A stretch of 63,984 nucleotides of DNA, the filler included. It is 13 parts of 13 records of this genome, joined end to end, with 100 filler letters (N's around TTAATTAATTAA, not from the genome) between each part and the next. Parts side by side here need not be neighbours in the genome. Positions count along the whole stretch, not along the records: positions 57,048 to 60,091 come from SRR7504441_9733; 12 more parts are not named here. One strand, given 5' to 3'. The notes below the pieces were generated by a model that saw only the letters and a list, made by a program, of their open reading frames with translations, was not told the DNA's origin and made no database searches. Shown here in pieces: positions 1-63,984 of this stretch. The position numbers were made by a program, and so were the translations under genes. The stretch's first letter is position 1; each line of letters opens with the position of its first letter.

Positions 1-2326
1 GACCAGATGCATAGCAATGCGGGGGGCGGCGAGGAAGCCTGGCCGCTCCGAGAGGCCCAGCTGGCCCGGTCGATCTTCAGTCAAATGGTCCGCCCCGGCT
101 GCCGGGCTGCCACCAGCCAGGGGCAGGACGCCAACGGCGACGGACTGGTCACTCGCGACGAATTCCGGGCCGCGGTGCCGCCCCGCGTGCTGGCTGGCAA
201 CCGGGTGCAGGTGCTCGCCGGGGTCGTGCCGCTGGGCCGGTTGCCCAAGACGCCGGGTCCGCGAAGGCCGCCCGCCGCCCAGTTTGGGGCGCAGACCGCC
301 GGGGTGTGCTGAGCCGGAACGTCGGGGGGCTGAGTGGCCTTGTCAGGCGATTCGGCGGCCCGAGTCTGCGGCCGGGCCTGCCAGGAGCTCGCCGGAGCGG
401 CGCCCAGCGGCAGATTGCCTCGGCGGGCTCTCGGAGCCGGCCAGAGCAGCAAACATGGCGGTGCGGTCGCTGACAGCCAGCGCGATGCCCCCCGAAAGAA
501 TACTGGCTCCACTGCGCGGCAGGTCGGTTGGTGCCACGCGCCGCTGCCGAATCGGCGCAGCAGGTCGCCCGCGACCCGGCGGCAAGGGATGGAGGCTGTG
601 GCTAAGCAAGCTCACCACACGGTACCGGCGGGTGCTGATTCAGGGGCCCAAGCCGCATTCGAGCGGCTGGATCGGAACCGGGATGGAGTGATTGATCGGG
701 CTGAGTTCGAGCTAGGCTTTCAGCAAGCCGGGCCAGGGCGTGTGGTGGCTGGGGCGGGGGCTCTAGCAAGTGACGGGGGCGCAGGAGGCTGCTGCACTGG
801 AATCGGTACAGCTAGCGATACAATCCAATCTTAAGGTGACTAGCAAGAGCTGCCGCCCCGATCATGGCCCTCGGCAGGCTGTCGAGGAGGAGCTCTGGAC
901 CAAGCTGCAGGCGATGATGTCAGGTAGGATGCCCCGCCATAGGAGCTCAGGGTAGCCCAGTGTCACCGACACCCAATCCAAACAGTTCAAGCTCCTCGCC
1001 TCCTCATAGGTAGCCCAGCCACTGCGTGATGCCGACCAGGCCTGCAGCATGCCCGAGCACGCCGCGTCTCCCTCGTCCGAGCATTCAATATCGTGGTGAC
1101 AGAACTACTTGTGCCCAATTGATTGAATGACTGGTCAGGTTTGAGCCGATGAATCCCGGGCTCGGCTGCACCACAGTGGAGTCAGTCAACGCCCAGTGGC
1201 GTGAAAAGAGCCCGCCTCGATCACGCTCGCAGTATGCCACTAAGCAAGCCGGGCTGAGGCTGTTCACAGTTCCCCACCAAGACCAGCAGCTGTCCGTCGG
1301 CCTCGTTCACCGCCAGCGCCAACAGTCTCACCGGTGCCTGTTCACAGCATGGGGCATTAGCTAAGCATTGCGGTGCAGCCGCCCAAGAATGGTTCTGCTG
1401 CTTCGAGGAAGCAGCCAGCGCCGCGCCGTGCTGCCAGCCCTCCGAGGCCACTCTCTCCGTCCCGGTGCGCCAGTACCGAGCCCAGCCGTCTCATCTCTGG
1501 ACAGATCTAGATCACCTGTAGACTGGGGGCGGCTGCAATTCTCAAACCAGCGGGTGGGATCGAGACTGGATAGCGCGTGTAAGGCAGCGAGTCAGGTGAT
1601 TCGGAATGCTGTGCTCCACACGCTCCTTGCAGCTGAAGCAATGCACCAGGCATGATGAACTAGTTCCATGTGCTGTGGCAGGCTGATGCGCGGTGGCAGG
1701 CTCGAGAGGCGGCAATGCATTGGCTCGACGCTCCCAACTGCACTGGGCTGTTTGTCGTGCTCCTTGACAGTACCTATCCCTGCGCTTGCTTAGTTTCTAT
1801 CCCAAGTGCATTGCTAGCCAGTATAGTCGCCGCGGCGCTGAATGCCAATGCTAGATAACAGCAACACTAGCGCTCTGGGCTGACCCATTGCAGGCGAGCG
1901 CCGGCATACTTACCGAGGGCTGTACGAGCTCCGAGGGGCTGACCAGCCTATGAGGTGACCGTGTGTCCAAGTAGCAGCCAGCTCAGCAGTTGGCTGGGCA
2001 GCGAGGGCCAGTCAGGGGCTCAGATGGTGCTGCTTGCCGGCGAGGGGCCATCAATAGTGGAGGAGGCGCAGGTGCGCTGCCACTACTGGCCTGAAGGACT
2101 TGAACTGTCGGGCAGGTGAGTCAGTTCTTCAAGTACAGCTGCAGTACAAAGCAATTTAAGCCACTCGATATGAAGACGTTTGGGGTGAGACCGCACTAGT
2201 ATTGGGCAGTCTGCATGACCATCGCTGCAGGTGAGTGTACATGCCGTCTCACTTCAATTACCTGTCCGACCTTGGGTGGCCATGGCGAGGCCAGCTCCTG
2301 CTACTAGCTCGTACTTAGCCAGCTGA
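1..2326 (+). CDS. EF-hand and C-terminal CKK (CAMSAP/Patronin) domain protein, multi-exon, 5' end possibly truncated
   Basis: Spliced EF loops FSQM|DANGDGLVTRDEF and DRNRDGVIDRAEF. The last exons give VIRNAVLHTLLA..LFVVLLDS..HTYRGLYEL..GPSIVEEAQ|VSQFFKYSCSTKQFKPLDMKTFG|VSVHAVSL, matching the CKK consensus. TGA at 2324-2326; middle exons not fully resolved. Confidence 0.7.
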
Positions 2327-2646
2327 GAGCTCCTAGAGAGCTCCAGCTCCCACAAATAGTTGCACCCAGTACTAGACATTACTAGTACATGTATGTAGTC
2401 TGATGTAGTCGCATCGGCTTGTAAAGACAATAGCTTAAACAGATCATAATTAGCGCACGCTAGAACATTTTTGAAAGTCCCCTACATTACATATGTTATC
2501 CCCTACTTGAGTTATTTTTATCGTACGAGTACAGTAGCCGGTACATGCGCGCAATCGGACGATTTCAATCCCGCCATGCACACACATAGATCCCGCGAAC
2601 AGCATCCCAGGACAACCAACCAGACCCGGCCCAAGGCCACCGGAGG

Positions 2647-3354
2647 TCACAACTCCTCCCGCGCCCAAGCCTCAGTGCTCCGAGGTATATCATATATCGA
2701 ACGGATCCCGGCCAACGTCTGCTGGTGCATCCTGAGCGAGCTCGACGTTTGGTTCCACATCCGGACCGTATGCTCCACCAGCGGCTCCACCAGCTCAATC
2801 GCCTGCTCCGCCCGGGTGCGCCCAGGGAACACTTCTAGCAGCCTGTAGGTCAGGTAGCCCAGCTCGTGCAGCATGTGCACCTGCGCACCGACTCGCGCCG
2901 CCCGGCCCGTCCCGCACCTTGGCCCAATAATGCAATATAACCCGGCGCGACTGGTCCAGCCGCCGACCGAGCGCTGCCTCGGGCGGCAGCGGCGCGCTCG
3001 AGTTGCTATTCAGCTCTCTGGCGAGCAGCTTGAGCCGAACAAACTCCGCCGAATAGCGGTCGCCGTGCTTGTAACGGAATCCCTCGAGCGTGTCGAACGC
3101 CTCCATCCTGCCAGTGGTGGTGGGTGGCCAGGCGAGCAGGGGGGGTACATGTCGGTGCTCGCGAAGTTCGTGTGGATCTCGTGGAAGAAAGTGGTCTGCT
3201 GGCCTATCACGTAGACGTATGTGTAGGTGCACGATGAGATGACGCTGCTGATCGACACGATAATAGTGATCACCTCAATCCATTTCAGCCGCGAAGCCAC
3301 CCGCTGCGCGCTGCTCCGTGGCGAGAGGTCTGCCATCTTCTCGGCACCCGCCAT
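2647..3354 (-). CDS. Single-TM hypothetical protein (DUF4760-like), C-terminal REEL
   Basis: Three exons joined from ORFs 3010..3354, 2795..3232 and 2647..2880. N-terminal hydrophobic helix WIEVITIIVSISSVISSC; ends in the KDEL-like REEL*. Confidence 0.5.
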
Positions 3355-3425
3355 GTCGGTGGGGCAGTTGGGAAAATAGTTGGAAAATACTGCGTGTTTT
3401 TACTTGCGGTACGATTGTACACAGG

Positions 3426-3836
3426 TTATTGCAATTGTTCTATTTGCCGCTTGCACGGGTGCTGCTTCAAGCCCAACTGCCTGACCTCGCCCTCGAGTCT
3501 CTTCAGCTCTCTATCTCCCACTGCCAGGCGCTCCCTCGCCCGCTCCAGCCGCCCTTGCTCTACCCTCCCGGCCCCCCAGCTCTCATAAGCCTCAATCAAC
3601 CCACCGATATCTTTAGACAATGCCTCGAAGTTCTCGCCGCTCACAGACTCGCCCAGCAACCCGAGCTGCGCCTCAACGTTTAGTCTCAAGCACCGTTCGT
3701 CAGTTAGAAGCCGCTTTTGGTCGAACTCGGCCGCCAACAGCCCAAGCCGCGCCCTGCCACGCGCTCACTAGCACCGCTGAATCCATAGACCCGGCTTACC
3801 GGCTCAACCGCTCCGCCAGCGCCGGGTCGGCCGGGT
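3426..3836 (-). CDS. C-terminal fragment of a coiled-coil protein
   Basis: Heptad-rich ORF (RLERARERLAVGDRELKRLEGEVRQL); the 5' part is lost at the contig edge. Confidence 0.45.
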
Positions 3837-3936
3837 NNNNNNNNNNNNNNNNNNNNNNNNNNNNNNNNNNNNNNNNNNNNTTAATTAATTAANNNNNNNN
3901 NNNNNNNNNNNNNNNNNNNNNNNNNNNNNNNNNNNN
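3837..3936. other. Artificial contig linker N44-TTAATTAATTAA-N44 (first of 12)
   Basis: The same 100-nt six-frame-stop linker also occurs at 8589, 12590, 19930, 24656, 29038, 33354, 39171, 47373, 52855, 56948 and 60092. Confidence 0.98.
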
Positions 3937-6267
3937 ACGGTCCTACTGATCCAGCCTCGGTGTTCGCGGTCGAGCGGGCGTGCAATCGCGCCCAGATAGA
4001 CGCGGCCATCAGCCAGTGCACCGCTCGCGGGGCCAAATTCGAGGACCCTGAATTCCCGGCGGGACCCCGGTCGATATCCCGCCCGCCGCACTCGAGGCCC
4101 AGCTGGGGGGAGGTAGTGGAGTGGGCACGGCCGAGCGCGAGTGCCCAGCTGTTCATAGGGGGACACGATCCCAACGATATCCAACAGGGTGCGCTGGGCG
4201 ACTGCTGGCTGCTGTCAGCCATGTCTGTGGTTGCCACCCAGCCGGCGATCATGGAGCACATGTTCGTGGAGGCCCGGCCGGACATAGGGCTCTATGTAGT
4301 ACAGTTCTTCAAGTGTGGGCAGTGGGTGCAGGTCATGATTGATGACCGGCTGCCCGTGGTGCCCAAAGGCTATCGGGTGGGTAACCTCAGAACGGGCGAC
4401 TTCATGCTCGGGCACGGCTCGGACATGAACGAGCTCTGGGTGCCCCTGTGCGAGAAGGCGTATGCCAAGCTTCATGGGTGCTACCAAGCCCTCGACGGAG
4501 GCGGTCAGCACAGCCCCAGGCCCAGCCGGCCGAGCGCGGTGGGCAGGGGTCGAGTACGGGCTGCGAGATCTATCCAGCGCCGCGCCTGACAGCTGCAGCT
4601 GTCAAGATCTGGATCCGGAGTCGTTCGAGGAGCTGCTCACCGACGTGGACCCTGGCACTGTTGTGATGGGCGGGTTCGCATGCATGGACAAGGGGCGGGC
4701 GAGCGAGTCTGAGCTGGCCAACGGACTGATCACCGGGCATGTAACCTCCCGGGCTAGACCGGTCGCTGAGCTGGAGGCGACAGGCTTATTCGCTACTCGG
4801 GATGGGTACGAGCGCCGATGGCGTCCGAGTGGTCAGGCTGCGCAATCCGTGGGGGCGCGGCGAGTGGAACGGCGACTGGTCTGATACGTCTAGCCGCTGG
4901 AACTCGGCCAATCGGCGTGCGTTGAATTACTCTCCAGATCAGACCGACAATGGCGAGTTCTGGATGAGTGTGCCCGACGCTCTGAGGCAATTTACTCAGT
5001 TCTACTGGGCGGAGCTCTTTCCGCACAGCTGGTCTCGTATGAGGGTGGCAAATCAGTGGAAAGGTCGGTCAGCAGGCGGATGCGTCAATCACGACAGCTG
5101 GGCACGCAACCCACAGATGTTACTGGAGGTGCCACAGCCCATCAAATCTCAGATTGTACTGACCCAGGAAGACGCGAGGCTCACTCCACTGAGCCAGAAG
5201 CACCACATTGGGTTTTATGTGCTGACAACCGACGATGGCCGGCCCAAGAAGCGCTGCTTCAAATCGGACATGGTTTGCCAGTCAGGTCCGCTGGTCAACA
5301 AGCGCGAGGTCTCGTGCGACATCGATCTGGCAGCCGGGCGATATTTGGTGGTGCCAAACACTTTCGATCCCGGCGAGGAGACTTCCTTCTTCATCACCGT
5401 GTTCTCTGATCGGCCATGCAGGTCACGTCTTGCTACTGTTTTAAGCGGATCTGGCGGGTGTGCTGACCAGTCGTGCGCAGGCTGGGTGGTGGAGTGGAGA
5501 TGGCAGCATCTGAGCCTGCTAGAGGGATGCCAGAGACCAGCTCGCACGGTACCACCGTTTAGCCTTGGCGACCGGTCGAGCGGCTGTCGGCCAGTGGACG
5601 GCCCGGCGCTCGACAGAAGTCATTCGTGGGAGGAGGAGTTCAACGATGAGTTGGATGACAATGAGCTCGACGACTTCATGTGGCAACAGGCGCTCTGGAC
5701 AGTTCGAAGCAACACCACAGACTATTTCCCTGATTCCAAGAGCATCCGGCCTGCTCCTCCCCCGCCGGTGCATCGCGGGTGAACTGGGCTGACGGTGGGC
5801 AGCCGGAGGAGGTGTTTGTGCCGGAGGACGACCTGCAGCTGCAGGGAGGCCGACCGTGCCCCAAGTGCGGTGGGGCTGGGTTCGATCCTAAGAAGCCCAA
5901 GAAGCAGTGCAAGAAGTGTAAAGGCAGGCCAGCGGAGCAGGGTAGTGCTGACCAGCTGTCCTGGCAGGGATGGGCTTCTTTGCTGACTCTGGCCGCCCTA
6001 CATCTGGCAGCATCAAAAAGAAGAAGAAGACCAAAGCTGAGAAGAAGGCCAAGAAGGAGAAGCGCGAGAAGGATAAGCGACCTAAGAGCCCAAAGAGGGA
6101 GAAATCCGAGAAGAGGGGGAAATCCGAGAAGAGGGAGAAATCCGAGAAGAAGGACAAGAAGGACAAGAAGGAACCCAAGAAGGATAAGGGAAAGAGCAAG
6201 GTATGCGCTCAGCCGATGCTGCTCTATAGCTATAATCCGCTTGGGCTTGCAGGAAAAGAAGAAGTAG
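3937..6267 (+). CDS. Calpain (CysPc + calpain III domain) with CxxCxGxG zinc finger and Lys/Glu-rich tail, 5' truncated
   Basis: DIQQGALGDCWLLSA (catalytic Cys), ITGH|AYSLL (His), LRNPWG (Asn). Domain III motifs W..RSAGGC..NPQ and YLVVPNTFDPGEE. Several short introns. Confidence 0.92.
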
Positions 6268-6523
6268 CAAGTCATTCAGTATCTCAGATGTTTCAGTCCG
6301 GCTGATTTAGTTGCACAACTTCATCCGGAAGGACTTCCTAAATCTTACTTAAATCTTACTGGCATGACAATCACTGATTGTGACGCTAATCAGACCTGAA
6401 ATAAACTTGAAATACGAGCTCGAGTACAAGTGTTCAAACCTGTAGATGTTTAATTGAATTTAATTGAATTCAGAACGCGCTAGTGCTCATAGCGCTAACA
6501 AAACCGTAGTAAGGTAAGTTTAT

Positions 6524-8188
6524 TTAGTCATCACTTGTCAACGGTTTCTCAAGATCGTCTATAACATAGCCTAAGCGGTTATCGATTGTGTGCGGATCCG
6601 TGTAATTGTCTGTGTTGGCATCCTCGGTAGATCTGAAGTCCGAGGATGCACGAGTGAGTCTGAGGACGCACACTTGTCGATATTCTAAAAGGTTGATGCC
6701 CATGAACCCAACACTCATCATGAGTATCACCAACAAGTAGATCAAACTGGTTGGCACCCGCACAAGGCACTGATTCTCGCACAGCACCTCCGACTCTTGT
6801 CCTTCACATCCAGTCTGAACGCTCATGTGAAATTTGTGTCCATCGTACGAGGTAATGTGACCAGAGCCGCTCCCATGTGGCAGTACATTGGAAGCCTGGA
6901 ACGACAAGCGCTGGTCAACGACTAAAGCTATGCACCACAGCAGCATCATAATCGATACTAACTGCAAGGCTCCCACGGTGCCTATAATTGCTTTGTTGTT
7001 GGCCGCCCAGAGAGGTTGTAGTGAGAGTGCATTGCCCAGAACAAATAGTCCTAAGCTGAAGACGGCGGAAACTGCATACAAGAATTGATATACAGCTGAC
7101 CCAGTGCTGATCTCAGGCTTGCACTTGCCATTGATGTCGTTAGAGGTTACAGTTCTTCCATCGCTACACAACAATTCTTGGCATTCCACCAACGCCCCAG
7201 TCTCATAGAGAAGCGCCATGATTGAACCGAGTGCCATAACAAACTTAGCCAGGGCAGAGACATTCCTAACCTTTCGATAGAATTTACGCTTGATCTGCGT
7301 TTCTCTGTACTCGACCAGTGCAGGGCTGCCAATTTGCTGAAGTGCAGCCTCAGATATCGGCCCCTGCGCTTCAGAATCGGCTGCAATTGACATATGAGAC
7401 TTGCCGTTGTGATACTCCACCATGAGATAGCAAATGTAGAAGAAGGAGAGCAGGAAGTTAAACATCAATAGGTAAACCTCCGTCTGCACCTCCGGGTATC
7501 TGCATGATTCTGAGCATGTTGGCAAAACAAATGGTTCTGGGTCAGCTGGTTCACCGTCGCGGCAAGAGAGTGCTATGCCTAGGTAAGGTTCCTCTAGAGT
7601 ATAATTGAGCTGCTTGTCGACGCATGTGTGCATTCCATTCGAGTCACAGGAAAATTGGGTCGGGTATGTGACATCATTGGCCCGGAGAACAATGTAAATT
7701 ACCACGGAGATCTTGCCAACTGCGAGCACCAGTGACAGTGCGCAGATCCCAAAGAACAGGATGGTTGCATGCTTGCGCATCGAACCGGAGGCGCGAAGGA
7801 AGATCGCCGCTCCGAACGTGAGCTGGGACACAGCAATGATCCCGAGCAGTATCTGCCGAGCGCTGCCGAGAGAGTTTTCAGGCTCGCACACGCTCTGCAT
7901 CTCGGACGCCCCTGGATATTGAAAGGCTATTTTAGGAAGGCTGCAGTGATACGTGTAGGCGTCGCAGATCGGCGCGGAGGGGGCCAATTGGTAGAGGCCC
8001 AGGCTGGCCATCAAGCACTGTGCCAGCACACTCAGGTCCTGCACCATCCAGACCCACGGACTCTCGACCAGAGACTGTTGGAAACGCCGTACGGCCGGTC
8101 GGCTTCTGAGGGCGTAGAGCACCACGCCCAGCAGCACGATGGCACCGCACAACCCAGCGATCCCGAGCACGAAGGTCTGCACGTACAT
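6524..8188 (-). CDS. Intronless polytopic membrane protein, N-terminal TM plus two tandem 4-TM Cys-loop modules
   Basis: 554-aa ORF with about 9 hydrophobic helices and visibly duplicated halves; lower GC than its neighbours. Confidence 0.75.
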   Translation of the reverse strand: MYVQTFVLGIAGLCGAIVLLGVVLYALRSRPAVRRFQQSLVESPWVWMVQDLSVLAQCLMASLGLYQLAPSAPICDAYTYHCSLPKIAFQYPGASEMQSVCEPENSLGSARQILLGIIAVSQLTFGAAIFLRASGSMRKHATILFFGICALSLVLAVGKISVVIYIVLRANDVTYPTQFSCDSNGMHTCVDKQLNYTLEEPYLGIALSCRDGEPADPEPFVLPTCSESCRYPEVQTEVYLLMFNFLLSFFYICYLMVEYHNGKSHMSIAADSEAQGPISEAALQQIGSPALVEYRETQIKRKFYRKVRNVSALAKFVMALGSIMALLYETGALVECQELLCSDGRTVTSNDINGKCKPEISTGSAVYQFLYAVSAVFSLGLFVLGNALSLQPLWAANNKAIIGTVGALQLVSIMMLLWCIALVVDQRLSFQASNVLPHGSGSGHITSYDGHKFHMSVQTGCEGQESEVLCENQCLVRVPTSLIYLLVILMMSVGFMGINLLEYRQVCVLRLTRASSDFRSTEDANTDNYTDPHTIDNRLGYVIDDLEKPLTSDD

Positions 8189-8475
8189 TGGCTCCCTTCA
8201 CTGCTGGCGGACGGGCTGTGGTCCGCTCAGCCTCACAGCTTGCGCGATCGGGTGCTGCTGTCCACCGAGCCGTGGCCGCCGGACACCTGACCGGTCTGCC
8301 GGTGCAGGGCGCGTCTGCGTCGTCTAGTACAGACCTAGACTCTGTGCTGCGTCAACTCGCCCGCCAGCTGCAGCTCCCTCGATGAGTCGATCACCGGCCT
8401 CCGGCTCGGGAGGGAAAAAAATGGGCGGCCGATAGGCGATTAGCGCAGGGCGAGGCGGACTGTGACAGCGGGAGC

Positions 8476-8588
8476 ATGGGGCGTAAAGCACGCCGCAAGG
8501 GCGACGATTCTGACGAGGACGAGGCACAGCAGCCGGCCGAGGCCAGTGTGAGCAGCATCAGCCACAAGGAGAACAGGAAGAAGAAGAA
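8476..8588 (+). CDS. N-terminal fragment of a charged protein
   Basis: MGRKARRKGDDSDEDEAQQ..KENRKKK, open to the contig end. Confidence 0.4.
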
Positions 8589-9020
8589 NNNNNNNNNNNN
8601 NNNNNNNNNNNNNNNNNNNNNNNNNNNNNNNNTTAATTAATTAANNNNNNNNNNNNNNNNNNNNNNNNNNNNNNNNNNNNNNNNNNNNAGCTGGCTCAGC
8701 GTCAGCTCCATACCGGTTTTGCAACTATAAGTGAAGCACTCCGGGAGGCCGCTTCAAAGGCTGCATGCTGAAAAATGGCCATGGATAGGCACTGGGTGTC
8801 CAAAGCTAAGGCCGCGCAAATCCTTGCATGGTTCGCACAGCCGGCGAACCAGTGGCAGCAGTGTGGGCACTTGCCCAGCCTAGCCTCCTCCAGGACGCCG
8901 GCGCGCCGCGCCTGATCCCCAACCGCCCAACTGGCAGGCAACAATCCACCTCAGTCCTCTCACTCTGTACACTGAACACTGAGTGATGAATCTCGAGTCT
9001 TTTGGCATCATTTATTGGCG

Positions 9021-9572
9021 ATGGCGGCGCAGCGCCTGATCGGCGGACTCCTGCTCCTCGCGGCCTCGGCGGTGGGCTGGTGGCCGTGGTCGCCGGTGCC
9101 GGCACCGGCAGGGGACGAGTGGCTCGAGACGCGATCGGTGGGGACGGCCCTGGTCGAGGCGGGGGCCGGCTTGCCCTCAGAAGACGCTATCAAAGCCTGC
9201 CCTGCGCAGGGCGCACCCACCAACTACCTCTCGCAGCCGGGGTGCCAGACTTGTATGGATTACGTAAAGCAGGTGGACGCCGCGTACCTTGCTTGCCTCC
9301 AGAACAAGTGCGTAAACCTCGATGACAGCGATGACGACTACGTCAGATGCGCCGAGCAGGGGGGCGCCTGCTCTAGCGTGAGCCACCCGCCGGCCTGAAT
9401 AACACCGGGGGCAGCTGGCGGGGCTCCAAATCATGGCGAAGGATACGTCGGCGAAATGCCTGGCAGCCGAGAAGACGCTTCGGAATGACAAGAATACGCT
9501 CAAAGCCCCCGACTGCCCAAATCCCTCCCAGAGAACGACGCCCTGCCCTGCGACGCGTACGCTACTCGTGTA
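9021..9572 (+). CDS. Small secreted Cys-rich protein, 2 exons
   Basis: Signal peptide MAAQRLIGGLLLLAASAVG; a 37-nt GTGAGC..CAG intron joins CAEQGGACSS to LAGLQIMAKD; 10 Cys. Confidence 0.6.
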
Positions 9573-9737
9573 GCTGTAGGCTCCTACCAACCAGGCGCTG
9601 GTTAATACATACCCTAGAACCCTAATCGGTCGATACTTAATTTAATGAGCATCACCAAACATAGTGAGCGATAACAGGTAGATAACAGGCTGCTCAAGAG
9701 CGAGATCCGAAGGTTCTCGATCTTGCCGCGGGGATTC

Positions 9738-10957
9738 TCAGAAGCTCACATCGGCATAGATGAGCACATGGTCGCTCGGCTCGTCCTTGGAAGGGAAGGA
9801 CATGACTGCCTGCATGCTCGCCTTGGAAGCCAGCTGCTTGACTCCTGACACGTGCCACTCCGGGGATACCCAAATGTAATCGAGCGTCTCTATGAACTTC
9901 TCGCTGCTGCGCGACGAGAAGGCCAAGTTGGTGAATTCGGGCTCCTTCCCGGCGGCCAGAGCGTACACTGAGCGCATCGGGTCAAACTTGAGCTCGAGCC
10001 CTGCGACTGGGCTGCTGCTCTCAGGGTTCTGGGGGTGATCCAGCGGGAGGCTGCCGTTGGTGATTAGCTGGTACTGGGCCGAGCTCGGCTGGATGTTGAA
10101 GTCGCCGCCAACGATTAGCGGAAGTCCGTTGGCAAAGCGCTGCTGCGGTGTTAGGCAGGCATGGCTGGGGCGTGCCTGCGATTGCTTGAAGAGGAGCGCG
10201 GCGTGGATGGACATAACCTTGCACTTGTCGTCGCTCCCGAACAGGCAGGGCATGTGATAGGTCGCCACAGCGAATTCCTTCCCGCTCGGCTTGTGCCGAA
10301 GCTTGGCCATCACAACCGCGTTGTGCCTCCCCTCGGCTACTTTCCAGGGGTCAAACGGGGGCCGCCCCGGCTTCTGGTTCGTCAGCCGGCCCCACCAACC
10401 CAGCCCCGGCGGCTTGGGCCAGTCGGGCCATCCGTCCACTGTGTCGGCTACACGCACGGTGCTCACCTGTCCCCAGCTGAGCAGCCGGCGGCCTCGCGCT
10501 CGCCTCCACGGCTGCGAACTTGTCAGCGGGCCAGGCCAGACACTGGCCCATGTACCCGCCGAACTTGGATCCGGTCAGTCCCGCCGCATAGGTGTATCTG
10601 CCTCCAGCTGCCGGGCCGGCCGGGGTGTGGGCACCCGTGCCGCTCGAAAAGCGGGACGAGCTTGGCCCCCCAGTGCCGGCTGATCTCCTGGAGCGAGAGC
10701 ACCGCCCCCTGGGCCATCTGGGCCTCCAGCTGGGCCACCACCCGGGCGAAACGGGTGGCTTCGGCCAGGTCTGCCGGGTCGCAGTGGTTGTAGTGGCTGG
10801 GCGAGTCCAAAGAGTCCGACAGCACGTTGTATTGCACCAGCCGGAAGGCCGCCGGGGCATCGCACCGGGCTTCGGTGGCGAACGAGCCCGCGGCGGCGCA
10901 GCTGAGAGTGAGCAGCCCCTTCCGGGCGCCGAGCCCGCGGCACAAGACTCGGTGCAT
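9738..10957 (-). CDS. Endonuclease/exonuclease/phosphatase family protein (CCR4/nocturnin/PDE12-like)
   Basis: Motifs QYNVL, LSLQE, TYHMP, GGDFN, TLDYIW and PSDH. Arg-rich transit-peptide-like N-terminus. GC-AG introns at 10503-10467 and 10175-10140. Confidence 0.88.
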
Positions 10958-11001
10958 CTCGAGACTCGAGCCGAGCACAACCGGCCGTAACGGATCAAAA
11001 G

Positions 11002-11658
11002 CTGGGCGGCGGCCCCTGCCGGGGGCTGGAAGCGACCACGCGGGGCGTGTGCCCGGGCGAGTACCGGGTGCTGGTGCTCTCCGCGGAGCTTCTCGACCAG
11101 CCAGGCGTCCTGAACCAGCTCGGCAGGCTTGCCGCGCTCCCCCGGCTGGCGGTGCTCGACCAGCCCCGGCCGCTGCCGCCGGTCCGACTCGAGGCCACCG
11201 CCACCGGCCCCGGGCTCGATCGGGCGCTGCGTGCGGCGCTGGCCGGACTCGGGCACCGGCTGGTCGAGGCGTTCGTGCTGGCGTCGGCCGGGAGTGTGCT
11301 GGCCTGGCACGGGGCCGGATGCGGGCACTTCAGCCTCTGCGACCGAGACGGGGTGGCCGAGTGGGCGCTGGCCGGGTTGGCGCTGCGGGAGCACGAGCCA
11401 GTGGCGGTGCTCAATCACCAGGCGATCTTGAGCCGAACCTGGCACATGAAAGTGGTGGGCTAGGCTGGGGCGGTGGCGTGGTGACCGTGCTGGGCAGGCT
11501 CGGGCGCGGGCTTGCGGGATGGGCCAGCCGCTAGTCGGCGCGCGCAAAGCAGGCGAAGCGATACGATCCCGGCTCAGCCGCGTGTTGGCCGGGCAGGCAA
11601 CGCTGCAGCAGGCGTGTGCCGGGTGGATGCACCGCGTGCACCAGACGACTACCTTGTG
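11002..11658 (+). CDS. Hypothetical protein, start codon unresolved
   Basis: Protein-like ORF (EYRVLVLSAELLDQPG..LVEAFVLASAG) with a probable intron near 11452-11497. No in-frame ATG was found before the divergent gene. Confidence 0.35.
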
Positions 11659-11783
11659 ATAATGCTATGATAATGCAGCGAGCAACTGATCGTAGAGAGT
11701 AAACGATGATATCGGTGTGAGGATGCGAGAAAAAGCGTTGCTCAACTCGCAATCACACGTACTCTTATAGAATCAAGAAATCT

Positions 11784-12589
11784 TTATTGACCTGTTGGCC
11801 AACGCCACCCGGCCAGCTTGCATGTGAGTGCCGCGCTCTCGACCATCCCGCGGCCGAGCAGCGCCTGGCGCCAGCCCTCCTGCGCCTCCCACAGCACCCG
11901 CTGCATCAGCTCTTGTTTGTCCCCGGCCGCCCGCTCCGGTAGCCCGGCCGCTTCGCGCTCAAACTCACCCAGTGCCCGAGTCAGCTCCGCAGCACACGCC
12001 TCGAGCTCCTCCAGCTCACCCGCCCGCCGGATCTCCCCCGAACACCGCGCGTGCGCCGCCACCAGCGGGTCCCCCGCCGGCTGTGGGAGACCCTGGGCTG
12101 GTTGGAGCGACGGGTCGTTCTCGGTGGCGATTCGCTCCAGGGTCTCCCACAGCCCCGGCGAGATCCGCCCGCCAGACGGCTCGACCATCATCCTGTCCGG
12201 TGCGGCCGAAGCTGGGCGCTGCGGGCGGGCTGCCGGCGTGGTTGCGCGCTGGTGCCGCCGTCTGGCGGGGGCGGTGGTCGGTCGGTGGGTGGCCGAGATG
12301 GTTATGAGGCAGCTCTGTTCGTCGGGCGGGTGTCGGAGCTCCTCGGGGGACATGGGCATGATGGAGTCAAACCCGGCCCGCTGCAGCTGCGAGGCGAGCA
12401 CCGCCATCTCGCGCCCCAGTGCCCGCGAGTTCATCAGCGAGCCTGCCAGTGGCCGGGCGGTCGGGCGCTTGGAGAAGCGCGGCGGGCCGTACGCCACTCC
12501 GCCCGGCTGGCGGCGCGGCCGGCCAGCGGTGTGTGGCCTCCTCGCCAGGTTGGTTGCCCGGACAACGTCGCCCTGCCACATGTGCAGTG
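11784..12589 (-). CDS. Hypothetical protein, coiled-coil C-terminus, 5' truncated
   Basis: ORF ending ELEELEACAAELTRALGEFERE..KLAGWRWPTGQ*. Confidence 0.45.
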
Positions 12590-12689
12590 NNNNNNNNNNN
12601 NNNNNNNNNNNNNNNNNNNNNNNNNNNNNNNNNTTAATTAATTAANNNNNNNNNNNNNNNNNNNNNNNNNNNNNNNNNNNNNNNNNNNN

Positions 12690-14248
12690 CCCCCCCCTTC
12701 AGCCCGAGCTAAGCACCGCCCGGTGCCTTGTCCTGCACCGCCCGGATCCGCCGCTCGGTGTCGATTTTCTCACTCAGAATCTCGGCTTGGTCCTGATAAA
12801 ACCGTCGTATCGCCTCGCGCCGCTGCTTCTTCTCGAGCTGCTGTCTCTTGATCTGTCCCTGCCGCCGCCTCTGCTCCTCCCGCAGCGCCTCCCGCTCCAC
12901 CTCCGGCCCGGCTCAGCCCGGCCGGTCGGCACAAGCACCTTGACTGCTGACACAAACAACTGCTTGAACGCCTGCTCGTCCTTGCTTGCCTTCCGTATAG
13001 TCCTCGAATGAGACTCCCGCTCCAAGTCAGCCATGAACCTGCCCGCCCGCTCACCCCCGGTGCCATGCCCTCCCCGCACCGGTGCCGCCTCACGTCGCTT
13101 GCCCGCTTCTTATGCACATCGTTTCTCCTCTTGACAGCGTCGCGCTTGGCTGAAGTCAGCTGCAGCTTGACTCAGCCAGTCGCACCCGCGGCTCCCACCT
13201 TCTCCGACCGGGCCAGCTTGCCCTTGCGCTTGGCCTGGTTCTCGTAGAAGTTCTGCTTCTTCTGCACTACTTCCTGCTGCTCCTGCTGTGACTGCCGACC
13301 AGTCAGCGCCACCCATCTGGCAGCCAGCACCAGCGAATCCGGCAGCTGGGTGGCTGCCGAGTCCATGTTCTCTATGTACGGCCGGAGCAGCGCCGTCTGG
13401 GATGCTAGGTACCTGTCGCCCTGCTCAGGCCCCGCCCCGCCAGCCAGCCACCGGCTCAGAACGGATCGGAACAGTCGATCCGGTACGGGGTGGTGCTCCA
13501 TCTCGTGCGATGGCTCGCCCACCCTGCGCCCACTCAGCCGGCGCCCGCCCGGCCGGCGCACAGCTCGGCCTCGTCCAACGGTTCCTCCGGCCGCGCGTTC
13601 GGATCATGCCGTGCGAAGATCTGGATTAAGTCACAAATCATCTGACACAGCCTCAGCCCAGCAGCTGCCGGCGCGCGCCTCCGTATTGGCCAGGCAGATC
13701 TGCTCGCCGGAGATCCCGTTGGTGTCGACGCCCAGCTGACCGGCCTGTCGGCGGCCTGTCGGCAGGCCGGCGTACCTCTGCCTGCAGGCAGTCTATGACC
13801 AGCTGCGTGTTGTTGAAGAAGTGCTTCAGGTTGCTGCCGGCCGGTCCGCCGCGCCAGGGCCGGGGCCGCACCGGGGCTCCCGCTCGATCCCGTCGATTTG
13901 GACGTTGAATATCCGCTCGTAGATCTTTGGCAGATGCTGGGTGAAGCTCAGCTCCTGTCGCACCGCTCAGACCGGCCCAGCCGCCGGCCCGACCTGCAGC
14001 TGCTGGAAATTGGCCACGCGCAGGTTCATGCCGTTGTTCTCCAGCACGCGGTTGATCAGCCTGACCGCCTCTGCACCGCCTGCTCAGCCCGCCACGAGCG
14101 GGTGCAGCGCACGCTCGGTCCGCTCATCCTCGCGGTCCACTTTGCTTTTGGCGGCGGCGGTCGAGCGCTTGGACCCGGCGGACTTGCTGCCCTTGCCCCC
14201 CCTCCTCCGGCCCTGCCGGCTGCCAGGCCGCGGGGCTGCTGCTCGCAT
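12690..14248 (-). CDS. CEP95: CEP95-like centrosomal protein, 3' truncated
   Basis: N-terminal CH-like region (IYERIFNVQIDGIER..NTQLVIDCL..GISGEQICLAN). C-terminal EQAFKQLF..EAIRRFYQDQAEILSEKI resembles CEP95. Confidence 0.7.
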
Positions 14249-14352
14249 CACTGCTGACGCTGCGCTGCTTTCTGGCCAATACCCTTCTCTGGAACTGCCA
14301 GCCTCTAACGGACGAGATCTCGTCCGTTAGATCAGATGTCACGGCTCTGAAA

Positions 14353-15294
14353 ATGCTGCGGAGGGCAGTGCAGAAGCGCCGCCTTCACAAGGCGGCACCG
14401 GCGGTACGCCGTGTGCTGCACCAGCTGTTCTTCTGCTACTACTACACCAAGCTCCGGGCGGTCCGTCGACGCGAGGCCGGGATGGACGGGCCGGTCGGCA
14501 CACAGCTCCGGGCGGCCAGGGCGGCCGCCGACCAACTCCGGCGGACCGGCGAGCGTCTCGGGCTCGAGGCCGGGCGGCTGGGCCAAGTAGGCGCGGTCTC
14601 CCCGGAGTGCCAGCGGCTCGCCGAGCGGTTGCTGCGGGAGCTGGAGGCGGGGCTGGGGCAGGCGGGCGAGGCGGTATCGGTGGCGGTGGGCGAGCTGTGG
14701 CGGCAGCTAGGCCAGATCGAGGGGGAGCTGCGCCCGCTGGGCCGATGGCTGGCCGCGGGAGGCTCGGCGGCGGAGCTGCGGGCTCGGCAACGGAAAGCGC
14801 ACCGGCTGGAGATGAGCATGGGGCTGCCCAAGGCGGTGGAGATGCCGGCGCGGGACCTAGCCGGGCAGGTCGGGCCGGGGCTGGTGGGCTGGGTCAGTCG
14901 GCCGGGGGCGGATGGGCTGATGCTCCAGCTGCGGGCGATGCTGGGCGGTCGGGCGGTCGGTTGGGGCAAGTTGCGAGGGATGCTGGCCTGTTGTGACACC
15001 CAGATGGAGCCGGTGGAGCTGGAGGAACTGCTCCAGGCGCTAGAGAGCCGGACAGGGCCGGACGGACTGGTCAGCTGGGCCGACGGATTGCGGGTGGTCT
15101 TCTTGGCGGCCGTGCTGGCCGCTGGTGCCGACGTGGAAGCATTCGAGGGGTTGAGGGCAGGGCGGAGCAAGCTGGTGCAGCGCTGGTTCGGAGGGGACGT
15201 GCCTCGGGAGCAGCACCAGGCGCTGGTAGGTGGGCGCTGGAAGGCCTCGTTCGACGCCGCTCGCGGGGCTACTTGCTACACGTTTTGGCAATAG
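14353..15294 (+). CDS. Hypothetical helical protein
   Basis: 313-aa ORF divergent from CEP95 and followed by an AT-rich spacer. Confidence 0.5.
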   Translation: MLRRAVQKRRLHKAAPAVRRVLHQLFFCYYYTKLRAVRRREAGMDGPVGTQLRAARAAADQLRRTGERLGLEAGRLGQVGAVSPECQRLAERLLRELEAGLGQAGEAVSVAVGELWRQLGQIEGELRPLGRWLAAGGSAAELRARQRKAHRLEMSMGLPKAVEMPARDLAGQVGPGLVGWVSRPGADGLMLQLRAMLGGRAVGWGKLRGMLACCDTQMEPVELEELLQALESRTGPDGLVSWADGLRVVFLAAVLAAGADVEAFEGLRAGRSKLVQRWFGGDVPREQHQALVGGRWKASFDAARGATCYTFWQ

Positions 15295-15587
15295 AGTGCT
15301 GTGTAAGTACAACGAGTACTTGAGCTCGTACTGCGTATACGAATACGTACAACATGAGTACTTTAGGTTTGGTACAGGCTAAGGCTTCAACTAACTATAA
15401 TTAGCGTCCATGCATGAACTGTGGTTATCGGTATGCGTCTACGAACGAAGACACTAGCCGTCTTGTACCGGAGATGCCCGTCACGCCCTCCACAGTATAC
15501 GGGTACGAGGTAAGTAGAGAGCCAGCTACTCCATGGCTCAGGCCAAGCGGCCATCATTACGCTATTGTACACGGGCTGCGCGCAGCG

Positions 15588-16146
15588 TCAGACGCGCATC
15601 AGCTCCATCAGCCGGGCCGCGTACTCGGGCTCGGGCAGCTCCTCGCACGGGAAGTTGTCAGAGAGCTGAGCAACCCGCACCGCCGCGCAGTGCTTGCACT
15701 GCCGCAGGTTAGCCCAGCCCCGGCCGGCCAGCTCACCAGCCCGGGGTCGCCTCGGGCCACCAGCCGGCTGAACGCCTCGCAGCTGCAGTAGTGGCTGAAG
15801 CACAGGTACCGTTCGGTTTTGCCCTGGGCCTGCCCCGGCCGTCGGGCCGGCCTGCTGCCCGGGCCACTTCATAGAAGCAGCGCCCGCTGGCCGCCCCTAC
15901 CAGCGCCTTAAGCTTGCGCCGGTCGATCTGCCCCGGCCCTCCCGGCCGGCCCATCCCGGCGGGGCACCAGGTCGAGAGCGGCCAGGGCGGTCGGTTTGCC
16001 GTAGAGCACGCACAGACTGCTCCGGCTCGGCGGGGCCGGCAGGGGGGGGGGCACCTCTTGAGGGCCAGGTCGTCGAGCTCGGGCCCGGGCAGCCAGCGCT
16101 GGGCGGCCAGGGCCTGCAGGTCGGCCGCGGGCTCCGGGTGGGCCAT
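15588..16146 (-). CDS. ZSWIM7: SWIM zinc-finger protein ZSWIM7/SWS1
   Basis: Splicing four 38-40 nt GT-AG introns gives ..ALAALDL|IDRRKL..YLCFSHYCSCEAFSRLV..GL|CKHCAAVRVA (SWIM CxC..CxH). Confidence 0.82.
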
Positions 16147-16276
16147 CACAGCCCGCCCCTCCGAGTGGTTCGGTACCACCGAGGTTTTATTAAATTTTTA
16201 TTATCTACGTAAAAGTGGTCGAGTGGTTGTTAACCCTCATTCAATGTAATGACAATCCGAACACGATGAGCCTCCA

Positions 16277-17785
16277 TTACGGGGGGACCGACACCACCGC
16301 AAAGAGCAAATAAGTGAGCACCCCCGCCGCTGCCACCGTGGTCGCCATGCACAGCGCTGCCCGCTACAGGTTCAATCGCCGCCCGGCAAGCGAGCCGACC
16401 TGGGAAGCTGCGCTGGAACAACGTGTGGACCGACGGGTCGCACTCGGTCTTCCACTGGTCGCCGAAGAAGAAGCCGCATCCGAGCAGCACACCCACCACC
16501 GCAGCTGCCCGCCGTCAGCGCCCAGCGAGAGCCCACGAGGGACCGGCTAGGCTGCCCCAGTTGTCCACGTGGCTGTCCATGATCCCATAGAGGCCCAGGA
16601 TCAGCATCTGGAGCACCAGCCCGCACAGCTGGGTCTTCTGGCCGCTCAGCGCCGTCGGGCTCTCGGGAGTCCATCGTGCTAGCACATCAGCCACCTTGGC
16701 CCCAAACAGCCCTAGCAGAGCGCCAGTCGATCCGACGCACAGCCGGTTCGGATCGGCGCAGCACCCGAGCAGCCCCCCCACCACCGCCGCGCTGCAGTAA
16801 ATCAGCGCGGTCCGCCTGCGCTCCGGTGAGCACTGGCCTAGTGGCACGCACCGCCAGCCCCAGCCCTCGCTCACCCTATGCAGCTCGACCTCCTCCTCGC
16901 GCGAATCGTCGCTGCTCCGATAGTCGCCGAGCAGCCCGAGCCCAGTCTCAAACAGCCAGCAGCTGGCCATCTGGGCGAATATGTCCCACGCGAGGTGAAG
17001 CAGCCCCGAGTGTAGCAGCACAGAGCTGAGCAATCTGTACACCTGCCCCCCCCAGGCTGAACCGCGAGCGGAGGCAGCGCCACCTGGTATTTGTGCACGA
17101 TCAGCCCAGGGTCCTTCCCGCCCATCTCCCTGAGCACAGAGTCGCCAATGTTGCACCAGTTCGACAGCTCGCCCTGCTCAGCCGCCAGCCCACATTCGAC
17201 AGCAAACACAATGATCTGAACGGTGGCCATCAGCCCGCAGAAGCTCTGCAGCCAGCTCCGGCGCATGTTGCGCAGCCAGGTGGGCTTGCAGGGGTCGCCC
17301 AGGCAGCACGGGCAGCAGGTGCCGCAGCAGAGCACCGCGCATCGGGTGTGCTGCTCGTTATCATCCCACTCGTCGAAGTCCGTTACCACCCCCCGGCGGT
17401 ACCCGATCGCCGTCCCGGTCGGCGGGTGCGAGATCGGGGCCCCCACCACCACACCCTCCTCATCTGGCCTGGCCTGAGCCTGGTCCCACTGGGGGCCACA
17501 CCTGTCGGGCCGGGCGGGATCAGCAGCTCGGAGTCCGTCGACCCGTACCCTTCAGCCAGCAGACCTGCTCTCCCTGCTCGCCGCCCTGCCAGCATCGACG
17601 GCCCCACCCGGATGACTGTCGATCGGTCGGGCGGTGGGTGGCCGGTCTGGTGTTCGATTGAGCGGCGTCGGCTCGGAGGAGGCCCGCTCCAGATCCGACG
17701 GACCGGCGCCCTCCTGCACGATCTCGCCTGGCCGCGCAGTCGGGCGAGGCGTGCGGCCGACAGAACCGTTCACAATGAACACCAT
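16277..17785 (-). CDS. Rhomboid-family membrane protein, predicted catalytically inactive
   Basis: YRLLSSVLLHSGLLHL, VGSTGALLGLFGA, HVDNWGSLAA; multi-exon, start MVFIVNG. Confidence 0.8.
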
Positions 17786-17989
17786 CGTGTTCGCTTCACA
17801 AAGTCCGGTGCCCCATTCTGTGTGTGACGCTATCAAGTCCGTTGTGATGGCGGCGAGTCTTCACGTTGTGGGTGGCGGCGCGCGCGCGCTGGTACTACAG
17901 TAGTAGGGGGGACGACACCCCACGCAAGTATCCGGATACGTACGGTCATCGTGTCGTGCGGTGGCGATCACTTTGCGATCACTTGAGAT

Positions 17990-18973
17990 ATGGACGCGGC
18001 TACAGGTGCAGCGCCGGCCGACGACCGCGCGCCGTGCCTGCACGACGGCGCGGCCTCTCGCATGCCGCAAATGGAGTTTGGGAAGATGAAGAGCGATCTC
18101 GCCAGGCAGCGGAGGCATGCCGTCAGTGAGGTGTGCAAGCTCGGGGCAGTCGACTGCAACACTGCGCAGGAGTGGGATCGGTGGTGCCTATCGACGGCGC
18201 TTACACCGCCACCCGTCTCGCTGGCAGCGTGGCACGACAGCTTGGGAGGCACGACGGTCGTGACTTCGCAATCAGTGTCAGATGGCGGAGGCTTCCAAGG
18301 CGACCTCGTCTTCGCAGTCGGCGACATGATCAACCTTGCGGCCGAGTCCGCAGGGCGTGGGATTCCGACAGCAGTACTCAACATGGCCAACGCACGGACG
18401 CCGGGCGGTGGCTTCTTGGGCGGCTCTCGCGCGCAGGAGGAGCAGCTTTGCCACCGAAGTGACCTGTACCCGCGCCTAAAGGTGGCGTGCTCGCGAGGCG
18501 CCTACCCACTGCAGAATGGTGTGGCCCTGCTCACGCCTCGGGTGACGCTGCGGCTCTGCGATCGTGCCGCACACTTCGCAGCCCTGGCGCAGCCACCGTT
18601 GTTGGCAGTGGTGACGGCGGCGGCGGAGCGCTATAAGAACGAGGGCGCCGCGCGCAGAGACGCGGCTCTAACTGACTCGCTGGAGGCGACATGGCGCGGC
18701 GTGCTCGAAGCAGCGCGGAGCAGCGGGGCGCATCATCTAGTGCTCTCCGCCATCGGCAGCGGCGCGTTCAGCAATCCGCCAGACGTGGTGGCCGCGGCGC
18801 TCGTGGGCGCGCTACGTGCATGCGCCCCGGGTGCGGCGCTGTGCAGAGTCACTGTGTGCGTGCTCGATGACCACAACAGCCGCGACAACGTAGCGCGGTT
18901 CCGGTCGGTCATGCTCCAGGCCGGAGCGCTAGAGGAGGTGGCGACAGATGAGCCGGCCGGTGAGTGTTGTTAG
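17990..18973 (+). CDS. Bacterial-type poly(ADP-ribose) glycohydrolase (TIGR02452/DUF2263 macrodomain)
   Basis: AVLNMANARTPGGGFLGGSRAQEEQLC (GGG-x6-QEE) and LVLSAIGSGAFSNPP; intronless. Confidence 0.88.
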   Translation: MDAATGAAPADDRAPCLHDGAASRMPQMEFGKMKSDLARQRRHAVSEVCKLGAVDCNTAQEWDRWCLSTALTPPPVSLAAWHDSLGGTTVVTSQSVSDGGGFQGDLVFAVGDMINLAAESAGRGIPTAVLNMANARTPGGGFLGGSRAQEEQLCHRSDLYPRLKVACSRGAYPLQNGVALLTPRVTLRLCDRAAHFAALAQPPLLAVVTAAAERYKNEGAARRDAALTDSLEATWRGVLEAARSSGAHHLVLSAIGSGAFSNPPDVVAAALVGALRACAPGAALCRVTVCVLDDHNSRDNVARFRSVMLQAGALEEVATDEPAGECC

Positions 18974-19367
18974 GCTCACCGCGCGATTGCGGCTGACTCC
19001 GCGCGCTCCGCAGCTCTATTAATTAACATACCGTAGCTGACGTCGACGTATAGCTGACGTGTACAACATGTTTTCAGGGGAAACGTGCTAGGCTAATATG
19101 AAAGCTCGCCGTGACCATGTAAAGATTCATCATGAATCTTACCGTATGAAATCAAGATTTCATGTAAGTTTATACGAATGCATAATTATGGCGTCTTATA
19201 TAATATAATCACGGCGGCATATTTCCACCGATTTGATTCAGATTTGGTGCGCCTATGTTGACCAATGTGTCGAATGTGTTATAGCTTCATGAGGCGGTCC
19301 ATCATTCGTAGCTCTCCAACAATAGATTGCACAAAGTAGGAGGGCCACTGAGTGCTCAGGCCAGCGC

Positions 19368-19929
19368 TCAGAAGAGGAACCGCTTGAGCCAGTCGATGAT
19401 GCCGCCGAGCGCGCTCAGCCTCATCACCTCGGCCTGTGCCTGCTGCGGGAACATGCACAGCCCGGTGCCCTGGATGCTCTCACAGGAGCCTCCCTTGGGG
19501 CACTCGGAGTCGCTGGAGCATACCAGCGCGCAGTTGGTGGGCGAGCTCGAGCCAGACGCCTCCAGGATGCACTGGGCCTTGGCTGCCACGCCGGATGGCG
19601 GCGCGACGCAGTGCTTGGAAAAGATCCCGCCGGTGCAGCTTGGGGAGCAGAACGCGCCGCTTAGTCCCTGCACTTGGACGGGCTGCTCGTCGCTGGCGCA
19701 GGGCGGGGCCTCGTACGGTCCGGAGCTCGGGGTCGGGGTCGGTGTGGGGGTGGGAGGGCTTGGCGGAGTAGGCGGTGTCGGAGGAGATGGACCAGGAGCA
19801 GGCGCATCGCCGATCACCGGGTAAGAGGGCTGGGCGGCCACTCCGCACTGGCCCTTGGCGGAGGAGACGCCCTTGGCCAGCATGATGTAGCCCTCTTGGC
19901 CCCAAGTGGCGCCCCACGAGTTCTTGACC
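19368..19929 (-). CDS. Papain-like C1A cysteine protease, C-terminal part with Pro/Thr linker and Cys-rich extension
   Basis: VKNSWGATWGQEGYIML..GQCGVAAQPSYP, a PT linker, then a 10-Cys domain. Confidence 0.88.
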
Positions 19930-20029
19930 NNNNNNNNNNNNNNNNNNNNNNNNNNNNNNNNNNNNNNNNNNNNTTAATTAATTAANNNNNNNNNNNNNNN
20001 NNNNNNNNNNNNNNNNNNNNNNNNNNNNN

Positions 20030-22246
20030 AACGCGTCTAGCCTCAACCTGAGCCTGGCCACGGGCATCCGCGCACTGGACCCCGGCAACTACCCGCCCGT
20101 GATCAGCTTCCCTTCGCTCGGCGGCGGCCGACTGAGCCGCCTGCGCTACCTGACTTGGCAGAGTAGAATGCTCCAGCCCGAATACGGCCGGGACGTCACG
20201 ACCGGGCCGCCCGCCCAGAACGAGCCGATCATCCGGGGCCGAGGGCTGCAGGGTCTATCTAGCTCTGGGCCGGTCGCACTGTTTGATGACCCGACCCGTG
20301 CTACGCTGGTCGTCTCCCCCCTGGACAACTTCAAGAGCGCCGTGCACTACTTGCGGCGAGAGGACCATGTCGTCTGGTGGGAGACCGGCGTGACGAGCGA
20401 GCTTGAGTCGCTTCCTGTTGGGTTTGAGCACAGCACGTTGCTGGTCGCGGGGGATGGACTGACGGCGACTATGGAGCGATGGGGTCGCGCAGTGCGGGCG
20501 GTGCACGGGACAGACCGCAGCCTAGTGGGTCAAGATCGGAACGTGCAGTACTTATCGTATTGGACGGATAACGGGGCTTACATGAGTGGAGGGGCGTGGG
20601 GCGAGGCCGGCGGTGGCGGGAATCCAGTGAACGAGACCGGATTTAGAGCGGTTAAAGCTGGGCTGCAGAAGCAAGGGCTCTGGGACGCGGTGGCGATATG
20701 GCAGCTGGATGACTGGTGGTACTATGGCCGAGGGAGTGAATACTCTGACTGTGTCACTAACTGGTCGCTGCCTCCAGAGACTTTCCCTTCAGGGCTTGGC
20801 CAGCTCTCGAAAGATCTCAAGCCTTGGTTGCTGTATGTACCGTTCTGGTGTCCCGAGAACGTCTACAACGAGAGCTTCCGTTGGATACACTCGGTCAATC
20901 CAGGCAACCCGCAGCTCGTGTTCGCAGAGCCCCACCCGGAGGACGCTCGACGATTCTATAAGTTTCTGTTTGAGTATGGCCGTCAAAACGGGATGGCTGG
21001 GTACGAGCAGGATTATCTCGACTACAACTACCTCGCCATGCCCTACCTGCGCCGCACGAGCGGCGCGGCCCACACATGGCTCGCGGGGATGGACGGGGCG
21101 GCTCTAGAGCGGACGCCTCAGGTGCCGGTGCAGCTGTGCATGGCACTGCCTTCGGATTTGATGGCCAGTGTCCAGCTGAATAGTGTGACCAACTACCGAG
21201 CGAGCACCGACTATGGCATTAATGATTCATCGATGCCGCTCCAACCGCACGACGACAACTTGAACATCGGATCGTCCTCGCTGCTCGGCTGGGCGCTCGG
21301 GCTACGGCCGTCCAAGGACATTTTCTGGAGCTCTCGACCGGACAACTGCCGCAACGCCGACCCGCAGACCGACCCAAAGGCCTGCGGCCGATGGGGGGCG
21401 CACACTAATCCTGGATCTAACTGTGAGCTCAACGCCATTGTCGCTACGCTCTCCACTGGTCCGGTGAGCCTCGCTGACAAGCCCGGGGCCACAAACGTGA
21501 CACTCGTTCGGCGTTGCGTTCGGCAGAACGGGAAGATCCTGCAGCCCGACAAGCCGGCGACGACGGTCGACTCGCTCTTTGGGCTCGAGCAAGCGCCGAT
21601 ACCAGCCACGTCAGCGATGATCAGCGCGGCGTCGACTGTACTGCCTATCGATGCAGGTGGTGCGCCGGTCAGTGAGCTCGCATGGCATTACGTCCTCTCA
21701 GTTGACACCCCCGACGGCGGTTACAAGCTGGTCGAAGAGGATCTGTTCCCTCGGATGCGACCCAGTTTCGAGCGGTTTGTGGCCCACAGTTGGTTTGCGC
21801 CGCACGGGCATGCTCCGACCGCCTGCGTGGACGGCAGCCGCGCGATGGCCTCCGGTTGCGTGGCAGCCGCCGTGTCTTCCGCGGCCGACATCCCTACGCT
21901 GCGGAACGTCCGCCCACTAATGGTGCAAAACGATACGCACCGCTTTGATTTGCTTGTACTCGCGCCGATCGCACCTAACGGCTGGGCGCTACTGGGTGAG
22001 GCTGGCGTGTATGTGAGAGTGAGCCGCGACCGCTTTGACGCGGTTGCATTTCCAGCTGCTGGTGGAATCCTGGCCGAGCTGAGTGGCAGTGAGGGTGAGA
22101 CGGTTGTGCTGACGGCCCTGGAGCCAGTGAACGTTGCTGAGGGAGAGGGAGCAGCGGTGGCTGCGGGGAAAGAATGGGCAGTCAGAGAGCGGCGAGTCAC
22201 GTTCGGAGCCTCTGGGCGTGCCAAAGTGACTTTTGCCCCAGAATAA
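20030..22246 (+). CDS. Putative glycoside hydrolase, clan GH-D-like (GH27/GH36/raffinose synthase-related), 5' truncated
   Basis: YWTDNGAY, WQLDDWWY, FPSGL, YEQDYL, YRASTDY, STGPVSLADKPG, GKILQPDKP; no introns seen. Confidence 0.6.
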   Translation, partial: NASSLNLSLATGIRALDPGNYPPVISFPSLGGGRLSRLRYLTWQSRMLQPEYGRDVTTGPPAQNEPIIRGRGLQGLSSSGPVALFDDPTRATLVVSPLDNFKSAVHYLRREDHVVWWETGVTSELESLPVGFEHSTLLVAGDGLTATMERWGRAVRAVHGTDRSLVGQDRNVQYLSYWTDNGAYMSGGAWGEAGGGGNPVNETGFRAVKAGLQKQGLWDAVAIWQLDDWWYYGRGSEYSDCVTNWSLPPETFPSGLGQLSKDLKPWLLYVPFWCPENVYNESFRWIHSVNPGNPQLVFAEPHPEDARRFYKFLFEYGRQNGMAGYEQDYLDYNYLAMPYLRRTSGAAHTWLAGMDGAALERTPQVPVQLCMALPSDLMASVQLNSVTNYRASTDYGINDSSMPLQPHDDNLNIGSSSLLGWALGLRPSKDIFWSSRPDNCRNADPQTDPKACGRWGAHTNPGSNCELNAIVATLSTGPVSLADKPGATNVTLVRRCVRQNGKILQPDKPATTVDSLFGLEQAPIPATSAMISAASTVLPIDAGGAPVSELAWHYVLSVDTPDGGYKLVEEDLFPRMRPSFERFVAHSWFAPHGHAPTACVDGSRAMASGCVAAAVSSAADIPTLRNVRPLMVQNDTHRFDLLVLAPIAPNGWALLGEAGVYVRVSRDRFDAVAFPAAGGILAELSGSEGETVVLTALEPVNVAEGEGAAVAAGKEWAVRERRVTFGASGRAKVTFAPE

Positions 22247-22390
22247 TTAATTCGGTAAACATACTCGTACTTATAAAATGCGTAACCTCTTACACGGAGT
22301 CTGGTTATTAATAATAGTATATCACGATCCAGAAAAGTGCCAGAAAAGCTCTAGAAAAGCTCGATACAGAGTCAGGCCCAGGATCTTTAC

Positions 22391-23254
22391 TTACCTGATT
22401 GTATTGTTTGAAAGGCCTAAGCTCGACAGGCTCAACTCCCTCCGCCAGTCTCCCGCGTGCTGCAGCTTATCGCGTGCTTGAGCGTACTCGTACTCTGAGT
22501 CCCAGCTTTGCCACACCGCCATCCAATCCTCCTCGTCCGGCTCTGAGGCCGTATCATAAGTGGTGTCATACTCTACAGACTCATTGCGCTCCTGTGCCAC
22601 CGCCCTGCACAGCTCGCCCAGCCCTCCCTGCACCCTCGCCGCGCGCAGCCTGCTGTCCAGCTCGCTGCAGTCCCGCAACAGCGTGTCCAGCCTGGCGTGC
22701 ACCTCCTGCATGTTCAGCCCGCCCTGCCCTCCCACCGGCCGTGGCTGGAGACTGCCTCCCGATCCGGCTCCACTCCGGCACCAGCCCTGCGACCGGCCAG
22801 CCGACAAACGGGCCTCACTCTCGCACAGTCCCAACGTATCCCAGCGAGTCCAGCCCCCCAGCACCGGCCTCGGCTCCGGGCTCGATTCCATGTTGCTGGT
22901 CCACTTGATCGAAGAGTCCATGGACTGCTTGGAAGTGCCCCTCCTCAGCGCCGCCTCGAGGGCCCGGTTTCGTTTGGTCAGACGGTCCAAACGCTCCAGC
23001 CGGCGCCCGGCTTGCCTGCCACCGGCTCGACGGGGCCCTGCGCACGGGGCACACCGCTCGCACCAGCCTGCGGCGCGCTGGGCGGATTGAAGGTGGCTGG
23101 TGAGCTGTGCGGTGCGCTGGGCCAGGTGCGGGGCCGAGGCTGGTCCAAGCGGCAGCCGGTCGGCGGCAAGTTGCTGGGCGAGCTCAATAAAGAAGCTCGG
23201 AGGCCCATTACCCCCCGCTGGCCGCCCCCCGTGAGTGCCCCTCATGTCAGGCAT
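22391..23254 (-). CDS. Hypothetical coiled-coil protein
   Basis: LERLDRLTKRNRALEAALRR..EVHARLDTLLRDCSELDSRL; probably contains in-frame short introns. Confidence 0.45.
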   Translation of the reverse strand: MPDMRGTHGGRPAGGNGPPSFFIELAQQLAADRLPLGPASAPHLAQRTAQLTSHLQSAQRAAGWCERCAPCAGPRRAGGRQAGRRLERLDRLTKRNRALEAALRRGTSKQSMDSSIKWTSNMESSPEPRPVLGGWTRWDTLGLCESEARLSAGRSQGWCRSGAGSGGSLQPRPVGGQGGLNMQEVHARLDTLLRDCSELDSRLRAARVQGGLGELCRAVAQERNESVEYDTTYDTASEPDEEDWMAVWQSWDSEYEYAQARDKLQHAGDWRRELSLSSLGLSNNTIR

Positions 23255-23283
23255 TGGAGCTCCAACGACAGCCCTCGGAGTAA

Positions 23284-24396
23284 ATGACGAGACGGTCAGG
23301 CCTCGGGGGGTGGGCGGGCTGCTGGGCGGCGCTGTGCTGCGTCTGCGGAGCAGCGGCCAGCCGGAGCGGGTCTTGGACAGCGCTCGCCGCGTACAGCGCC
23401 CTGGCCCTCCTCTGCGCCGCATTCGGGCTGCTATGCCTGCGCGTATCCAGGCTACATGGGAACTGCGGGCGCGGCCGGGTCGGTGAGCTACCTGCCGGCT
23501 CCACGCTCCACCGCTCACCCCGCGGCGTGACCCGCGCGCTCCGGCGGTGCGCAGTGACCGGCTCGGACCGGCCGAGTCCGTTGGTGCTGCTCTGCCACGG
23601 CATGTCGACTCCACTGGAGGTGTTCGATCCACTGGTCAGCGCGTTGGTGGGGGCCAACTTCGACGTTCTGTCATTTGACCTGTACGGCCGGGGGTACAGC
23701 AGCCCCGCGGACAGCGCTCGGCACACGCTGGAGCTTTTCGTCGAGCAAATTGACCAGCTGCTGGCCGACGAGAAGATCGACACCAAGTTTCATCTGGTCG
23801 GCCTCTCGCTCGGCGGGCCTATAGTCAGCTCTTTTTCGGTGCGATACCCGGACAAGGTGCTCAGCATCACTTGGATAGCCCCGCTGATCCGTTGCGCTCC
23901 GCTCCCCAGAGTGCTGCACATCTCGCTCCGAATGGCGCCGGAGCTCGTGGCCGGCTTGTACGGACTCACATTCAACGGCCCGGCTGCATTCCGCGAAGAG
24001 CTGAACGACTGGAGTGCGCACGAGGCCTGGAACCGGCACATGGCCGAGGAGGTGATCGCCGCAGGTCTCCGGGAGAACCCTGCCGCCCGGTCTAGCCTGG
24101 CACAAACACTGCTTGACGAACTCAAGCCAGCGCTGCTCAACCCAAGCTCGGATAAGTATGTTTCCATACACCGGCAGGCCGCCGGACTAGGCCGGCCGGT
24201 GCTGCTGGTTCAAGGCCGGCAGGACGCGACTTGCGCGGCTGAGGAGGCGGCGAAGTTGGCGGGTTCGGTCGCGGGTGGCGGCGTGGAGGTGGTGATGGTG
24301 GATCGGGCCGGGCACTATCCGCATCTTGATCAGCGAGCGCTGGTCAGCGCTAGACTGATCGAGTTCCTCCGGAGCAGCCCCCCGGGGGGAGAGTAG
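23284..24396 (+). CDS. Alpha/beta hydrolase with N-terminal TM
   Basis: LCHGM, FDLYGRGYS, nucleophile elbow GLSLGG, GRQD, AGHYPH. Confidence 0.88.
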   Translation: MTRRSGLGGWAGCWAALCCVCGAAASRSGSWTALAAYSALALLCAAFGLLCLRVSRLHGNCGRGRVGELPAGSTLHRSPRGVTRALRRCAVTGSDRPSPLVLLCHGMSTPLEVFDPLVSALVGANFDVLSFDLYGRGYSSPADSARHTLELFVEQIDQLLADEKIDTKFHLVGLSLGGPIVSSFSVRYPDKVLSITWIAPLIRCAPLPRVLHISLRMAPELVAGLYGLTFNGPAAFREELNDWSAHEAWNRHMAEEVIAAGLRENPAARSSLAQTLLDELKPALLNPSSDKYVSIHRQAAGLGRPVLLVQGRQDATCAAEEAAKLAGSVAGGGVEVVMVDRAGHYPHLDQRALVSARLIEFLRSSPPGGE

Positions 24397-25039
24397 GTGG
24401 CCTCGGCTGACATGGATGGTGCTGTCGAATATGGAATTATACGTAGTTCTCCCCGGATGGATGATCATTCATGTAATTGTTCACATGATGTAATGTTCAT
24501 TATAGATTGTTGTAGAGATTGTGGTCGCCCGATGTGCAGCTGCCTACTCTACATGTACTCCCTAGGTAATGGACTATTGCCCTACTAAATCTGGAATGAT
24601 TACAACTTGCAATTGGCGAGCTGTAAGGTTGTGCAAACTTGATAGTGTGTTTCTANNNNNNNNNNNNNNNNNNNNNNNNNNNNNNNNNNNNNNNNNNNNT
24701 TAATTAATTAANNNNNNNNNNNNNNNNNNNNNNNNNNNNNNNNNNNNNNNNNNNNTAATTAATCATTAAAACGATTTACAACTCCTTCTTTTGTGCGTAA
24801 CGTACATCAAGAGTTAATAAATTCCGAGTTTCAAACCGGAGAAAATCTTGATGAATTGTAGATTTCGAGGTGAAACTTCTTGGACAAAATTAATAAATCA
24901 AGACTCTTAGCTTAATATAATTATAGCTAACTGCCTATATGGAGTGAATAAAGATAAATTGATTCTGAACAAGAAGCCCGAACGCCCCTAAGTTGCAGAA
25001 TCACAATCCTGTACCGTTTTCGGCAATACATGTAGCTCA

Positions 25040-28000
25040 TCAATCCGATGTGAAGCCATCTCTCTTCATATAATTTGATACCCCAGTCAATGCGCTCTCT
25101 TCCTCCGGTTGCCCTCTTGGTGAGCAATAGGGCGATCTAGATCTAGGCTTGAGATCCAACGCCATTTTCGAGCATGCGTCTGCAGAGTACTTCTTGCCAT
25201 GCACGACGCCTCCTCCGTGTTCGCTCAGATTCTCCCAGGCATACCGGTTGTCTGGGTTCCGCTCGAGCTCCTCTTCATTTGTTTTGATCAGTATGTCCGT
25301 GTTTTTCTGCTTCCGATCTCGAAAGGCTTTGCGAGCAACTTCAAGCATCTTCATCGCATTCTGCGCCAGCTCTTTAGGCTTCCCTGCATTCATTTTCTTC
25401 AGTTCCTCCTCAGATTCATCGAAGCTTTTCTCCATGATGTCAAGCAGGACCGGGAAGAAGCGGAGCATGGAGGTCAGGTCGGTCACACAGTCCTTCACAG
25501 TCACCTGCAGAGCTTTATTGAGTTGTCCGATGGCTTTCATGATCTTGGGGTCGATCTTGACCTCCTTCTTTTGCATTTGCATGATACCGATAGCGGCTCC
25601 ACCCATCAGCGACGAGACCATTGCTGCCATTGCACCTGATCACAAGCCTCAGAGCTCTGCATAGAAAATAAGCTGCGGCACCGAATGCATTCGCAGCTGA
25701 CATGGCAAAAAACAGGGTCGCTAGAACCGCCACAATCACCACAAGGCCAGCTCCAGAGTACTTGATGATTCTTGCCTTGTCGAAGCCCGCCTTGGCGAGC
25801 TCCTTCTCGACGCAGTGCTCGAATGCCGATCGGACCAGGATCACCCCTTTTTGGACTTTAGTCATCTTTATGGTTTGCCACTCTTGCATCGATAACTCGC
25901 CGTCCTGCCAACCAAGCACTCAGTCCACAAAATACCAGTGCAGGTCACCCCATTCTCGTCGAATTGCGCCCATTGCCCGTCGCTGATTTTGCCAAACTGC
26001 AGCTCGAGCTCGTGCCGATTGACGAGCCCGTCGCCGCTGTCATCGGCTGCACCAAATCCAGCAGCCATTGACGATGTCTTTCGTTCAATCGACGCGAGCA
26101 TCGCCCTCTCTTGATCGTCGAGCCGTTCGGGCGTGACTAGAGCCGCCACACTCTGGTCCCAGGCAGCCGAGCCTTGCGTGCTTGGCGAGATGACGCCCTT
26201 GGAGATCAGGCGCTCCCTCAGCTTCTTCTTCTCGCTCACAAGCTTCTGCTCGCTCACAGCAAGCTCGATGATCCGTCGGGTGAGCCCTTCCTTGAGGTTG
26301 TCCATGATCTCGCCCGCGCTGCTGATCTCGGTCAGCACCTGATTGATCACCTTCTCCAGATTCTGGAAGTTGGCGTAGCACGCCACCCCGGTCCCAAGGA
26401 TAGCGGTCACCGCAAACCTGCACAACGGCTCAACACATAGCAGCCAACCGGCGCTCACATGTTGGTGAAGAAGTGGAGCATCAGTCCGATCGCGGCGTTG
26501 AGGAGGAATATAGCCACCACGAAGAGGCTCATGAAAAAGCAGGTGAACTGGAGGTAAGAGAAGCCCTTCCACTGCACCAGGAGCCACTTGGCAAAACGAC
26601 TCCTGGTGATTGGCTTGAGCCACGGGAAGCGCTCACCGTCAAACTCGCTGAAGAAGTAGTGGAGCATCAGACCGATCTGCAGGAAGATGAACAGGTAGAA
26701 GCTCACGATGAACATGCTCCGGATGACCCCCTCGATCAGGCCAGTCGGGATGATCCCAGAGTCGATCCCGATGTACCCGAACCGGTCAACCCCTTGATAC
26801 AGGCCCACATACACCAGCGTGACCGGCAGCGTCGAGAGCGCGAGCAGGATGATGTGCGCCAAGGTCACCTGGGTCCTGGCAGTGAGCTGCTCGCACACCG
26901 ATGGCCCAATCGCCTCCATGGCAGAGCCAGGCATTGTGGTCGGGATATCTTGCCCGCCTGTGCCGCTCACATGGTTGCTCACCAAATGGAGCACGCCCTG
27001 CCCCTTCCCAATCTCCTCGATCAGCCGCAGCTCCATTCGCTCCTTCCGCTTCTTTGCGATCTTGGCCTCGTCCTCGTCATCATCGTCGCTGCTGCTCTCG
27101 TCACCCTCGTCGCTCGACGAGTCGTCAACTTCTATCTGATGCCGTTCGGTCTCTTCGTCCGCCATCACCTCCTCCTTCTGTATCCGATCGTACGCGGCGC
27201 TCTGCTTCTCATCGTGCATGAACAGTCCTTGGGCGATGTATTCGCGAAGGAAGCTCCGCTGCATCTTCCGAGCATACTTGGCGCACGCAAGCGAGCCCAG
27301 CACGGTGATAGATATCCCGATCAGCAGCACCATCACCGTCAGCCCGAGCACCGAGCCGGCCCGAGCGCGCAGGCTGAGCGGGATCAGCTTGAGGCTCCGG
27401 CCCACCCCAGAGTTCAGTTTGAGCTCCCACAGGCTGGTGTGCTCATCCTCCACGAACATGAAATACCCGTCGGGCGGGATCCGGCGCTTGAGGTCCACCT
27501 GCTCGTGCCCGAGGATCTCGAACAGGCAGGCTGTCCGGTCCCCTCCCTTCCGGATGCACTCGGAGCCTGGCTTGGGCGCCGGGACCATGCAAGTGTAGTA
27601 CACTGGGTCCATCATCCCGGCAGAGACCGCGTGAAGCAGGGACGGGGGCAGCGCCGCGTACAGCGGCCCGTGCACCCAGGCCCAGTGGCCCCGTGTCTCC
27701 CCGAACCACTTGAGCCCAGGCTCCGGGAACTGAAAGAAGACCATGTCCGGATACCTGCCCCCGGATCGGCCAGCCCCCAGCCCCGACTCACGACATGGCC
27801 CCGCTCTTCTTGTCCACGACGAACGCCTCAACCAGCGAGTTTACACTGTTGACCCCGGCCGGCGGGCTCGACCGGAGGTCTTGGGCGTCGGGCCGGCGGA
27901 GCCAGCCCATCCAGCCGAACAGCGCGAAGTAGCCGGCGATGCACACGAAGGTGAGGACCACCTGGAAGCATGTGAGCATCCGGCTGCGCGACAGCTGCCG

Positions 28001-28183
28001 CTGCTTGGCCGCTTGCTGGGCCAGCTCCTCGGCGGACAGCGGCCTCGGGCTCTGAGCCTTCGGGCTACGGGCTTTGAGCTCGATCCCGACATGATCCGAC
28101 GACTCGCCGCCGGGGATCGCGCCGTACGACACCTATCGTCCCGTCAGCGCCCGACAGCGGCGTGGCCTCACCGGCTTCGGCAT
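25040..28183 (-). CDS. Large multi-pass membrane protein with an EF-hand pair
   Basis: Exons joined by short introns (MPKP|VSYG; AMS|YPD). Several TM helices, an acidic loop, a coiled coil, and EF loops DDSGDGLVNRHE and DENG|DGELSMQE. Confidence 0.7.
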
Positions 28184-28388
28184 GATCTTTTTGAACGGCG
28201 GTGCCCGTTCAAGGGTCGCAAGATGTCAGCGCACTGCGCACGATTGAGCACGTCAGCACGAGCGCACTCACTACGCACTCACTCAGTGGACGCCATGATT
28301 CAACATGAATTCTTGCCGTCTTAGGTCCTTACATCTTACATCTTATTGTGCATATGGAATTATAGTAAATTGATCAAGAGGCTTTGCT

Positions 28389-29037
28389 CTACGTCTCGTC
28401 GAGCCAAGTTAGCAATTCGGAGGTTCGCCATAATCCCCACTCTCTAGGGAGCTTGCTCAAGATGACGAGCCATAGATGGTGCGGCAGCTTTCGGCCAACT
28501 CTGTCCAGCGCTACTTTGAGCCCACACACATGTCGGACACCGCGCCGAAAGCTGTGTGGGAACAAGCACAAATCATCTGTGTCGCATAGCCGGCTAGCTC
28601 GGTCTAAGAGGGCAATAAGCCGAGGGCACGGCTCCAAACACCAGCAATGATCTTCAGGCCCTAGTTTGGCCAGTGCATATGGCAGTTCTTGGTCTTGTGC
28701 CTCGGTGCCCTCTTCTAATAGCCTAGTTGCCCAATCCAACCGTCTATGGGCTACGGCAACACTCAAAGGAGGCCATTCTTCACTAGCAGTCAGGTAAGCC
28801 GTCGCGTCGCGATGCCTGGCCCTGGTAGCAACTTGTAACGGGTATAGCCAATCTCGGCTGATCCTGCCAAATGAGTCGGGGGCCACCTCCTTGAGGTAAC
28901 GCAGCGCGGCTAGATGCCCCCCGTGGGCTGCCAGGTGGGCGGGCAAGTTCCCATCTCTCGCATCCCATAAGAGCTCTGGTCGGGCCGCGGCTAGGCATCG
29001 GATCACTGGGACATGCCCCTTCAGGGCAGCATACAGC
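28389..29037 (-). CDS. Ankyrin-repeat protein with C-terminal F-box-like helix, 5' truncated
   Basis: DGNLPAHLAAHGGHLAALRYL and YPLQVA repeats; tail KLPHHLWLVILSKLP. Confidence 0.8.
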
Positions 29038-29261
29038 NNNNNNNNNNNNNNNNNNNNNNNNNNNNNNNNNNNNNNNNNNNNTTAATTAATTAANNNNNNN
29101 NNNNNNNNNNNNNNNNNNNNNNNNNNNNNNNNNNNNNTGGGGTCGGATGATCAGTTTGATGCATTTTCAATATACGTTAGTGCTCACTTTTAGGCATGAT
29201 TTACTTAAATTACTTGAGAGTTTCATTACGAATTTCAATTAAGGAGGCCGTTACTTTTGAA

Positions 29262-29825
29262 ATGCCGGGGACCCCCGGGGGTAAGGTTGGTGGCAAGGGC
29301 ACCAGGGATGAGGCGGTATCGCGACACCTGACGAGGATCAGAGTGGAGCAAGGCCCGCCGGTTGCGCGGAGGCTGCGGGTCGCCGGGCCGTTCGCTGGCG
29401 CGCCGGACAGCGATGTCCAGGCCCGGCAGGCGTGGATTGCACAAATGGTGGAGACAGAGCGATGTCCATGGCGGGCAGGTGGAGGCGATGGGTCTGGGCC
29501 CGGCTGAGGAGCTCTTCCGAACGCGTGATTGGATCCGGCACTCCGCCAGGATCGGAGCAGAGGTGTACATCTTGGTCGCCGGATATCAAAACATCCCGAG
29601 AGCGGCAGACTACGGCGAGGCGATGATAGAGATGGACTCGGAGAGGAAGCCCTACAGTACTACTTCGAGGTGAAGCCAATGGCGCTTAGGAGAGGCGCGA
29701 AGATCGAGGGCGGCGGGCTGTGGTTTCTCGATGGCTCCCCCTGCAGTGTGGGGGGGGTCACCTTTGATGACCGAGAGGACAAAGCGACCAGGGCTCTGCA
29801 CCAAGAACTGTCGCGCTGTCGCTAG
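29262..29825 (+). CDS. Hypothetical protein, exon structure unresolved
   Basis: Overlapping protein-like ORFs (WIAQMVETERCPW; LQYYFEVKPMALRRG) in different frames. Confidence 0.3.
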
Positions 29826-30239
29826 TACGCATTCTCGGTGGGTGGGCCAGTGGGAGTTGCGCGGGAGCTCGAGGCCGTCTACACCTTTGGGTCTACACCC
29901 TTGGGTGGCTGCTACTCAGTCCCGACGGAGGTCGGTGGGTTGCGGATAGGCGTAATCTGGAAGCTGCTAACTAATAAGAAAAGCTGAGTCCGCCGATTCG
30001 GGATCTTGCTAGCTTGAGCTTCTTGGACCACGGCCTCATCGGCGGGCAGGCAGCGCATATGCGTTGGCCGCCCGCGTGTGCCTATCGGCACGAACGTGTT
30101 CTTGAGAGGCGGTGTACACGTGTTGCCTCGATGCAGGGATGACCTCCTTGACCAGCTGGTCCCGAAGCAAAACTCACAGAGTTTTGGTGTCGCGCTTCCA
30201 CAACAACATTGACAACAACATTGACAACAACAACAACGA

Positions 30240-32082
30240 ATGGGTAGCGAGAGCTCGGACGAGGGGGAGGAGCTGGCGATCCGGCTGGACTCGGGCGGGC
30301 GGGTGGCCGGAACCTCCCACTGCGGGCTCGACTTCGAGCTCCGGGCGCTCCGCTGCCGGCTGGAGGCCCCGAGCCCCCACCGGCTGCTGGCGGACTGCGC
30401 CGAATGCTTTGGGGCCGAGACTAGCTTCTGGCTGCCGGCTGACCAGCCGCCGCGCTGCTCGCTCGAGGTTCACCGCCCGGGGCGTAGTAGCACTTACAGG
30501 GGGGCAGTGGCTGGCGCGGAGCGTGTTCGCGCTGCACACCAAGGGGATGGACTGGCGCGGACCGGCGGGGGCCGAGTGGTGGGTGCAGATCAGGGAAGGC
30601 GGCGGGGTGGGCTTCCATTGGGACAAGGACGAGGACCTGCTGGACAGTTGCGGAGTCACGCTCTGTCCCCAGCTCTCCACCGTCACCTACCTCACCAACG
30701 CCGGCCCGCCCACCCTGGTGGCTGACTGCCGCCCGCCCGTTGAGGCCGCCGACACCGACGCGCTGTACGACCGCCGATTCGATCGGGTCTGGCTCAGCTA
30801 CCCGGAGTGCGGCCCGGGGGCGGTTAAGCACCTTGTGTTTGATGGGCAGTTGCTGCACGCTGTGCCTGAGCAGATCGGTCACTCGCCAGGCCGCCGGGTG
30901 AGCTTTCTGGTAAACATATGGCTGGGGCATGTGCCCGTCGGGCTGTCTCCAGTGCCCCTCGATCAGCTCGCGCTGGCAACAGACCCCGTCGGGCTGCGTG
31001 TGAGTGGGAGCTGTCCTCAGCGCACGCTCGGTCCGCAGTTTGGCGACAGAGCGCGGTTTGAGGCAGCTTTCGGGCCGGCCAACGAGCACAGAGTCTCCAT
31101 GCAGCGGCTGCCGGTGGACAAGCCCGGCCGGTGCACTGTGTTTGCGGCGCGGGGGGTTAAAGGCGAGATAAGGGCCGGCGGTGGAGAGCTGGCAGATGTG
31201 CCGTGTCTGCAGGCAGAGCATGCAAGCCCCGACAAGCTGCTTGATCTTTACAGCAAGTGGCAGCTGGTCGTCGTGCGCGGTGGGTGCGCCCCGGTCCGGT
31301 TTGGCCTGGCCGAGCTGCGGAAGCTTTGGAGCGAATTCCCGCAGGAGGTTGCCAAGACGTGGAACCCAGAGCGAGGCGACGTGCTGGACCCGGGCAGACT
31401 GCTCGGCCGGAAAAGGGCACACGGACCAGCCGAGAGTTGGTACAACTCATTCGTGCTGTCGAGCTCAGCCGGGTTTGAGCGTGCGCTGAAGCTGCTGCCG
31501 TGGGCTGCGCCTGCAGGGCTGGATAGGGCTGGCGTGTCGCATAGCCCGAGCGTCTGGTTCTTCGTGGGTCGCACAGCAGAGCGGATTCAAGGACGGGCCG
31601 AGCACACGGACAAGGTGTCGCATGACGGCACCTGGCACGCTCAGCAGTGTGGGAGCAAGCTGTGGTGCGTCAGGCCGAGTGCAGGCCGCTGGCCCCAGGG
31701 CAAGCCCGAGTGCGGGCCGCTGCAAGTGCTGGTCGAGGAGGGGGACGTCATCTTAATCAACACCGCGCTATGGTTCCATCGGACCGAGCTGCCGCCCACG
31801 TGCAGCGCCAGGGAGCGCGTGAGTCTAAGCTTTGCTCGGGATTTCTTTCTAAACCGCGAGGGCGAGGGCAGTCGACAGGTCGAAATGGATAATCTGCAGG
31901 ATGTGTGGGCCACGGCGGACGTGCCAGCCGGGACTCTGATTGCCAGCACCGAGGATGGCGAGGAGCTGCCCGAGCTGAGAGGAGCTGGCGAGCCGAACTG
32001 CGAGGTGCAGGTGCAGGCTGGCGGGGTGCGGGTGGTGGTTGCCATACGAGACATCTGTGAGGGCGAGAGCTTGATATTATAG
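30240..32082 (+). CDS. 2OG-Fe(II) oxygenase + JmjC/cupin + degenerate SET-like domain protein
   Basis: 40-nt intron 30468-30507. Domain 1 FHWDKDE..LLHAV..RVSFLVNIW; domain 2 EHTD..GSKLW..GDVILI..WFHRT; tail ATADVPAGT..EPNCE..VAIRDICEGESL. Confidence 0.75.
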
Positions 32083-32362
32083 CGCCGATTGTGTATGCTA
32101 TCCGCATGTGTAAGCTTAGTCTGACGGAGCTGCGTATACTGAAACTACATATGCTCTAATAATGCTGGTGTGAATAATCAGCATAAACAACAAATAGATC
32201 GAATGTTTACATGTGTTTATACGAGTAGGCCTGAACTGTTGGCCTTCCGTTGATACGTAGCTGGTCGAGTTTCCGTTATTGGTTCGTGAGTCACTGTGCG
32301 CTGGTTGCCTTTCCACGGTGCGCCGCTCCCTTCGGTGCGCGGCACAGCTGACAAGGAGCAGC

Positions 32363-33337
32363 ATGGTGCTTGTCGGCCAGATCCACAGCGACCTGCTGGC
32401 CCGGATCCTGTATGCCGATCTGAGAGCGCAGCCCGAGCGCAAGGCCACCCTGGCCCCGGTGTGTAAGCTCTTCAGCTCCAGCTGCTCCCACCCGCTCATC
32501 TGGCGCAAGCTGCTCCGGAGCACCTGGCGCGGCCGGCTGGCCGCTCCACCGCCAGCCGGCGACTGGCACGCGGCCTGCCTCGAGGCGGAGGCCACCGCGG
32601 CGGCGGCGATCGGCCGTTGGGAACAGCTGTTTGCGGAGCACCCGACCGAGCCTGAGCTGTGGCAGCGGCCCATCGAGCAATTCCTGGCCCAGATTTCGGA
32701 CCGCCCGGGCCCAATTCTCGCCATCGGCCGACAGTCGGCCCGCGACCAGCTCACCGGCCCCACGATGGCCGGCACCCGCTGTGCGGCCGGCCAGCTGACG
32801 GCGGCGGCCGAGTTCCTGGTGGAGAACAAGATGGACCGAGCGATGCGCGGCGAGTTCCTGGGCAGCTGCGCCGGGATGGGCCTGCCAATGGCGGTGGTCA
32901 GCCGGCTGCCGCTGGCCGGGCGGGACCTGGTGGGCGCAGTCAGGCTGCTGCTAGAGCTGGTTTGTACTCGGACGAGCTATGCCCTCAACAGGCTGATGAG
33001 GGCGCTTGGCGCGCGGCTGTTCGAGCTTGAACCGGCGCTGGTGAGCAACGAGTCGGCGCACAGCCTGATCTACGCGGTGCTCATGCTTAACACGGACATG
33101 TACAGCGCCAACGTCAAGGAGCACCACAGGATGAGCCAAGAGGTGTTTGTATCGAAGGTGCAAGAAATGCTCGAGGAGCCGGTGGAACGACAGCTGATTG
33201 CCCAAATGTACCGCAATGTGGCTAACGGCGGACCGCTCCGCGTCACCAACCAACCAGACGAGCGTCCGAAAGGCCCGGCATCTGTGCCTGCAGGGACGCA
33301 ACTTTTTGGACTGGCTCATGGTTGTGTGATCTGTTAA
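32363..33337 (+). CDS. F-box + Sec7-domain protein with C-terminal CaaX (FBXO8-like architecture)
   Basis: DLLARILY..LAPVCKLF..IWRKLL; RGEFLG..SAHSLIYAVLMLNTDMYSANVK..MSQEVFV; ends CVIC*. Confidence 0.82.
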   Translation: MVLVGQIHSDLLARILYADLRAQPERKATLAPVCKLFSSSCSHPLIWRKLLRSTWRGRLAAPPPAGDWHAACLEAEATAAAAIGRWEQLFAEHPTEPELWQRPIEQFLAQISDRPGPILAIGRQSARDQLTGPTMAGTRCAAGQLTAAAEFLVENKMDRAMRGEFLGSCAGMGLPMAVVSRLPLAGRDLVGAVRLLLELVCTRTSYALNRLMRALGARLFELEPALVSNESAHSLIYAVLMLNTDMYSANVKEHHRMSQEVFVSKVQEMLEEPVERQLIAQMYRNVANGGPLRVTNQPDERPKGPASVPAGTQLFGLAHGCVIC

Positions 33338-33504
33338 AATGAGTTCGAGGTTTNNNNNNNNNNNNNNNNNNNNNNNNNNNNNNNNNNNNNNNNNNNNTTA
33401 ATTAATTAANNNNNNNNNNNNNNNNNNNNNNNNNNNNNNNNNNNNNNNNNNNNCCCGGAAAAGCTAATTATAACGCAATTGCGCAATGATCAATCAAGAT
33501 TTAG

Positions 33505-34998
33505 TCACAACGCTGCCCGCGGAACTAAACAACCCTGGCCGGGCCCGGACCCAAGGTTATCGAACACTCGCTCGATCTTCAGATCGGTCCATCCAAGCGC
33601 GAGCTTCACGATCCACCCAGCGATCGTCTCACTGTAAACCTCACGATCATGATCAGCGCTGCCAAACTGTCGCCCAAACTGCTCAACATGCTCCACCACA
33701 GCCCTGACCGACTGCAGGTTCAGCAGATGACTGCCCGAGCGCACCAAGTACCCCTGCCCACGCGGGAATAGCTGCTGTATGGCCTCCGGGTCTCGTGGGA
33801 ACGTCAGGCTGTCGGTTTCTCCTAGAATTAAGTTGCTCACGCAGGTGCAGCTTGTGGCACGGTGGAACGTGATGTCCTGTTGAATCTCCACCAGCAGATT
33901 AACGGCATTCGGAGACAGAAACACGGCTTGCAGCAGGGCAGCCACAGGCTTCATCACCATGGACAGTTGGCTCAGATCACGTGGCCGGAACATCGGGGAG
34001 AACATGCGGGCCGCCCCGACTCCCGCAGGAGCCAGAAGATGCAGATGCCTGACCTGTCGGCCGGCGGCTGCAGCCACCCGAGCGGCCAGGTGCCCGCCGT
34101 ATGAGTGGCCGAGCAGGTCACACTGACGGCTGTTCAACTCGTGCTGGAGTAAAGCTAGCACAGCCTGGATATGGTCCCGCCTCCCACCCGGGCGCGGGCT
34201 GGAGCCATCAACAGGGGTCGACTGCGAGAACCCGTAATCAAAGTCCGGAAGGTCCAACACCAGAACACGCCGTGTCCGTTGGAGCAGCGCCGCCAGCGGC
34301 CCCATCGATGTGGCAGTGGTGTACATGCCGTGTACCAGCACCATCGGCGGCCGAGAAGATGGATGCGGACCAGAATCGTAAAAGTGGAGGGACATCGCGC
34401 CGGTCTCCAGTCGGCGCGACGCGAACCCAGCGAGCAGCATCAGACCCCGAGCCACCGCCTGGCCCGCCAGCTGTGCCGTCTCCAGCATCCACGGGGTGTC
34501 AACAGCCACCGGCCCGGCCGGCGGAGGTGGTCCGATCCGGCTGGGCCGGTCTCGCGCGTCGAACGCCGAAGTCTCGGACAGCAGTTCGTGCGCTATGGCC
34601 TCGCAGTCCGCCCTACTCCAGTACGTTTCCTCTAGCGCCGGACGGTGCGGCTGCAGCTGCAAAAGCACCCGACGGACCCCCTCTGCGCCTTCCTCCAGCA
34701 CCAGCGGCGGCCGGAGCCCTACCGCCGCGCACAGCTCGCCCAGCGCCTCAGATGGGCTGTGCGAGGGCACCAGGTGGGCACGCCAGCCGGCCGCTCGGTC
34801 AGGCAGCCCGGCGCCCCACCGTGGAGCGTCGCGGGCCGCCCGGGCGAGTTTTGCCGCGGGAAGGAGCGCCCGGTCAGCCCTGTTAGCTCGGCGCAGCAAC
34901 TCGCGCAGCACCGCGCGCAGCACCGCCACCCAGCCGAGTGCCGCGCAGAGCCACCAGCGCGACAGCCTCGGGAGCAGCCGGCTGGCCACCAAACGCAT
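33505..34998 (-). CDS. Alpha/beta hydrolase with N-terminal extension
   Basis: VLVHGM, LDLPDF, GHSYGG, GETD, GSHLLN. Confidence 0.82.
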   Translation of the reverse strand: MRLVASRLLPRLSRWWLCAALGWVAVLRAVLRELLRRANRADRALLPAAKLARAARDAPRWGAGLPDRAAGWRAHLVPSHSPSEALGELCAAVGLRPPLVLEEGAEGVRRVLLQLQPHRPALEETYWSRADCEAIAHELLSETSAFDARDRPSRIGPPPPAGPVAVDTPWMLETAQLAGQAVARGLMLLAGFASRRLETGAMSLHFYDSGPHPSSRPPMVLVHGMYTTATSMGPLAALLQRTRRVLVLDLPDFDYGFSQSTPVDGSSPRPGGRRDHIQAVLALLQHELNSRQCDLLGHSYGGHLAARVAAAAGRQVRHLHLLAPAGVGAARMFSPMFRPRDLSQLSMVMKPVAALLQAVFLSPNAVNLLVEIQQDITFHRATSCTCVSNLILGETDSLTFPRDPEAIQQLFPRGQGYLVRSGSHLLNLQSVRAVVEHVEQFGRQFGSADHDREVYSETIAGWIVKLALGWTDLKIERVFDNLGSGPGQGCLVPRAAL

Positions 34999-35034
34999 TG
35001 GAACTGATGACCGGCTGCAGCAGGCGGTGAGGCA

Positions 35035-35895
35035 ATGGACCCAGGTCTGTTGCGGGTGCTCCAGGCCTGCGCTCCGGCGCTGCTGGCCCAGCTCCCAGCG
35101 GCCGGCGCGCTCCGGCTGTCCGTAGCGTCCGGTGAGCTGCGGGTGGTCCTGGTGGATCACCTGTCATCGGACCAGTTCAGGCGGTGGCTCGAGCGCGAGT
35201 TCCCTCTCGAGTTGGCCTTCCCCGCCGAGCTGCCCCCGCCGGACTGGCCCACCCGGCTCGCGCGCACCGCCCAGCGCTACGCGCACGCCGCCTCGCTCAT
35301 GCCTCGCTGGGCCAGCGTGGGGGATACGCTGGTGCCGGCTGGGCTGCTCGGATACGGCAGTTCGCCGCAGTACACCTGCGGAGGCATGGTCGCTCCAGTC
35401 GAGCCCGGTGAAGGCTGTGTGGAGGTATGTGTGCGGGCCCCAGCCGAGCCGGTGTGCGCTGCATTGGAGGGCGCGTACCAAGAGCTGATCGAGCTGTGCG
35501 ACGACGCTGGCGGAGACTTGTCTGACGACGCCCCGGAGCTGGCGGCCGCGCTCGAATGCCGTCACTCGCTGAGCAAGCTAGTTAGTCGCTCACCAGAACA
35601 TGCCTCAGACCTGATTGAGCGCTGGTTGAGTCGGCAGGCCTGCTCGGAACTGTTTTGCAACAGCTATCGGCTCCCCGGTAGTGCTGCGCCGTACCGGCTC
35701 CAGGAGTTGGCTGAGTTCAGGGCGGCGCAGCTTGTGCGGTACCCGGTGACCAAGGTGAGCTCTATCAGGCTGGTGGGCGGCGATCTTGAGCTGGTGGGGC
35801 TGTGCTCGCCTCACCGCGCGAGTTGCGATGATCTCGAATACAAATTCTGGGAGCGGAAGACGAAGAACCGAGCCAACCGATCGCGAACGACGTGA
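35035..35895 (+). CDS. Hypothetical protein
   Basis: 286-aa ATG-initiated ORF ending just before a TTAATTAA spacer. Confidence 0.55.
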   Translation: MDPGLLRVLQACAPALLAQLPAAGALRLSVASGELRVVLVDHLSSDQFRRWLEREFPLELAFPAELPPPDWPTRLARTAQRYAHAASLMPRWASVGDTLVPAGLLGYGSSPQYTCGGMVAPVEPGEGCVEVCVRAPAEPVCAALEGAYQELIELCDDAGGDLSDDAPELAAALECRHSLSKLVSRSPEHASDLIERWLSRQACSELFCNSYRLPGSAAPYRLQELAEFRAAQLVRYPVTKVSSIRLVGGDLELVGLCSPHRASCDDLEYKFWERKTKNRANRSRTT

Positions 35896-35948
35896 CAAAA
35901 TTAATTAACATGCATTTTCACGATAAGATATACTTTGTGGTAAATCTA

Positions 35949-37280
35949 TCAACGCAACCACTTGTGTAGGATTGCGAGCTCGTTTGCAAAACAAGTCGCT
36001 CCCCGTGGTTGACTCCGGTAGACACTTTGCAGCTGCTCCAGCGCCGCCATCACATCGGGCAAGACGCCCATGACCTCCAGTTTGCGCAGACACGCTGGAC
36101 AGAGCAAGAGCGGGACCGCCCGGCACTCGTCTATTCCATCTACGTTGTTCATCAAACACGGCTCGTTCTCACAACTTGCAAGCCCACAAGCCACTGCGAA
36201 ACAACCGCCGAGCAGCAGCTTGATGAAGCACCGTAGCCTTTCGTCGTCGCTCTCAAAGGCGGGCTCGTGAGTCAGCATGTACGTACTCAGTACGAAATGA
36301 TCCAAGTTCTGGTCCTCGCGATTTGAATACAGGTCACTGAAGCACCAGGCGAGCCCCGAGTCGCCGTCTTGGTCCCATGACCCAAGGTGAGCAGCCACGA
36401 TGTGTACGGTGGCCACATATTCTCGGCCAGTGGCCCGTGACGCTCCGAGCCCGGCATCGGCAAGTACACCCGAGTTCAGCTGCCACGCGCCGGTAGCTTC
36501 ACATCGCCGGACCTTAAACCCAGGCGGCACCAGCCATGTGTCCAGGGGCATGCTCCGGTCTCGCCGCTGCTCTAGTGCAAAGCTGCCGCGTGCTGGCAGG
36601 AAGCACGCCAACGCCTGTTCTGCCACCGCCAGCCATCGCGCAAGCACAGCCCCTTCGTGCACTGCAAGCCTATCATCGCCAGTCAGGTGCACCACCTCCA
36701 ACTGCAGCGCCCCGGCCGCGTAGATTCGCTGCTCTTCCACGGACGCCACGTGCGCGTGCACAGGCTCGGAGAACCACAGTCTGAAAGCTTCCTCGCTGCT
36801 TCGCCGCCGCCGCTGAAAGTACACAGAAAGCTCGGACTCGGGCGTTGGTGCTTTGGCCAGCTTGCCGGAGCGCATCCGTTTGCCCCGTCCTAGCCGACGC
36901 TTAGGCTCTACAGGAGCGGGCGGCCCCAGCAGGCGGTGCAGCCAGGGCGCGCGAGGCTCCAGGTAAGGGGCCAGGGCGCACCAGCCATCCCAGGCGGTGC
37001 TCAATTTGCCGAGTGCTGCCGCTGCACCAGAGCAGTCGGCGTCGATGGCCTCGACCAGGCGCTCGTACCGGGTGCACCACTGGCGCCACCGGCAGTACAG
37101 GCGGATGGCCAGTCCCGGACTCACTGCCCGGGTGCCGGGGGGCAGACAGGCCGGCCGCCACCGGTCGAGTCCAACTATCTGGTGCTGCCAGCTCGCACAG
37201 GCCGCCCGGCAGCAGAGCAGCAGCCGGCTGTCCAGCGACAGGAACACCCGCTCCAGCAGCTCGCGCCCCAGGAGCAACAT
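35949..37280 (-). CDS. F-box + archaemetzincin (peptidase M54)-like domain lacking the zinc motif
   Basis: LGRELLERVFLSLDSRLLLCCRAACASW (F-box); WQLNS..SDLY..CLMNNVDGIDECRAVPLLLCPACLRKL (M54 C-terminal Cys cluster). Confidence 0.75.
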   Translation of the reverse strand: MLLLGRELLERVFLSLDSRLLLCCRAACASWQHQIVGLDRWRPACLPPGTRAVSPGLAIRLYCRWRQWCTRYERLVEAIDADCSGAAAALGKLSTAWDGWCALAPYLEPRAPWLHRLLGPPAPVEPKRRLGRGKRMRSGKLAKAPTPESELSVYFQRRRRSSEEAFRLWFSEPVHAHVASVEEQRIYAAGALQLEVVHLTGDDRLAVHEGAVLARWLAVAEQALACFLPARGSFALEQRRDRSMPLDTWLVPPGFKVRRCEATGAWQLNSGVLADAGLGASRATGREYVATVHIVAAHLGSWDQDGDSGLAWCFSDLYSNREDQNLDHFVLSTYMLTHEPAFESDDERLRCFIKLLLGGCFAVACGLASCENEPCLMNNVDGIDECRAVPLLLCPACLRKLEVMGVLPDVMAALEQLQSVYRSQPRGATCFANELAILHKWLR

Positions 37281-37354
37281 CTGTAGGCCGGTCCATCTGG
37301 CAACGGAAAACCGTTACAGATTCTGGAGCCACGGATTTGCACACAAAGCGTCGC

Positions 37355-38878
37355 ATGCGGCCACTCTCAACTGGTGCGGCCCTCTTTGGCCTCTGGAACT
37401 TGGGCGCCGACGCCCAGCCCTCGCGCGTACCATGGTACCAGGAGTCGGCTGTCCTCGCCGCCAGCGACGGAACGGCCCAGGACCACTTTGGCCGGGCCGT
37501 TTCCCTGGACGGCGACACCGCCTTGGTCGCAGCAGAACAGGCGGATCCGGGAGGCGTGCAAGACGCTGGCGCGGCCTATGTGTTTGTCCTGTCTGATGGC
37601 GCATGGAGAGAGCAGGCCATCCTCACCGCCAGCGACTGCTGCGGCAGGTCCCCGGATCGATTTGGATATAATAGCGTATCGCTGGACGGGGACATCGCAG
37701 TAGTTGGAGCAGCCCAGGTGGACATCGGTGCCGCGGACGAGGTCGGGAAGGTCTATGTGTTCGTCCGGACCGGAACCACATGGGCCGAGCAGGCCATCTT
37801 GCAATTTCCCGGCAGTGGTTCGGTATCTCCTTGGTTCGGTAATGCTGTGGCAGTGAGTGGAACCACCCTCATCGCCGGGGCTCCGTACGCGACCGTCAAT
37901 GGCGTGGAGCATGGGGCGGCCTATATATTTGTCCAGTCTGGAACCGATTGGGGGTTGGAAGCCACTCTCATTCCCAGCGACGGAGCCGCTTCGGATATCT
38001 TCGGCTTCCACACTTCCGTCGCGTTGTCCTGCAGCGGGATCGCCTTCGTCGGCAGCCAAGATGCTGACGTGAACGGGCTTGCTGATGCTGGGAAAGTCTA
38101 CGTGTACACCCGGACCGGAACCACATGGGCGCAGCAGCAGGTGTTGACCGCAAGTGTTCCCAGTGCGAACGCCAACTTTGGCCGTGATGTTGCTTTGGGG
38201 AGGTCTTCTCGGGAGGGGGTGTCTCGGCACGCTATTATCGGGGCCTACCACGAAACTAGCAATGGCCTAACCGAAGCGGGAAGCGCCTACGTGTTTGAAC
38301 AGTCGGAGTCCCAAGGCGTTTGGACACAGCAACAGGTGCTGACTGCAAGTGATGCCGTGGCGGGTGACAAGTTTGGTGGGGCCGTATCAGTGGACGGCGG
38401 TACTGCTGTGATCGGTGCGTTCGACAGAGGCGTATCCGAATCTGGACAGGCCTACGTGTTTCTCCAGTCAGGTGACACCTGGTATCAACAAACTATCCTT
38501 GAGCCTAGTCAGAGAGTTCAAAACCTAAGATTCGGGATTTCGGTGGCGGTCAGCGGGCCGAACGCTCTGATTGGAGCGTACAATGAGTTCGCCGTCGCAG
38601 ATCCCACGGGCCTAGTCGGCGGGCGGGCGTACATTTTTGGCGGCAATGTTCCGGGCCCAGCAGAAGACAGCTGGGTGTGGATAGTAGTCGGGTGCACAGT
38701 GGGAGCTGCATGCATTGCCTTTGCAGCTGTCTTAGCGTACTTGATCTTCCAAAAAACACAGGCCCCGGAGCCGGCGCAGCAATCTCAACCGGATCCTGAA
38801 AAGGCCGCTCACTTCTCTTCGCAAGACTCGGACACACCCGGACCGGTACAGCCTACGCAACCGCCGCCGCCGATGTAA
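37355..38878 (+). CDS. FG-GAP repeat beta-propeller type I membrane protein
   Basis: Signal peptide; seven L.ASD..D.FG.AV..G.TA..GA..G.AYVF repeats; TM WVWIVVGCTVGAACIAFAAVLAYLIF; Pro/Gln tail. Confidence 0.88.
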   Translation: MRPLSTGAALFGLWNLGADAQPSRVPWYQESAVLAASDGTAQDHFGRAVSLDGDTALVAAEQADPGGVQDAGAAYVFVLSDGAWREQAILTASDCCGRSPDRFGYNSVSLDGDIAVVGAAQVDIGAADEVGKVYVFVRTGTTWAEQAILQFPGSGSVSPWFGNAVAVSGTTLIAGAPYATVNGVEHGAAYIFVQSGTDWGLEATLIPSDGAASDIFGFHTSVALSCSGIAFVGSQDADVNGLADAGKVYVYTRTGTTWAQQQVLTASVPSANANFGRDVALGRSSREGVSRHAIIGAYHETSNGLTEAGSAYVFEQSESQGVWTQQQVLTASDAVAGDKFGGAVSVDGGTAVIGAFDRGVSESGQAYVFLQSGDTWYQQTILEPSQRVQNLRFGISVAVSGPNALIGAYNEFAVADPTGLVGGRAYIFGGNVPGPAEDSWVWIVVGCTVGAACIAFAAVLAYLIFQKTQAPEPAQQSQPDPEKAAHFSSQDSDTPGPVQPTQPPPPM

Positions 38879-39270
38879 CCGAAACCGGCGAATGGCGGCG
38901 ATGATGATTACGCCCTATGTGCTAGCAGTCCAGCCTACCGCTTCCAGTTGAGGTTCGGGTGTATAGGTCCCAGGGGATGCTGATGAGCAGCATCAACTTT
39001 GAGATACTCATACTCTTGAGAGATGCATTTATCACTCCCGAGGCGACTCTCAATTACGAGGGTACGTAAGCTTACATGATTGTACGCTATAAGTACTTTA
39101 TTATTATATTATAATTAGTAAGACGGATACAATAAAGACGTAGACACTGAAATCATATATTTAATGAATCNNNNNNNNNNNNNNNNNNNNNNNNNNNNNN
39201 NNNNNNNNNNNNNNTTAATTAATTAANNNNNNNNNNNNNNNNNNNNNNNNNNNNNNNNNNNNNNNNNNNN

Positions 39271-40471
39271 GTCGCCGTTTGGAAAATCGTTGTGCGATAC
39301 AATTGATTCCTCCCGTGAATACCTCCCTTGTTGCAAAGCCCGGATCCAATACTCATCATCAAGACACATGGACAAAGCTCGAGGCCGTTGGCGTTGCTCT
39401 AACACAACCTTTTGCAATGCGAGCACCGCTTCTCCTCCCTTGGTACCGGTCATTTGCTTTATAGTGGGTAAAAAACCTGCAGCCCCACGGTCAGCCAGAA
39501 ACTAATCGCAGGAGCCAGTTACCGCCAGGGTCCACACACGACAGCCACTTCACGGTACATTTCCCTGGGATCTCGGGGTGAGGAGTTATGAAAGTGCACT
39601 GCATTACTATCGTGCCCCTGACGTACTTCCGGATCTCAGGCCGCAGCTCACTTGCCACATCCGTCGGTACCGAAACGCGCACCACCGTTGCAGTCGATTC
39701 TTCCGACTCCAATTGCGGGATCCATTGACAGCACACAAAGTCCCGATCCTTTACAATCGGGAGCTTGACTCCTATCCACATCAAGCAAACCCGTGGGTGC
39801 GGTCTCTCAAGCACCTCGGTCTGGGTCCCCTTGGGACCTCCATCTCCCTGCTCCAACACCGCGACAATATCTTCGCGCGAAGCATTCATCGTGCACTGCA
39901 CGCGCACCAAAACGTTACTATCGTACTCAGATACCTCCACCACGCAGTCCTCCAGCCCCTTGACCTGGGCCAACCGACTCCACTCCAGGGAGGGGTCGTC
40001 GTCCCCCTCCACAGCCTTTGCTAGCGCCTGCTTTGCCGCGGCTGTGTAGTGTTTCCAGGGTCCCATGCTCGAATCCCCGAGCGCTGCTGGGGTCTGAATG
40101 GCCCTGCCAGGGATCTCTCCCGACTGGCTGTGTGGGTCTGACAGCGATCGCCTCCTCAACCGTTGGCGAGCCGGTGGACTGGGTCGAGCAAAGCAACTCC
40201 TAGGGCCTCGGCTGGGGCTCAGCGGCACGCCGAGGATGTCTTGGTCCTCGGAGGCCGCGGAGGTTGGGTGGTATTGCACCCTGGCCTTGCGGGTGCTCAC
40301 TGCCAATGGAGCTGCCCGTTTGTATGCAGGGTCATGAGGCGGTGTGACATCTGCGGCAGAGTATGCCGGCAGGAAGTCTGTGCCCATTCCGGGCACCCCA
40401 GGGGGCGAGCCCAGGCTCTGGACCGGGGTCGACGCTGACCCGCACTTGCCACAGCACAGCTGCCCCCCCAT
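39271..40471 (-). CDS. START-domain lipid-binding protein with N-terminal acylation motif, 3' truncated
   Basis: MGGQLCCGKCGS; LPIVKDRDFV..YVRGTI..SCVDPG|GFLP. Confidence 0.8.
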
Positions 40472-40548
40472 GCTGGCCGCGCAACCCTTGCAGCTGCCTG
40501 GGGCCCCCTTGAGCCCAAATAAAATCCTGCAAGGTCACAAGAAGAGCG

Positions 40549-41067
40549 ATGCAGTCGCCTTCACCTGGCCGCTTACTCGACCAGCTGTCGGCCCGGCTCG
40601 GCGATATCCGGCGGCAGGCCGAGCAGGCTGAGCAGCGGCTGCTAGAGATCCTGGCCGACCCGTCCGCCCCACCGGACCCCGACCAAATGAGCCGAGCTAA
40701 CAGCGGGGTGGCCTACTGGCTGGCCTTGGCCAAGCAGATAGAAATCGCCATCCAGGTGGAGCAAAGCAGGCCGGTGGTCCAGCCGCTCCCGCCGCCCAGG
40801 CCCGCCCGCCGGCGCGAAAACGCCCGAACTCGCGTCAATGAAGCGCCGAGCGAGCCGGAGCTCGAGCCGCCGGTGGTGTGGAGTCAGTCGCCGCGGGAAT
40901 CGACCGCCGGGAACAGTCGGGCGCCAAGCGGCCCGAGTGAGCCTGGGTCGGGCTGGTGCCCGCCCGGCAGGACGCTGGTGAGCCCGACAACGGGTCGCGC
41001 GCGGGGGGCGGGGCAGGCACCGCTGGCGGTCCAGCAGGCGCAGCCCATAATAATTTGGCGCTTTTGA
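40549..41067 (+). CDS. Small hypothetical protein
   Basis: Helical N-terminus. Two GTGAGC..GCAG intron-like segments near 40937-41016 show + strand polarity. Stop is at 41050 or 41067 depending on splicing. Confidence 0.5.
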   Translation: MQSPSPGRLLDQLSARLGDIRRQAEQAEQRLLEILADPSAPPDPDQMSRANSGVAYWLALAKQIEIAIQVEQSRPVVQPLPPPRPARRRENARTRVNEAPSEPELEPPVVWSQSPRESTAGNSRAPSGPSEPGSGWCPPGRTLVSPTTGRARGAGQAPLAVQQAQPIIIWRF

Positions 41068-44000
41068 GCCAGCTCCGATCGGCGGAATGATGAATGGCGC
41101 GTAATAGTGGCGATATCTACTTAGTGTACATTCTGCGGGGACGATGAAAGATATGGTCTCCTCTTTTTGCGGGTTGTAACCCAGGCTACTTGATCCTGGG
41201 ATCGTCATCTGAATTGAGGTCCTGAAGAAATTGACATCCCAGTTTTTATATGTGCTCTCTGTCCCATCGAGATTCTTGAGCAACGGTACTACAATCTGCA
41301 TGAAGCCGCTGGCCACATAGGGTTGGTTTGGAGAATGAATCTCATTCACCATTGCCCTAATGCATTCCTTGCTCTTATCTGCGTACCGATCTCCACGGAT
41401 ATCAAACCTGAAGTTGTAACTTCCTCCGGTGCCAACGTTCTCAGCCGAAAGTGAGGTCATGATGCTACCAGATACGGGTGGCCTTACGATGAATTTGCCA
41501 ATTGAATGACTAAATCCTTTTGTAGTAACTTCCCCTGGTATGGTGATGGTGACGGTTTCGGCAGTGACAACATCATACTCTTGGTTTCCGATGAAATCAA
41601 CGTTGAGTACTGTATTATTGTTTGTGGCGTACACCTTCGATAGATTTAGGTAGAGATCTTCCTTTGTCAGATCCTTGAATTTGTACTCGCCCTTAGCGTG
41701 CCTCTCCGGGTCGTTGCCTGTCACAACAAAGTTGTCAACTATGATTCTCTTTCGCTCATCAGTCATTTCCAGAAGCTGATCTCCGGCAAGGAAGATTTGC
41801 ATTGAGGTGTTTAGATTCTTGAAATCATTCACAAGCGGCCTTGAATACATATCACCAGTAACATTTTCCGTATTCCAGCATACTCCTATTGGATCACGCC
41901 GTATGTAAAACTGAGCACCAAACGGATATGCAGAACCGTACTCTGTCAAAGATGATGGAATAGAAATGACTATAGTTTCGGGTTCTGGAATAGAGTAGTT
42001 CATGGCACCAAGCTCGGGTAGTGTGATTTCAATCGAATCTCGCGTTGAAGCAGCTTGAATTCTATGAAGACCCTGCTCAGATCGCAAATAAGGTTTGAGC
42101 GAGGTCTCGAAACCAGCTTCGAATACATTTGTGGAAAGAAGGTTATCAATCAAGAGATTCTTGTTTTCGTTGGTCATTTCTAGGAAACGGTCCCCAGCAA
42201 TCCTTAAGTTGAGTGTCTGCCCTCCCTTTTGAATATCATTGCTGGTTGGTCGAGCAGGATACTCGCTAAGCACTGTGCCAGACGTCAGAAACACCATTTG
42301 AATTTCACGATGCTCAAGCTGCTTGCCCCAAGCTTGACGCATGGCTGCTATTCGGTCCGCGTAGTAGACTAGCAAAGAGCGTGAAACATCTGAGAAGAAC
42401 AGACCGGGCTGTGTTATCGCTGTCAGAATATTTTGTGTGTTGTAGCTCACAATTATAGACTCCAATTCATCCACCTTAGCATTCATGGCATCAATTCTTG
42501 AAATGAACACAGCCCTTGTCAATTGGTCAAACTGCATGTCGCGTGTATATAAATCGTAGACAGCGTCTTTGTATCCTTGCGCATTGGAGAGCTTTACCTT
42601 TTTCGCTGGGGGCACTATATTAGAATGGTTGCTGACAACAGAGGGAACCTTGAGTAGGAATGCAGCCCTGGTGGCGACCGCAAGATAAAAGTAAAGCCCT
42701 TCTTGAAGGACACTAGCTTTGATCATCTGAAATGCAGCGTTTACGTTTGAGATGCACTGCTGAATCACTGCCTTGCTGAGCCGTGTGCGATTTAGTTGCA
42801 GTTCGATGTGATATGCATCTTTAAGGCCATTGAAGATCGGGTAAACATTCAAATAGAAGTCATTTAGGAGAGTTAAAGTAAGCTCTGGATCGGTGGATGC
42901 TGCTATTTTTTCTGGGATGGCCCTGTATGCTAGCATAGCGCTCTCCTCCCAAGGTTGTATCATTCCTTCAGCAAACTGTTGGTGCAGCGGGGTTGCTCTC
43001 ATCCAGGTCTGGTTGCGCCTAATATTTTTTGCCCATAGCAAGGTACCATTATGGCCTGCACGATTGGCCCACATGAGATGCCGTGTTGAGTTGTACTTCT
43101 TAATCATGATGTCAGTTCCTCCTGGACTTTTGAGCGGTGCTCGCTTCACCTTGAAGCAATGCAGTACATCATCCGTCCTGAGTCGCACGACTTGCCAGTA
43201 CGGGTTGCCGAGCTGGTCCTTGAAATGAGCTATTTCAATGGTGGCAGCAAGGCCAAGAAGATGCATGGGCACATCATAAGTTGGGACTGTTATCACAAGC
43301 TGGCTTGGTGAAACAAAATTTGCTTTGCCTACATGCACTCGCCCATCCTCAACAGTCAAACGGAACGTCAAGTCTGACGAATTCACAAAGTACTTGCCCT
43401 CAATGAGAACACCCGAGCCTTGCAGGCACGACACCTTTGTGACATTGATCCCGTAGTAGATTGCTGCAACTGCGCACATGACCAACACAATCAACGCAGT
43501 GGAAAGATGACACTGGCCTAGATGGGACACACCGTAAACAAATCGGACGGGGTTTGAAACCGCGTCTTTGTTGTTGTAGTGCAGCGTCAACGAAGCGGTC
43601 ACGTTCTTATTTGTGAACGGGATTCGGGGGGGCTGAAAGCGCAAGACACGCGGAGAAATGAACGTCACGTTGAGCTTGTGGACAGTGCCTTCGATTGTGA
43701 CCTCCACATGCGAGTGTGATACGTTGATAAAGCTGCCTGGATCGGTTCCAGTGGGCCCAGATAGGTAGAGCTCTTGTTCCTGTTTGTAAGGAATGTACTC
43801 AGGACTGATCCTGTGAATTACAGGAGTTCCTGCAGGCACCCGATCGACTTAGGCACAGGCAAGGTGCTACGGTGGTTAGCAGTGCCACACACCGCAACCA
43901 AGCACGATGGCCACGGACTTCTCAATGACCATGAACTGTGGGCAGTCCATCCCGTAGTTACTCGAATTGGGCAAGTGAGAGCACTTTTGAAATCCCAGGC

Positions 44001-44507
44001 ACCGAGCTGCGGTGATGGCCGCGCTCTGGACAGCATGGCATTTGCCGACTGTGAATGTGTTGAAAGGACTATCCTTCCGACAGATCCGAGTCGGGAGGGG
44101 CACCGGACGCTCTTCGCCCGACTTTTGGTGATAGTTGGCAGGGCAGCCTCCGGACCACCCGGCTGGCACCCCCACGCTGGCAAAGTCCACCTGCATGACT
44201 GCCGTCCCCGTTGGACAAGTCGTGGTGAGGTCGTCGAACGTGTAGTTCGAATCAACGTACAAAGGGCTGTCGGCCGGCCGCCCGTACCAGTCCGCCACGT
44301 AGCTAATTGCCACCGCGGAGCCGCTGTAAAAGCTGGGCCGGTAGCGGTTGGGGTCGTCGGCATACGGCACTTTGAGCGGATCGAACCGGTCCAGCAGGTT
44401 GGGGTCAGCGGCGCCTGCAGCACCCAAACTCAAGTTGGGGGGCTCAGAATCGCACCACCTAGCGCAAGCCGGCCCAACCAGCAGAGCAGCAGCGCCCGAG
44501 CGCGCAT
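40642..44507 (-). CDS. Large secreted protein: signal peptide, SUEL/galactose-binding lectin, IPT/TIG-like, helical region, three tandem beta-rich repeats; true 3' end uncertain
   Basis: MRARALLLCWLGRLALG|. CPTG..VDFASVG.P.G..C..CHA..CLG..C..YGMDC. An in-frame 63-nt intron at 43532-43470. Repeats IAGDRF/LAGDQL/IRGDRY each followed by Y....ET(I/V)...(I/V)P. Confidence 0.75.
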
Positions 44508-44668
44508 CGCCGAGCGGAGGTGCTCCGAGCGCCCCCCTGGCCGATCAAGCCGTCTCGGAGGTCCCGGCCGCCTCGCGCGAGCTCGGCCTCATCACCCCCT
44601 ATCCCTGTGTGCCGTGTGGCTGATTTTTTTTTTATTGATTTATTGCAATAATCGACTCTGGGACTGAC

Positions 44669-45465
44669 ATGGGGCGGCTCGTGGTGTTCTTGCTGGGACT
44701 GCTGGCGGCGGCGTGCGGGGCCGAGCAGTGGGCGGGCGGGCTGGCCGTGGGGCCTGAGCGCGCGGCCAGGGCCGCTCCGGTCCGCGAGCGAATCGAGGGC
44801 AGGATCCGGGCCGGGGCCGGTGGGCTGGCGCTGGTTCGCGGGCCGACCGGGCGGCTCAGGACGTCCGAGCGAGATGCGCGTCCACCTGAACGGCGGGGAG
44901 CGGGTGGCCGTCGTTCGACAGGACGGCAGGTGCCGGCTCGGGCCGGCCAGGCCTGAGCTGGGGCCTAGCTTCGTCTTCCACGAGGTGCCGGCGGCGGCGT
45001 ACTTACTGGAGGTTGTGTCGAGTGAACTGCAATTCGAGCAGGCACCCGCCCACTCCTCGGCCGGGCCTCAGCCGGGGCGGCACAGGTGCGGGTCCGTGTG
45101 ACGCGCGGCGCCGGGGTCCAGGCCACGCTGGCGGCCGACTCGAGAGTTGCAGTGCAGCATCCACTTTTCCTCGAGCCCAAGGGCCGGACCCAGTACTTCG
45201 AGGCGCCGGCGGGGGCTGGGCCGGGGCGAGGGTGCGGGCAGGTGCGCGAGCCGCTCAGCCTGGGTTTTATTTTTAAGAACCCGATGGTGCTGATGATGGG
45301 CGTGACGATGCTGATGGTGATGGTGCTGCCCAAGATGATCGGTGGAGTTGCGGCCCCGGGCAGGGGCCAGCGGCCGGGGCAGATCCGGAGCAGATGAAGG
45401 AGATGCAGGAGCAGATGAAGGAGACGATCGATGACACCAAGGCCGTCGGGTCCTCGAAGAAATGA
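44669..45465 (+). CDS. EMC7: ER membrane protein complex subunit 7
   Basis: Signal peptide; VRQDG|SFVFHEVP..YLLEV..FEQ|VRVRV..QYFE|VREPLSLGFIFKNPMVLMMGVTMLMVMVLPKMI|DPEQMKEM; six introns, two GC-AG. Confidence 0.88.
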
Positions 45466-45678
45466 GTGCAATACGTTCGATCATACGAGTAGGATGCTCG
45501 CCGATTAGTCGTAATCCGACCTGGTGAGCACAGGCTCTCGTTTACATGTGTCAGTACTAAAGCGTATGTAGTGCTGATTCAGCTGTGCGCATTCAAGCGG
45601 CTACATTACGGCATATTCCACGTATATCGCTTTGAACAGTCATCCCAAGATCAGCCACGGCCCGCTCTGGCCGGGCTT

Positions 45679-47122
45679 GATGGCCGTTGCGCGCAGCGTT
45701 GAGATGGCTCAGGCTGCAACGTTGGAGAGTCGCGTCACCGCTGCGGGGGTGCACGGCGACGCGGCCGAGGATACGGTGGCGGACATGGTGAGCATCACGC
45801 TGAGCATGCTACGCTACTCGGGCAACGACCCAGACCTCCGACAGCGGATCGCCCAGGAAGTGCGTCAGACTGGAGATCACCCGCCGCGGGCCAGGTCGCC
45901 TGCCGCCCTGGCCACCGCCCGCACCCGGGCCCCGTTCGCGACCACCTGGCTGCCGGAGCCATGCCACACCCTCCCGGAGCGGACCGAGGCCACTCGGCCC
46001 GGCTGGGGCGCCGGGCCCGGCTCGCCGCGCAAAGCTAACCCTCGGAGGGAGAGTCCGCGCAAAATGATGAAAGACTCGGACTGGGACAAGACTCTCGGCC
46101 GGTTCAAGGTGGCGAGCAAGATGAGCCAGGAGAACGTGCGGGTCCGGCAGAGGGAGATCCGGGAGGAGGAGGTCGGGACCGGGCGGCCCAGGATCAGCGG
46201 CACATCGAGGAAGATGGCCGCCGGCCAGCTGCCTATCCACTCGCCCCAGCGGTGGAAGCAGGTGCTGCAAGCCCAGAAGGAGAGCCGCGAGCAGCCGCCG
46301 CCTCAGCAGTCGCCCCGTCCGAGGCCAGTCAGTAGCAAGACCACCAAGCAGCGGACCAAAGACATGGCGGAGTGGAAGCGTGCGAGGGATGAGAAGATTG
46401 AGAAGGCCCGGCAGCTCAAGATCGAACGGGAGATGGCCACGCTCTCCCCGAGCGTGAAGGTTAATCCCAACTCGACCAAGCTAGTCCTGCAGTCTGCGTC
46501 GAAACTCAAAGGGAAGAAGAACGTCGCGACGAGGCTTTACCAAGAAGCGAAGCAACGGGACGAGCGCAGGGAGAAGCTGGCGGAGAGCGCGCACAATGCC
46601 TATGATGCGCGCGCGGACGTGGGCGAGTGCACCTTCTCGCCTAGAGTCAGCGTGGGGACTGAGAGGATTATCGCTAAGCAGGCTCACCGCGCCGCTGATG
46701 TCAGCACAAGACTGTACAGCGATGCAATTCGGCGGACGCAGTCGCCCTCGGGGGGCAAGTCCGTTGCGTCGAGCAGGCAGGCGCCCCGGGATTGGATGCT
46801 GGTAGTCAGCGATGACCCAGCGGCCCAGCCACAGTCGTACTTTCTGAATATCCACACGCAAGAGAGGCACGCGGAGTTCCCCGGGCCCGAGGACCCGTGG
46901 AAGGTGTTTTTCGAGACCGAGAATCAGAGCTGCTTTTACCATAATATCGACACCGGAGATAGCCACTGGGGTCCTCCAAATACGGCCCTGCAGCCGCCAG
47001 AGGCTTTGGACGATGATGTGGGGGCGAGCGAAGCTACTCCGTCGGCTGCGCCGGCTGTGTCTTCCCCGCAGTACTCGATGTACACTCCTCAGGCTTGTGG
47101 CAGCCCTATTGTCTGGGCTTGA
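45679..47122 (+). CDS. Basic coiled-coil protein with RLY/CTF.P motifs and two WW-like domains
   Basis: VATRLYQEA, ECTFSPRV, STRLYSDA; W...YFLNIHTQERHAEFP and WKVFF..FYHNIDTGDSHWGPP. Confidence 0.65.
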
Positions 47123-47755
47123 GAGCGTAATGCGCGCTCCCGTGACCGATTTGTGTAATTAAATCATTATCCCTTATGATTGATTGGTCGATCGAATGTA
47201 AACTGACGGTTCATGGCATCTATGCGACTGTACACTTGCAGCAACTATCGTTTTTGTCGCTCGGCTCGCAGGCCTGTGCTGTCTTGTTATCAAGGTCGTC
47301 CAGGTATTCTTGTATGGCTCTATTGGTCTCCTCCGACCAATGTGATGGGAGTAGCTAGCTCCCAGTTGGTTCNNNNNNNNNNNNNNNNNNNNNNNNNNNN
47401 NNNNNNNNNNNNNNNNTTAATTAATTAANNNNNNNNNNNNNNNNNNNNNNNNNNNNNNNNNNNNNNNNNNNNCTGTTGAATGACTTCCTAGAAAAACAAT
47501 TGTTGGTCAAGTACCGTGCAGAGCACGGCGAGCGAGTGGGAGACAGTATGCACGACGGGGCGATCAGAGAAGCCAAAGAGCAAGCCAAAGTAGAGAAAAC
47601 ATTTAACAAACCCCGGATGATCAATTAAAACTCAGCATGCATAATCCTCGCATGCGCCGTGCATTGGTCCAAGCTCTTCCGCTGTGCAGCGTATTAATTA
47701 ACGGGGTGTTTGTTGTGGCAGCGGTCGTAGAGAATCTGCTGGCCCTGCTCCGATG

Positions 47756-48625
47756 CTAGTCGGTGGCCTTCCTCTTCTTCGTCGCCTCCTCGGCCTCCTC
47801 TACGGCCATCTTGACAGCCAGGTGCAGCCCGACCAGCAGCATGTTCTTCTTGGCCTCGGCCACCTTCTCACCGTGCGGATCGTAGTCGCCATCACCCCAC
47901 TTGAGCGGGTTCCCGTCCACCACAGCCACCGCCCCGGCCCGGATCCGTCGCAGCTGGGCCACCACCAGCAGGCAGGCCGCCTCCATCTCGACACCAAGCA
48001 CGCCACACTTGGAATACAGCTCCAGCGAGCTGGGCAGCTGCCCCGGGTAGAACATATCCGACGTGAGCACCAGCCCCTGGTGGTACGTGCACCCGCGCTC
48101 CCGGCACACCTCGCTCAGCGCGCCCACCACTTGGTGGTCGGCCACGGCCGGCAGATCAGCCGGCACCACTAACTTAGTGTACCCGTCTTCACGGGCGGCT
48201 GCCGTCACCACGATCATGTCGCCTTGCGCTGCCCCGCGGTTTCAGTCGGGGCGCCGGCCGGGACGGGCACCGATCGACTCCTGGAGCGCTCCGCAAGTGC
48301 CGAGCCGGACGATACACTGGGCCCCGGCCTGGATGAGCTCCTCGAAGCAGATAGCCGCCCCAGCGCAGCCGATCCCGTGCGAGACCATCGCCAGCCGCTG
48401 GCCCTGAAAGCTCCCCACGCACGTGCGGTACTCGCGGTTGTACGCCACCTACCGGCTGCTGCTGGCCGCCGGCGCTTCGCAGGCACACACCTCCTCGGCG
48501 CTGTCGCAGAGATCGGCTATCGCAGCCACCCGGGCCGGATCGCCAGCTACTAGCACAAACGGCGGGATATCGCCCCGCTTAATCTTGAGGTGCGGTGCCA
48601 CCCAGCCATCAGCTTTGTGATCCAT
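47756..48625 (-). CDS. Uridine/purine nucleoside phosphorylase (hexameric NP-I family)
   Basis: PHLKIKRGDI..GDPARV, NREYRT, SHGIGCAG, RLGTCGAL, SDMFY, VEME. Confidence 0.9.
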
Positions 48626-48739
48626 AGTGCTCGGGCGGGGGTGACCGGCTCAAAATCCGTGTGGCCAGCAGGTTCAAGTGGCGGCCAGAGTCCAGAGGTG
48701 TGCCCACCGGAGGTGCCAGGCGGCAAGAGGAATGCAGGT

Positions 48740-49470
48740 ATGCCCGGCGGCAAGCGAAAGCGGATCGAGTTCACGCCCGAGAGCGACCGGTGGATCGTCG
48801 AGTTTGTGGCCCAGCGGAGCACCGCCGAGCTCTCGGTGGGCGGCAACCGGCTCTGGCAGGTGCCCGCGGGAGGGCCGGGCCCGCCTGAACCTGGGGCGTG
48901 CAGCTCATGGAGACCGAGGACCCGACCGGGCACAGCTGGCACAGCCTCAGGTCCCGCTACTTCAAGGTGCTCGTCCCCGAGCAGCGCCAAAAGGCCAAGC
49001 AGAAATCATCGGTCGCCCAGCTCAAAACGCTCCGGGTGAACAGCGGCCGGCGCGCGCAGGAGCCAGCGGCTGGGTCGGACCAGCCGGCCGACCCACCCGC
49101 GCAGGCCCCAGAGGATGACGCCGCAGGGCGCGACCCGGTCAGCCAGCGCGAGGATCCGGAGCCCCAAGCGGTGATGAGCGATGCCGACAAGCGGCGCGCA
49201 GTCCGCAGCCTGTGCCAAATCACCGATTTCCCGCTGCCGGTGGTAGTTCACGCGCTGATCGTGCAGTCAGGGGACGCCTGCAGGGCCTTGGAGTACCTGC
49301 AGCGGCGGCCATCTGAGCTGGAGTGTGTGCCCTGGTCGCACACAGAGGACGAGCTGTTATTGATGGATAATCACGACAAGAGCTCAAAGGCGCAATTCAA
49401 AGCGTTGATCCAGAAGAGGGGCCGTTCAGCAGTGGAGGAGCGAATGGAATGGCTGGAGAGCTTTGAATGA
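48740..49470 (+). CDS. RAP1: Telomeric Rap1 homolog (Myb + RCT)
   Basis: RIEFTPESD..GGNRLWQ|LMETE..HSWHSLRSRYFKVL (Rap1 Myb); VVHALIVQSGD..A..YL..PWSHTEDELL..RG...VEERMEWL (Rap1_C). Confidence 0.82.
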
Positions 49471-49961
49471 CCTAGTAACACATCCCTCTCTAATTTCAGT
49501 TAGACTTTGTGACGGCCTCCATGTTCACCATGGCTCTCGGCGTACGATGATCAGGCGACGCAGATCACGTTCATCAGGGTCAAGACTGAACAGGCCAGAG
49601 ATCTCGTGACGCATTTCAGCCCGTGTTTTATAGTAGTCGTGTGCATTTGAGCATTCCCTTTCAAATTATAAATTGTACTTTTAGAGCGTCTTTCACTTCC
49701 AAAATACTTGATATATAATTTGATTGATTGAATCAAAATATTATCAAACTATTTTATTGCTCAAGACTTAGAGAGGTCTTGACGCAATGTCATCTACATG
49801 ACCTCTCCAAGCCGTGCTCGACTTTCGATACTACTCGTTGGGACTTTCGACTCGACTCGACCCTTGGAAGCGGCCATCGTCTTGAACACTACTAGTAAGT
49901 CTTGAACACATGCAGCTATTTGTAGCATGCGCACCCATAGACTGTTTCGATCGGCAGGTGC

Positions 49962-51817
49962 TCAAATCACGACCTCTCCTGCAAGCACAACCGTGGCCCG
50001 CCCGCCAAAGTGCACTCGCTGGTTATCCAAGTCCACTTGCACTATCCCGGCGCCCATCCGCTCCGAGCAATGGAGAGCAGTCAAGTGGCTTACCTGCAGC
50101 TGGGCTGCCCAGTAGGGTCCCAACGCTGCGTGAGCCTCGCAGTGGGCGGCAGGCTCGACCGGATATTCCCACGGCGCAAAGTAGCTGCCACAGCCCGATC
50201 ACACCCGCAGCTGGCACCAGCATCACCGGGAGCAGTATTTATATGTATCGCGGGTTTCGTCGGTAAGACGCGGGCAGAAGGTAGTCACGCACACCCCACA
50301 AAACTCCATCTGATTGGCCACGGCCTCCTTGGCTTCGTTGAGCTTATATGCGTCCACTTGCAGCCGCTCTAGCGCCTTGTCATTTCCGTCTGAGAGCTGC
50401 CCTGGCTCAGCATAGGCCACACCGGGCAGCCACCCTGATGATCAGCAGCTTGGTCGACTCGCAGGTCATCACGGCCTCAACTGGCAGCTGTCCGACTGCA
50501 GCCCGGATCACTGGGCTTGCCACCTGTCCGGGCTCGAGCTGCAGGCGCGGCCAGGCACCGGGAGCATCTTCTCAGGCAGTGGCGTCACAGGGTGAGACGG
50601 CATCTCTAGCAGCAGGCATGGGCTCGGATCAATGCTAAGCCGGTTCACAACCTGCCGCCCTGGTCAGCTCGGCTGGCCTGATAACGGGATGCCTGTCTGC
50701 CAAACGCCGTTTCGAAATGAATCGTCGACGATCTGTTGTGGTGCGCATCAGACAACACTGCTGCTGCAGCCAGCGTGGAATGGCAGTAGCCGCTCAGCTC
50801 CCCTGCAGGCGAGAACCACCTCAACTCAAACACGTCCGACCCCACGAACGTGTCGGCCTTGGTCAGAAGCCGGACAAATACCGTCTCACATATGTTCCGC
50901 TCGCCAGCCAGCCGGAGCATGGTGGACGTGAGCATCGGAGCGGATAGCGGGTGGCTGGCCGGGAGTGCCTCAGCCTCCTGCTTGGAGACTGGGATCATGA
51001 TCACCGCGGCCGGGCTGCCAGTGAACGGCACGCTGCTGAACACGTCCACCTGGAACATGTCGAGCTGACTCCTCCCACTCGCTGTGTAGTAGTCACACAG
51101 CCCCGGCCACAGCTCAGCGACCGGCTCCTGCGGGGCCTTGGCGCGCTTGGGATGCACGGCCGGCGCCATGTTGTCGGTGTATCCGCAGGTCCAACCCTTG
51201 TGGTGCTTGGCGGTCCCTCGGGCGACCTGGCACATGCATTGTACATTGAGCCCGTGCAGCTTGCAGAATTGAACTAGTGAGATGTCTGATGGGTTGAACA
51301 ATTCTCCCCCCGGGCTCTTGGCCCAGAACCCTTTGGGCGTCCGCCCCCGCTTCTTCGGCAGCTGTGCGCGCACATCCACCTTTGACACTTGCATCTCGGC
51401 CGCTGCGACCAACGCCAGCGTCTGGGGCGGTGGCAAGTCTATCGGCTCGATCGGCGGCATGGCTGTGTTGCTGCCCGACTCCAGGTCCAAGAATCCGCAA
51501 CGGTAACCCCTGTGCCCCTGGCTGTGCCCGAGCGCGGTCAGGTACATGACTGCGGTCACCAGGTCCCTCGTCTCGCAGTATTGGTTCAACGGCTCGTTCG
51601 GGGTTTGCCGCGGCTCATCCGGTGGCTCAACCCAGTACGGCCGGTTCGCCGGGTCGTATGCACAGGGCGGCGGGAAGCGCGGCGGGGCGCTTTGGTTTGG
51701 GGTGGGCTCGAGCGGTTGGGTGGGTTTGACTGGACTGGATTTGGTTGGCAGCGAGGAAGGCTCGGGCGGGAGCTCTGCAGCAGGAGTGGCCCGAGCGGAG
51801 CGGCGAACCATCGGCAC
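49962..51817 (-). CDS. PhzF/PBLD-family protein with N-terminal AT-hook and homing-endonuclease-like DNA-binding domain
   Basis: FQVDVFSSVPFTGSPAAV, NICETVF, ELRWFSPAGE, SR|YFAPW, LGPYWA, VHFGGRATVVLAGEVVI*; upstream KKRGRTPK and SPGGE..FCKLHGLN..M..VARG...HHKGWTC. Confidence 0.82.
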
Positions 51818-52014
51818 AGAGGGCGAGCTGCCGCTGCTGGTTACGCGACCGTCGGCCCTTGTGTTGGAGCCGTCACCAGCGCAGACGGGTGCGCAATTCG
51901 CACAGGATGATGGAGATCGCCAACGGAAGATCTAGCCTCTTCTGAGAGCACAGCGTACCAGCGTGACCTCTGGTGTTGTTGGTTGGTGGCGAGCAAATTG
52001 CCGGGTCTCGCATC

Positions 52015-52854
52015 ATGCAGCGCTGTGACGAGCCAGCCGGAGCCACTTGATTGACCGGTGGACAGACGAAGATTGGGTGGTGCGGAACAACAGCCTGGTT
52101 GAGAAGCTGTGCGCCCGGGGGGGGACGGCCGGTCACTGGCGGGCAGCGAGGGCCTGGCGCACACCCTTTTCTTCCTATCACCCACCCGGATCCGCGACTC
52201 CGAAATCAGGACTGAGAGCAGTGGGCCGCCGCCGGGCTGCCGGGCGCTCAGTGCATCGGGCAGTGTATACAGCGGTCAATCTGATCTCTCTGTACCACGA
52301 GCACATCCGACACAAGCGGCACCTGGCCAGCACCCGGCTGGGGGGCGTCAAGCTCACAATGCTCCGGGGCCTCCAGCTGGCCGAAGTTATGATAGAGATG
52401 AGCACCATTGTGCTCGTCGGGCACGGCAAACAGAAGTGGCGGGTGATTGCGGCGGTCGAGCTGGCCAAGTCCCATGCCGCCCTAGGCTCGAGCGCTCTCT
52501 CAGCCCTGGGGGCAGGATGGCGCTCCGGCTGGCAATATTGAAGGAGCGGTCGGGTTCGATGATCATTGAGCAGGTGGCTCACGACCCTGCAGACTTCGGC
52601 GCCTCAAAGCCACCGCCCGACCCCCTCCAGGGCACCCCTCAGCAATAGGCCTGCTCACTGGCCGGCAGCCATAGCCAGTCGGCGGTTCGGCGAGACGGCG
52701 CAGCTGGTCGGCCGGCGGTCGGGCGTCACTTTCCAATCCAGGAACAGGACCGGTGCTGCCCGGCCGGCCCCCCAGCTGGTGCTGGCGGAGATACTCTACA
52801 TCCTGCGGCCGGTGGCATACTGTGAGTGGTCTGCTGTGAGAGGAGGAATGAGCG
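52015..52854 (+). CDS. PEX16: Peroxin 16, 3' truncated
   Basis: Spliced MQRYEDWVVRNNSLVEKLE..DSEIRTESMYTAVNLISLYHEHI..EVMIEM..KWRVIAAVELAK..AEILYILRPVAY. Confidence 0.88.
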
Positions 52855-53092
52855 NNNNNNNNNNNNNNNNNNNNNNNNNNNNNNNNNNNNNNNNNNNNTT
52901 AATTAATTAANNNNNNNNNNNNNNNNNNNNNNNNNNNNNNNNNNNNNNNNNNNNCTACTCTACGTACTCGCTCTACTGGCGTCTGACGGCTACAAGGACA
53001 AAGTTAACTCTGCTGAGGATGAGCACTTAGTGCGGAAGACAGATTCAGTATAGGCATAATTAATACGAATCAGTATAGTGCAAATTTAAGAT

Positions 53093-54087
53093 TTAAGCTA
53101 GTGCGCATTGCCGATGAGCCTCGGTCAATGAACCTAGGCCTAATCGCTCGGCCTCGTCTACACTGACCGGCCGGCTTTCAGTAAGCTTGGTCTGGAGGTG
53201 AAATTGTGATTGTGAACCAACGCTCCAGCTGACGTTGAGCCTGATCGTGCCCGCATCGGCAAAGTCAGCCCCCTGAAACTTCTTGTAGGTCACTATCCTG
53301 GCACCGCGCTTCAATCCTCGAGCCCGGGCAGATAGCTGACTCATGGTCGCCTCCGAGAACATCACCGAGTCGCTGAACACAATATCAGCCGCAGAGAAGT
53401 CAAGCTTTGTGAAGGAGCCCGATTGTAGCCTCAGCACCGATGAGGCCGAGCGGGGGGGCCGCATCCGGGCCAGTCGAGCCACGGCCGCACAAGATGCATT
53501 GAAACGCCGGTCCAGGAGCTCGATCCCGAGCCCACGGAGCCCGACTGCCCAGGCCAGCACCGATGACTTGCCGCCACCAGCTCCTAAATCGACGTACACC
53601 TCCCCCGGTCGGGCACGGACCGCCTTAAAGATCTGCAGGAAACCTTCGTTGCTGAGCTGCAAGGAACACACCATGAGTCCGGTGACAACTTTAAACAGCT
53701 TACCTCACCGTAGACGAACTCGCGCCGTGCCTGACGGTGTTGCAGAGCTTCCTGGCCCTGCTCGTTGAGCCGGCTGATTTCCCGCTCCTGGGCTCCGTTG
53801 AGCAGGCCTTTCGGCTGGGAGGCGTAGACAGTCTCGAGCAGTGCCAGCACCGCTTTCGGATCGTAGTCCAGCTCCCCCGGTGGCGGTGCAGTTGGCCTCT
53901 GCTCATCGTAGCGTGCCGCACCACGTTCCGCGCCAGCGCGGGCCCGAAGCTCATCAGTGTGGATCGCGAGGCTCGAAACTCGTGGCTTGGGCTGCGACTG
54001 GCCAGGAACTAGGAGACACCAGCACAGCACACCCAGCAGCACGACCGAGAACAGCGCGTGCTGCTGCGAACTGCTGAACGCCCGCAT
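53093..54087 (-). CDS. DOT1-like class I SAM methyltransferase with N-terminal signal anchor
   Basis: FVYGE|LSNEGF, YVDLGAGGGK, GIEL, GSF, ADIVF, LKRGARIVT, VSWS; TM ALFSVVLLGVLCWCLLV. Confidence 0.75.
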
Positions 54088-54253
54088 CGACTTTGGCTGT
54101 GCTCCCACGGCGTGCTCCTCGAGCCCGCGCAAAGGAGGCGAAAAACAAACCGCCGGCTGCGGACGACGGCTCGAGAGGTCGAGCGCCACTACCTGCGCTA
54201 ACTCGCAGCGGACGCGGCTGCATTCATTGCGCCGGCCAGAGAAGCGGCTTGCA

Positions 54254-56913
54254 ATGGTGAAACTTCTGATCGTGGGCGACGTCTGTGGCCAGCTCGAGAC
54301 CATGTACAAGAAGGCCAGCGCTGTCAACAGCAAGCATGGCCCGTTCGACGCCGTGCTCTGCGTCGGGGACTTCCTCGGGTGCCCAGTCAATCGGCCGGCC
54401 GGCGAGCCCGGTGGCTGCAGATCGGACCAGGCCGCGCTGACTGCGTACACGAGTGGCGAAAAGAAAGGTGCGGGACGCGCTGCGGCAACCGTGTTAGCCC
54501 GGGGTGCAGTCCCGCTGACGACCTACATCATCGGCGGCCCGCAGCCACCAGCATTCCTGCTGACTGAAGATGACTGCCACGACGGCAAGCAACTGTGTGA
54601 TGGGATTATCTACCTCGGTACCCGGCCGCCGCCAATACAGTTGCGGCTCACCGCTGCTGCAGGCCGAGCTGGCACCAAGAGAGTGGCCGGGCTCAGTGTG
54701 GCGTACCTCTCGGGCGGGCCGGACGTGTCCGGGTTCGAGGTGGACCGCCTGCCGTGCCGCCCGAGCCTGGGGGCCAGGAGCACGCCCGCACCCTCCAGAA
54801 GAGTCTAGAGGCCGACGGGACTGACATTTTGCTCAGTTCAGTTTGGCCTGGATCCGTGCTGCGGCATGTCAGGTGCTCGTGCCGCTGTGCACGGATGCGA
54901 ATGGGCTGGCCAGCGCGACCCAGATCACAGGCCCAGTAGCCGAGGCGGGCACAGCAGGGCATGCAGCTGTGGCCCAGGCCGCTGGGCTGATCGAGCCTCG
55001 CTACCACTTTGCTGGGGGGAGTGGGGTCTTTTTCCAGCGCTCGGTGTTTGTGCCACTCGGCCAGGGCCTCAGGCTGGGTGCAGCCCTACAAGAATTTGAT
55101 CTCGGAAGGCGTCACCAGGTTTATCTCGCTGGGCAAGGTGTCGCTCTGCCCAGGTGCCCGGCGCGAGCATTGGCACAGGTCTCTGAAGGGGCTGGGCCCA
55201 AGTGGATCCACGCTCTGGTGCTCAAGCCGCGCTCACAGATGGAGGCCTCCGAGCTGGCTGCGGTGACTCATCCGGGCCGTGCGATTGCTCAGCCTGGTTG
55301 GGTCAGATTCCCAACAACACGACCGGCTCACCTTATGCTTCGGGGGCCGATCAGCAGGAGCAGGCTCCACCAGGCAGCCTCACTTGCTCTGTTGCTCTTA
55401 TCTCTGGGCAGCCAAGCGAGCCAAGACTGTCGCGGCAGCCCCGCCACCCCAGCCGTTTGGCGTTAGTACCTTCCAACCTGCAGTCCAGCGCTGGGCTATG
55501 CCTCAAGATCAAGGCATTGGGTACAGCCAGGGCAGTAGCCGCAGATCGGAAGGTGTGCGCTGGTGCAACAGCCAACTGAGCTTAGAGCAGCTGGGCCGAA
55601 GCCAGCCGGGATAAAGGAGATCTTTGTGGGGAACCTGTCGTTTAAGCTGGACGATGGCGACCTGGGCGCCGCGTTCCTGCAGTCAGAGCTTGGTGTTAGG
55701 TTGAACCTGAGCCGGGCGTGGCAGGTGTGGCGACATAGTGTCAGTTCAAATAGCCACCGACCCATCCACAGGAAGATCAAAAGGGTGAACTGTGTCCAGC
55801 GTCTAAAGGCGCTGAACAAGCTTGCAGGCATGGTTGGGTCGAATTCGCCACCGAGGAATCCGCTGAGAAGGCTATGGGGATGAACGGGTGACAAGCTGCA
55901 TTCGGGTCGTGGTATTCAGTGCCGGCCAGGTTTGAGATCGGTGGTCGGCCCATCAGACTGGATTGGGGCAAGGGTGCCAACTTTGGCGGCTCGGGGGGCG
56001 GGCCTCCCCCAGCCTGCTGGTTCTGCCTCAGCAATCCCCAGATCGAAGACCATCTCATTGTGAGTGTTGGAGCATTAAGCTACGTTGCGCTTGCCAAAGG
56101 TGACTCGGGCCAGGGTGAGCGCGCTCCAATGCCTGGCCACAGGTGGGATAGTGCCAGATCACGTGCTGGTCATACCAATCCAGCACATCCCCTGTGCCAG
56201 TGAGATCGCAGCATCCGTGGAAGACGAGATCGAAAAATACAAGCAGGTGCTAGTGGCTTGGGTCAGGCTACAACTGCTAACTGGTGGACAGGCGCTCAGC
56301 AAAATGTGGCGCAGCGAAGGGCGCGAAATGGTGGCATACGAGCGGCACATTGTGATGCGAAATGCAGAGCACTTTCACGTGCAGGCAGGCCGGGACCGGC
56401 TCCGCAGGCTGAGCACCGCTTGCAGGTTGTTCCGGTCCCAGCAGATCTAGCATCCCAGGTCATCCCAGCATTCCGAAACCATCCCGCCTCACTCCGCTTT
56501 GAGGAATCGGACCAGCTTCGCCCAGACGGGTCAGCCCAGCCCATAGAGTTGGCTGGCTGTGGTGGAGCAATAGACGCAGCTCAGCTCAGCTCTGCTTTGC
56601 GACAGGCCCGGGTTTTCTGTTGAGGCTGCCGGCCAAGTGGTGGTGCATCACAAGGTCAGCAACATACCCATGCAGCTAGGCAGAGAGGTGCTCCAGCGAC
56701 TATGTAACACCAACATGACAAATTTTCTGTAGGTTCTTGCGGATTTGCTGGGGATGCCTGAGCGTGCTAACTGGAAACAATGTGCTCTCTCAAAGGTTGG
56801 CCTGTTGTCTATGCATTCTTCTCTGAGAACAGTTCTGCTTTCAGGATGAGGAAAGCAAAGTCGCTGAATCCTTCAAAGCAGCTTTTGCGAAGTTTGATCC
56901 ATTTGCAGAGTAA
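54254..56913 (+). CDS. CWF19L1: CWF19-like protein 1 (metallophosphoesterase-like N-terminus, RRM, CwfJ C-terminus)
   Basis: KLLIVGDVCGQ..GPFDAVLCVGDF, EPRYHFAG, IFVGNLSF, CWFCLSNP..HLIVSVG, HVLVIPIQH, HFHVQ|VVPVP, F.KFDPF. Confidence 0.9.
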
Positions 56914-57047
56914 GGATGACGGTCCTAGCTGAGAAAGACTGACGCCANNNNNNNNNNNNNNNNNNNNNNNNNNNNNNNNNNNNNNNNNNNNTTAATTAAT
57001 TAANNNNNNNNNNNNNNNNNNNNNNNNNNNNNNNNNNNNNNNNNNNN

Positions 57048-57110
57048 CTTGCCTATTTAGGGAATAATGGGGCGTCATGCTTGCCTGATTAGGGAATGAG
57101 CGGGTTGCAG
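57048..57110 (+). mobile_element. Repeated intron, family B (partial, contig edge)
   Basis: CTTGCCTATTTAGGGAA..GGCGTCATG..CTTGCCTGATTAGGGAA..CAG. Confidence 0.6.
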
Positions 57111-59836
57111 GTCCTAAAACTGGACGGCTCAGCTGTATCCCCTGAGGAAGCCGAACTGATCGCCCGCGCCTATGCCGACCTTCCCGCTGACCCCACATTC
57201 GAGCAGGCATTCTAACCGCATTTCAACCCGCTTTCTAACTGTTTCCTGTCAGGCCGAATCGAGCCTGCTTGCTGAAGGCTGGGCAGCGCTCCCGAAGGAT
57301 TCGATCGGGCTTGTCACGATGCACACAATCCGGTCCAATTTTAAGATGCTCCGAGGGCTGCTCGGCATAAGAGGCCAGCCAGCCCCCGCAGAGCCCGGCC
57401 CCTTGAGCGCGGAGAGGCTGAATAATAGCTATTTCCTGGAGCTTCGCGACAAAGTGCCCAACCGACTTTTTAACTGCTTTTAACGGCTTTTCAGGTGCTT
57501 TCGGGCGATCCGGAGGCGCTGGCTGCTGTTACTCCGGAGGCGGCGGAGAGCAAGTTGAAGAGCAAGCTGAATCAGTTATTCGATTTAATTGATTTCGATA
57601 AAGACGGCCAACTGACATATGACGAGATTGAGAGAGTTATCGGAAGGTAACTGTCAGATTTGTGGCCTGAGACCGGCCGAGCGCGGTTGCAGGCCGAATC
57701 TGCTGATGCTACTGGCTCAGATTCCCGGCGGGCTGCCCGGGCACACCCCGCGCCAACGGCAGGTATGTTAACACCAGCTTGCCTGATTAGGAAATATTGG
57801 GACGTCATACCTGCCTGATTAGGGCATGTTGGCAGGCGGTGAGTCGGGCCGAGTTTATGGACTTTTTCGATAATCAAGTTTCCGTTATTGGGCCGGGCTT
57901 AACTTTCAAGCTGGTGGCGGCGCTCTGTCAGGACGAGGGCAAGAACCGCCAGGTGCCTTCCAAATAAGGAAATTTGGGACGTCATACCTGCCTGATTAGG
58001 GAGTGCAGTGCACGCTCCAGGCTGGGAGCAACTTTGAGCATGAAGTGACGCGAGTCTACACGCTGCTCGACGCCAACATGGTGTTAAGCGCACCTTCCTA
58101 ATAAGGAAATGATCTGTTAACAGGACCATTCGGTCGACTCGGACGAGCTGCGCGCCGTCTGGGGCCAGAGTGGGTCGCTTCTTGCTCGGGCATTGGATGT
58201 CGACTCCAACGGGCTCATTTCGCTCACGGAATGGAGAAGGTTCTGGGGGCAGGTACTTGCCTAATTAGGAAGTTTGGGACGTCAGACTTGCCCGATTAGG
58301 GAATAATAATCCGGGGCAGCTGGCGGCCAATCAGGGCAATGCGCTGGCGGATTATCAGTTGGGCTTACTCACGGCGAGAGTTGAGAAATGCCTCAAAGTG
58401 CCGGCCCAGGTGCAGGCCAGCTGCCTAGTTATGGAATGATTCGGGTTCAGGTGCAGAGGCTGTCGACCGAGCTTGCCAAGGAGCATCCGGGCGCGCTTTA
58501 ACGGCTCTTAACTGCTTTTAACGGCTTTTCAGGCGCCGAGTACTCGAAACTTGAAATGGCTCTGCTCTCGCCCAAATTGCACCAAGTGGCTGTTGGGATT
58601 TGAAGTGGCACTAACGGACTTTTAGGTGGCGGTTGAGGCTTTTAGGATCGTCGACTCTGATCGAAGCGGCACGATAGAAAAGCCGGAGCTTTTCTCGCAG
58701 GTGCGCCTAATTTTAGCAAGTGCTGACCGGCACAGTCGCCTAATTAGGGAATAATCAGGTTAATGCTGAGGGTGGGCAGGGCACTGCGCTGCAACCGACA
58801 GCGGAGCGGACGCTGAGGTTATCTCCCGGGGAGGAAGTGCTGCTGGTGCTTTGGAAGGTGTGTTAAGTGTACCTTCCTTATAAGGGAATCATCTGTTAAC
58901 AGGTGCTCGATCAAGACGGCGACAACAAGGTCAGTTCAGACTGTGTTATTTATACTTGTATCTAGCTAATGCTGTGGTCTGCTTCTCTCGCCCACAAGAC
59001 CTTGTTAAGGATACAAGTAGCAGCATAGAGCTACACATAGCTAGGTGGTGAGATATCGGCCTACAGGTGAGTCTGGACGAGTGGTGCCTCTTCTGGCAAT
59101 GGGTGAGACTTTCAGCAACCGACTCTAACTGACGTGCGACTTTCAGGTCCAACATGAGACTTCCGCCGAGGAGTGCTTGTCTGGGCTGGAACTGGTTATT
59201 AGACAGCTGTCGCTCCCGGCCCCACCGGCCCCCGCGTGGGAGCTCTCGACCAGCGCGCTGCAGCTGGCTCGAAAGGCGTGTTAAGCGCACCTTCCAAATA
59301 AGGAAATGACCGGTTAACAGGGGTTCGCGATGCTCGATCTCGACCAGAACGGCACCATATCTCGGATCGAGCTCGCCAGTCTCAAATGCAATTGGGGACT
59401 ATTTTTTGTGCCGGCCCTTCAAGGGATACCCTCAGGTCCCTGACAACCAGAGCTGTTTTAAATCAAAAATGACGTTATTTGGGAGCAGATGAGGCGTTTC
59501 GGCGGGTGTGGCATCGGATGGATCCGAACGGGGACGGCCAAATAACGGAAGACGAGTGGCTCTGCTTTTGGGAGCATCTTCAGTCGGAGGCGGATCCTCA
59601 CGAGTGCGAGGTCCTACCTAGTTAGGGAATAAGAGGCGTCACACCTGCTTAGTTTGGGACTAATTTGAGTCCAGACTGAGCGGATTCAGGTGGCTTTGGC
59701 GCTGGTGTGTCACGAGCTGGCTGCACAAGATACCACAGCTGTCCCGTATGCCAGGTACGTGAGTCGATGGACGTGGCTAAGGTAATGGTTGGGTGACAGA
59801 GGTCTAAGGGAGAGCGAGTTGCTCGAGGCTCGTTGA
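57048..59836 (+). CDS. Multi-EF-hand protein with about 19 introns, 5' truncated
   Basis: Manual splicing restores a continuous frame with EF loops DFDKDGQLTYDE, DANM|DHSVDSDE, DVDSNGLISLTE, DSDRSGTIEKPE, DQDGDNK|VSLDE, DLDQNGTISRIE and DPNGDGQITEDE. Confidence 0.85.
57454..57494 (+). repeat. Repeated intron, family C
   Basis: Ends TTAACTGCTTTTAACGGCTTTTCAG, identical to the end of intron 58491-58532. Confidence 0.65.
57763..57835 (+). mobile_element. Repeated intron, family B
   Basis: Two GCCTGATTAGG cores around TTGGGACGTCATAC; also carries TGTTAACA. Confidence 0.68.
57953..58008 (+). mobile_element. Repeated intron, family B (with family A core)
   Basis: CCTTCCAAATAAGGAAAT + TTGGGACGTCATACCTGCCTGATTAGGG. 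Confidence 0.68.
58081..58123 (+). mobile_element. Repeated intron, family A copy 1 (candidate introner)
   Basis: G-TGTTAAGCGCACCTTCCTAATAAGGAAATGATCTGTTAACA-G; it splits an EF-hand loop. Confidence 0.75.
58253..58319 (+). mobile_element. Repeated intron, family B
   Basis: CTTGCCTAATTAGGAAG-TTTGGGACGTCAGA-CTTGCCCGATTAGGGAA. Confidence 0.68.
58491..58532 (+). repeat. Repeated intron, family C (GC-AG)
   Basis: Three tandem 10-nt units T(T/C)TTAAC(G/T)GC followed by TTTTCAG. Confidence 0.65.
58858..58902 (+). mobile_element. Repeated intron, family A copy 2
   Basis: 41-nt core 58861-58901 flanked by GGTG on both sides. Confidence 0.75.
59276..59320 (+). mobile_element. Repeated intron, family A copy 3 (GC-AG)
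   Basis: 41-nt core 59279-59319 flanked by GGCG/GGGG; the GC donor is needed to keep frame. Confidence 0.72.
59611..59689 (+). mobile_element. Repeated intron, family B (diverged)
   Basis: CCTAGTTAGGGAA..GGCGTCACACCTGCTTAGTTTGGGA. Confidence 0.55.
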
Positions 59837-60191
59837 TCCATCGTCAGTGGGCCATTCATCAGGCATTCATGATTGAGCACTTAGGTCGCCGTGATTAATT
59901 ACAATTAAGGCTAGAACATAGTCTCAAAAGAGCACATTGAGCTTTAAATATTAGTTCGATCTACTGTAGACATACTCGTAGTTTAAGCTGACTAATGCTG
60001 ACGGGTTAGCCATTTGAAGGGTGGGCAAAGACTTACTTGTAATATGTTCATGTGGCCTGGCGGGTGGACAAGGAGGCGGTGTGTGCCCCGANNNNNNNNN
60101 NNNNNNNNNNNNNNNNNNNNNNNNNNNNNNNNNNNTTAATTAATTAANNNNNNNNNNNNNNNNNNNNNNNNNNNNNNNNNNNNNNNNNNNN

Positions 60192-61525
60192 GTGCTCGAC
60201 TCTGGGCTGAGCGGGGCGGCCACCCACCTGCGGAACGCGGACGTCACCGCGCTCCAGAAGATCGAGCGGTCGCTGCACATTTACCGCGTGGATGACGACG
60301 ACGTCATTCTGCGCGACCGCGGGTGTGGAGTATACGAGAAGGTGCTCGCACGGCGGGCGGCTGGGGCTGAGACTGCTGGTTCAGGATCTGCTGGCGCCAT
60401 ACCGGTACATCTGCGAGGAGAAGGGCAAAGACATCCGGAGCAAGTTTATCCGAGCGTTCAACCAGGTCCATCCGGCCTGCACGGCCCGCCGCTGAGCCTC
60501 GGGCGGCCCAGTGGCTCGAGATTCCCGACGAGATGTGCGCCCAGGTGCTCGGAGCCAGCGGCAGCGGGGCTGAGTGTGTGAGACAGATCCGGCGGGTGAC
60601 GCAAGGACTGCACAACGCCAGTTTGCTGATCGATGACATTCAAGACAACTCGTGAGCCGCGCGCTGGATGTTTGCCCTCTCACCAACACTGTGCAGCAAG
60701 CTGCGGCGCGGGAGGCCATGCGCCCACCTGGTGTACGGGGAGGCGCACACCATCAACTGCGCCAACCACATCTATTTCCTGGCGGTGCAGGTGCAGCTGA
60801 GCACCGCGCGAGCGCTCAGGCTGCTCTGCAGGAGGTGCTCGATATGTCAAATGCTGAGGCTCTCCGCCTGTTCAATTCGGAGATGATCGAGCTGCACCGC
60901 GGCCAGGGGATGGACATCTGGTGGCGGGACGGCAGCCACCAGCGGGCCCCAGTGGAAGAGGAGTATCTATCAATGGTGAAGAAAAAGACCGGCGGCCTCT
61001 TCAGGTCGCTTGCATTCAGCTGGCTGGTCTAACGGACAGCAGGCTGTCCACCGGACTGATGGCGGCGCACAGCACCAACAAGATCGATCTGGTGCCGCTG
61101 CTCGACAACCTGGCCGTCTTTTTCCAGGTCGGTTGGCTGCAGGGCCGGCGGCGAGTGGGCGGCAGGTGCTGGACGATTTGCTCAACCTGGCCTCTGAGGA
61201 GTATCACACCAATAAGAGCTTCGCCGAGGATCTGACCGAGGGCAAGTTCTCGTTCCCGATAGTGTGGGCGATCGCCAAGGATTGTGACAATAGGATCTTG
61301 CCTCTGCTACGGCAGCGGACTGAGGACGAGGACATGAAGCGATATTTCATTAGGTACTTGGAGCAGCTCGGGGCCATGGACTATACGCGCAAGTACTTGG
61401 AGGAGCTGCGGGGGACGGTGATGGCCCAGATCGAGGATCTCGGGGGCAACAAGCTGCTCGTGGACATTCTAGAATACTTGTATGCCAAGATCCCTGCCGT
61501 GGAGGTGGTCGAGTCGAGTGATTGA
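60192..61525 (+). CDS. GGPS1: Geranylgeranyl diphosphate synthase (GGPS1/BTS1-type), 5' truncated
   Basis: [76 protein letters not shown]. Confidence 0.92.
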
Positions 61526-61669
61526 TCCCGAAGGCTCCATGGATTTAGAATTTAATTTACCATGTACAGTAGCACAGTTGTTGCGAATTAAGGTCAACTA
61601 ATTAGAAGTCTCATTAAATATCCGCTTAGAAATTAGAGTGTCGCGCTTGAGGTTAACTTTGAAGCTGCT

Positions 61670-62365
61670 TTACGTGCCTTCAACGCCTTCAGGTGTATCA
61701 GGCGCCTCCTCGCACGTAGCAAAATCAAACGTGCTCGGGATGGCCTCCGGATAATTCGCGAAATAGGCAGGGAGCAGCGCCTCCCCGGCCGGCACCAGAA
61801 TGGCCACGGCCACCGGCAGCATCTTGCCCAGGTCTGCCATCGTCAGATGCAGGAATTCCTCCTCTTCGGGCTCCAGCCGATCCCCCGCCGCTCTCCGGGA
61901 CAGCAGCGGCTTGCACGCCTCGGCGTTGGCAGCCAGTGCATCCATCCCGTTGGCCAAAGGCCGAGAGGCCCGGTGGGCACGGTTCGAGAGCCCCTCCATT
62001 CGGGCGCTGGCTGCGGCGGCCATGCGGGCACCCAAGGCATCGATTTGGCTCAGCGGAGACTCGAACAGGGAGGTCAGTGCGCTGGGCTGCGCGGCAGCCT
62101 GGAACCCGATCCGGAGCGGCCGACCGGCCTGTCGGATGGCCTCCACCACCTGGCTGAACGGCTGGCCCGCGGTGGATTCGCCATTCAGGTGCACTAGCAG
62201 CATGCCCTCTGTCAGCTGCCCCTCCAGCGCCGCGCTCTTGACCTTTGTGATTCTGGCCGGCCCCGACGGCCCGGCCGCCCCGAGCTCCAGCCCGAGCGGC
62301 CCGGGCTCGGTCCAGCTGTGCTCCACCACCTCCAGCACCTTGTCCTTGTTCCTGATGAGGCCCAC
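61670..62365 (-). CDS. PDZ + LETM1-like domain protein, start codon unresolved
   Basis: GPLGLEL..LVHLNGES..FSQVVEAIRQAGRPLRIGF (PDZ); EEEFLHLTMADLGKMLP..VPAGEALLP..PEAIPSTF (LETM1-like). Confidence 0.72.
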   Translation of the reverse strand: MGLIRNKDKVLEVVEHSWTEPGPLGLELGAAGPSGPARITKVKSAALEGQLTEGMLLVHLNGESTAGQPFSQVVEAIRQAGRPLRIGFQAAAQPSALTSLFESPLSQIDALGARMAAAASARMEGLSNRAHRASRPLANGMDALAANAEACKPLLSRRAAGDRLEPEEEEFLHLTMADLGKMLPVAVAILVPAGEALLPAYFANYPEAIPSTFDFATCEEAPDTPEGVEGT

Positions 62366-62384
62366 TTTTTTTCCAGCCAGCTCG

Positions 62385-63791
62385 ATGATGGCGGGGTCAT
62401 CTGCGACGGCCGAGGGTTGTTGGGACGAGCTGTACGACCTCGTTGTGATCGGGGCCGGGCCGGCCGGGCTAGGGCTGGCGGCGCACGCGGTGGAGCGCGG
62501 GCTGCGGGTGTGCTTGCTCGACCGGAATCTCGACCGGCCGTGGCATTGCACGTACTGCAACTGGACTGACGATCTGGACCAGATAGCCTGGCTCGACCAG
62601 CCACACCAGCTGTTCGACGTGCGCTGCCCGGAGACGATCGTTCGTTACGCCGACGGCGGGACCGAGCGGCTCGGTCAGGGGTACGGCCGGATTGACGGCC
62701 CTCGGCTCCAGCGGCAGCTGCGGGGCGTGTTCGATGCCAGTGGGCGTGGGAAGGCGGTGCAGGCGTCGGCGGACCGGGTGGAGCACTACGAGGAGAGCAG
62801 TGCTGTCTGGTGCCGCGGGCTGGACCGGCTGCTGGCCGGGCGCGTGGTGGTGGACTGCAGCGGGCACTACAGCCATTTCCTGGACTACGCCGCGGGCGCG
62901 AGTCGCAAGTGGCAATCTTTCCACGGGGAGGAGCTCCGGTCGGCCGAGCCGCACGGGTTTGACACCCGCCAGATGGTGCTGTTTGACTGGCGCCAGCCGG
63001 AGCCGTCCGACGCGCTCCCGCCGCTGTTTGCGTACATCCTCCCCATCGACCAGCACACAGTGTTCGTAGAAGAGACCTGCCTGATCTCGCCCGGACGCGT
63101 CAGCCTGGACGCGATCGCCCGGCAGCTGCAGCACCGGAAGCGGGCGCTTGGGCTGGCCGGGGCCGAGGTGATCAGCAGCGAGAGCTGCAGCTTCCCTATG
63201 GGCGGTGCACTGCCTGTGCTCCCGCAGCGCGTGCTCGGGTTCGGGGCAGCCGCCCGGATGGTGCACCCGGCCACCGGGTACAGCGTGGCGTACTCGCTCA
63301 GGATGGTCCCGCGGCTGGTCGACTGCCTGTGCGATTCGATCAGGTCCGGTCGGTCCGGCCCGGAGCTTGCCGCCCGGGCCTGGGAGCAGGTTGTATGGCC
63401 GGCCGACAAGGTGCGGCTCTACCGCATCTACTCGATGGGCTCGCACGTGCTGACTCAGCTGAGTGTCGGGCAGCTGTGCGCCTTCTTCCGGGCGTTCTTT
63501 GCGACCGGACCGGCCAAATGGATGCCTTTCATGTGCAGGACTGACTCGGCCAAGCGGATTGTGAGCTCGATGGTCAATATGTTCCTGATAGCCCCGATGG
63601 AGATCAGGCTCCGGTTGGTGTGGGGCGCGGTCACAAACGGCGGGTTCGAGCTGGTGCTGGCAGTGCTAGCGGCCGTGTGGAAGGCGGATCCGACCGATGG
63701 CCAGCCACGCTCCGACCATCGGGACAACGAGCGGGAGCCCATGCTTAACCCAGCAAGTGTTGTGGTGAGTACGTCCGACACGCCGGCCTAA
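62385..63791 (+). CDS. crtL: Lycopene cyclase, CrtL/LCY-type
   Basis: YDLVVIGAGPAGL, Y..W.DD, GYGRID, MVLFDWR, F.Y.LP...VFVEETCL, E...FPMGG.LP, FGAAARMVHPATGYS; intronless. Confidence 0.9.
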   Translation: MMAGSSATAEGCWDELYDLVVIGAGPAGLGLAAHAVERGLRVCLLDRNLDRPWHCTYCNWTDDLDQIAWLDQPHQLFDVRCPETIVRYADGGTERLGQGYGRIDGPRLQRQLRGVFDASGRGKAVQASADRVEHYEESSAVWCRGLDRLLAGRVVVDCSGHYSHFLDYAAGASRKWQSFHGEELRSAEPHGFDTRQMVLFDWRQPEPSDALPPLFAYILPIDQHTVFVEETCLISPGRVSLDAIARQLQHRKRALGLAGAEVISSESCSFPMGGALPVLPQRVLGFGAAARMVHPATGYSVAYSLRMVPRLVDCLCDSIRSGRSGPELAARAWEQVVWPADKVRLYRIYSMGSHVLTQLSVGQLCAFFRAFFATGPAKWMPFMCRTDSAKRIVSSMVNMFLIAPMEIRLRLVWGAVTNGGFELVLAVLAAVWKADPTDGQPRSDHRDNEREPMLNPASVVVSTSDTPA

Positions 63792-63984
63792 TGATAAAGT
63801 GTAGATGCTAACTAATTACTTAAGCAACGTCATGATGTGAGCACCGTCGCCTCCCGTCGCCCCATGCGTCGCCCGCGCGTTCCACTTTCGAATCGAATCC
63901 ATTAGAATCCATCGCAGGTCGGCGCAAGGTGACGTCCGCGTTCCGCAGGTGGGCGGCCGCCCCGCTCAGCCCAGAGTCGAGCAC

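Follow-up and report, generated by a model that had tools for sequence, protein, structure and literature searches.

The locus studied here raises the question of what a protein would do that joins the DNA-binding tail of a phage homing endonuclease to a PhzF-like enzyme fold. An earlier note on this DNA had proposed such a fusion from the string KKRGRTPK and a following stretch, GFWAKSPGG...HHKGWTC, and we found both with the letters and at the positions that it had given. The window, that is, the whole stretch of DNA analysed (63,984 nucleotides), is made of contigs chained by spacers of 44 N, TTAATTAATTAA and 44 N. The gene lies entirely within the piece from 47473 to 52854.

We initially examined the structure of the gene. 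The ORF list gives a minus-strand frame open from 51931 to 50648, with a Met at 51811 and a first exon of 388 aa. In the middle of the PhzF-like region there are three frame changes and one further interruption with two in-frame stops. Splicing out four tiny segments resulted in a 1695-nt coding sequence and a 564-aa product with no internal stops. The intron model was cross-checked with L004, a 1978-nt contig (GC 0.52) from a metagenome collection, which encodes the entire protein, start and stop codons included (587 aa when spliced). The resulting gene is organised as follows.

49962..51811, minus strand: whole gene, start to stop codon; five exons, spliced product of about 564 aa
50693..51811, minus strand: exon 1, with the low-complexity N-terminus, both HTH repeats, the linkers and some 120 aa at the start of the PhzF fold
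50652..50692, minus strand: intron 1, 41 nt, GC...AG; the tblastn match against L004 stops at 50690
50524..50558, minus strand: intron 2, 35 nt, GTG...CAG
50397..50433, minus strand: intron 3, 37 nt, GTG...CAG
50185..50226, minus strand: intron 4, 42 nt, GTG...CAG; holds the two in-frame stops

The part of L004 that corresponds to the interrupted region is one uninterrupted frame, collinear with that of the window. By tblastn, the L004 translation matched the window in three pieces, broken at the proposed introns; the third piece runs across intron 4, where L004 shows a gap of 14 residues. Of the four introns, the first has the least certain boundary, as a 26-nt GT-AG alternative exists. A 44-nt GTG...CAG intron (approximately 48860-48903) is also needed by the Rap1-like gene next door, so tiny introns are a trait of this genome. 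On the other side, upstream and on the plus strand, lies a divergent Pex16-like gene that starts at 52047. In the frame of our gene, GC at third codon positions (GC3) stayed at 0.70 to 0.85 without a break from about 51740 to about 50840, and because it is high throughout, the stretch upstream of the PhzF-like domain is coding in the PhzF frame. By our own arithmetic, the chance of some 250 stop-free codons at such a GC content is near 1e-3. The gene is of nuclear type, has introns and belongs to the host, an uncultured marine eukaryote (protist).

To establish whether the repeats and the PhzF fold belong to one gene, we compared the window with its relatives. In the window, both repeats and the first 120 PhzF residues share one exon. 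L004 has a single intron (50 nt, GTAAGT...CAG), which falls inside HTH repeat 2, so that the rest of repeat 2 and the entire PhzF part occupy one exon there. The same order, two repeats and then a PhzF-like region, was found in P0155, a 500-aa protein from a Trinity transcriptome (EukProt). Its isoform P0022 aligned to window residues 150-380 with 34% identity (BLASTP, E 1e-29), and Pfam detected no PhzF in P0155 even at E 0.1. A word-index search with residues 45-215 returned only P0005 and P0157, and one with P0155 returned only its own cluster. Identity to L004 and P0155 was 81% and 58%, respectively, for the basic patch with repeat 2, 56% and 37% for repeat 1, 43% and 26% for the PhzF-like part, and 27 to 39% and 17 to 18% for the linkers. 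As the repeats outrank the PhzF-like part in identity (81% versus 43% with L004), selection is strongest on the DNA-binding modules. The shared exon and the recurrence of the architecture in a metagenome contig and in a transcript-derived protein argue for one gene rather than two transcripts. The fusion that had been proposed thus stands, and we are highly confident that the repeats and the PhzF fold lie on one gene whose architecture is kept in relatives. Both a chance ORF and an assembly chimera were considered and rejected, given the continuity of GC3 and the same architecture in two independent sources.

We also looked for the gene in sequencing runs. Its words reached a share of at most 0.10 in 18 marine runs, and four RNA runs yielded five short contigs on the gene. 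On exon 5 (49969-50164) and exon 1 (50761-50940) there are contigs that came from two polyA libraries and one oligo-dT library, which does not by itself prove transcription. None of the five covers the HTH repeats, the HTH-to-PhzF junction or the spliced joints. One RNA-library contig (X3; depth 2, 3 mismatches) crosses intron 4 unspliced; if it were mature mRNA, the protein would lack the final 73 aa of the fold.

The segment flagged in the earlier note is the second of two related modules.

51176..51331, minus strand: HTH repeat 2 (aa 161-212), I-HmuI-type and NUMOD-like by Pfam, PHROG, phmmer, profile and fold evidence

The stretch GFWAKSPGG...HHKGWTC corresponds to aa 161-209 (approximately 51185-51331). 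It matched PHROG 2081, annotated as "HNH endonuclease", at E 1.5e-6. The Pfam family PF22083 (I-HmuI_NUMOD-like) was matched at E 0.014 and 15.4 bits, below the cut-off of 27; because this direct score is subthreshold, kinship with PF22083 rests on the relatives, the I-HmuI profile and the fold. When 1.84 billion representatives were searched exhaustively with phmmer, 828 relatives came up at E<=1e-3; 136 of these reached E<=1e-10 and one reached E<=1e-30. Most of the 828 carry two to six tandem matched stretches. We scanned 146 of the 150 top-listed relatives (of 828) with Pfam as one set; the other four, long proteins, were scanned separately. PF22083 was present in 82 of the 146 (best E 3.2e-24), GIY-YIG (PF01541) in 80, NUMOD3 in 17, SegE-type GIY-YIG in 10 and LEM-3-type GIY-YIG in 5, and the PhzF family was absent from the Pfam families of the set. 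By tblastn, 27 phage records matched the segment, with identities below 60% and query coverage below 80% throughout, and the annotated ones are labelled homing endonuclease, GIY-YIG or HNH. Homing endonucleases occur beyond viruses too, so that the viral origin put forward for the domain is only one possibility. These data bear out the assignment of the segment to the HTH tails of phage GIY-YIG/HNH endonucleases.

The structural comparisons lend further support to the likeness to I-HmuI. A profile built from the alignment of relatives (A4) matched residues 95-171 of I-HmuI (1u3e_M) in the PDB at E 6.6e-9; its matches to I-TevI are due to the GIY-YIG portion that the aligned proteins contain. 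The lone segment gave a single chance match to the PDB in phmmer (E 1.5). Using A4, AlphaFold predicted a strand-strand-helix-helix-strand topology with a mean pLDDT of 81.5 and a core of 88 to 96. Foldseek, the check that had been suggested for this segment, found no match to the model at E<=0.001, and its top match was again 1u3e_M (E 2.1e-3, probability 1.00, TM 0.64, rmsd 1.8 A over 55 columns, 31% identity). The nearest clusters in the ESM Atlas, at scores of 0.79 or less and hence leads only, are viral NUMOD1-like or I-HmuI-like. No further copy of the module was found in the window by tblastn, where the next best match had E 0.13.

An earlier and more diverged copy of the module, absent from the earlier note, precedes the segment, and a short basic patch adjoins it.

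51485..51655, minus strand: HTH repeat 1 (aa 53-109), I-HmuI/NUMOD-like, divergent; ends in ...GHRGYRCGF
51332..51355, minus strand: basic patch KKRGRTPK (aa 153-160), AT-hook-like or NLS-like, with a putative role

Repeat 1 (...RPYWVEPP...GHRGYRCGF...) gave no Pfam match and was missed by the domain HMM at its threshold. BLASTP paired it with the second repeat of P0022 (E 2e-7) and paired repeat 2 of the window protein with the first repeat of P0005 (E 9e-11). In an AlphaFold model of the two repeats, both copies had pLDDT values of 94 to 98 and the same topology, and the 50-residue linker had a value of about 48; repeat 1 was modelled as a strand, two helices and a strand, at pLDDT 94 to 97. 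In the patch, K153, K154, R155, G156, R157, P159 and K160 were invariant in an alignment of four sequences (A5). Its core reads RGRTP here and RGRIP in P0155. The canonical AT-hook core RGRP is not present, and no AT-hook was matched by Pfam in the first exon of the gene; an AT-hook identity for KKRGRTPK is therefore not upheld.

We then asked whether a nuclease accompanies these modules. In the 388-aa exon, Pfam detected only PF02567 above threshold and no nuclease domain. The six minus-strand ORFs upstream contained no Pfam family at E 0.1 (best match DKCLD, E 0.15), and both L004 and P0155 begin shortly before repeat 1. Since no nuclease domain was found, the protein is not a homing endonuclease.

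The remainder of the protein belongs to the PhzF family.

49965..51061, minus strand: PhzF-like domain (aa 251-564), interrupted by four introns; from Pfam, PDB and bacterial alignments
50885..50887, minus strand: Glu309, equivalent of the PhzF catalytic Glu45 (CETVF aligned to SETAF)
50780..50782, minus strand: His344, equivalent of PhzF His74 (YCHST aligned to CGHAT)
50130..50159, minus strand: altered second active-site motif VEPAAHCEAH (canonical EDPVTGSAH), aligned without gaps

PF02567 (PhzC-PhzF) was matched at aa 255-376 within exon 1 (E 4e-13, 49.9 bits against a cut-off of 27, profile positions 1-101) and again in the last open stretch, 49965-50198 (E 8e-4, profile positions 203-281, the C-terminal third). 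Alignment covered the middle of the profile, so that the domain is collinear across the whole two-lobed fold. We aligned it with three bacterial PhzF-family proteins and P0155 and, separately, with the PDB PhzF-family chains 4dun and 1s7j, which match it at E of about 1e-5. A word-index protein search with the whole ORF returned only three distant PhzF matches. The earlier description of a complete PhzF fold in frame with the segment holds in that the two share an exon, but the fold is complete only after removal of the four introns.

The active site of the PhzF-like domain is changed in part. PMC5524880 describes E45 as indispensable in Pseudomonas PhzF and gives E45, H74, D208 and S213 as active-site side chains. 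We placed these numbers on the motifs by inference, from the offset of the P0001-to-1t6k alignment and the five-residue spacing from Asp to Ser. The altered motifs ELSGYCHST and VEPAAHCE, reported earlier, are indeed present in the gene. In the second motif, Pro occupies the Asp208 position, Glu the Ser213 position and Cys the place of Gly. L004 has Glu at the Asp208 position, keeps Ser213, and shares the Cys; in P0155 the second motif is unrecognisable and could not be aligned. The term "degenerate" that had been applied to the domain suits this motif but not the equivalents of Glu45 and His74, which the window protein, L004 and P0155 all retain. Judged by its sequence, the domain is a family member with half of the active-site signature changed; it is remodelled but not necessarily dead.

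Taken together, the gene product is best explained overall as a regulator that binds DNA and in which the PhzF fold serves for sensing or dimerisation, a reading that we hold tentatively, at a little under an even chance. From its sequence, the protein is most likely a lineage-specific DNA-binding regulator. Its predicted order is a disordered N-terminus, repeat 1, a disordered linker with KKRGRTPK, repeat 2, a second linker and the PhzF/DapF-fold domain. The two HTH modules and the basic patch would bind DNA in the nucleus, and the tandem arrangement would give an extended recognition site, as in the endonucleases. The PhzF-fold domain would serve as the effector, binding a small molecule and probably dimerising; PhzF proteins are dimeric. 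The whole would then act as a regulator of one-component style. This mechanism is predicted from domain identity, and we consider it plausible, though somewhat short of an even chance.

The main rival to the regulator reading is a DNA- or chromatin-tethered active enzyme, in which the PhzF fold works as an isomerase or epimerase on a different substrate and the HTH pair serves solely for localisation. The retained Glu45 and His74 equivalents permit such an enzyme and fit it as well as they fit a sensor. The residues of L004 at the Asp208 and Ser213 positions speak for it as well, as does the change of Gly to Cys in both proteins, which looks shared and selected. However, the window protein has other residues in place of both Asp208 and Ser213, and the fold is far less conserved than the HTH repeats; in P0155 the second motif is lost to recognition and Pfam sees no PhzF. 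We therefore regard a tethered enzyme as unlikely, although it deserves real weight. It is improbable that the HTH modules have moved past DNA binding to an RNA-binding or protein-interaction role, or to one only of nuclear import or scaffolding. The divergence of repeat 1, which escapes both Pfam and the domain HMM, would agree with such a role, and neither a nuclease partner nor a target site is known. Yet both repeats keep the fold, repeat 2 retains the family signature at 81% identity between species, and in I-HmuI, the relative with a solved structure, this region acts on DNA (the title of 1u3e names a DNA complex).

Two further explanations were weighed. One holds that the fusion is decaying or neutral, either the relic of a homing-endonuclease insertion beside a PhzF gene or a pseudogene. 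The altered PhzF motifs and the RNA-library contig that passes intron 4 and its stops unspliced would be expected of decay. Against this, the architecture has been retained in three diverged sources (26 to 81% identity by domain), the spliced frame is intact with a coding signature in GC3, and the PhzF exon is uninterrupted in L004, which makes decay very improbable. According to the other, a stand-alone PhzF protein starts at the internal Met252 and the upstream frame is a separate product or leader. Met252 does sit exactly at the bacterial PhzF start, where MFQVDVF aligns with the N-termini of all three bacterial proteins. But there are no stops between the repeats and Met252, GC3 runs on without a break, the L004 intron splits repeat 2 and leaves its second half in the PhzF exon, and the transcript-derived P0155 reads through. 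We consider this explanation scarcely credible.

The regulator reading can be set beside known systems. The window protein shares with the C-terminal HTH of I-HmuI (1u3e, PF22083) and the repeat tails of GIY-YIG enzymes the signature SPxG...L..FC...L....M..V..G....HKGW, the strand-strand-helix-helix-strand fold and the tandem arrangement. Unlike those enzymes, it has no HNH or GIY-YIG domain and is encoded by an intron-bearing, nuclear-type host gene; compared with their tails, it has in addition the conserved basic patch, two residues inserted ahead of the first helix and a trailing enzyme fold. With the PhzF/YddE/YHI9 family (PF02567; trans-2,3-dihydro-3-hydroxyanthranilate isomerase fold) it has in common a match above the Pfam threshold, collinearity and the Glu45 and His74 equivalents. 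It differs from this family by an N-terminal extension of about 250 residues that contains the two HTH modules, by the changes of CGHAT to YCHST and of EDPVTGS to EPAAHCE, and by the loss of Asp208 and Ser213. Bacterial one-component regulators consist of an HTH and a small-molecule-binding, enzyme-like domain. The window protein likewise carries a DNA-binding module and a ligand-type domain on a single polypeptide, whereas its host is eukaryotic, its HTH is of another class and a PhzF fold would be an unusual sensor domain.

AP2/ERF and ApiAP2 transcription factors have a DNA-binding domain shared with homing endonucleases. The theme is the same as here, in that eukaryotic host proteins have put a DNA-binding module associated with endonucleases to new use, apart from the nuclease, but the folds are unrelated (AP2 is a beta-sheet domain) and the partner in the window protein is an enzyme-like domain. 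PMC3384342 describes WhiA/DUF199 as a bacterial regulator that combines a catalytically dead LAGLIDADG homing-endonuclease fold with an HTH, and presents WhiA and SMAD as host reuse of endonuclease-associated DNA-binding parts. Parts of homing endonucleases were domesticated in both WhiA and the window protein, and WhiA is a gene regulator; WhiA retains the dead nuclease fold, whereas the window protein has only the DNA-binding tail and a eukaryotic host. Since such reuse was already known from AP2, WhiA and SMAD, the fusion extends a known theme. In full-text searches of the literature, we found no report of PhzF fused to an I-HmuI-type HTH module.

Little is known about the transcription factor repertoires of marine protists, and mobile elements are the source of many DNA-binding domains that are specific to one lineage. 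The gene described here provides a concrete, conserved case in which the DNA-recognition tail of a homing endonuclease, free of nuclease, is joined to an enzyme-like domain. If the protein binds DNA specifically, it would represent a new DNA-binding family for the annotation of protist genomes and could serve as a compact recognition unit of modular build. Should the PhzF fold sense a ligand, the protein would be among the few direct metabolite-to-DNA regulators in eukaryotes.

The repeat pair also occurs beyond this architecture. P0012 (707 aa) and P0053 (376 aa) are nuclease-free and carry a very similar pair followed by unrelated C-terminal regions; P0012 has the canonical RGRP motif, as KPRGRPR. 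We built a FastTree phylogeny of 486 repeat units from 151 proteins, namely, the spliced window model and 150 proteins from P0004 to P0155, leaving out the near-duplicates P0022, P0154, P0156 and P0157. In this tree, which is unrooted, spans about 50 residues and holds rows picked by their likeness to the segment, nine nuclease-free units fell within an 11-tip clade with a support of 0.939. This placement of the repeat sequences suggests one recruitment of the nuclease-free units. A broader proposal, speculative and on balance unlikely, is that the nuclease-free I-HmuI-type repeat pair is the DNA-binding cassette of unrecognised, lineage-specific transcription or chromatin factors of protists, recruited once from homing-endonuclease tails as AP2 was. 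The member in the window would then be a one-component regulator in which a metabolite in the remodelled PhzF pocket, with Glu and His kept and a new Cys, steers DNA binding or dimerisation.

The orthologue of the PhzF-fusion gene on the metagenome contig L004, from a lower-GC relative, contains none of the four PhzF introns of the window gene. It has a single intron of its own:

L004 764-813: canonical intron of 50 nt, inside HTH repeat 2, at a site different from those of the window gene's introns

Between the window species and the L004 species, the turnover of intron positions is complete. In the window gene itself, intron 4 was unspliced in X3, a contig from a metatranscriptome run that covers window positions 50107-50371 (depth 2, 3 mismatches); DNA carry-over, pre-mRNA or intron retention could account for this.

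The surroundings of the fusion gene in the window include the following features:

48740-49470, plus strand: Rap1-like gene (Rap1_C, E 2.5e-6; Myb_Rap1, E 1.1e-3)
52047-52538, plus strand: Pex16-like open frame (Pfam E 2.6e-7)
53096-53674, minus strand: DOT1-like methyltransferase open frame (Pfam E 4.6e-8)
3837-3936, 47373-47472 and 52855-52954, among 12 places: joining spacer, the 12-mer TTAATTAATTAA between two 44-N runs

The Rap1-like gene is convergent with the fusion gene, and its Myb domain is interrupted by a 44-nt GTG...CAG intron (approximately 48860-48903) of the same tiny-intron class as those of the fusion gene. The Pex16-like frame is divergent, approximately 240 nt upstream of the fusion start codon. 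The repeated element, whose 12-mer places a stop in all six frames, is a contig-joining spacer. The window is therefore a chain of contigs of approximately 4 to 6 kb, and two genes separated by a spacer are not necessarily neighbours. Relative to the fusion gene, the DOT1-like frame lies past a spacer, on the next contig piece.

The nuclease-free HTH pair of the fusion protein also occurs in the proteins P0012 and P0053, whose C-terminal regions differ from that of the fusion protein. The AT-hook core in P0012 is canonical, and this protein also matches KIAA2026-helical weakly (E 0.022). Both proteins are of low complexity and eukaryote-looking.

Follow-up and report, generated by a model that had tools for sequence, protein, structure and literature searches.

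Where new introns come from is an old question, and of their sources introners have the best documentation. Among the closest described systems are the elements of Symbiodinium and Polarella glacialis, in which a short target duplication gives the 5′ splice site (Roy et al., bioRxiv 10.1101/2020.10.14.339549); the portion of that preprint used here defines Symbiodinium-type elements by a perfectly repeated GHNN tetramer, CT at +5/+6, and an inverted repeat that runs up to the acceptor (10.1101/2020.10.14.339549). In Micromonas (IE-C and ABC-IE), the sections cited give an average length of 67 nt for IE-C and GC donors at 53% in IE-A1 (PMC3879977, PMC4540971). Fungal same-gene intron duplications number 82 in the 24 species studied, with at most 16 per species, and the same excerpts describe fungal introner-like elements as having stable predicted structure and as exceeding regular introns in length (PMC3609843).

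We analyzed a stretch of 63,984 nucleotides (the window), which is made up of 13 short contigs joined by spacers, and found repeat introns that all lie within one 3,044-nt contig (57048–60091). This contig carries a fragment of a multi-EF-hand protein gene on the + strand (57111..59754; 18 exons of 27–201 nt), with repeat families confined in the sense orientation to predicted introns. Most of these introns are built from a few shared modules, so that copying, and not a separate origin of each, seems to lie behind them. Our preferred reading, held with somewhat less than even confidence, is that the segments are spliceosomal introns and introner-like elements that arose by copying of DNA, possibly on a local scale only.

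Our comparisons refer to the portions of the published accounts that treat these features. Like the dinoflagellate elements (10.1101/2020.10.14.339549), the introns here have cases in which intron and next exon open with the same tetramer, frequent GC donors, G after the acceptor, a single working orientation, and a very intron-dense gene. Unlike what that text reports, perfect tetramers are limited to 4/17 introns and CT at +5/+6 to 3/17, with no GA donors (10.1101/2020.10.14.339549); the introns here also differ in being 40–79 nt long, with an internal palindromic unit, variable ends, and known copies in one gene. The likeness is one of intron features, the host not being assigned to dinoflagellates. 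With Micromonas introners, as covered in the cited sections, the locus shares repeat introns of lineage-specific sequence that give premature stops if unexcised; the Micromonas elements, unlike these, are dispersed, with hundreds to thousands of genes containing them, and are described there as virtually absent from the low-GC region (PMC3879977, PMC4540971). The Micromonas branch-point motif given in those sections, GACTGACG, lies outside the A and B elements defined below (three occurrences in the window, roughly as many as chance would give), and the donor given there, AG|GTGCGT, occurs 0 times in the window.

Resemblance to the Amoebophrya elements, as far as the cited text describes them, lies in direct repeats of 3–5 nt overlapping exon/intron boundaries, hairpins that bring the ends together, the absence of an encoded transposase, and a marine protist setting with GC in the mid-50s (PMC7789003). 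Those elements are described as having mostly non-canonical splice sites and terminal inverted repeats of 8–20 nt (PMC7789003), whereas here 14 introns are GT-AG and three GC-AG (n = 17; GC donors in I1, I9, and I15), family A has a terminal repeat of only 6 nt, and the palindromes of family B are internal. Near-identical introns in one gene recall the fungal same-gene duplications, half of which lack duplicated exon flanks in the part of that study drawn on here (PMC3609843), but here one gene has at least 12 introns out of 18 that belong to families, and they are very short. Finally, BOC1 introns of Mamiellophyceae, in the pages cited, are similarly <75 nt (14/17 complete introns here) and numerous in one gene, with regional GC below that of the rest of the genome and a GC dip at splice sites (PMC3879977). 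They are described there as singletons that do not resemble one another and have GC <43% (PMC3879977), whereas only 2/18 introns here fall below 43% GC, most are family members, and the host is not assigned to mamiellophytes; AGGTGCGT, used in this comparison, is absent from the window.

An intron-dense EF-hand gene fragment

Removal of 17 predicted GT/GC-AG segments (40–137 nt for the complete introns) leaves a spliced fragment of 1631 nt with 543 codons and 0 stops. The exon/intron model was built by hand from the sequence and then checked for stops; we treat the 17 segments as introns predicted from the restored stop-free frame. Exon GC is 0.594, with GC3 of 0.70, and intron GC is 0.47; GC by codon position (0.66, 0.42, 0.70) is coding-like. 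Pfam searches with single exons gave PF00036 at 28.2 bits (59491–59610) and PF13405 at 25.1 bits (57495–57644), and two canonical 12-residue EF loops, as read from the sequence, form only once the introns at 58081–58123 and 58930–59066 are excised. The encoded protein has about seven EF-hands and recurring DEWxxFW coding motifs. Beyond the last exon, a donor-like GTACGT opens a lower-GC stretch that runs up to the contig end (59755..60091, +), which is either another intron or the gene end.

The best reading of the host is a GC-rich marine protist. Protein searches with exon 2, the 107-aa frame surrounding it, and exon 7 returned no relatives; a complete HMMER scan against 1.84 billion representatives likewise gave no match to exon 2, and searches with exons 2 and 7 found no orthologous locus. 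A tetranucleotide profile, which the first-pass annotation had proposed as a check that the contigs come from one organism, gave a correlation of 0.41 between this contig and the others, compared with 0.60–0.72 among the others. Of note, the lycopene cyclase of a neighboring contig gave bacterial clusters only in an Atlas search. A 15-mer found also in contig 2 proved to be calpain-like coding sequence.

The divergent tetranucleotide correlation (0.41 vs 0.60–0.72) and the lack of detectable relatives of exons 2 and 7 would fit a locus without functional introns, that is, a decaying pseudogene with small insertions, a contaminant, or an assembly artefact. So would the RNA-library cover of the contig, which consists of two 151-nt fragments only, each unspliced through I5 or I6 (the latter at 58065–58214). 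These fragments derive from one RNA run that contains a small share of the sequence words and leaves the rest of the gene uncovered; spliced joints numbered 0 among the two fragments, which may represent DNA or pre-mRNA. We nevertheless regard this explanation as very improbable: the 543-codon frame opens only on excising exactly these 17 GT/GC-AG segments, codon-position GC is coding-like, and EF loops are restored across junctions. Moreover, an independent sequencing run contains the I6 region, differing at 2 of 150 nt, and thus I6 is no artefact of a single assembly.

The 18-nt unit and the modular introns

The predicted introns, numbered I0 to I17 and all on the + strand, center on an 18-nt unit, CYTKCCWRATWAGGRAAT, with the 10-bp palindromic core CCTRATTAGG. 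The unit occurs in 14 copies, all on the + (sense) strand and all inside 10 of the 18 predicted introns; 0.62 copies are expected by chance in the whole window, and the observed total was reached in 0/100 shuffles. Each of these 10 introns has one or two units flanked by variable end modules. The element has a conserved core and variable ends, the reverse of a typical terminal-inverted-repeat transposon, which counts against an introner reading. Allowing ≤1 mismatch, CCTRATTAGG has 20 strand-matches in the window compared with 3.9 expected (20 reached in 0/100 shuffles), and 19 of the 20 lie within 57048–60091; the coordinates and motifs of the first-pass annotation are real, and its palindrome is far above chance. 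Its statement that the core is absent from other genes of the window also stands, the only matches elsewhere being three at chance level (62351, with 1 mismatch; 50673 and 61754, with 3 mismatches each). The spacer motif GGRCGTCA alone is weakly enriched (11 matches vs 5.4 expected; 11 reached in 3/100 shuffles), with 4/11 matches in B introns.

Family B had been described as a second family sharing parts with family A. The sharing is borne out and the separateness is not: because both are built on the same 18-nt unit, A and B form one superfamily. The three-part layout of two units around GGRCGTCA, attributed to five introns, is exact only in I4 (57763..57835), which also contains the previously noted TGTTAACA and has the junction repeat GGCAGG; its ends, 5′ (GTAT)GTTAAC and 3′ TGTTGGCAG, are like those of family A. 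In I0 (57048..57110), whose 5′ end is lost at the contig start, the layout (unit, GGGCGTCA, unit, and tail GAGCGGGTTGCAG) holds save for one mismatch in one unit (CCTATTTAGG), and the same is true of I7 (58253..58319; two units and GGACGTCA; junction repeat GGGGCAG), with the mismatched unit CCCGATTAGG. The first unit of I5 (57953..58008) is replaced by a family-A core. All three modules have diverged in I17 (59611..59689), a B copy with 66% in self-comparison, a unit with 2 mismatches, and a spacer that does not fit GGRCGTCA. Unit searches confirmed the partial versions reported in I8 (58410..58450), a one-unit version with an I0-like tail and the 9-nt CAGGTGCAG at both junctions, and in I11 (58701..58758), a diverged two-unit version with 60% in self-comparison.

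Family A has three copies. I6 (58081..58123) consists of GTGTTAAG, one unit, and TGTTAACAG, and lies within an EF-hand loop, between its residues 4 and 5. I12 (58858..58902) has a core, CCTTATAAGG, that is a perfect palindrome, and a donor 2 nt upstream of the shared GTGTTAAG; I15 (59276..59320) has a GC donor that is required for the EF-hand frame. I5 is a chimera of A and B: it carries the exact 18-mer CCTTCCAAATAAGGAAAT of I15, found as previously noted at 57956 and 59290, and a 28-mer identical to I4 (57797/57974), joined at AGGAAAT.

Introns of a second family, C, consist of 10-nt repeats that resemble branch points; at least two belong to it, I2 (57454..57494; repeats TTTTAACGGC) and I9 (58491..58532; GC donor), which have a 26-mer in common. 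We tentatively class as C-like I1 (57207..57252; CTAAC repeats, GC donor), I10 (58586..58625), in which GTGGC stands at the intron start and at the next exon start, and I14 (59103..59146), which has CAACCGACT in common with I2. I3 (57647..57692) is without the unit and has its 3′ tail GGTTGCAGG in common with I0; it also shares with I1 an 11-mer, CAGGCCGAATC, that spans the 3′ junction of I3 and extends into exons of differing reading phase. The remaining two introns are unique and longer: I13 (58930..59066), without a family module, and I16 (59379..59488), in phase 1 and without a junction repeat.

Across the contig, 62 maximal repeats of ≥9 nt were found, 30 of them intron–intron, and every repeat of ≥11 nt is in introns or across intron junctions; 9-mer pairs number 185 vs 20 in shuffles. 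Introns of different families have 5′ and 3′ end modules in common. Together, the common unit, the I5 chimera, and these end modules support the description of the set as modular and recombining.

About seven EF-hands with repeated DEWxxFW motifs raise the question of segmental duplication, in which EF-hand exon-plus-intron modules were duplicated in tandem and similar introns are merely paralogous; A copies 2 and 3, which sit 2 and 5 residues before an EF loop with weakly similar flanks, point the same way. Yet exon-flank identity is at background (0.281 for same-family introns and 0.273 for other pairs), so that the flanks were not co-duplicated, and family members occupy non-homologous positions (in the loop, ahead of it, past the F helix, and outside the EF-hands). 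Conversely, different families occupy homologous positions: I2 (C) and I6 (A) interrupt homologous EF loops at the same point, and I7 (B) and I14 both lie two codons past the same FW motif of an EF-hand F helix. We judge segmental duplication to be extremely improbable as the source of the similarity. The same positions suggest that some intron positions are older than their present content.

Junction repeats, stops, and folding

Direct repeats at the intron junctions average 4.29 nt, compared with 3.37 nt for mismatched 5′/3′ junctions (permutation p = 1e-4). Intron and next exon begin with identical 4 nt in 4/17 introns vs 4.8% of mismatched pairs (p = 0.007), namely I2 (GTGC), I8, I9 (GCGC), and I10; CT at +5/+6 is found only in I3, I5, and I10, and I10 alone combines tetramer and CT. 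Repeat lengths range from 0 to 9 nt, and thus there is target-site duplication of the kind seen in introners in a loose sense only; this variation, together with the small number of perfect tetramers, weighs against an introner reading. Phase 0 is found in 14/17 introns, and G follows the acceptor in 14/17. The proposal that these are intron-forming elements is therefore upheld only indirectly, by junction repeats beyond the splice consensus and by exon flanks that are not co-duplicated, and is weakened by the homologous positions that hold different families.

If retained, all 17 introns introduce an in-frame stop (shuffle mean 10.7; reached in 0/2000 shuffles), a count that is partly biased because stops helped to locate the introns, and 11/17 have stops in all three frames (shuffle mean 4.7; reached in 0/2000 shuffles). 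The unit contains a branch-point-like core, CTRAT, and has stop codons in two of the frames, an abundance of stops and a core that the first-pass annotation did not mention; where two units are spaced about 31–32 nt apart, they give stops in all three frames and can pair with each other. In the I4 fold, unit 1 pairs with unit 2 (–24.1 kcal/mol, z –2.41), and in I6 the ends pair as TGTTAA/TTAACA, mutual pairing of ends being general in family A and mutual pairing of units in family B. The fold z was –1.87 for I7 and +1.55 for I8, averaging about –1.1 over the 10 introns of A/B and +0.1 over the remaining eight. An Rfam search gave no match. The unit 1–unit 2 helix has 0 compensatory pairs, and 83.3% of its cells are paired vs 84.4% in shuffles. 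The suggested role of the palindrome as an RNA hairpin is not supported, as covariation is absent, pairing is no better than in shuffles, and fold z is modest; that it is a transposase-binding site is possible.

These features bear on whether the motif serves splicing or surveillance as a functional signal (a lengthened branch point, a hairpin drawing the splice sites together, or a stop cassette that leads unspliced RNA to decay) on which the introns converged by selection. The CTRAT core of B introns, read from the gene model, lies 14–25 nt upstream of the acceptor; this spacing, the stops in frame and in three frames, and the pairing of ends or units in folds count in favor of such convergence, and Micromonas introners are reported, in the portion cited, to be alike in structure and not in sequence (PMC4540971). 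The identities of 18–28 nt, however, include the non-signal spacer TTGGGACGTCATAC, for which convergence is impossible, and neither the helix without compensatory change nor the modest and sometimes positive z scores speak for a selected structure. We consider convergence improbable as the source of the repeats.

Searches beyond the gene and the origin of the introns

The unit and the A, B, and C elements have 0 copies in the other 12 contigs of the window (~61 kb). In public collections, the B signature had 0 matches in metagenome, genome, and viral contigs, the A signature 0 in genome and viral contigs, and the C signature 0 in genome contigs. A looser two-palindrome pattern was present at 101 or more metagenome loci and at 16 viral loci, of which 9/16 were inspected. 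Among the contexts listed, the GGGACGTCA spacer was in none of the 101 metagenome loci; blastn-short of the contig against these loci aligned only the unit, and ordinary blastn of the whole window gave nothing at E 1e-5. An 18-mer identical to the unit forms tandem repeats in two unrelated GC-rich contigs (L023, L024). An extended motif, TTGCCTRATTAGGRAA, forms tandem arrays in unrelated GC-rich protist contigs and inverted arrays that flank a kinase gene adjoining a DVNP gene in giant-virus contigs, where the arrays read TTGCCTAATTAGGAAGG. From these arrays, the unit could be shared or moved between protists and large DNA viruses.

To find at least 11 introns of common make-up within one gene, and no others close by, is unusual for a dispersed introner and tells against that reading. 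All copies fall inside 2.7 kb of this gene, and the 61 kb of the other contigs has none, which fits local turnover without a mobile element, in which old positions were inherited via duplication of EF-hand modules and their content was overwritten within the gene from neighboring introns, whether through gene conversion, template switches, or synthesis during repair. Local turnover would also account for the crossover of the I5 chimera inside the shared AGGAAAT, the position-homologous introns of different families (I2/I6 and I7/I14), the variable element ends and junction repeat lengths, and the 11-mer of I1 and I3 that enters exons of differing phase; same-gene intron duplications are, moreover, a class described in fungi in the part of that study used here (PMC3609843). 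It is not easily reconciled with exon flanks that show no homology to seed conversion (0.281 vs 0.273), or with junction duplications beyond the consensus, which conversion does not predict. Also against local turnover, the contig begins exactly at a unit, as when an assembly breaks at a repeat present elsewhere, and the unit-identical 18-mer recurs in tandem in L023 and L024. On balance, we think local turnover unlikely, while giving it real weight.

Under the preferred reading of introner-like copying, very short non-coding repeat DNA would have entered intron positions of the EF-hand gene by copying of DNA. Copying would have been by insertion, with one splice site coming from the short junction duplications, a source that would account for the GC donors as well as the bias to phase 0. 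The 18-nt unit is probably kept for its action in RNA. Chimeras would arise later by recombination or template switching between copies, and the element may be mobile beyond this gene. A more specific version, which we offer as a long shot, is an ultra-short (~41–79 nt) modular introner of an undescribed kind, in which the unit would combine a branch-point-like signal, a stop cassette, and a pairing module, spread would occur mainly within a gene, by insertion and template switching, and the unit would perhaps be shared with large DNA viruses.

Because all of this rests on one 3-kb contig, its value hinges on the remaining genome and on spliced RNA. In this EF-hand gene, nearly all introns come from two reusable module sets, with a visible chimera, junction duplications, and unrelated content at some homologous positions. 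It would thus be a compact case in which to ask whether short introns are created, replaced, or homogenized by copying, and it would help to test the minimum size of an intron-generating element.

Gene model and source of the contig

The window comprises 13 contigs of 3.0–8.1 kb separated by N runs around TTAATTAATTAA, and across these joints (1–63984) distances and neighbourhoods are meaningless. The finding occupies the whole of contig 57048–60091 (3,044 nt), which has a GC content of 0.537 compared with 0.565–0.661 for the other 12. Three-frame translation of this contig gave plus-strand coding pieces, broken every ~30–200 nt. We predicted 17 complete introns, named here by their start positions, and one truncated by the contig start. 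Excising the 17 leaves 1,631 nt, or 543 codons with no stops. Individual exons match EF-hand models, and two canonical 12-residue EF loops are complete only across the predicted junctions of introns 58081–58123 and 58930–59066. The predicted introns (GC 0.47; exons 0.594; GC3 0.70) are 40–79 nt long, except for two of 110 and 137 nt. Splice sites are GT-AG in 14 of the 17, while the frame requires GC donors at 57207, 58491, and 59276, with GT absent at two of these three; 14 introns are in phase 0, and in 14 a G directly follows the intron. We detected no relatives for exons 2 and 7 (for exon 2, 57253–57453, 67 aa, none in 1.84 billion representative proteins or in two word-based searches), and the N-terminal part of the protein is an orphan.

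One seawater metatranscriptome run contained two 151-nt pieces, at 57853–58001 and 58065–58214; each reads straight into an intron, and one has two base differences. These pieces show that the intron-bearing DNA exists in a second data set; they may be DNA or pre-mRNA and are no demonstration of splicing.

In tetranucleotide profile, the contig correlates with the others at 0.41 (its exons alone, 0.53), compared with 0.60–0.72 among the others. Elsewhere in the window we found a lycopene cyclase (PF05834, 2e-70; 61767–63791), a stretch calpain-like by our own reading of the translated sequence (4100–4500), an FG-GAP repeat protein (36905–38878), and a TIG-domain frame (40642–43848). These genes suggest that the bin is a photosynthetic eukaryote or a mixture.

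A shared 18-nt unit in the introns

The first-pass annotation had separated two intron families, A and B, the latter built on a doubled CCTRATTAGG palindrome. Allowing one mismatch, this core has 20 strand-matches in the window (3.9 expected), 19 of them within contig 57048–60091; its reported confinement to this gene holds, the other 12 contigs being without copies. The 18-nt unit common to A and B, CYTKCCWRATWAGGRAAT, occurs with up to three mismatches in 14 plus-strand copies, all within 10 predicted introns (0.62 expected in the whole window). A introns carry a single unit flanked by GTGTTAAG and TGTTAACAG, and B introns carry two units spaced 31–32 nt around TTGGGACGTCA. The three-part B layout claimed for five introns is exact only in 57763–57835 and has one mismatch in 57048–57110 and 58253–58319; 57953–58008 is a hybrid and 59611–59689 has diverged. 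The parts said to be shared between the families are indeed shared; the A core and B unit are variants of one unit, and A and B thus form one superfamily rather than two.

Intron 57953 has an 18-mer exactly matching that of 59276 (A), as first noted, and a 28-mer matching that of 57763 (B), and its A and B parts meet within a common AGGAAAT; it is an A/B chimera. With this chimera, the A-like ends that enclose B units in 57763, and 3' tails common across the families, the proposal of a modular, recombining set is supported. A second family, C, is made up of 10-nt repeats TTTTAACGGC, and introns 57454 and 58491 have a 26-mer in common. Three more introns loosely resemble C, and only the two long ones (110 and 137 nt) have nothing in common with any other.

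The palindrome had also been suggested to act as an RNA hairpin. In predicted folds, unit 1 pairs with unit 2 and the A ends pair together, with fold z averaging about -1.1 across the ten A/B introns and +0.1 across the others. The unit–unit helix has zero compensatory changes and 83.3% pairing versus 84.4% in shuffles, so that pairing may be a by-product of the repeated palindrome. The unit also includes a branch-point-like CTRAT core, 14–25 nt from the acceptor, and carries stops in two frames. Retention of any of the 17 introns would give an in-frame stop (shuffles average 10.7), a figure partly biased by the way introns were recognised, and 11 of 17 have a stop in each of the three frames (4.7 on average in shuffles); in each case 0 of 2000 shuffles reach the observed value.

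Similar palindromes in public contigs

Strict patterns had no match in the public collections searched (B in metagenome, genome, and viral contigs; A in genome and viral; C in genome). A looser two-palindrome pattern matched at least 101 metagenome loci and 16 viral loci (L numbers below), and in the printed contexts none of the 101 has the B spacer. By blastn-short against contig 57048–60091, only the unit aligned. Flanks beyond the pattern's requirements recur in these loci at borderline significance by a rough count, and we treat them as leads only.

Several of the loci form recurrent types. Orthologous GC-rich (0.65–0.68) metagenome contigs carry GCTTGCCTGATTAGGGAA, an 18-mer identical to window 57079–57096, in tandem (four copies at L023:1497–1568, five at L024:959–1048), in frame on the opposite strand (FPNQAS repeats) inside a 647-aa open frame with a cytosolic carboxypeptidase N-terminal domain. 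In giant-virus-like loci of GC ~0.3 (L025, L051, and L063 from metagenomes; L107/L108, both on a single viral contig of 290 kb; and L114), a protein-kinase-like gene sits beside a DVNP-family gene (PF19060, E 4e-20 on L051) and has inverted tandem arrays of (G/C)TTGCCTAATTAGGAAGG, period 19–28 nt, on both sides; promoter, terminator, or cassette end are candidate functions. Unit 1 of intron 58253 is identical to a 17-mer in L107, CTTGCCTAATTAGGAAG. Degenerate 10-nt arrays (CCTAATTAGG, CCTAATTTGG, CCTAATCTGA) lie within a few hundred bases of marine contig ends (L003, L007, L013, L015, L035–L037, L047, L068, L076, L081, L088, L095; GC mostly 0.57–0.62, 0.41–0.49 in L081, L088, and L095), next to a conserved A/C-rich stretch and then a gene, and resemble an assembly-breaking repeat, either dispersed or at chromosome ends. 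In GC-rich L040, L045, L049, L065, and L070, GCCTGATTAGGG adjoins TTAGGG or TTGGGG telomere-like repeats, which the ATTAGGG part of the unit resembles. In another recurrent locus, 15-nt tandem repeats (GCCTGATTAGGGTTA or GCCTGATTAGGCTYA) come after ATCAGTATTTACTAGTG; this locus has no relation to the introns and accounts for many loose-pattern matches (L005, L012, L017, L019, L027, L030, L034, L039, L054, L056, L060, L064, L069, L079, L086, L092–L094, L097–L100; several viral loci, L112, including 28–48 kb viral contigs). L020, L041, and L078 (GC 0.66) have three CCTAATTAGG palindromes at a spacing of 14 nt, which by our own reading gives stop codons in all six frames.

Origin of the introns

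Among maximal repeats of at least 9 nt in the contig, 30 of 62 are intron–intron, as are all the long ones. Gene-segment duplication is excluded, since repeats cluster in introns and same-family introns have exon flanks no more similar than those of other pairs (identity 0.281 versus 0.273).

Direct repeats between 5' and 3' junctions average 4.29 nt (range 0–9 nt) versus 3.37 nt for junctions of different introns (permutation p = 1e-4), the longest being CAGGTGCAG (58410), GGGGCAG (58253), and GGCAGG (57763). Four of the 17 introns open with the same tetramer as the exon that follows them (GTGC, GTGC, GCGC, GTGG); among mismatched pairs the share is 4.8% (p = 0.007). Junction repeats and tetramer matches are signs of insertion. 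The tetramer pattern is as in Symbiodinium and Polarella elements, for which Roy et al. (bioRxiv 10.1101/2020.10.14.339549) describe a duplicated GHNN target that provides the donor; a donor of this origin would account for the GC at the start of 58491. The window has no copy of the Micromonas donor AGGTGCGT. The 11-mer CAGGCCGAATC (57250–57260, 57690–57700) crosses the 3' junctions of introns 57207 and 57647 and runs on into exons of differing phase (AES versus R-PNL), so copied DNA may reach a few bases into the present exon.

Introns 57454 (C) and 58081 (A) lie at the identical point in two homologous EF-loop segments (downstream flanks 71% identical over 24 nt), and 58253 (B) and 59103 both lie exactly two codons past FW of a repeated EWxxFW motif. 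Because homologous positions hold different intron families, some positions look older than their present content, consistent with existing introns having been replaced or having received insertions. Element ends are variable and the core is conserved; homologous positions, variable ends, and variable junction repeats are signs against simple intron creation. The main rival is purely local turnover inside the EF-hand gene. The cluster of repeat-built mini-introns is real and unusual, and its best fit is to introner-like elements, repeat DNA copied into genes as introns, of which it would be a new variant.

Follow-up and report, generated by a model that had tools for sequence, protein, structure and literature searches.

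Where new introns come from is a long-standing question, to which introners are now the best-supported answer. Elements that generate introns, bounded by terminal inverted repeats and by short repeats at the borders, have been described in dinoflagellates (10.1101/2020.10.14.339549) and in Amoebophrya, where 3- to 5-nt direct repeats extend over the exon/intron borders (PMC7789003). In Micromonas, the IE-C elements have a mean length of 67 nt, and IE-A1 often uses GC donors (PMC3879977). Near-identical introns within a single gene are known from fungi, with flanking exons that are not duplicated in half of the cases (PMC3609843), and the BOC1 introns of Mamiellales lie where the GC content of an otherwise GC-rich marine genome is lower (PMC3491373). 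An operational rule for recognizing introners asks for four or more copies, carried by genes that belong to different paralogy groups (Gozashti et al. 2025, PMC12130899).

The DNA analyzed here, referred to as the window, is a stretch of 63,984 bases composed of 13 contigs joined by N-linkers. It was predicted to contain three near-identical 41-nt cores, and all three were confirmed (Table 1), with pairwise identities of 36/41, 38/41, and 33/41. The motif TGTTAA-N29-TTAACA matched three times in the window, compared with 0.00 matches expected from 100 dinucleotide shuffles. No further match to it was found in the 63,984 bases, and, with both strands considered, every 41-mer other than the three copies differs from copy 1 at more than 16 positions. 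All eight variable positions fall within core positions 8 to 34, leaving 7 invariant bases at either end, and a central TTCC-N6-GGAA palindrome is present in 3/3 cores. The flanks of the cores, GG/GG for copy 1, GGTG/GGTG for copy 2, and GGCG/GGGG for copy 3, are as originally described. All copies lie on one 3,044-bp contig (57048-60091).

Table 1. Host gene and repeated introns (positions in the window; a slash in a peptide marks the insertion point)
Feature	Positions	Strand	Length (nt)	Description
Host gene	57111..59760	+		Multi-EF-hand protein; 17 introns complete, one more truncated at the contig start
I0	57048..57110	+		Two-unit relative, truncated by the contig end
I2	57454..57494	+	41	TTAACTGCTTTTAACGGCTTTTCAG common to I2 and I9; second repeated-intron pair
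I4	57763..57835	+	73	Two-unit relative; 5' end GTATGTTAAC and 3' end TGTTGGCAG, like the ends of the 41-nt type; 6-nt boundary repeat GGCAGG
I5	57953..58008	+	56	Two-unit relative; first unit CCTTCCAAATAAGGAAAT matches copy 3 and ties the 41-nt introns to the larger cluster
I6 (copy 1)	58081..58123	+	43	GT-AG, phase 0; core 58082-58122; interrupts EF-hand loop DANM/DHSVDSDE (loop 233-245, after residue 4)
I7	58253..58319	+	67	Two-unit relative; 7-nt boundary repeat GGGGCAG
I8	58410..58450	+	41	Weak cluster link (score 26 vs null maximum 24); 9-nt boundary repeat CAGGTGCAG
I9	58491..58532	+	42	GC-AG; partner of I2
I11	58701..58758	+	58	More distant family relative
I12 (copy 2)	58858..58902	+	45	GT-AG, phase 0; core 58861-58901; between K and V, 2 residues upstream of loop DQDGDNKVSLDE (loop 401)
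I15 (copy 3)	59276..59320	+	45	GC-AG, phase 0; core 59279-59319; between K and G, 5 residues upstream of loop DLDQNGTISRIE (loop 468)
I17	59611..59674	+	64	More distant family relative

The gene model was built by hand and checked for frame; automatic chaining of introns by the longest ORF had produced an implausible gene. After 17 excisions, all of them GT/GC-AG, the frame stays open for at least 568 aa, with the 5' end missing and the 3' end undefined, and it encodes seven loops that match an EF-hand loop pattern. Left unspliced, each of the three copies introduces in-frame stops or a frameshift. The EF-hand loop at 233-245 is present only once copy 1 is removed, and at copy 3 the EF-hand frame is kept by no GT-AG excision, the interval in Table 1 being the shortest of two working GC-AG choices. 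The predicted lengths of 43, 45, and 45 nt, with GT or GC donors and AG acceptors, are those needed to keep the 568-aa frame, and they are set by the reading frame rather than by RNA. Frame and EF-hand loops together indicate that the three copies are probably spliceosomal introns, which would be spliced as modeled. They sit in phase 0 at ATG/G, AAG/G, and AAG/G and have GC contents of 0.40, 0.38, and 0.47 for copies 1, 2, and 3, respectively. Their size also fits the proposed local optimum of about 40 nt, as 10 of the 17 introns in the host gene measure 40 to 46 nt and 7/7 introns of a prenyl-synthase gene on the next contig measure 38 to 46 nt. The host is a marine eukaryote with introns generally about 40 nt long, and its EF-hand gene is intron-dense.

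RNA came from one seawater library (0.06 of words), contigs of which cover positions 57853-58001 and 58065-58214 and no other part of the 3,044-bp contig, and no spliced joint was reported over these two intervals. Both contigs (2/2) are unspliced, with intron joined to exon; DNA can occur in such a library. One contig crosses the 3' border of copy 1 and the other the 5' border of I5. Since the second contig has 16 letters to the left of copy 1, only the 3' border of this copy counts as bridged. In this single population sample the site of copy 1 is occupied, and no empty site was found.

The three introns are not isolated within the gene. One similarity cluster comprises 10 of its 18 introns, with scores that exceed the highest one reached in 3,000 comparisons of shuffled sequences; I2 and I9 form a second pair, so that 12/18 introns have a similar partner in the same gene. 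The introns of the cluster are built of one or two units of about 20 nt with a near-palindromic CCTNATNAGG core, and reverse-strand matches among the introns of the host gene were not found. Judged by these similarities, the introns with 41-nt cores are not a separate entity but the one-unit form of a larger intron family. This larger family, whose short end the 41-nt introns form, was overlooked in the original prediction.

Terminal inverted repeats had been proposed for the cores. TGTTAA and TTAACA are indeed present and invariant in 3/3 copies, but they pair over just 6 nt. The right end reads as a palindrome, TGTTAACA (GTTAAC in copy 3), so that these termini can be regarded equally well as a direct repeat. 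The fold z-scores of the three copies (-1.48, -0.82, and -1.95) are not significantly better than those of shuffles.

A target-site duplication (TSD) had likewise been claimed, and this claim did not hold. The boundary repeats of copies 1, 2, and 3 are 2, 5, and 3 nt long, compared with a null mean of 3.43 nt obtained by pairing each donor of the gene with acceptors of its other introns. Because these repeats do not exceed the splice-consensus background and no single length fits all three, they provide no evidence of TSD. Of the three copies, only copy 2 agrees with the fixed dinoflagellate TSD models (GHNN and AGGH); copy 3 departs from them by one mismatch and copy 1 by two or three. Duplication of TTAA, as in piggyBac-like elements, was rejected, since it would leave 10 nt in place and disrupt the reading frame. 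Over the whole gene, direct repeats at intron boundaries average 4.35 nt, a value reached by 2 of 20,000 permutations of mismatched pairs.

A single gene, on a single 3-kb contig, accounts for the 3 copies as well as for the 10 family members. No copy was found in the remaining 61 kb, including 0/7 introns of the other intron-rich gene. Scans for TGTTAAGNNNACCTTCCNNNTAAGG in metagenome_contigs, genome_contigs, and viral_contigs, collections that probably lack the host organism, returned no true matches; matches at one locus each in metagenome_contigs and genome_contigs were to the same cyanobacterial-type coding stretch, which lacks the right end, and were attributed to chance. The two-unit motif GGGACGTCANNCNTGCCNGATTAGGG had no match in viral_contigs, which again probably does not include the host. 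No transposase family was among the Pfam matches of the 44 window ORFs scanned, and Rfam gave no match at the gathering score in the window and none at an E value of ≤1 in the contig. The proposal of a new introner is supported in part: intron status by frame, non-homologous sites, sharp borders, and local intron size speak in its favor, but the TSD claim, the 6-nt inverted repeat, and the lack of copies elsewhere in the sequence searched lend it no support.

These features can be set against the described systems. The introners of dinoflagellates (Symbiodinium and Polarella) and Aureococcus are likewise similar introns at unrelated sites with short inverted ends, and they share splice sites derived in part from a protosplice AG/G, a strong phase-0 bias, and frequent GC donors (10.1101/2020.10.14.339549); in the host gene, 14/17 introns are in phase 0 and 3/17 are GC-AG. 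As described there, however, those introners have class-specific TSDs of a fixed length of 4, 5, or 8 nt and number hundreds to thousands, spread over many genes, whereas the three copies here lack TSD above background, number 3 (10 in the wider family) in one gene, and represent a far shorter unit of 41 to 45 nt. Measured against the rule of Gozashti et al. (PMC12130899), the 3 copies, like the wider family of 10, all belong to one gene. The introner elements of Amoebophrya (Farhat et al. 2021, PMC7789003) resemble the present introns in having pairable inverted repeats at their ends, in the reported lack of an internal transposase, and in their marine protist host. Their inverted repeats are 8 to 20 nt long and their introns are mostly non-canonical, with means of 120 to 240 nt, whereas here 6-nt ends delimit GT/GC-AG introns of 43 to 45 nt; set against the Amoebophrya pattern of an 8- to 20-nt inverted repeat plus a 3- to 5-nt direct repeat, the copies show 6 nt and 2, 5, and 3 nt, respectively. 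The likeness to Amoebophrya concerns intron features, and we claim no kinship of the hosts.

IE-C of Micromonas (Verhelst et al. 2013, PMC3879977) also consists of spliceosomal introns that are short and repeated, from a marine picoeukaryote rich in GC, but its 221 copies are spread genome-wide and carry the branch motif GACTGACG, whereas the copies studied here have a different motif and lie in one gene. Similar in distribution are the fungal introns (Collemare et al. 2013, PMC3609843), which are near-identical within one gene only; within the available sequence, the introns of the EF-hand gene show the same confinement. As their flanks are not duplicated, they would belong with the "transposition" half of the fungal cases. 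The fungal introns described are few per genome and usually paired, whereas here 12/18 introns have a partner and are composed of modular units. The BOC1 introns of Mamiellales (Moreau et al. 2012, PMC3491373; Verhelst et al. 2013) are many, 40 to 65 nt long, and AT-richer than exons, as are those of the EF-hand gene, and their length fits. Published descriptions present them as singletons that lack conserved motifs, whereas the introns here are repeated, and the affinity of the host does not appear to be green-algal.

How the copies arose can be judged partly from their surroundings. Across the exon flanks, 11 to 15 of 30 positions are identical (37 to 50%), as opposed to 33 to 38 of 41 (80 to 93%) in the cores, with an abrupt border between the two. 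For the 60-nt left flanks, local alignment scores were reached by 51 to 273 of 300 shuffles and are no better than chance; for the right-hand flanks of two pairs, the scores slightly exceed those of shuffles (3/300 and 5/300 reach them), as expected from shared loop codons. Such right-flank similarity, in a gene made of repeated EF-hand units, might suggest segmental duplication of these units together with the intron, followed by divergence of the exons while constraint or gene conversion kept the intron. We disfavor this scenario as improbable: the copies do not occupy homologous positions of duplicated units, differing in their placement relative to the loops as the original prediction of unrelated exon positions would have it, and with similarity ending at the exon borders the introns do not appear to be relics of unit duplication. 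Convergence is less probable still. In a 40-nt intron, splice-site and branch-site signals might fill most of the length and make unrelated introns look alike; the invariant parts are both ends of the core, and CTAAT/CTGAT within the central palindrome resembles a branch-site consensus. However, the same-size introns I8, I10, and I14 and all seven introns of the prenyl-synthase gene lack the motif, and the identity among the cores runs through positions without a known signal. Equally improbable is that nothing is removed at all, the locus being a decaying pseudogene or wrongly modeled. The unspliced RNA-library contigs would agree with this, as would two exons without homologues in very large protein collections (for 57253-57453, 0 matches among 1.84 billion protein representatives; for 58124-58255, 0 matches at an E value of ≤0.01 among longer proteins). 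Against it stand the seventeen excisions that restore a 568-aa frame with its EF-hand loops, and the single exon difference in the RNA-library contig, 58144 C>T, which is at the third position of its codon and still encodes Asp.

The reading that we prefer, with about an even chance of being right, is an introner-like, copy-derived family of minimal introns in which one intron-sized unit was copied to three non-homologous phase-0 sites. As to the mechanism, a chance somewhat short of even goes to insertion, at the DNA level, of a miniature non-autonomous element. Such an element would supply the whole 3' splice site (..GTTAACAG) itself, together with the greater part of the 5' site (G[T/C]GTGTTAAG), the 6-bp terminal pairing may bring both splice sites together, and the spliceosome would then remove the insert. 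A less probable but still plausible route is intragenic transposition, in which an excised intron is reverse-spliced into protosplice-like sites of its own transcript, with subsequent reverse transcription and recombination; it needs no transposase, TIR, or TSD, and same-transcript transposition has been suggested for the fungal introns without duplicated exons (PMC3609843). It agrees with the lack of TSD above background in the three copies and with their occurrence within a single gene, all in the same orientation and at phase-0 RG/G sites, although confinement to one gene may merely reflect the small portion of the genome seen. The alignment of copies 2 and 3 takes in the whole 45-nt intron with its three initial bases (GTG/GCG), and what was copied may therefore be the entire intron instead of the 41-nt core; copy 1, however, is 2 nt shorter at its 5' end and would require an extra deletion. 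Nor does reverse splicing predict the 6- to 9-nt repeats of I4, I7, and I8 or the gene-wide excess of boundary repeats, which we count in favor of DNA-level insertion for the introns as a set.

Tentatively, the family may be taken further as a minimal introner, a hairpin-ended unit of 41 to 45 nt that does not exceed the shortest workable intron of the host and that belongs to a modular family, with one or two CCTNATNAGG units, which seeded more than half of the introns in this gene; we consider this possible but doubtful. Because the evidence comes from one 3-kb contig, it constitutes a lead and not a result. If the family turned out to occur across the genome, its length would fall below that of any intron-generating element described in the literature compared here, where IE-C averages 67 nt, a comparison on which published size tables may bear. 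It would then represent either a family shrinking toward the minimal intron size of its host or local spread within transcripts. A family at the host-minimal size that accounts for 10/18 introns of one gene would show the limit to which an intron-generating unit can be reduced, and its clustering in one gene would offer a case for telling DNA transposition from intron transposition within transcripts.

Proteins encoded elsewhere in the window bear on the identity of the host. The best match of a lycopene cyclase was to Oxyrrhis marina (45%), and a search of the protein atlas with this cyclase returned bacterial cyclase clusters only; the best matches of a calpain were metazoan (29 to 37%). A member of the Mamiellophyceae, with the contig derived from a low-GC outlier region, was considered as the host and rejected on account of these marker proteins and the singleton nature of BOC1 introns. 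The GC3 of the host gene is 0.69, within the range of 0.53 to 0.86 for nine ORFs on other contigs, a comparison that does not link the contig to the rest of the window or set it apart. Within the host gene, the GC content of introns is 0.38 to 0.61, as opposed to 0.50 to 0.70 for exons.

TGTTAA-N29-TTAACA, the pattern of the 41-nt core, occurs three times in the window, against an expectation of 0 in 100 dinucleotide-preserving shuffles. When both strands of the window were scanned for 41-mers with at most 16 mismatches to the core of copy 1, only the same three cores were recovered, one in each of introns I6, I12, and I15 of one EF-hand gene (copies 1, 2, and 3). Their pairwise identities are 36/41, 38/41, and 33/41; the 8 variable positions all lie from position 8 to position 34, and the 7 bases at each end are invariant. 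The flanks (GG/GG, GGTG/GGTG, and GGCG/GGGG) are as originally reported, and the reported likeness of the three cores is real and wider than first described. The six terminal bases do form an inverted repeat, but the right end is itself palindromic (TGTTAACA; GTTAAC in copy 3), so that the same bases are also a direct repeat; sequence alone cannot tell which of the two matters. All three copies are predicted to fold as RNA into the expected two stems, a 6-bp terminal one and an inner UUCC/GGAA one, with stabilities indistinguishable from those of shuffles (z of -1.48, -0.82, and -1.95).

The gene model was built by hand and then checked with a script. Once 17 complete introns and one cut at the contig start are removed, the + strand reads openly through at least 568 amino acids, a stretch with seven 12-residue loops that fit an EF-hand loop pattern. 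Without splicing, the frame shifts from copy 1 onward, and copies 2 and 3 bring in-frame TAA codons; loop 233-245 (DANM|DHSVDSDEL) is present only when the copy 1 intron is removed. Copy 3 can be excised in three ways that have standard-type ends and preserve the EF-hand frame (see the table), none of them GT-AG. AT content is higher in the introns than in the exons (GC of 0.38-0.61 versus 0.50-0.70), and CAG|G or AAG|G is the context of most introns. Fourteen of 17 are in phase 0, an unusually strong bias, and three of 17 have GC donors. A usual intron size of about 40 nt in this genome is backed by the prenyl-synthase gene of piece 13, the next contig of the window, where seven introns of 38-46 nt are readable and their removal gives an open frame, provided that pieces 12 and 13 come from the same genome.

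Coordinates of features in the window
Feature	Coordinates	Strand	Length	Remark
Piece 12	57048-60091		3,044 bp	holds all three copies; GC 0.537
Linkers (examples)	56948-57047, 60092-60191
EF-hand gene	57111-59760	+
Copy 1 core	58082-58122		41 nt
Copy 1 intron as removed	58081-58123
Copy 2 core	58861-58901		41 nt
Copy 3 core	59279-59319		41 nt
Copy 3 excision, GC-AG	59276-59320		45 nt
Copy 3 excision, longer GC-AG			54 nt
Copy 3 excision, GA-AC			48 nt
Intron I2	57454-57494
Intron I9	58491-58532
RNA-library contig over I5	57853-58001		151 nt
RNA-library contig over copy 1	58065-58214		151 nt
Calpain gene	3939-5779			Peptidase_C2 and Calpain_III
Endonuclease/Exonuclease/phosphatase ORF	9741-10574	-
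Prenyl-synthase gene	60192-61525
Lycopene cyclase ORF	61767-63788			intron-less

One public run, a seawater RNA library, matches the contig in part (0.06 of sampled words), with two contigs at a depth of 3. In one, the exon runs on, unspliced, into I5; in the other, copy 1 is joined, unspliced, to the downstream exon. No splice joint across piece 12 was reported in these two contigs from one library that may contain DNA. They do not disprove splicing, and the junctions remain predicted. The contig over copy 1 differs from the window at 58144 (C to T at a third codon position, Asp kept) and at 58103 (A to C in the central palindrome's loop); a slightly different allele thus also has the element at copy 1. 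The palindrome reads CCTAATCAGG in the RNA-library contig and CCTAATAAGG in the window; reverse-complemented, CCTAATCAGG gives the CCTGATTAGG motif that the two-unit introns described below contain.

The main addition to the original account is that the family extends beyond the three copies. All 18 introns of the gene (I0 to I17) were compared with each other, and the threshold was set at the highest value among 3,000 shuffled comparisons. Ten of them (I0, I4, I5, I6, I7, I8, I11, I12, I15, and I17) form one similarity cluster, in which I5 links the three 41-nt introns to the rest. Aligned, the cluster introns show a unit some 20 nt long, (A/C)CTT(G/C)CC-NNNT-(A/T)AGG(A/G)AAT, present once in the 41-nt introns and twice, with TTGGGACGTCAT between, in those of 56-73 nt. 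Because the terminal motifs of the short introns (GTATGTTAAC... and ...TGTTGGCAG) recur in I4, these introns appear to be single-unit forms of the long ones, or the long ones two-unit forms of them. A second pair, I2 and I9, shares TTAACTGCTTTTAACGGCTTTTCAG at 97% over 29 nt and is unrelated in sequence to the cluster. No reverse-strand matches were found among the 18 introns. The family motifs are absent from the other 12 contigs of the window, and none of the seven introns of the prenyl-synthase gene, the other intron-rich gene, is related.

The three copies sit at unrelated exon positions, as had been proposed: copy 1 after residue 4 of an EF-hand loop, copy 2 two residues and copy 3 five residues ahead of one. 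Identity of the exon flanks is 11-15/30 over 30 nt on each side, with similarity ending at the borders, and over 60 nt of left flank local alignment did no better than with shuffles. The differing loop positions and unlike flanks argue against an origin by duplication of EF-hand units. Copying of an intron-sized unit probably gave rise to the three introns, and the demonstrable part matches the category of same-gene duplicated introns whose exons are not duplicated. Such introns are known in fungi, where transposition within the transcript has been suggested (PMC3609843). If copying took place, reverse splicing within the transcript would be a rather unlikely route here, and insertion of a miniature element at the DNA level a somewhat likelier one that we put forward tentatively. 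To evaluate target-site duplications, we measured the direct repeat at the borders of each intron against every mismatched pairing of donors and acceptors within the gene, a control that accounts for the splice-site consensus. The repeats of the three copies are 2, 5, and 3 nt (null mean, 3.43); G|GT..AG|G contexts alone give such lengths, the lengths are unequal, and the duplications originally claimed for these copies are not upheld. Over all 17 introns the mean is 4.35 nt, reached by 2 of 20,000 permutations, an excess owed to I8 (9 nt), I7 (GGGGCAG, 7 nt), and I4 (GGCAGG, 6 nt). The excess hints that introns of this gene were made by insertion at the DNA level with duplication, though not specifically the three copies. 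The introner reading, with terminal inverted repeats and target-site duplications, is plausible but only partly supported, and it failed the duplication test for the three copies.

The anatomy of the three introns resembles that of dinoflagellate introner-like elements, reported to have inverted ends, 4-8-nt duplications supplying splice sites, a phase-0 bias, and GC donors (10.1101/2020.10.14.339549), and that of Amoebophrya introner elements, reported with 8-20-nt inverted repeats and 3-5-nt direct repeats (PMC7789003). They are of a kind already known and not a new one. By the working rule of the field, an introner family needs four or more copies in genes that belong to different paralogy groups (PMC12130899). 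What makes these introns of further interest is that they are very small and that one family dominates a single gene. Exact-pattern scans of metagenome, prokaryote-genome, and viral collections gave a single match, rejected as chance: a cyanobacterial-type coding stretch, found twice, without the right end. No transposase family came up when 44 ORFs from the window were scanned with Pfam, and there were no Rfam matches. Searches of very large protein collections with two exons of the EF-hand gene found no relatives.

The window is not a single chromosome segment. Its 13 contigs (3.0-8.1 kb; GC of 0.537-0.661, lowest in piece 12) are separated by linkers of the form N44-TTAATTAATTAA-N44; neighbouring genes with a linker between them are unlinked in the genome. 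Eukaryotic proteins encoded in the window include a calpain with domain III, Sec7, Rap1_C, and ankyrin. A low-GC outlier region of a Mamiellophyceae was rejected as the source. Genes there are reported to have many 40-65-nt introns (PMC3491373), but those introns are reported as singletons that lack motifs (PMC3879977), and the marker proteins do not fit. The calpain, closest to metazoan calpains (29-37%), is divided between two ORFs; profile positions 153-214 are absent between 4586 and 4745, which indicates at least one intron or frameshift. The Endonuclease/Exonuclease/phosphatase ORF (E of 1.4e-8) could belong either to a retroelement or to an ordinary phosphatase. On piece 13, the prenyl (GGPP-type) synthase gene, whose seven introns are GC-rich and whose last exon matches Pfam polyprenyl_synt, lies immediately upstream of the lycopene cyclase ORF, and the two form a possible gene pair for carotenoid or retinal. 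The cyclase is closest to an Oxyrrhis marina transcript (45% identity), followed by bacterial cyclases (about 35%), and is perhaps of bacterial origin.
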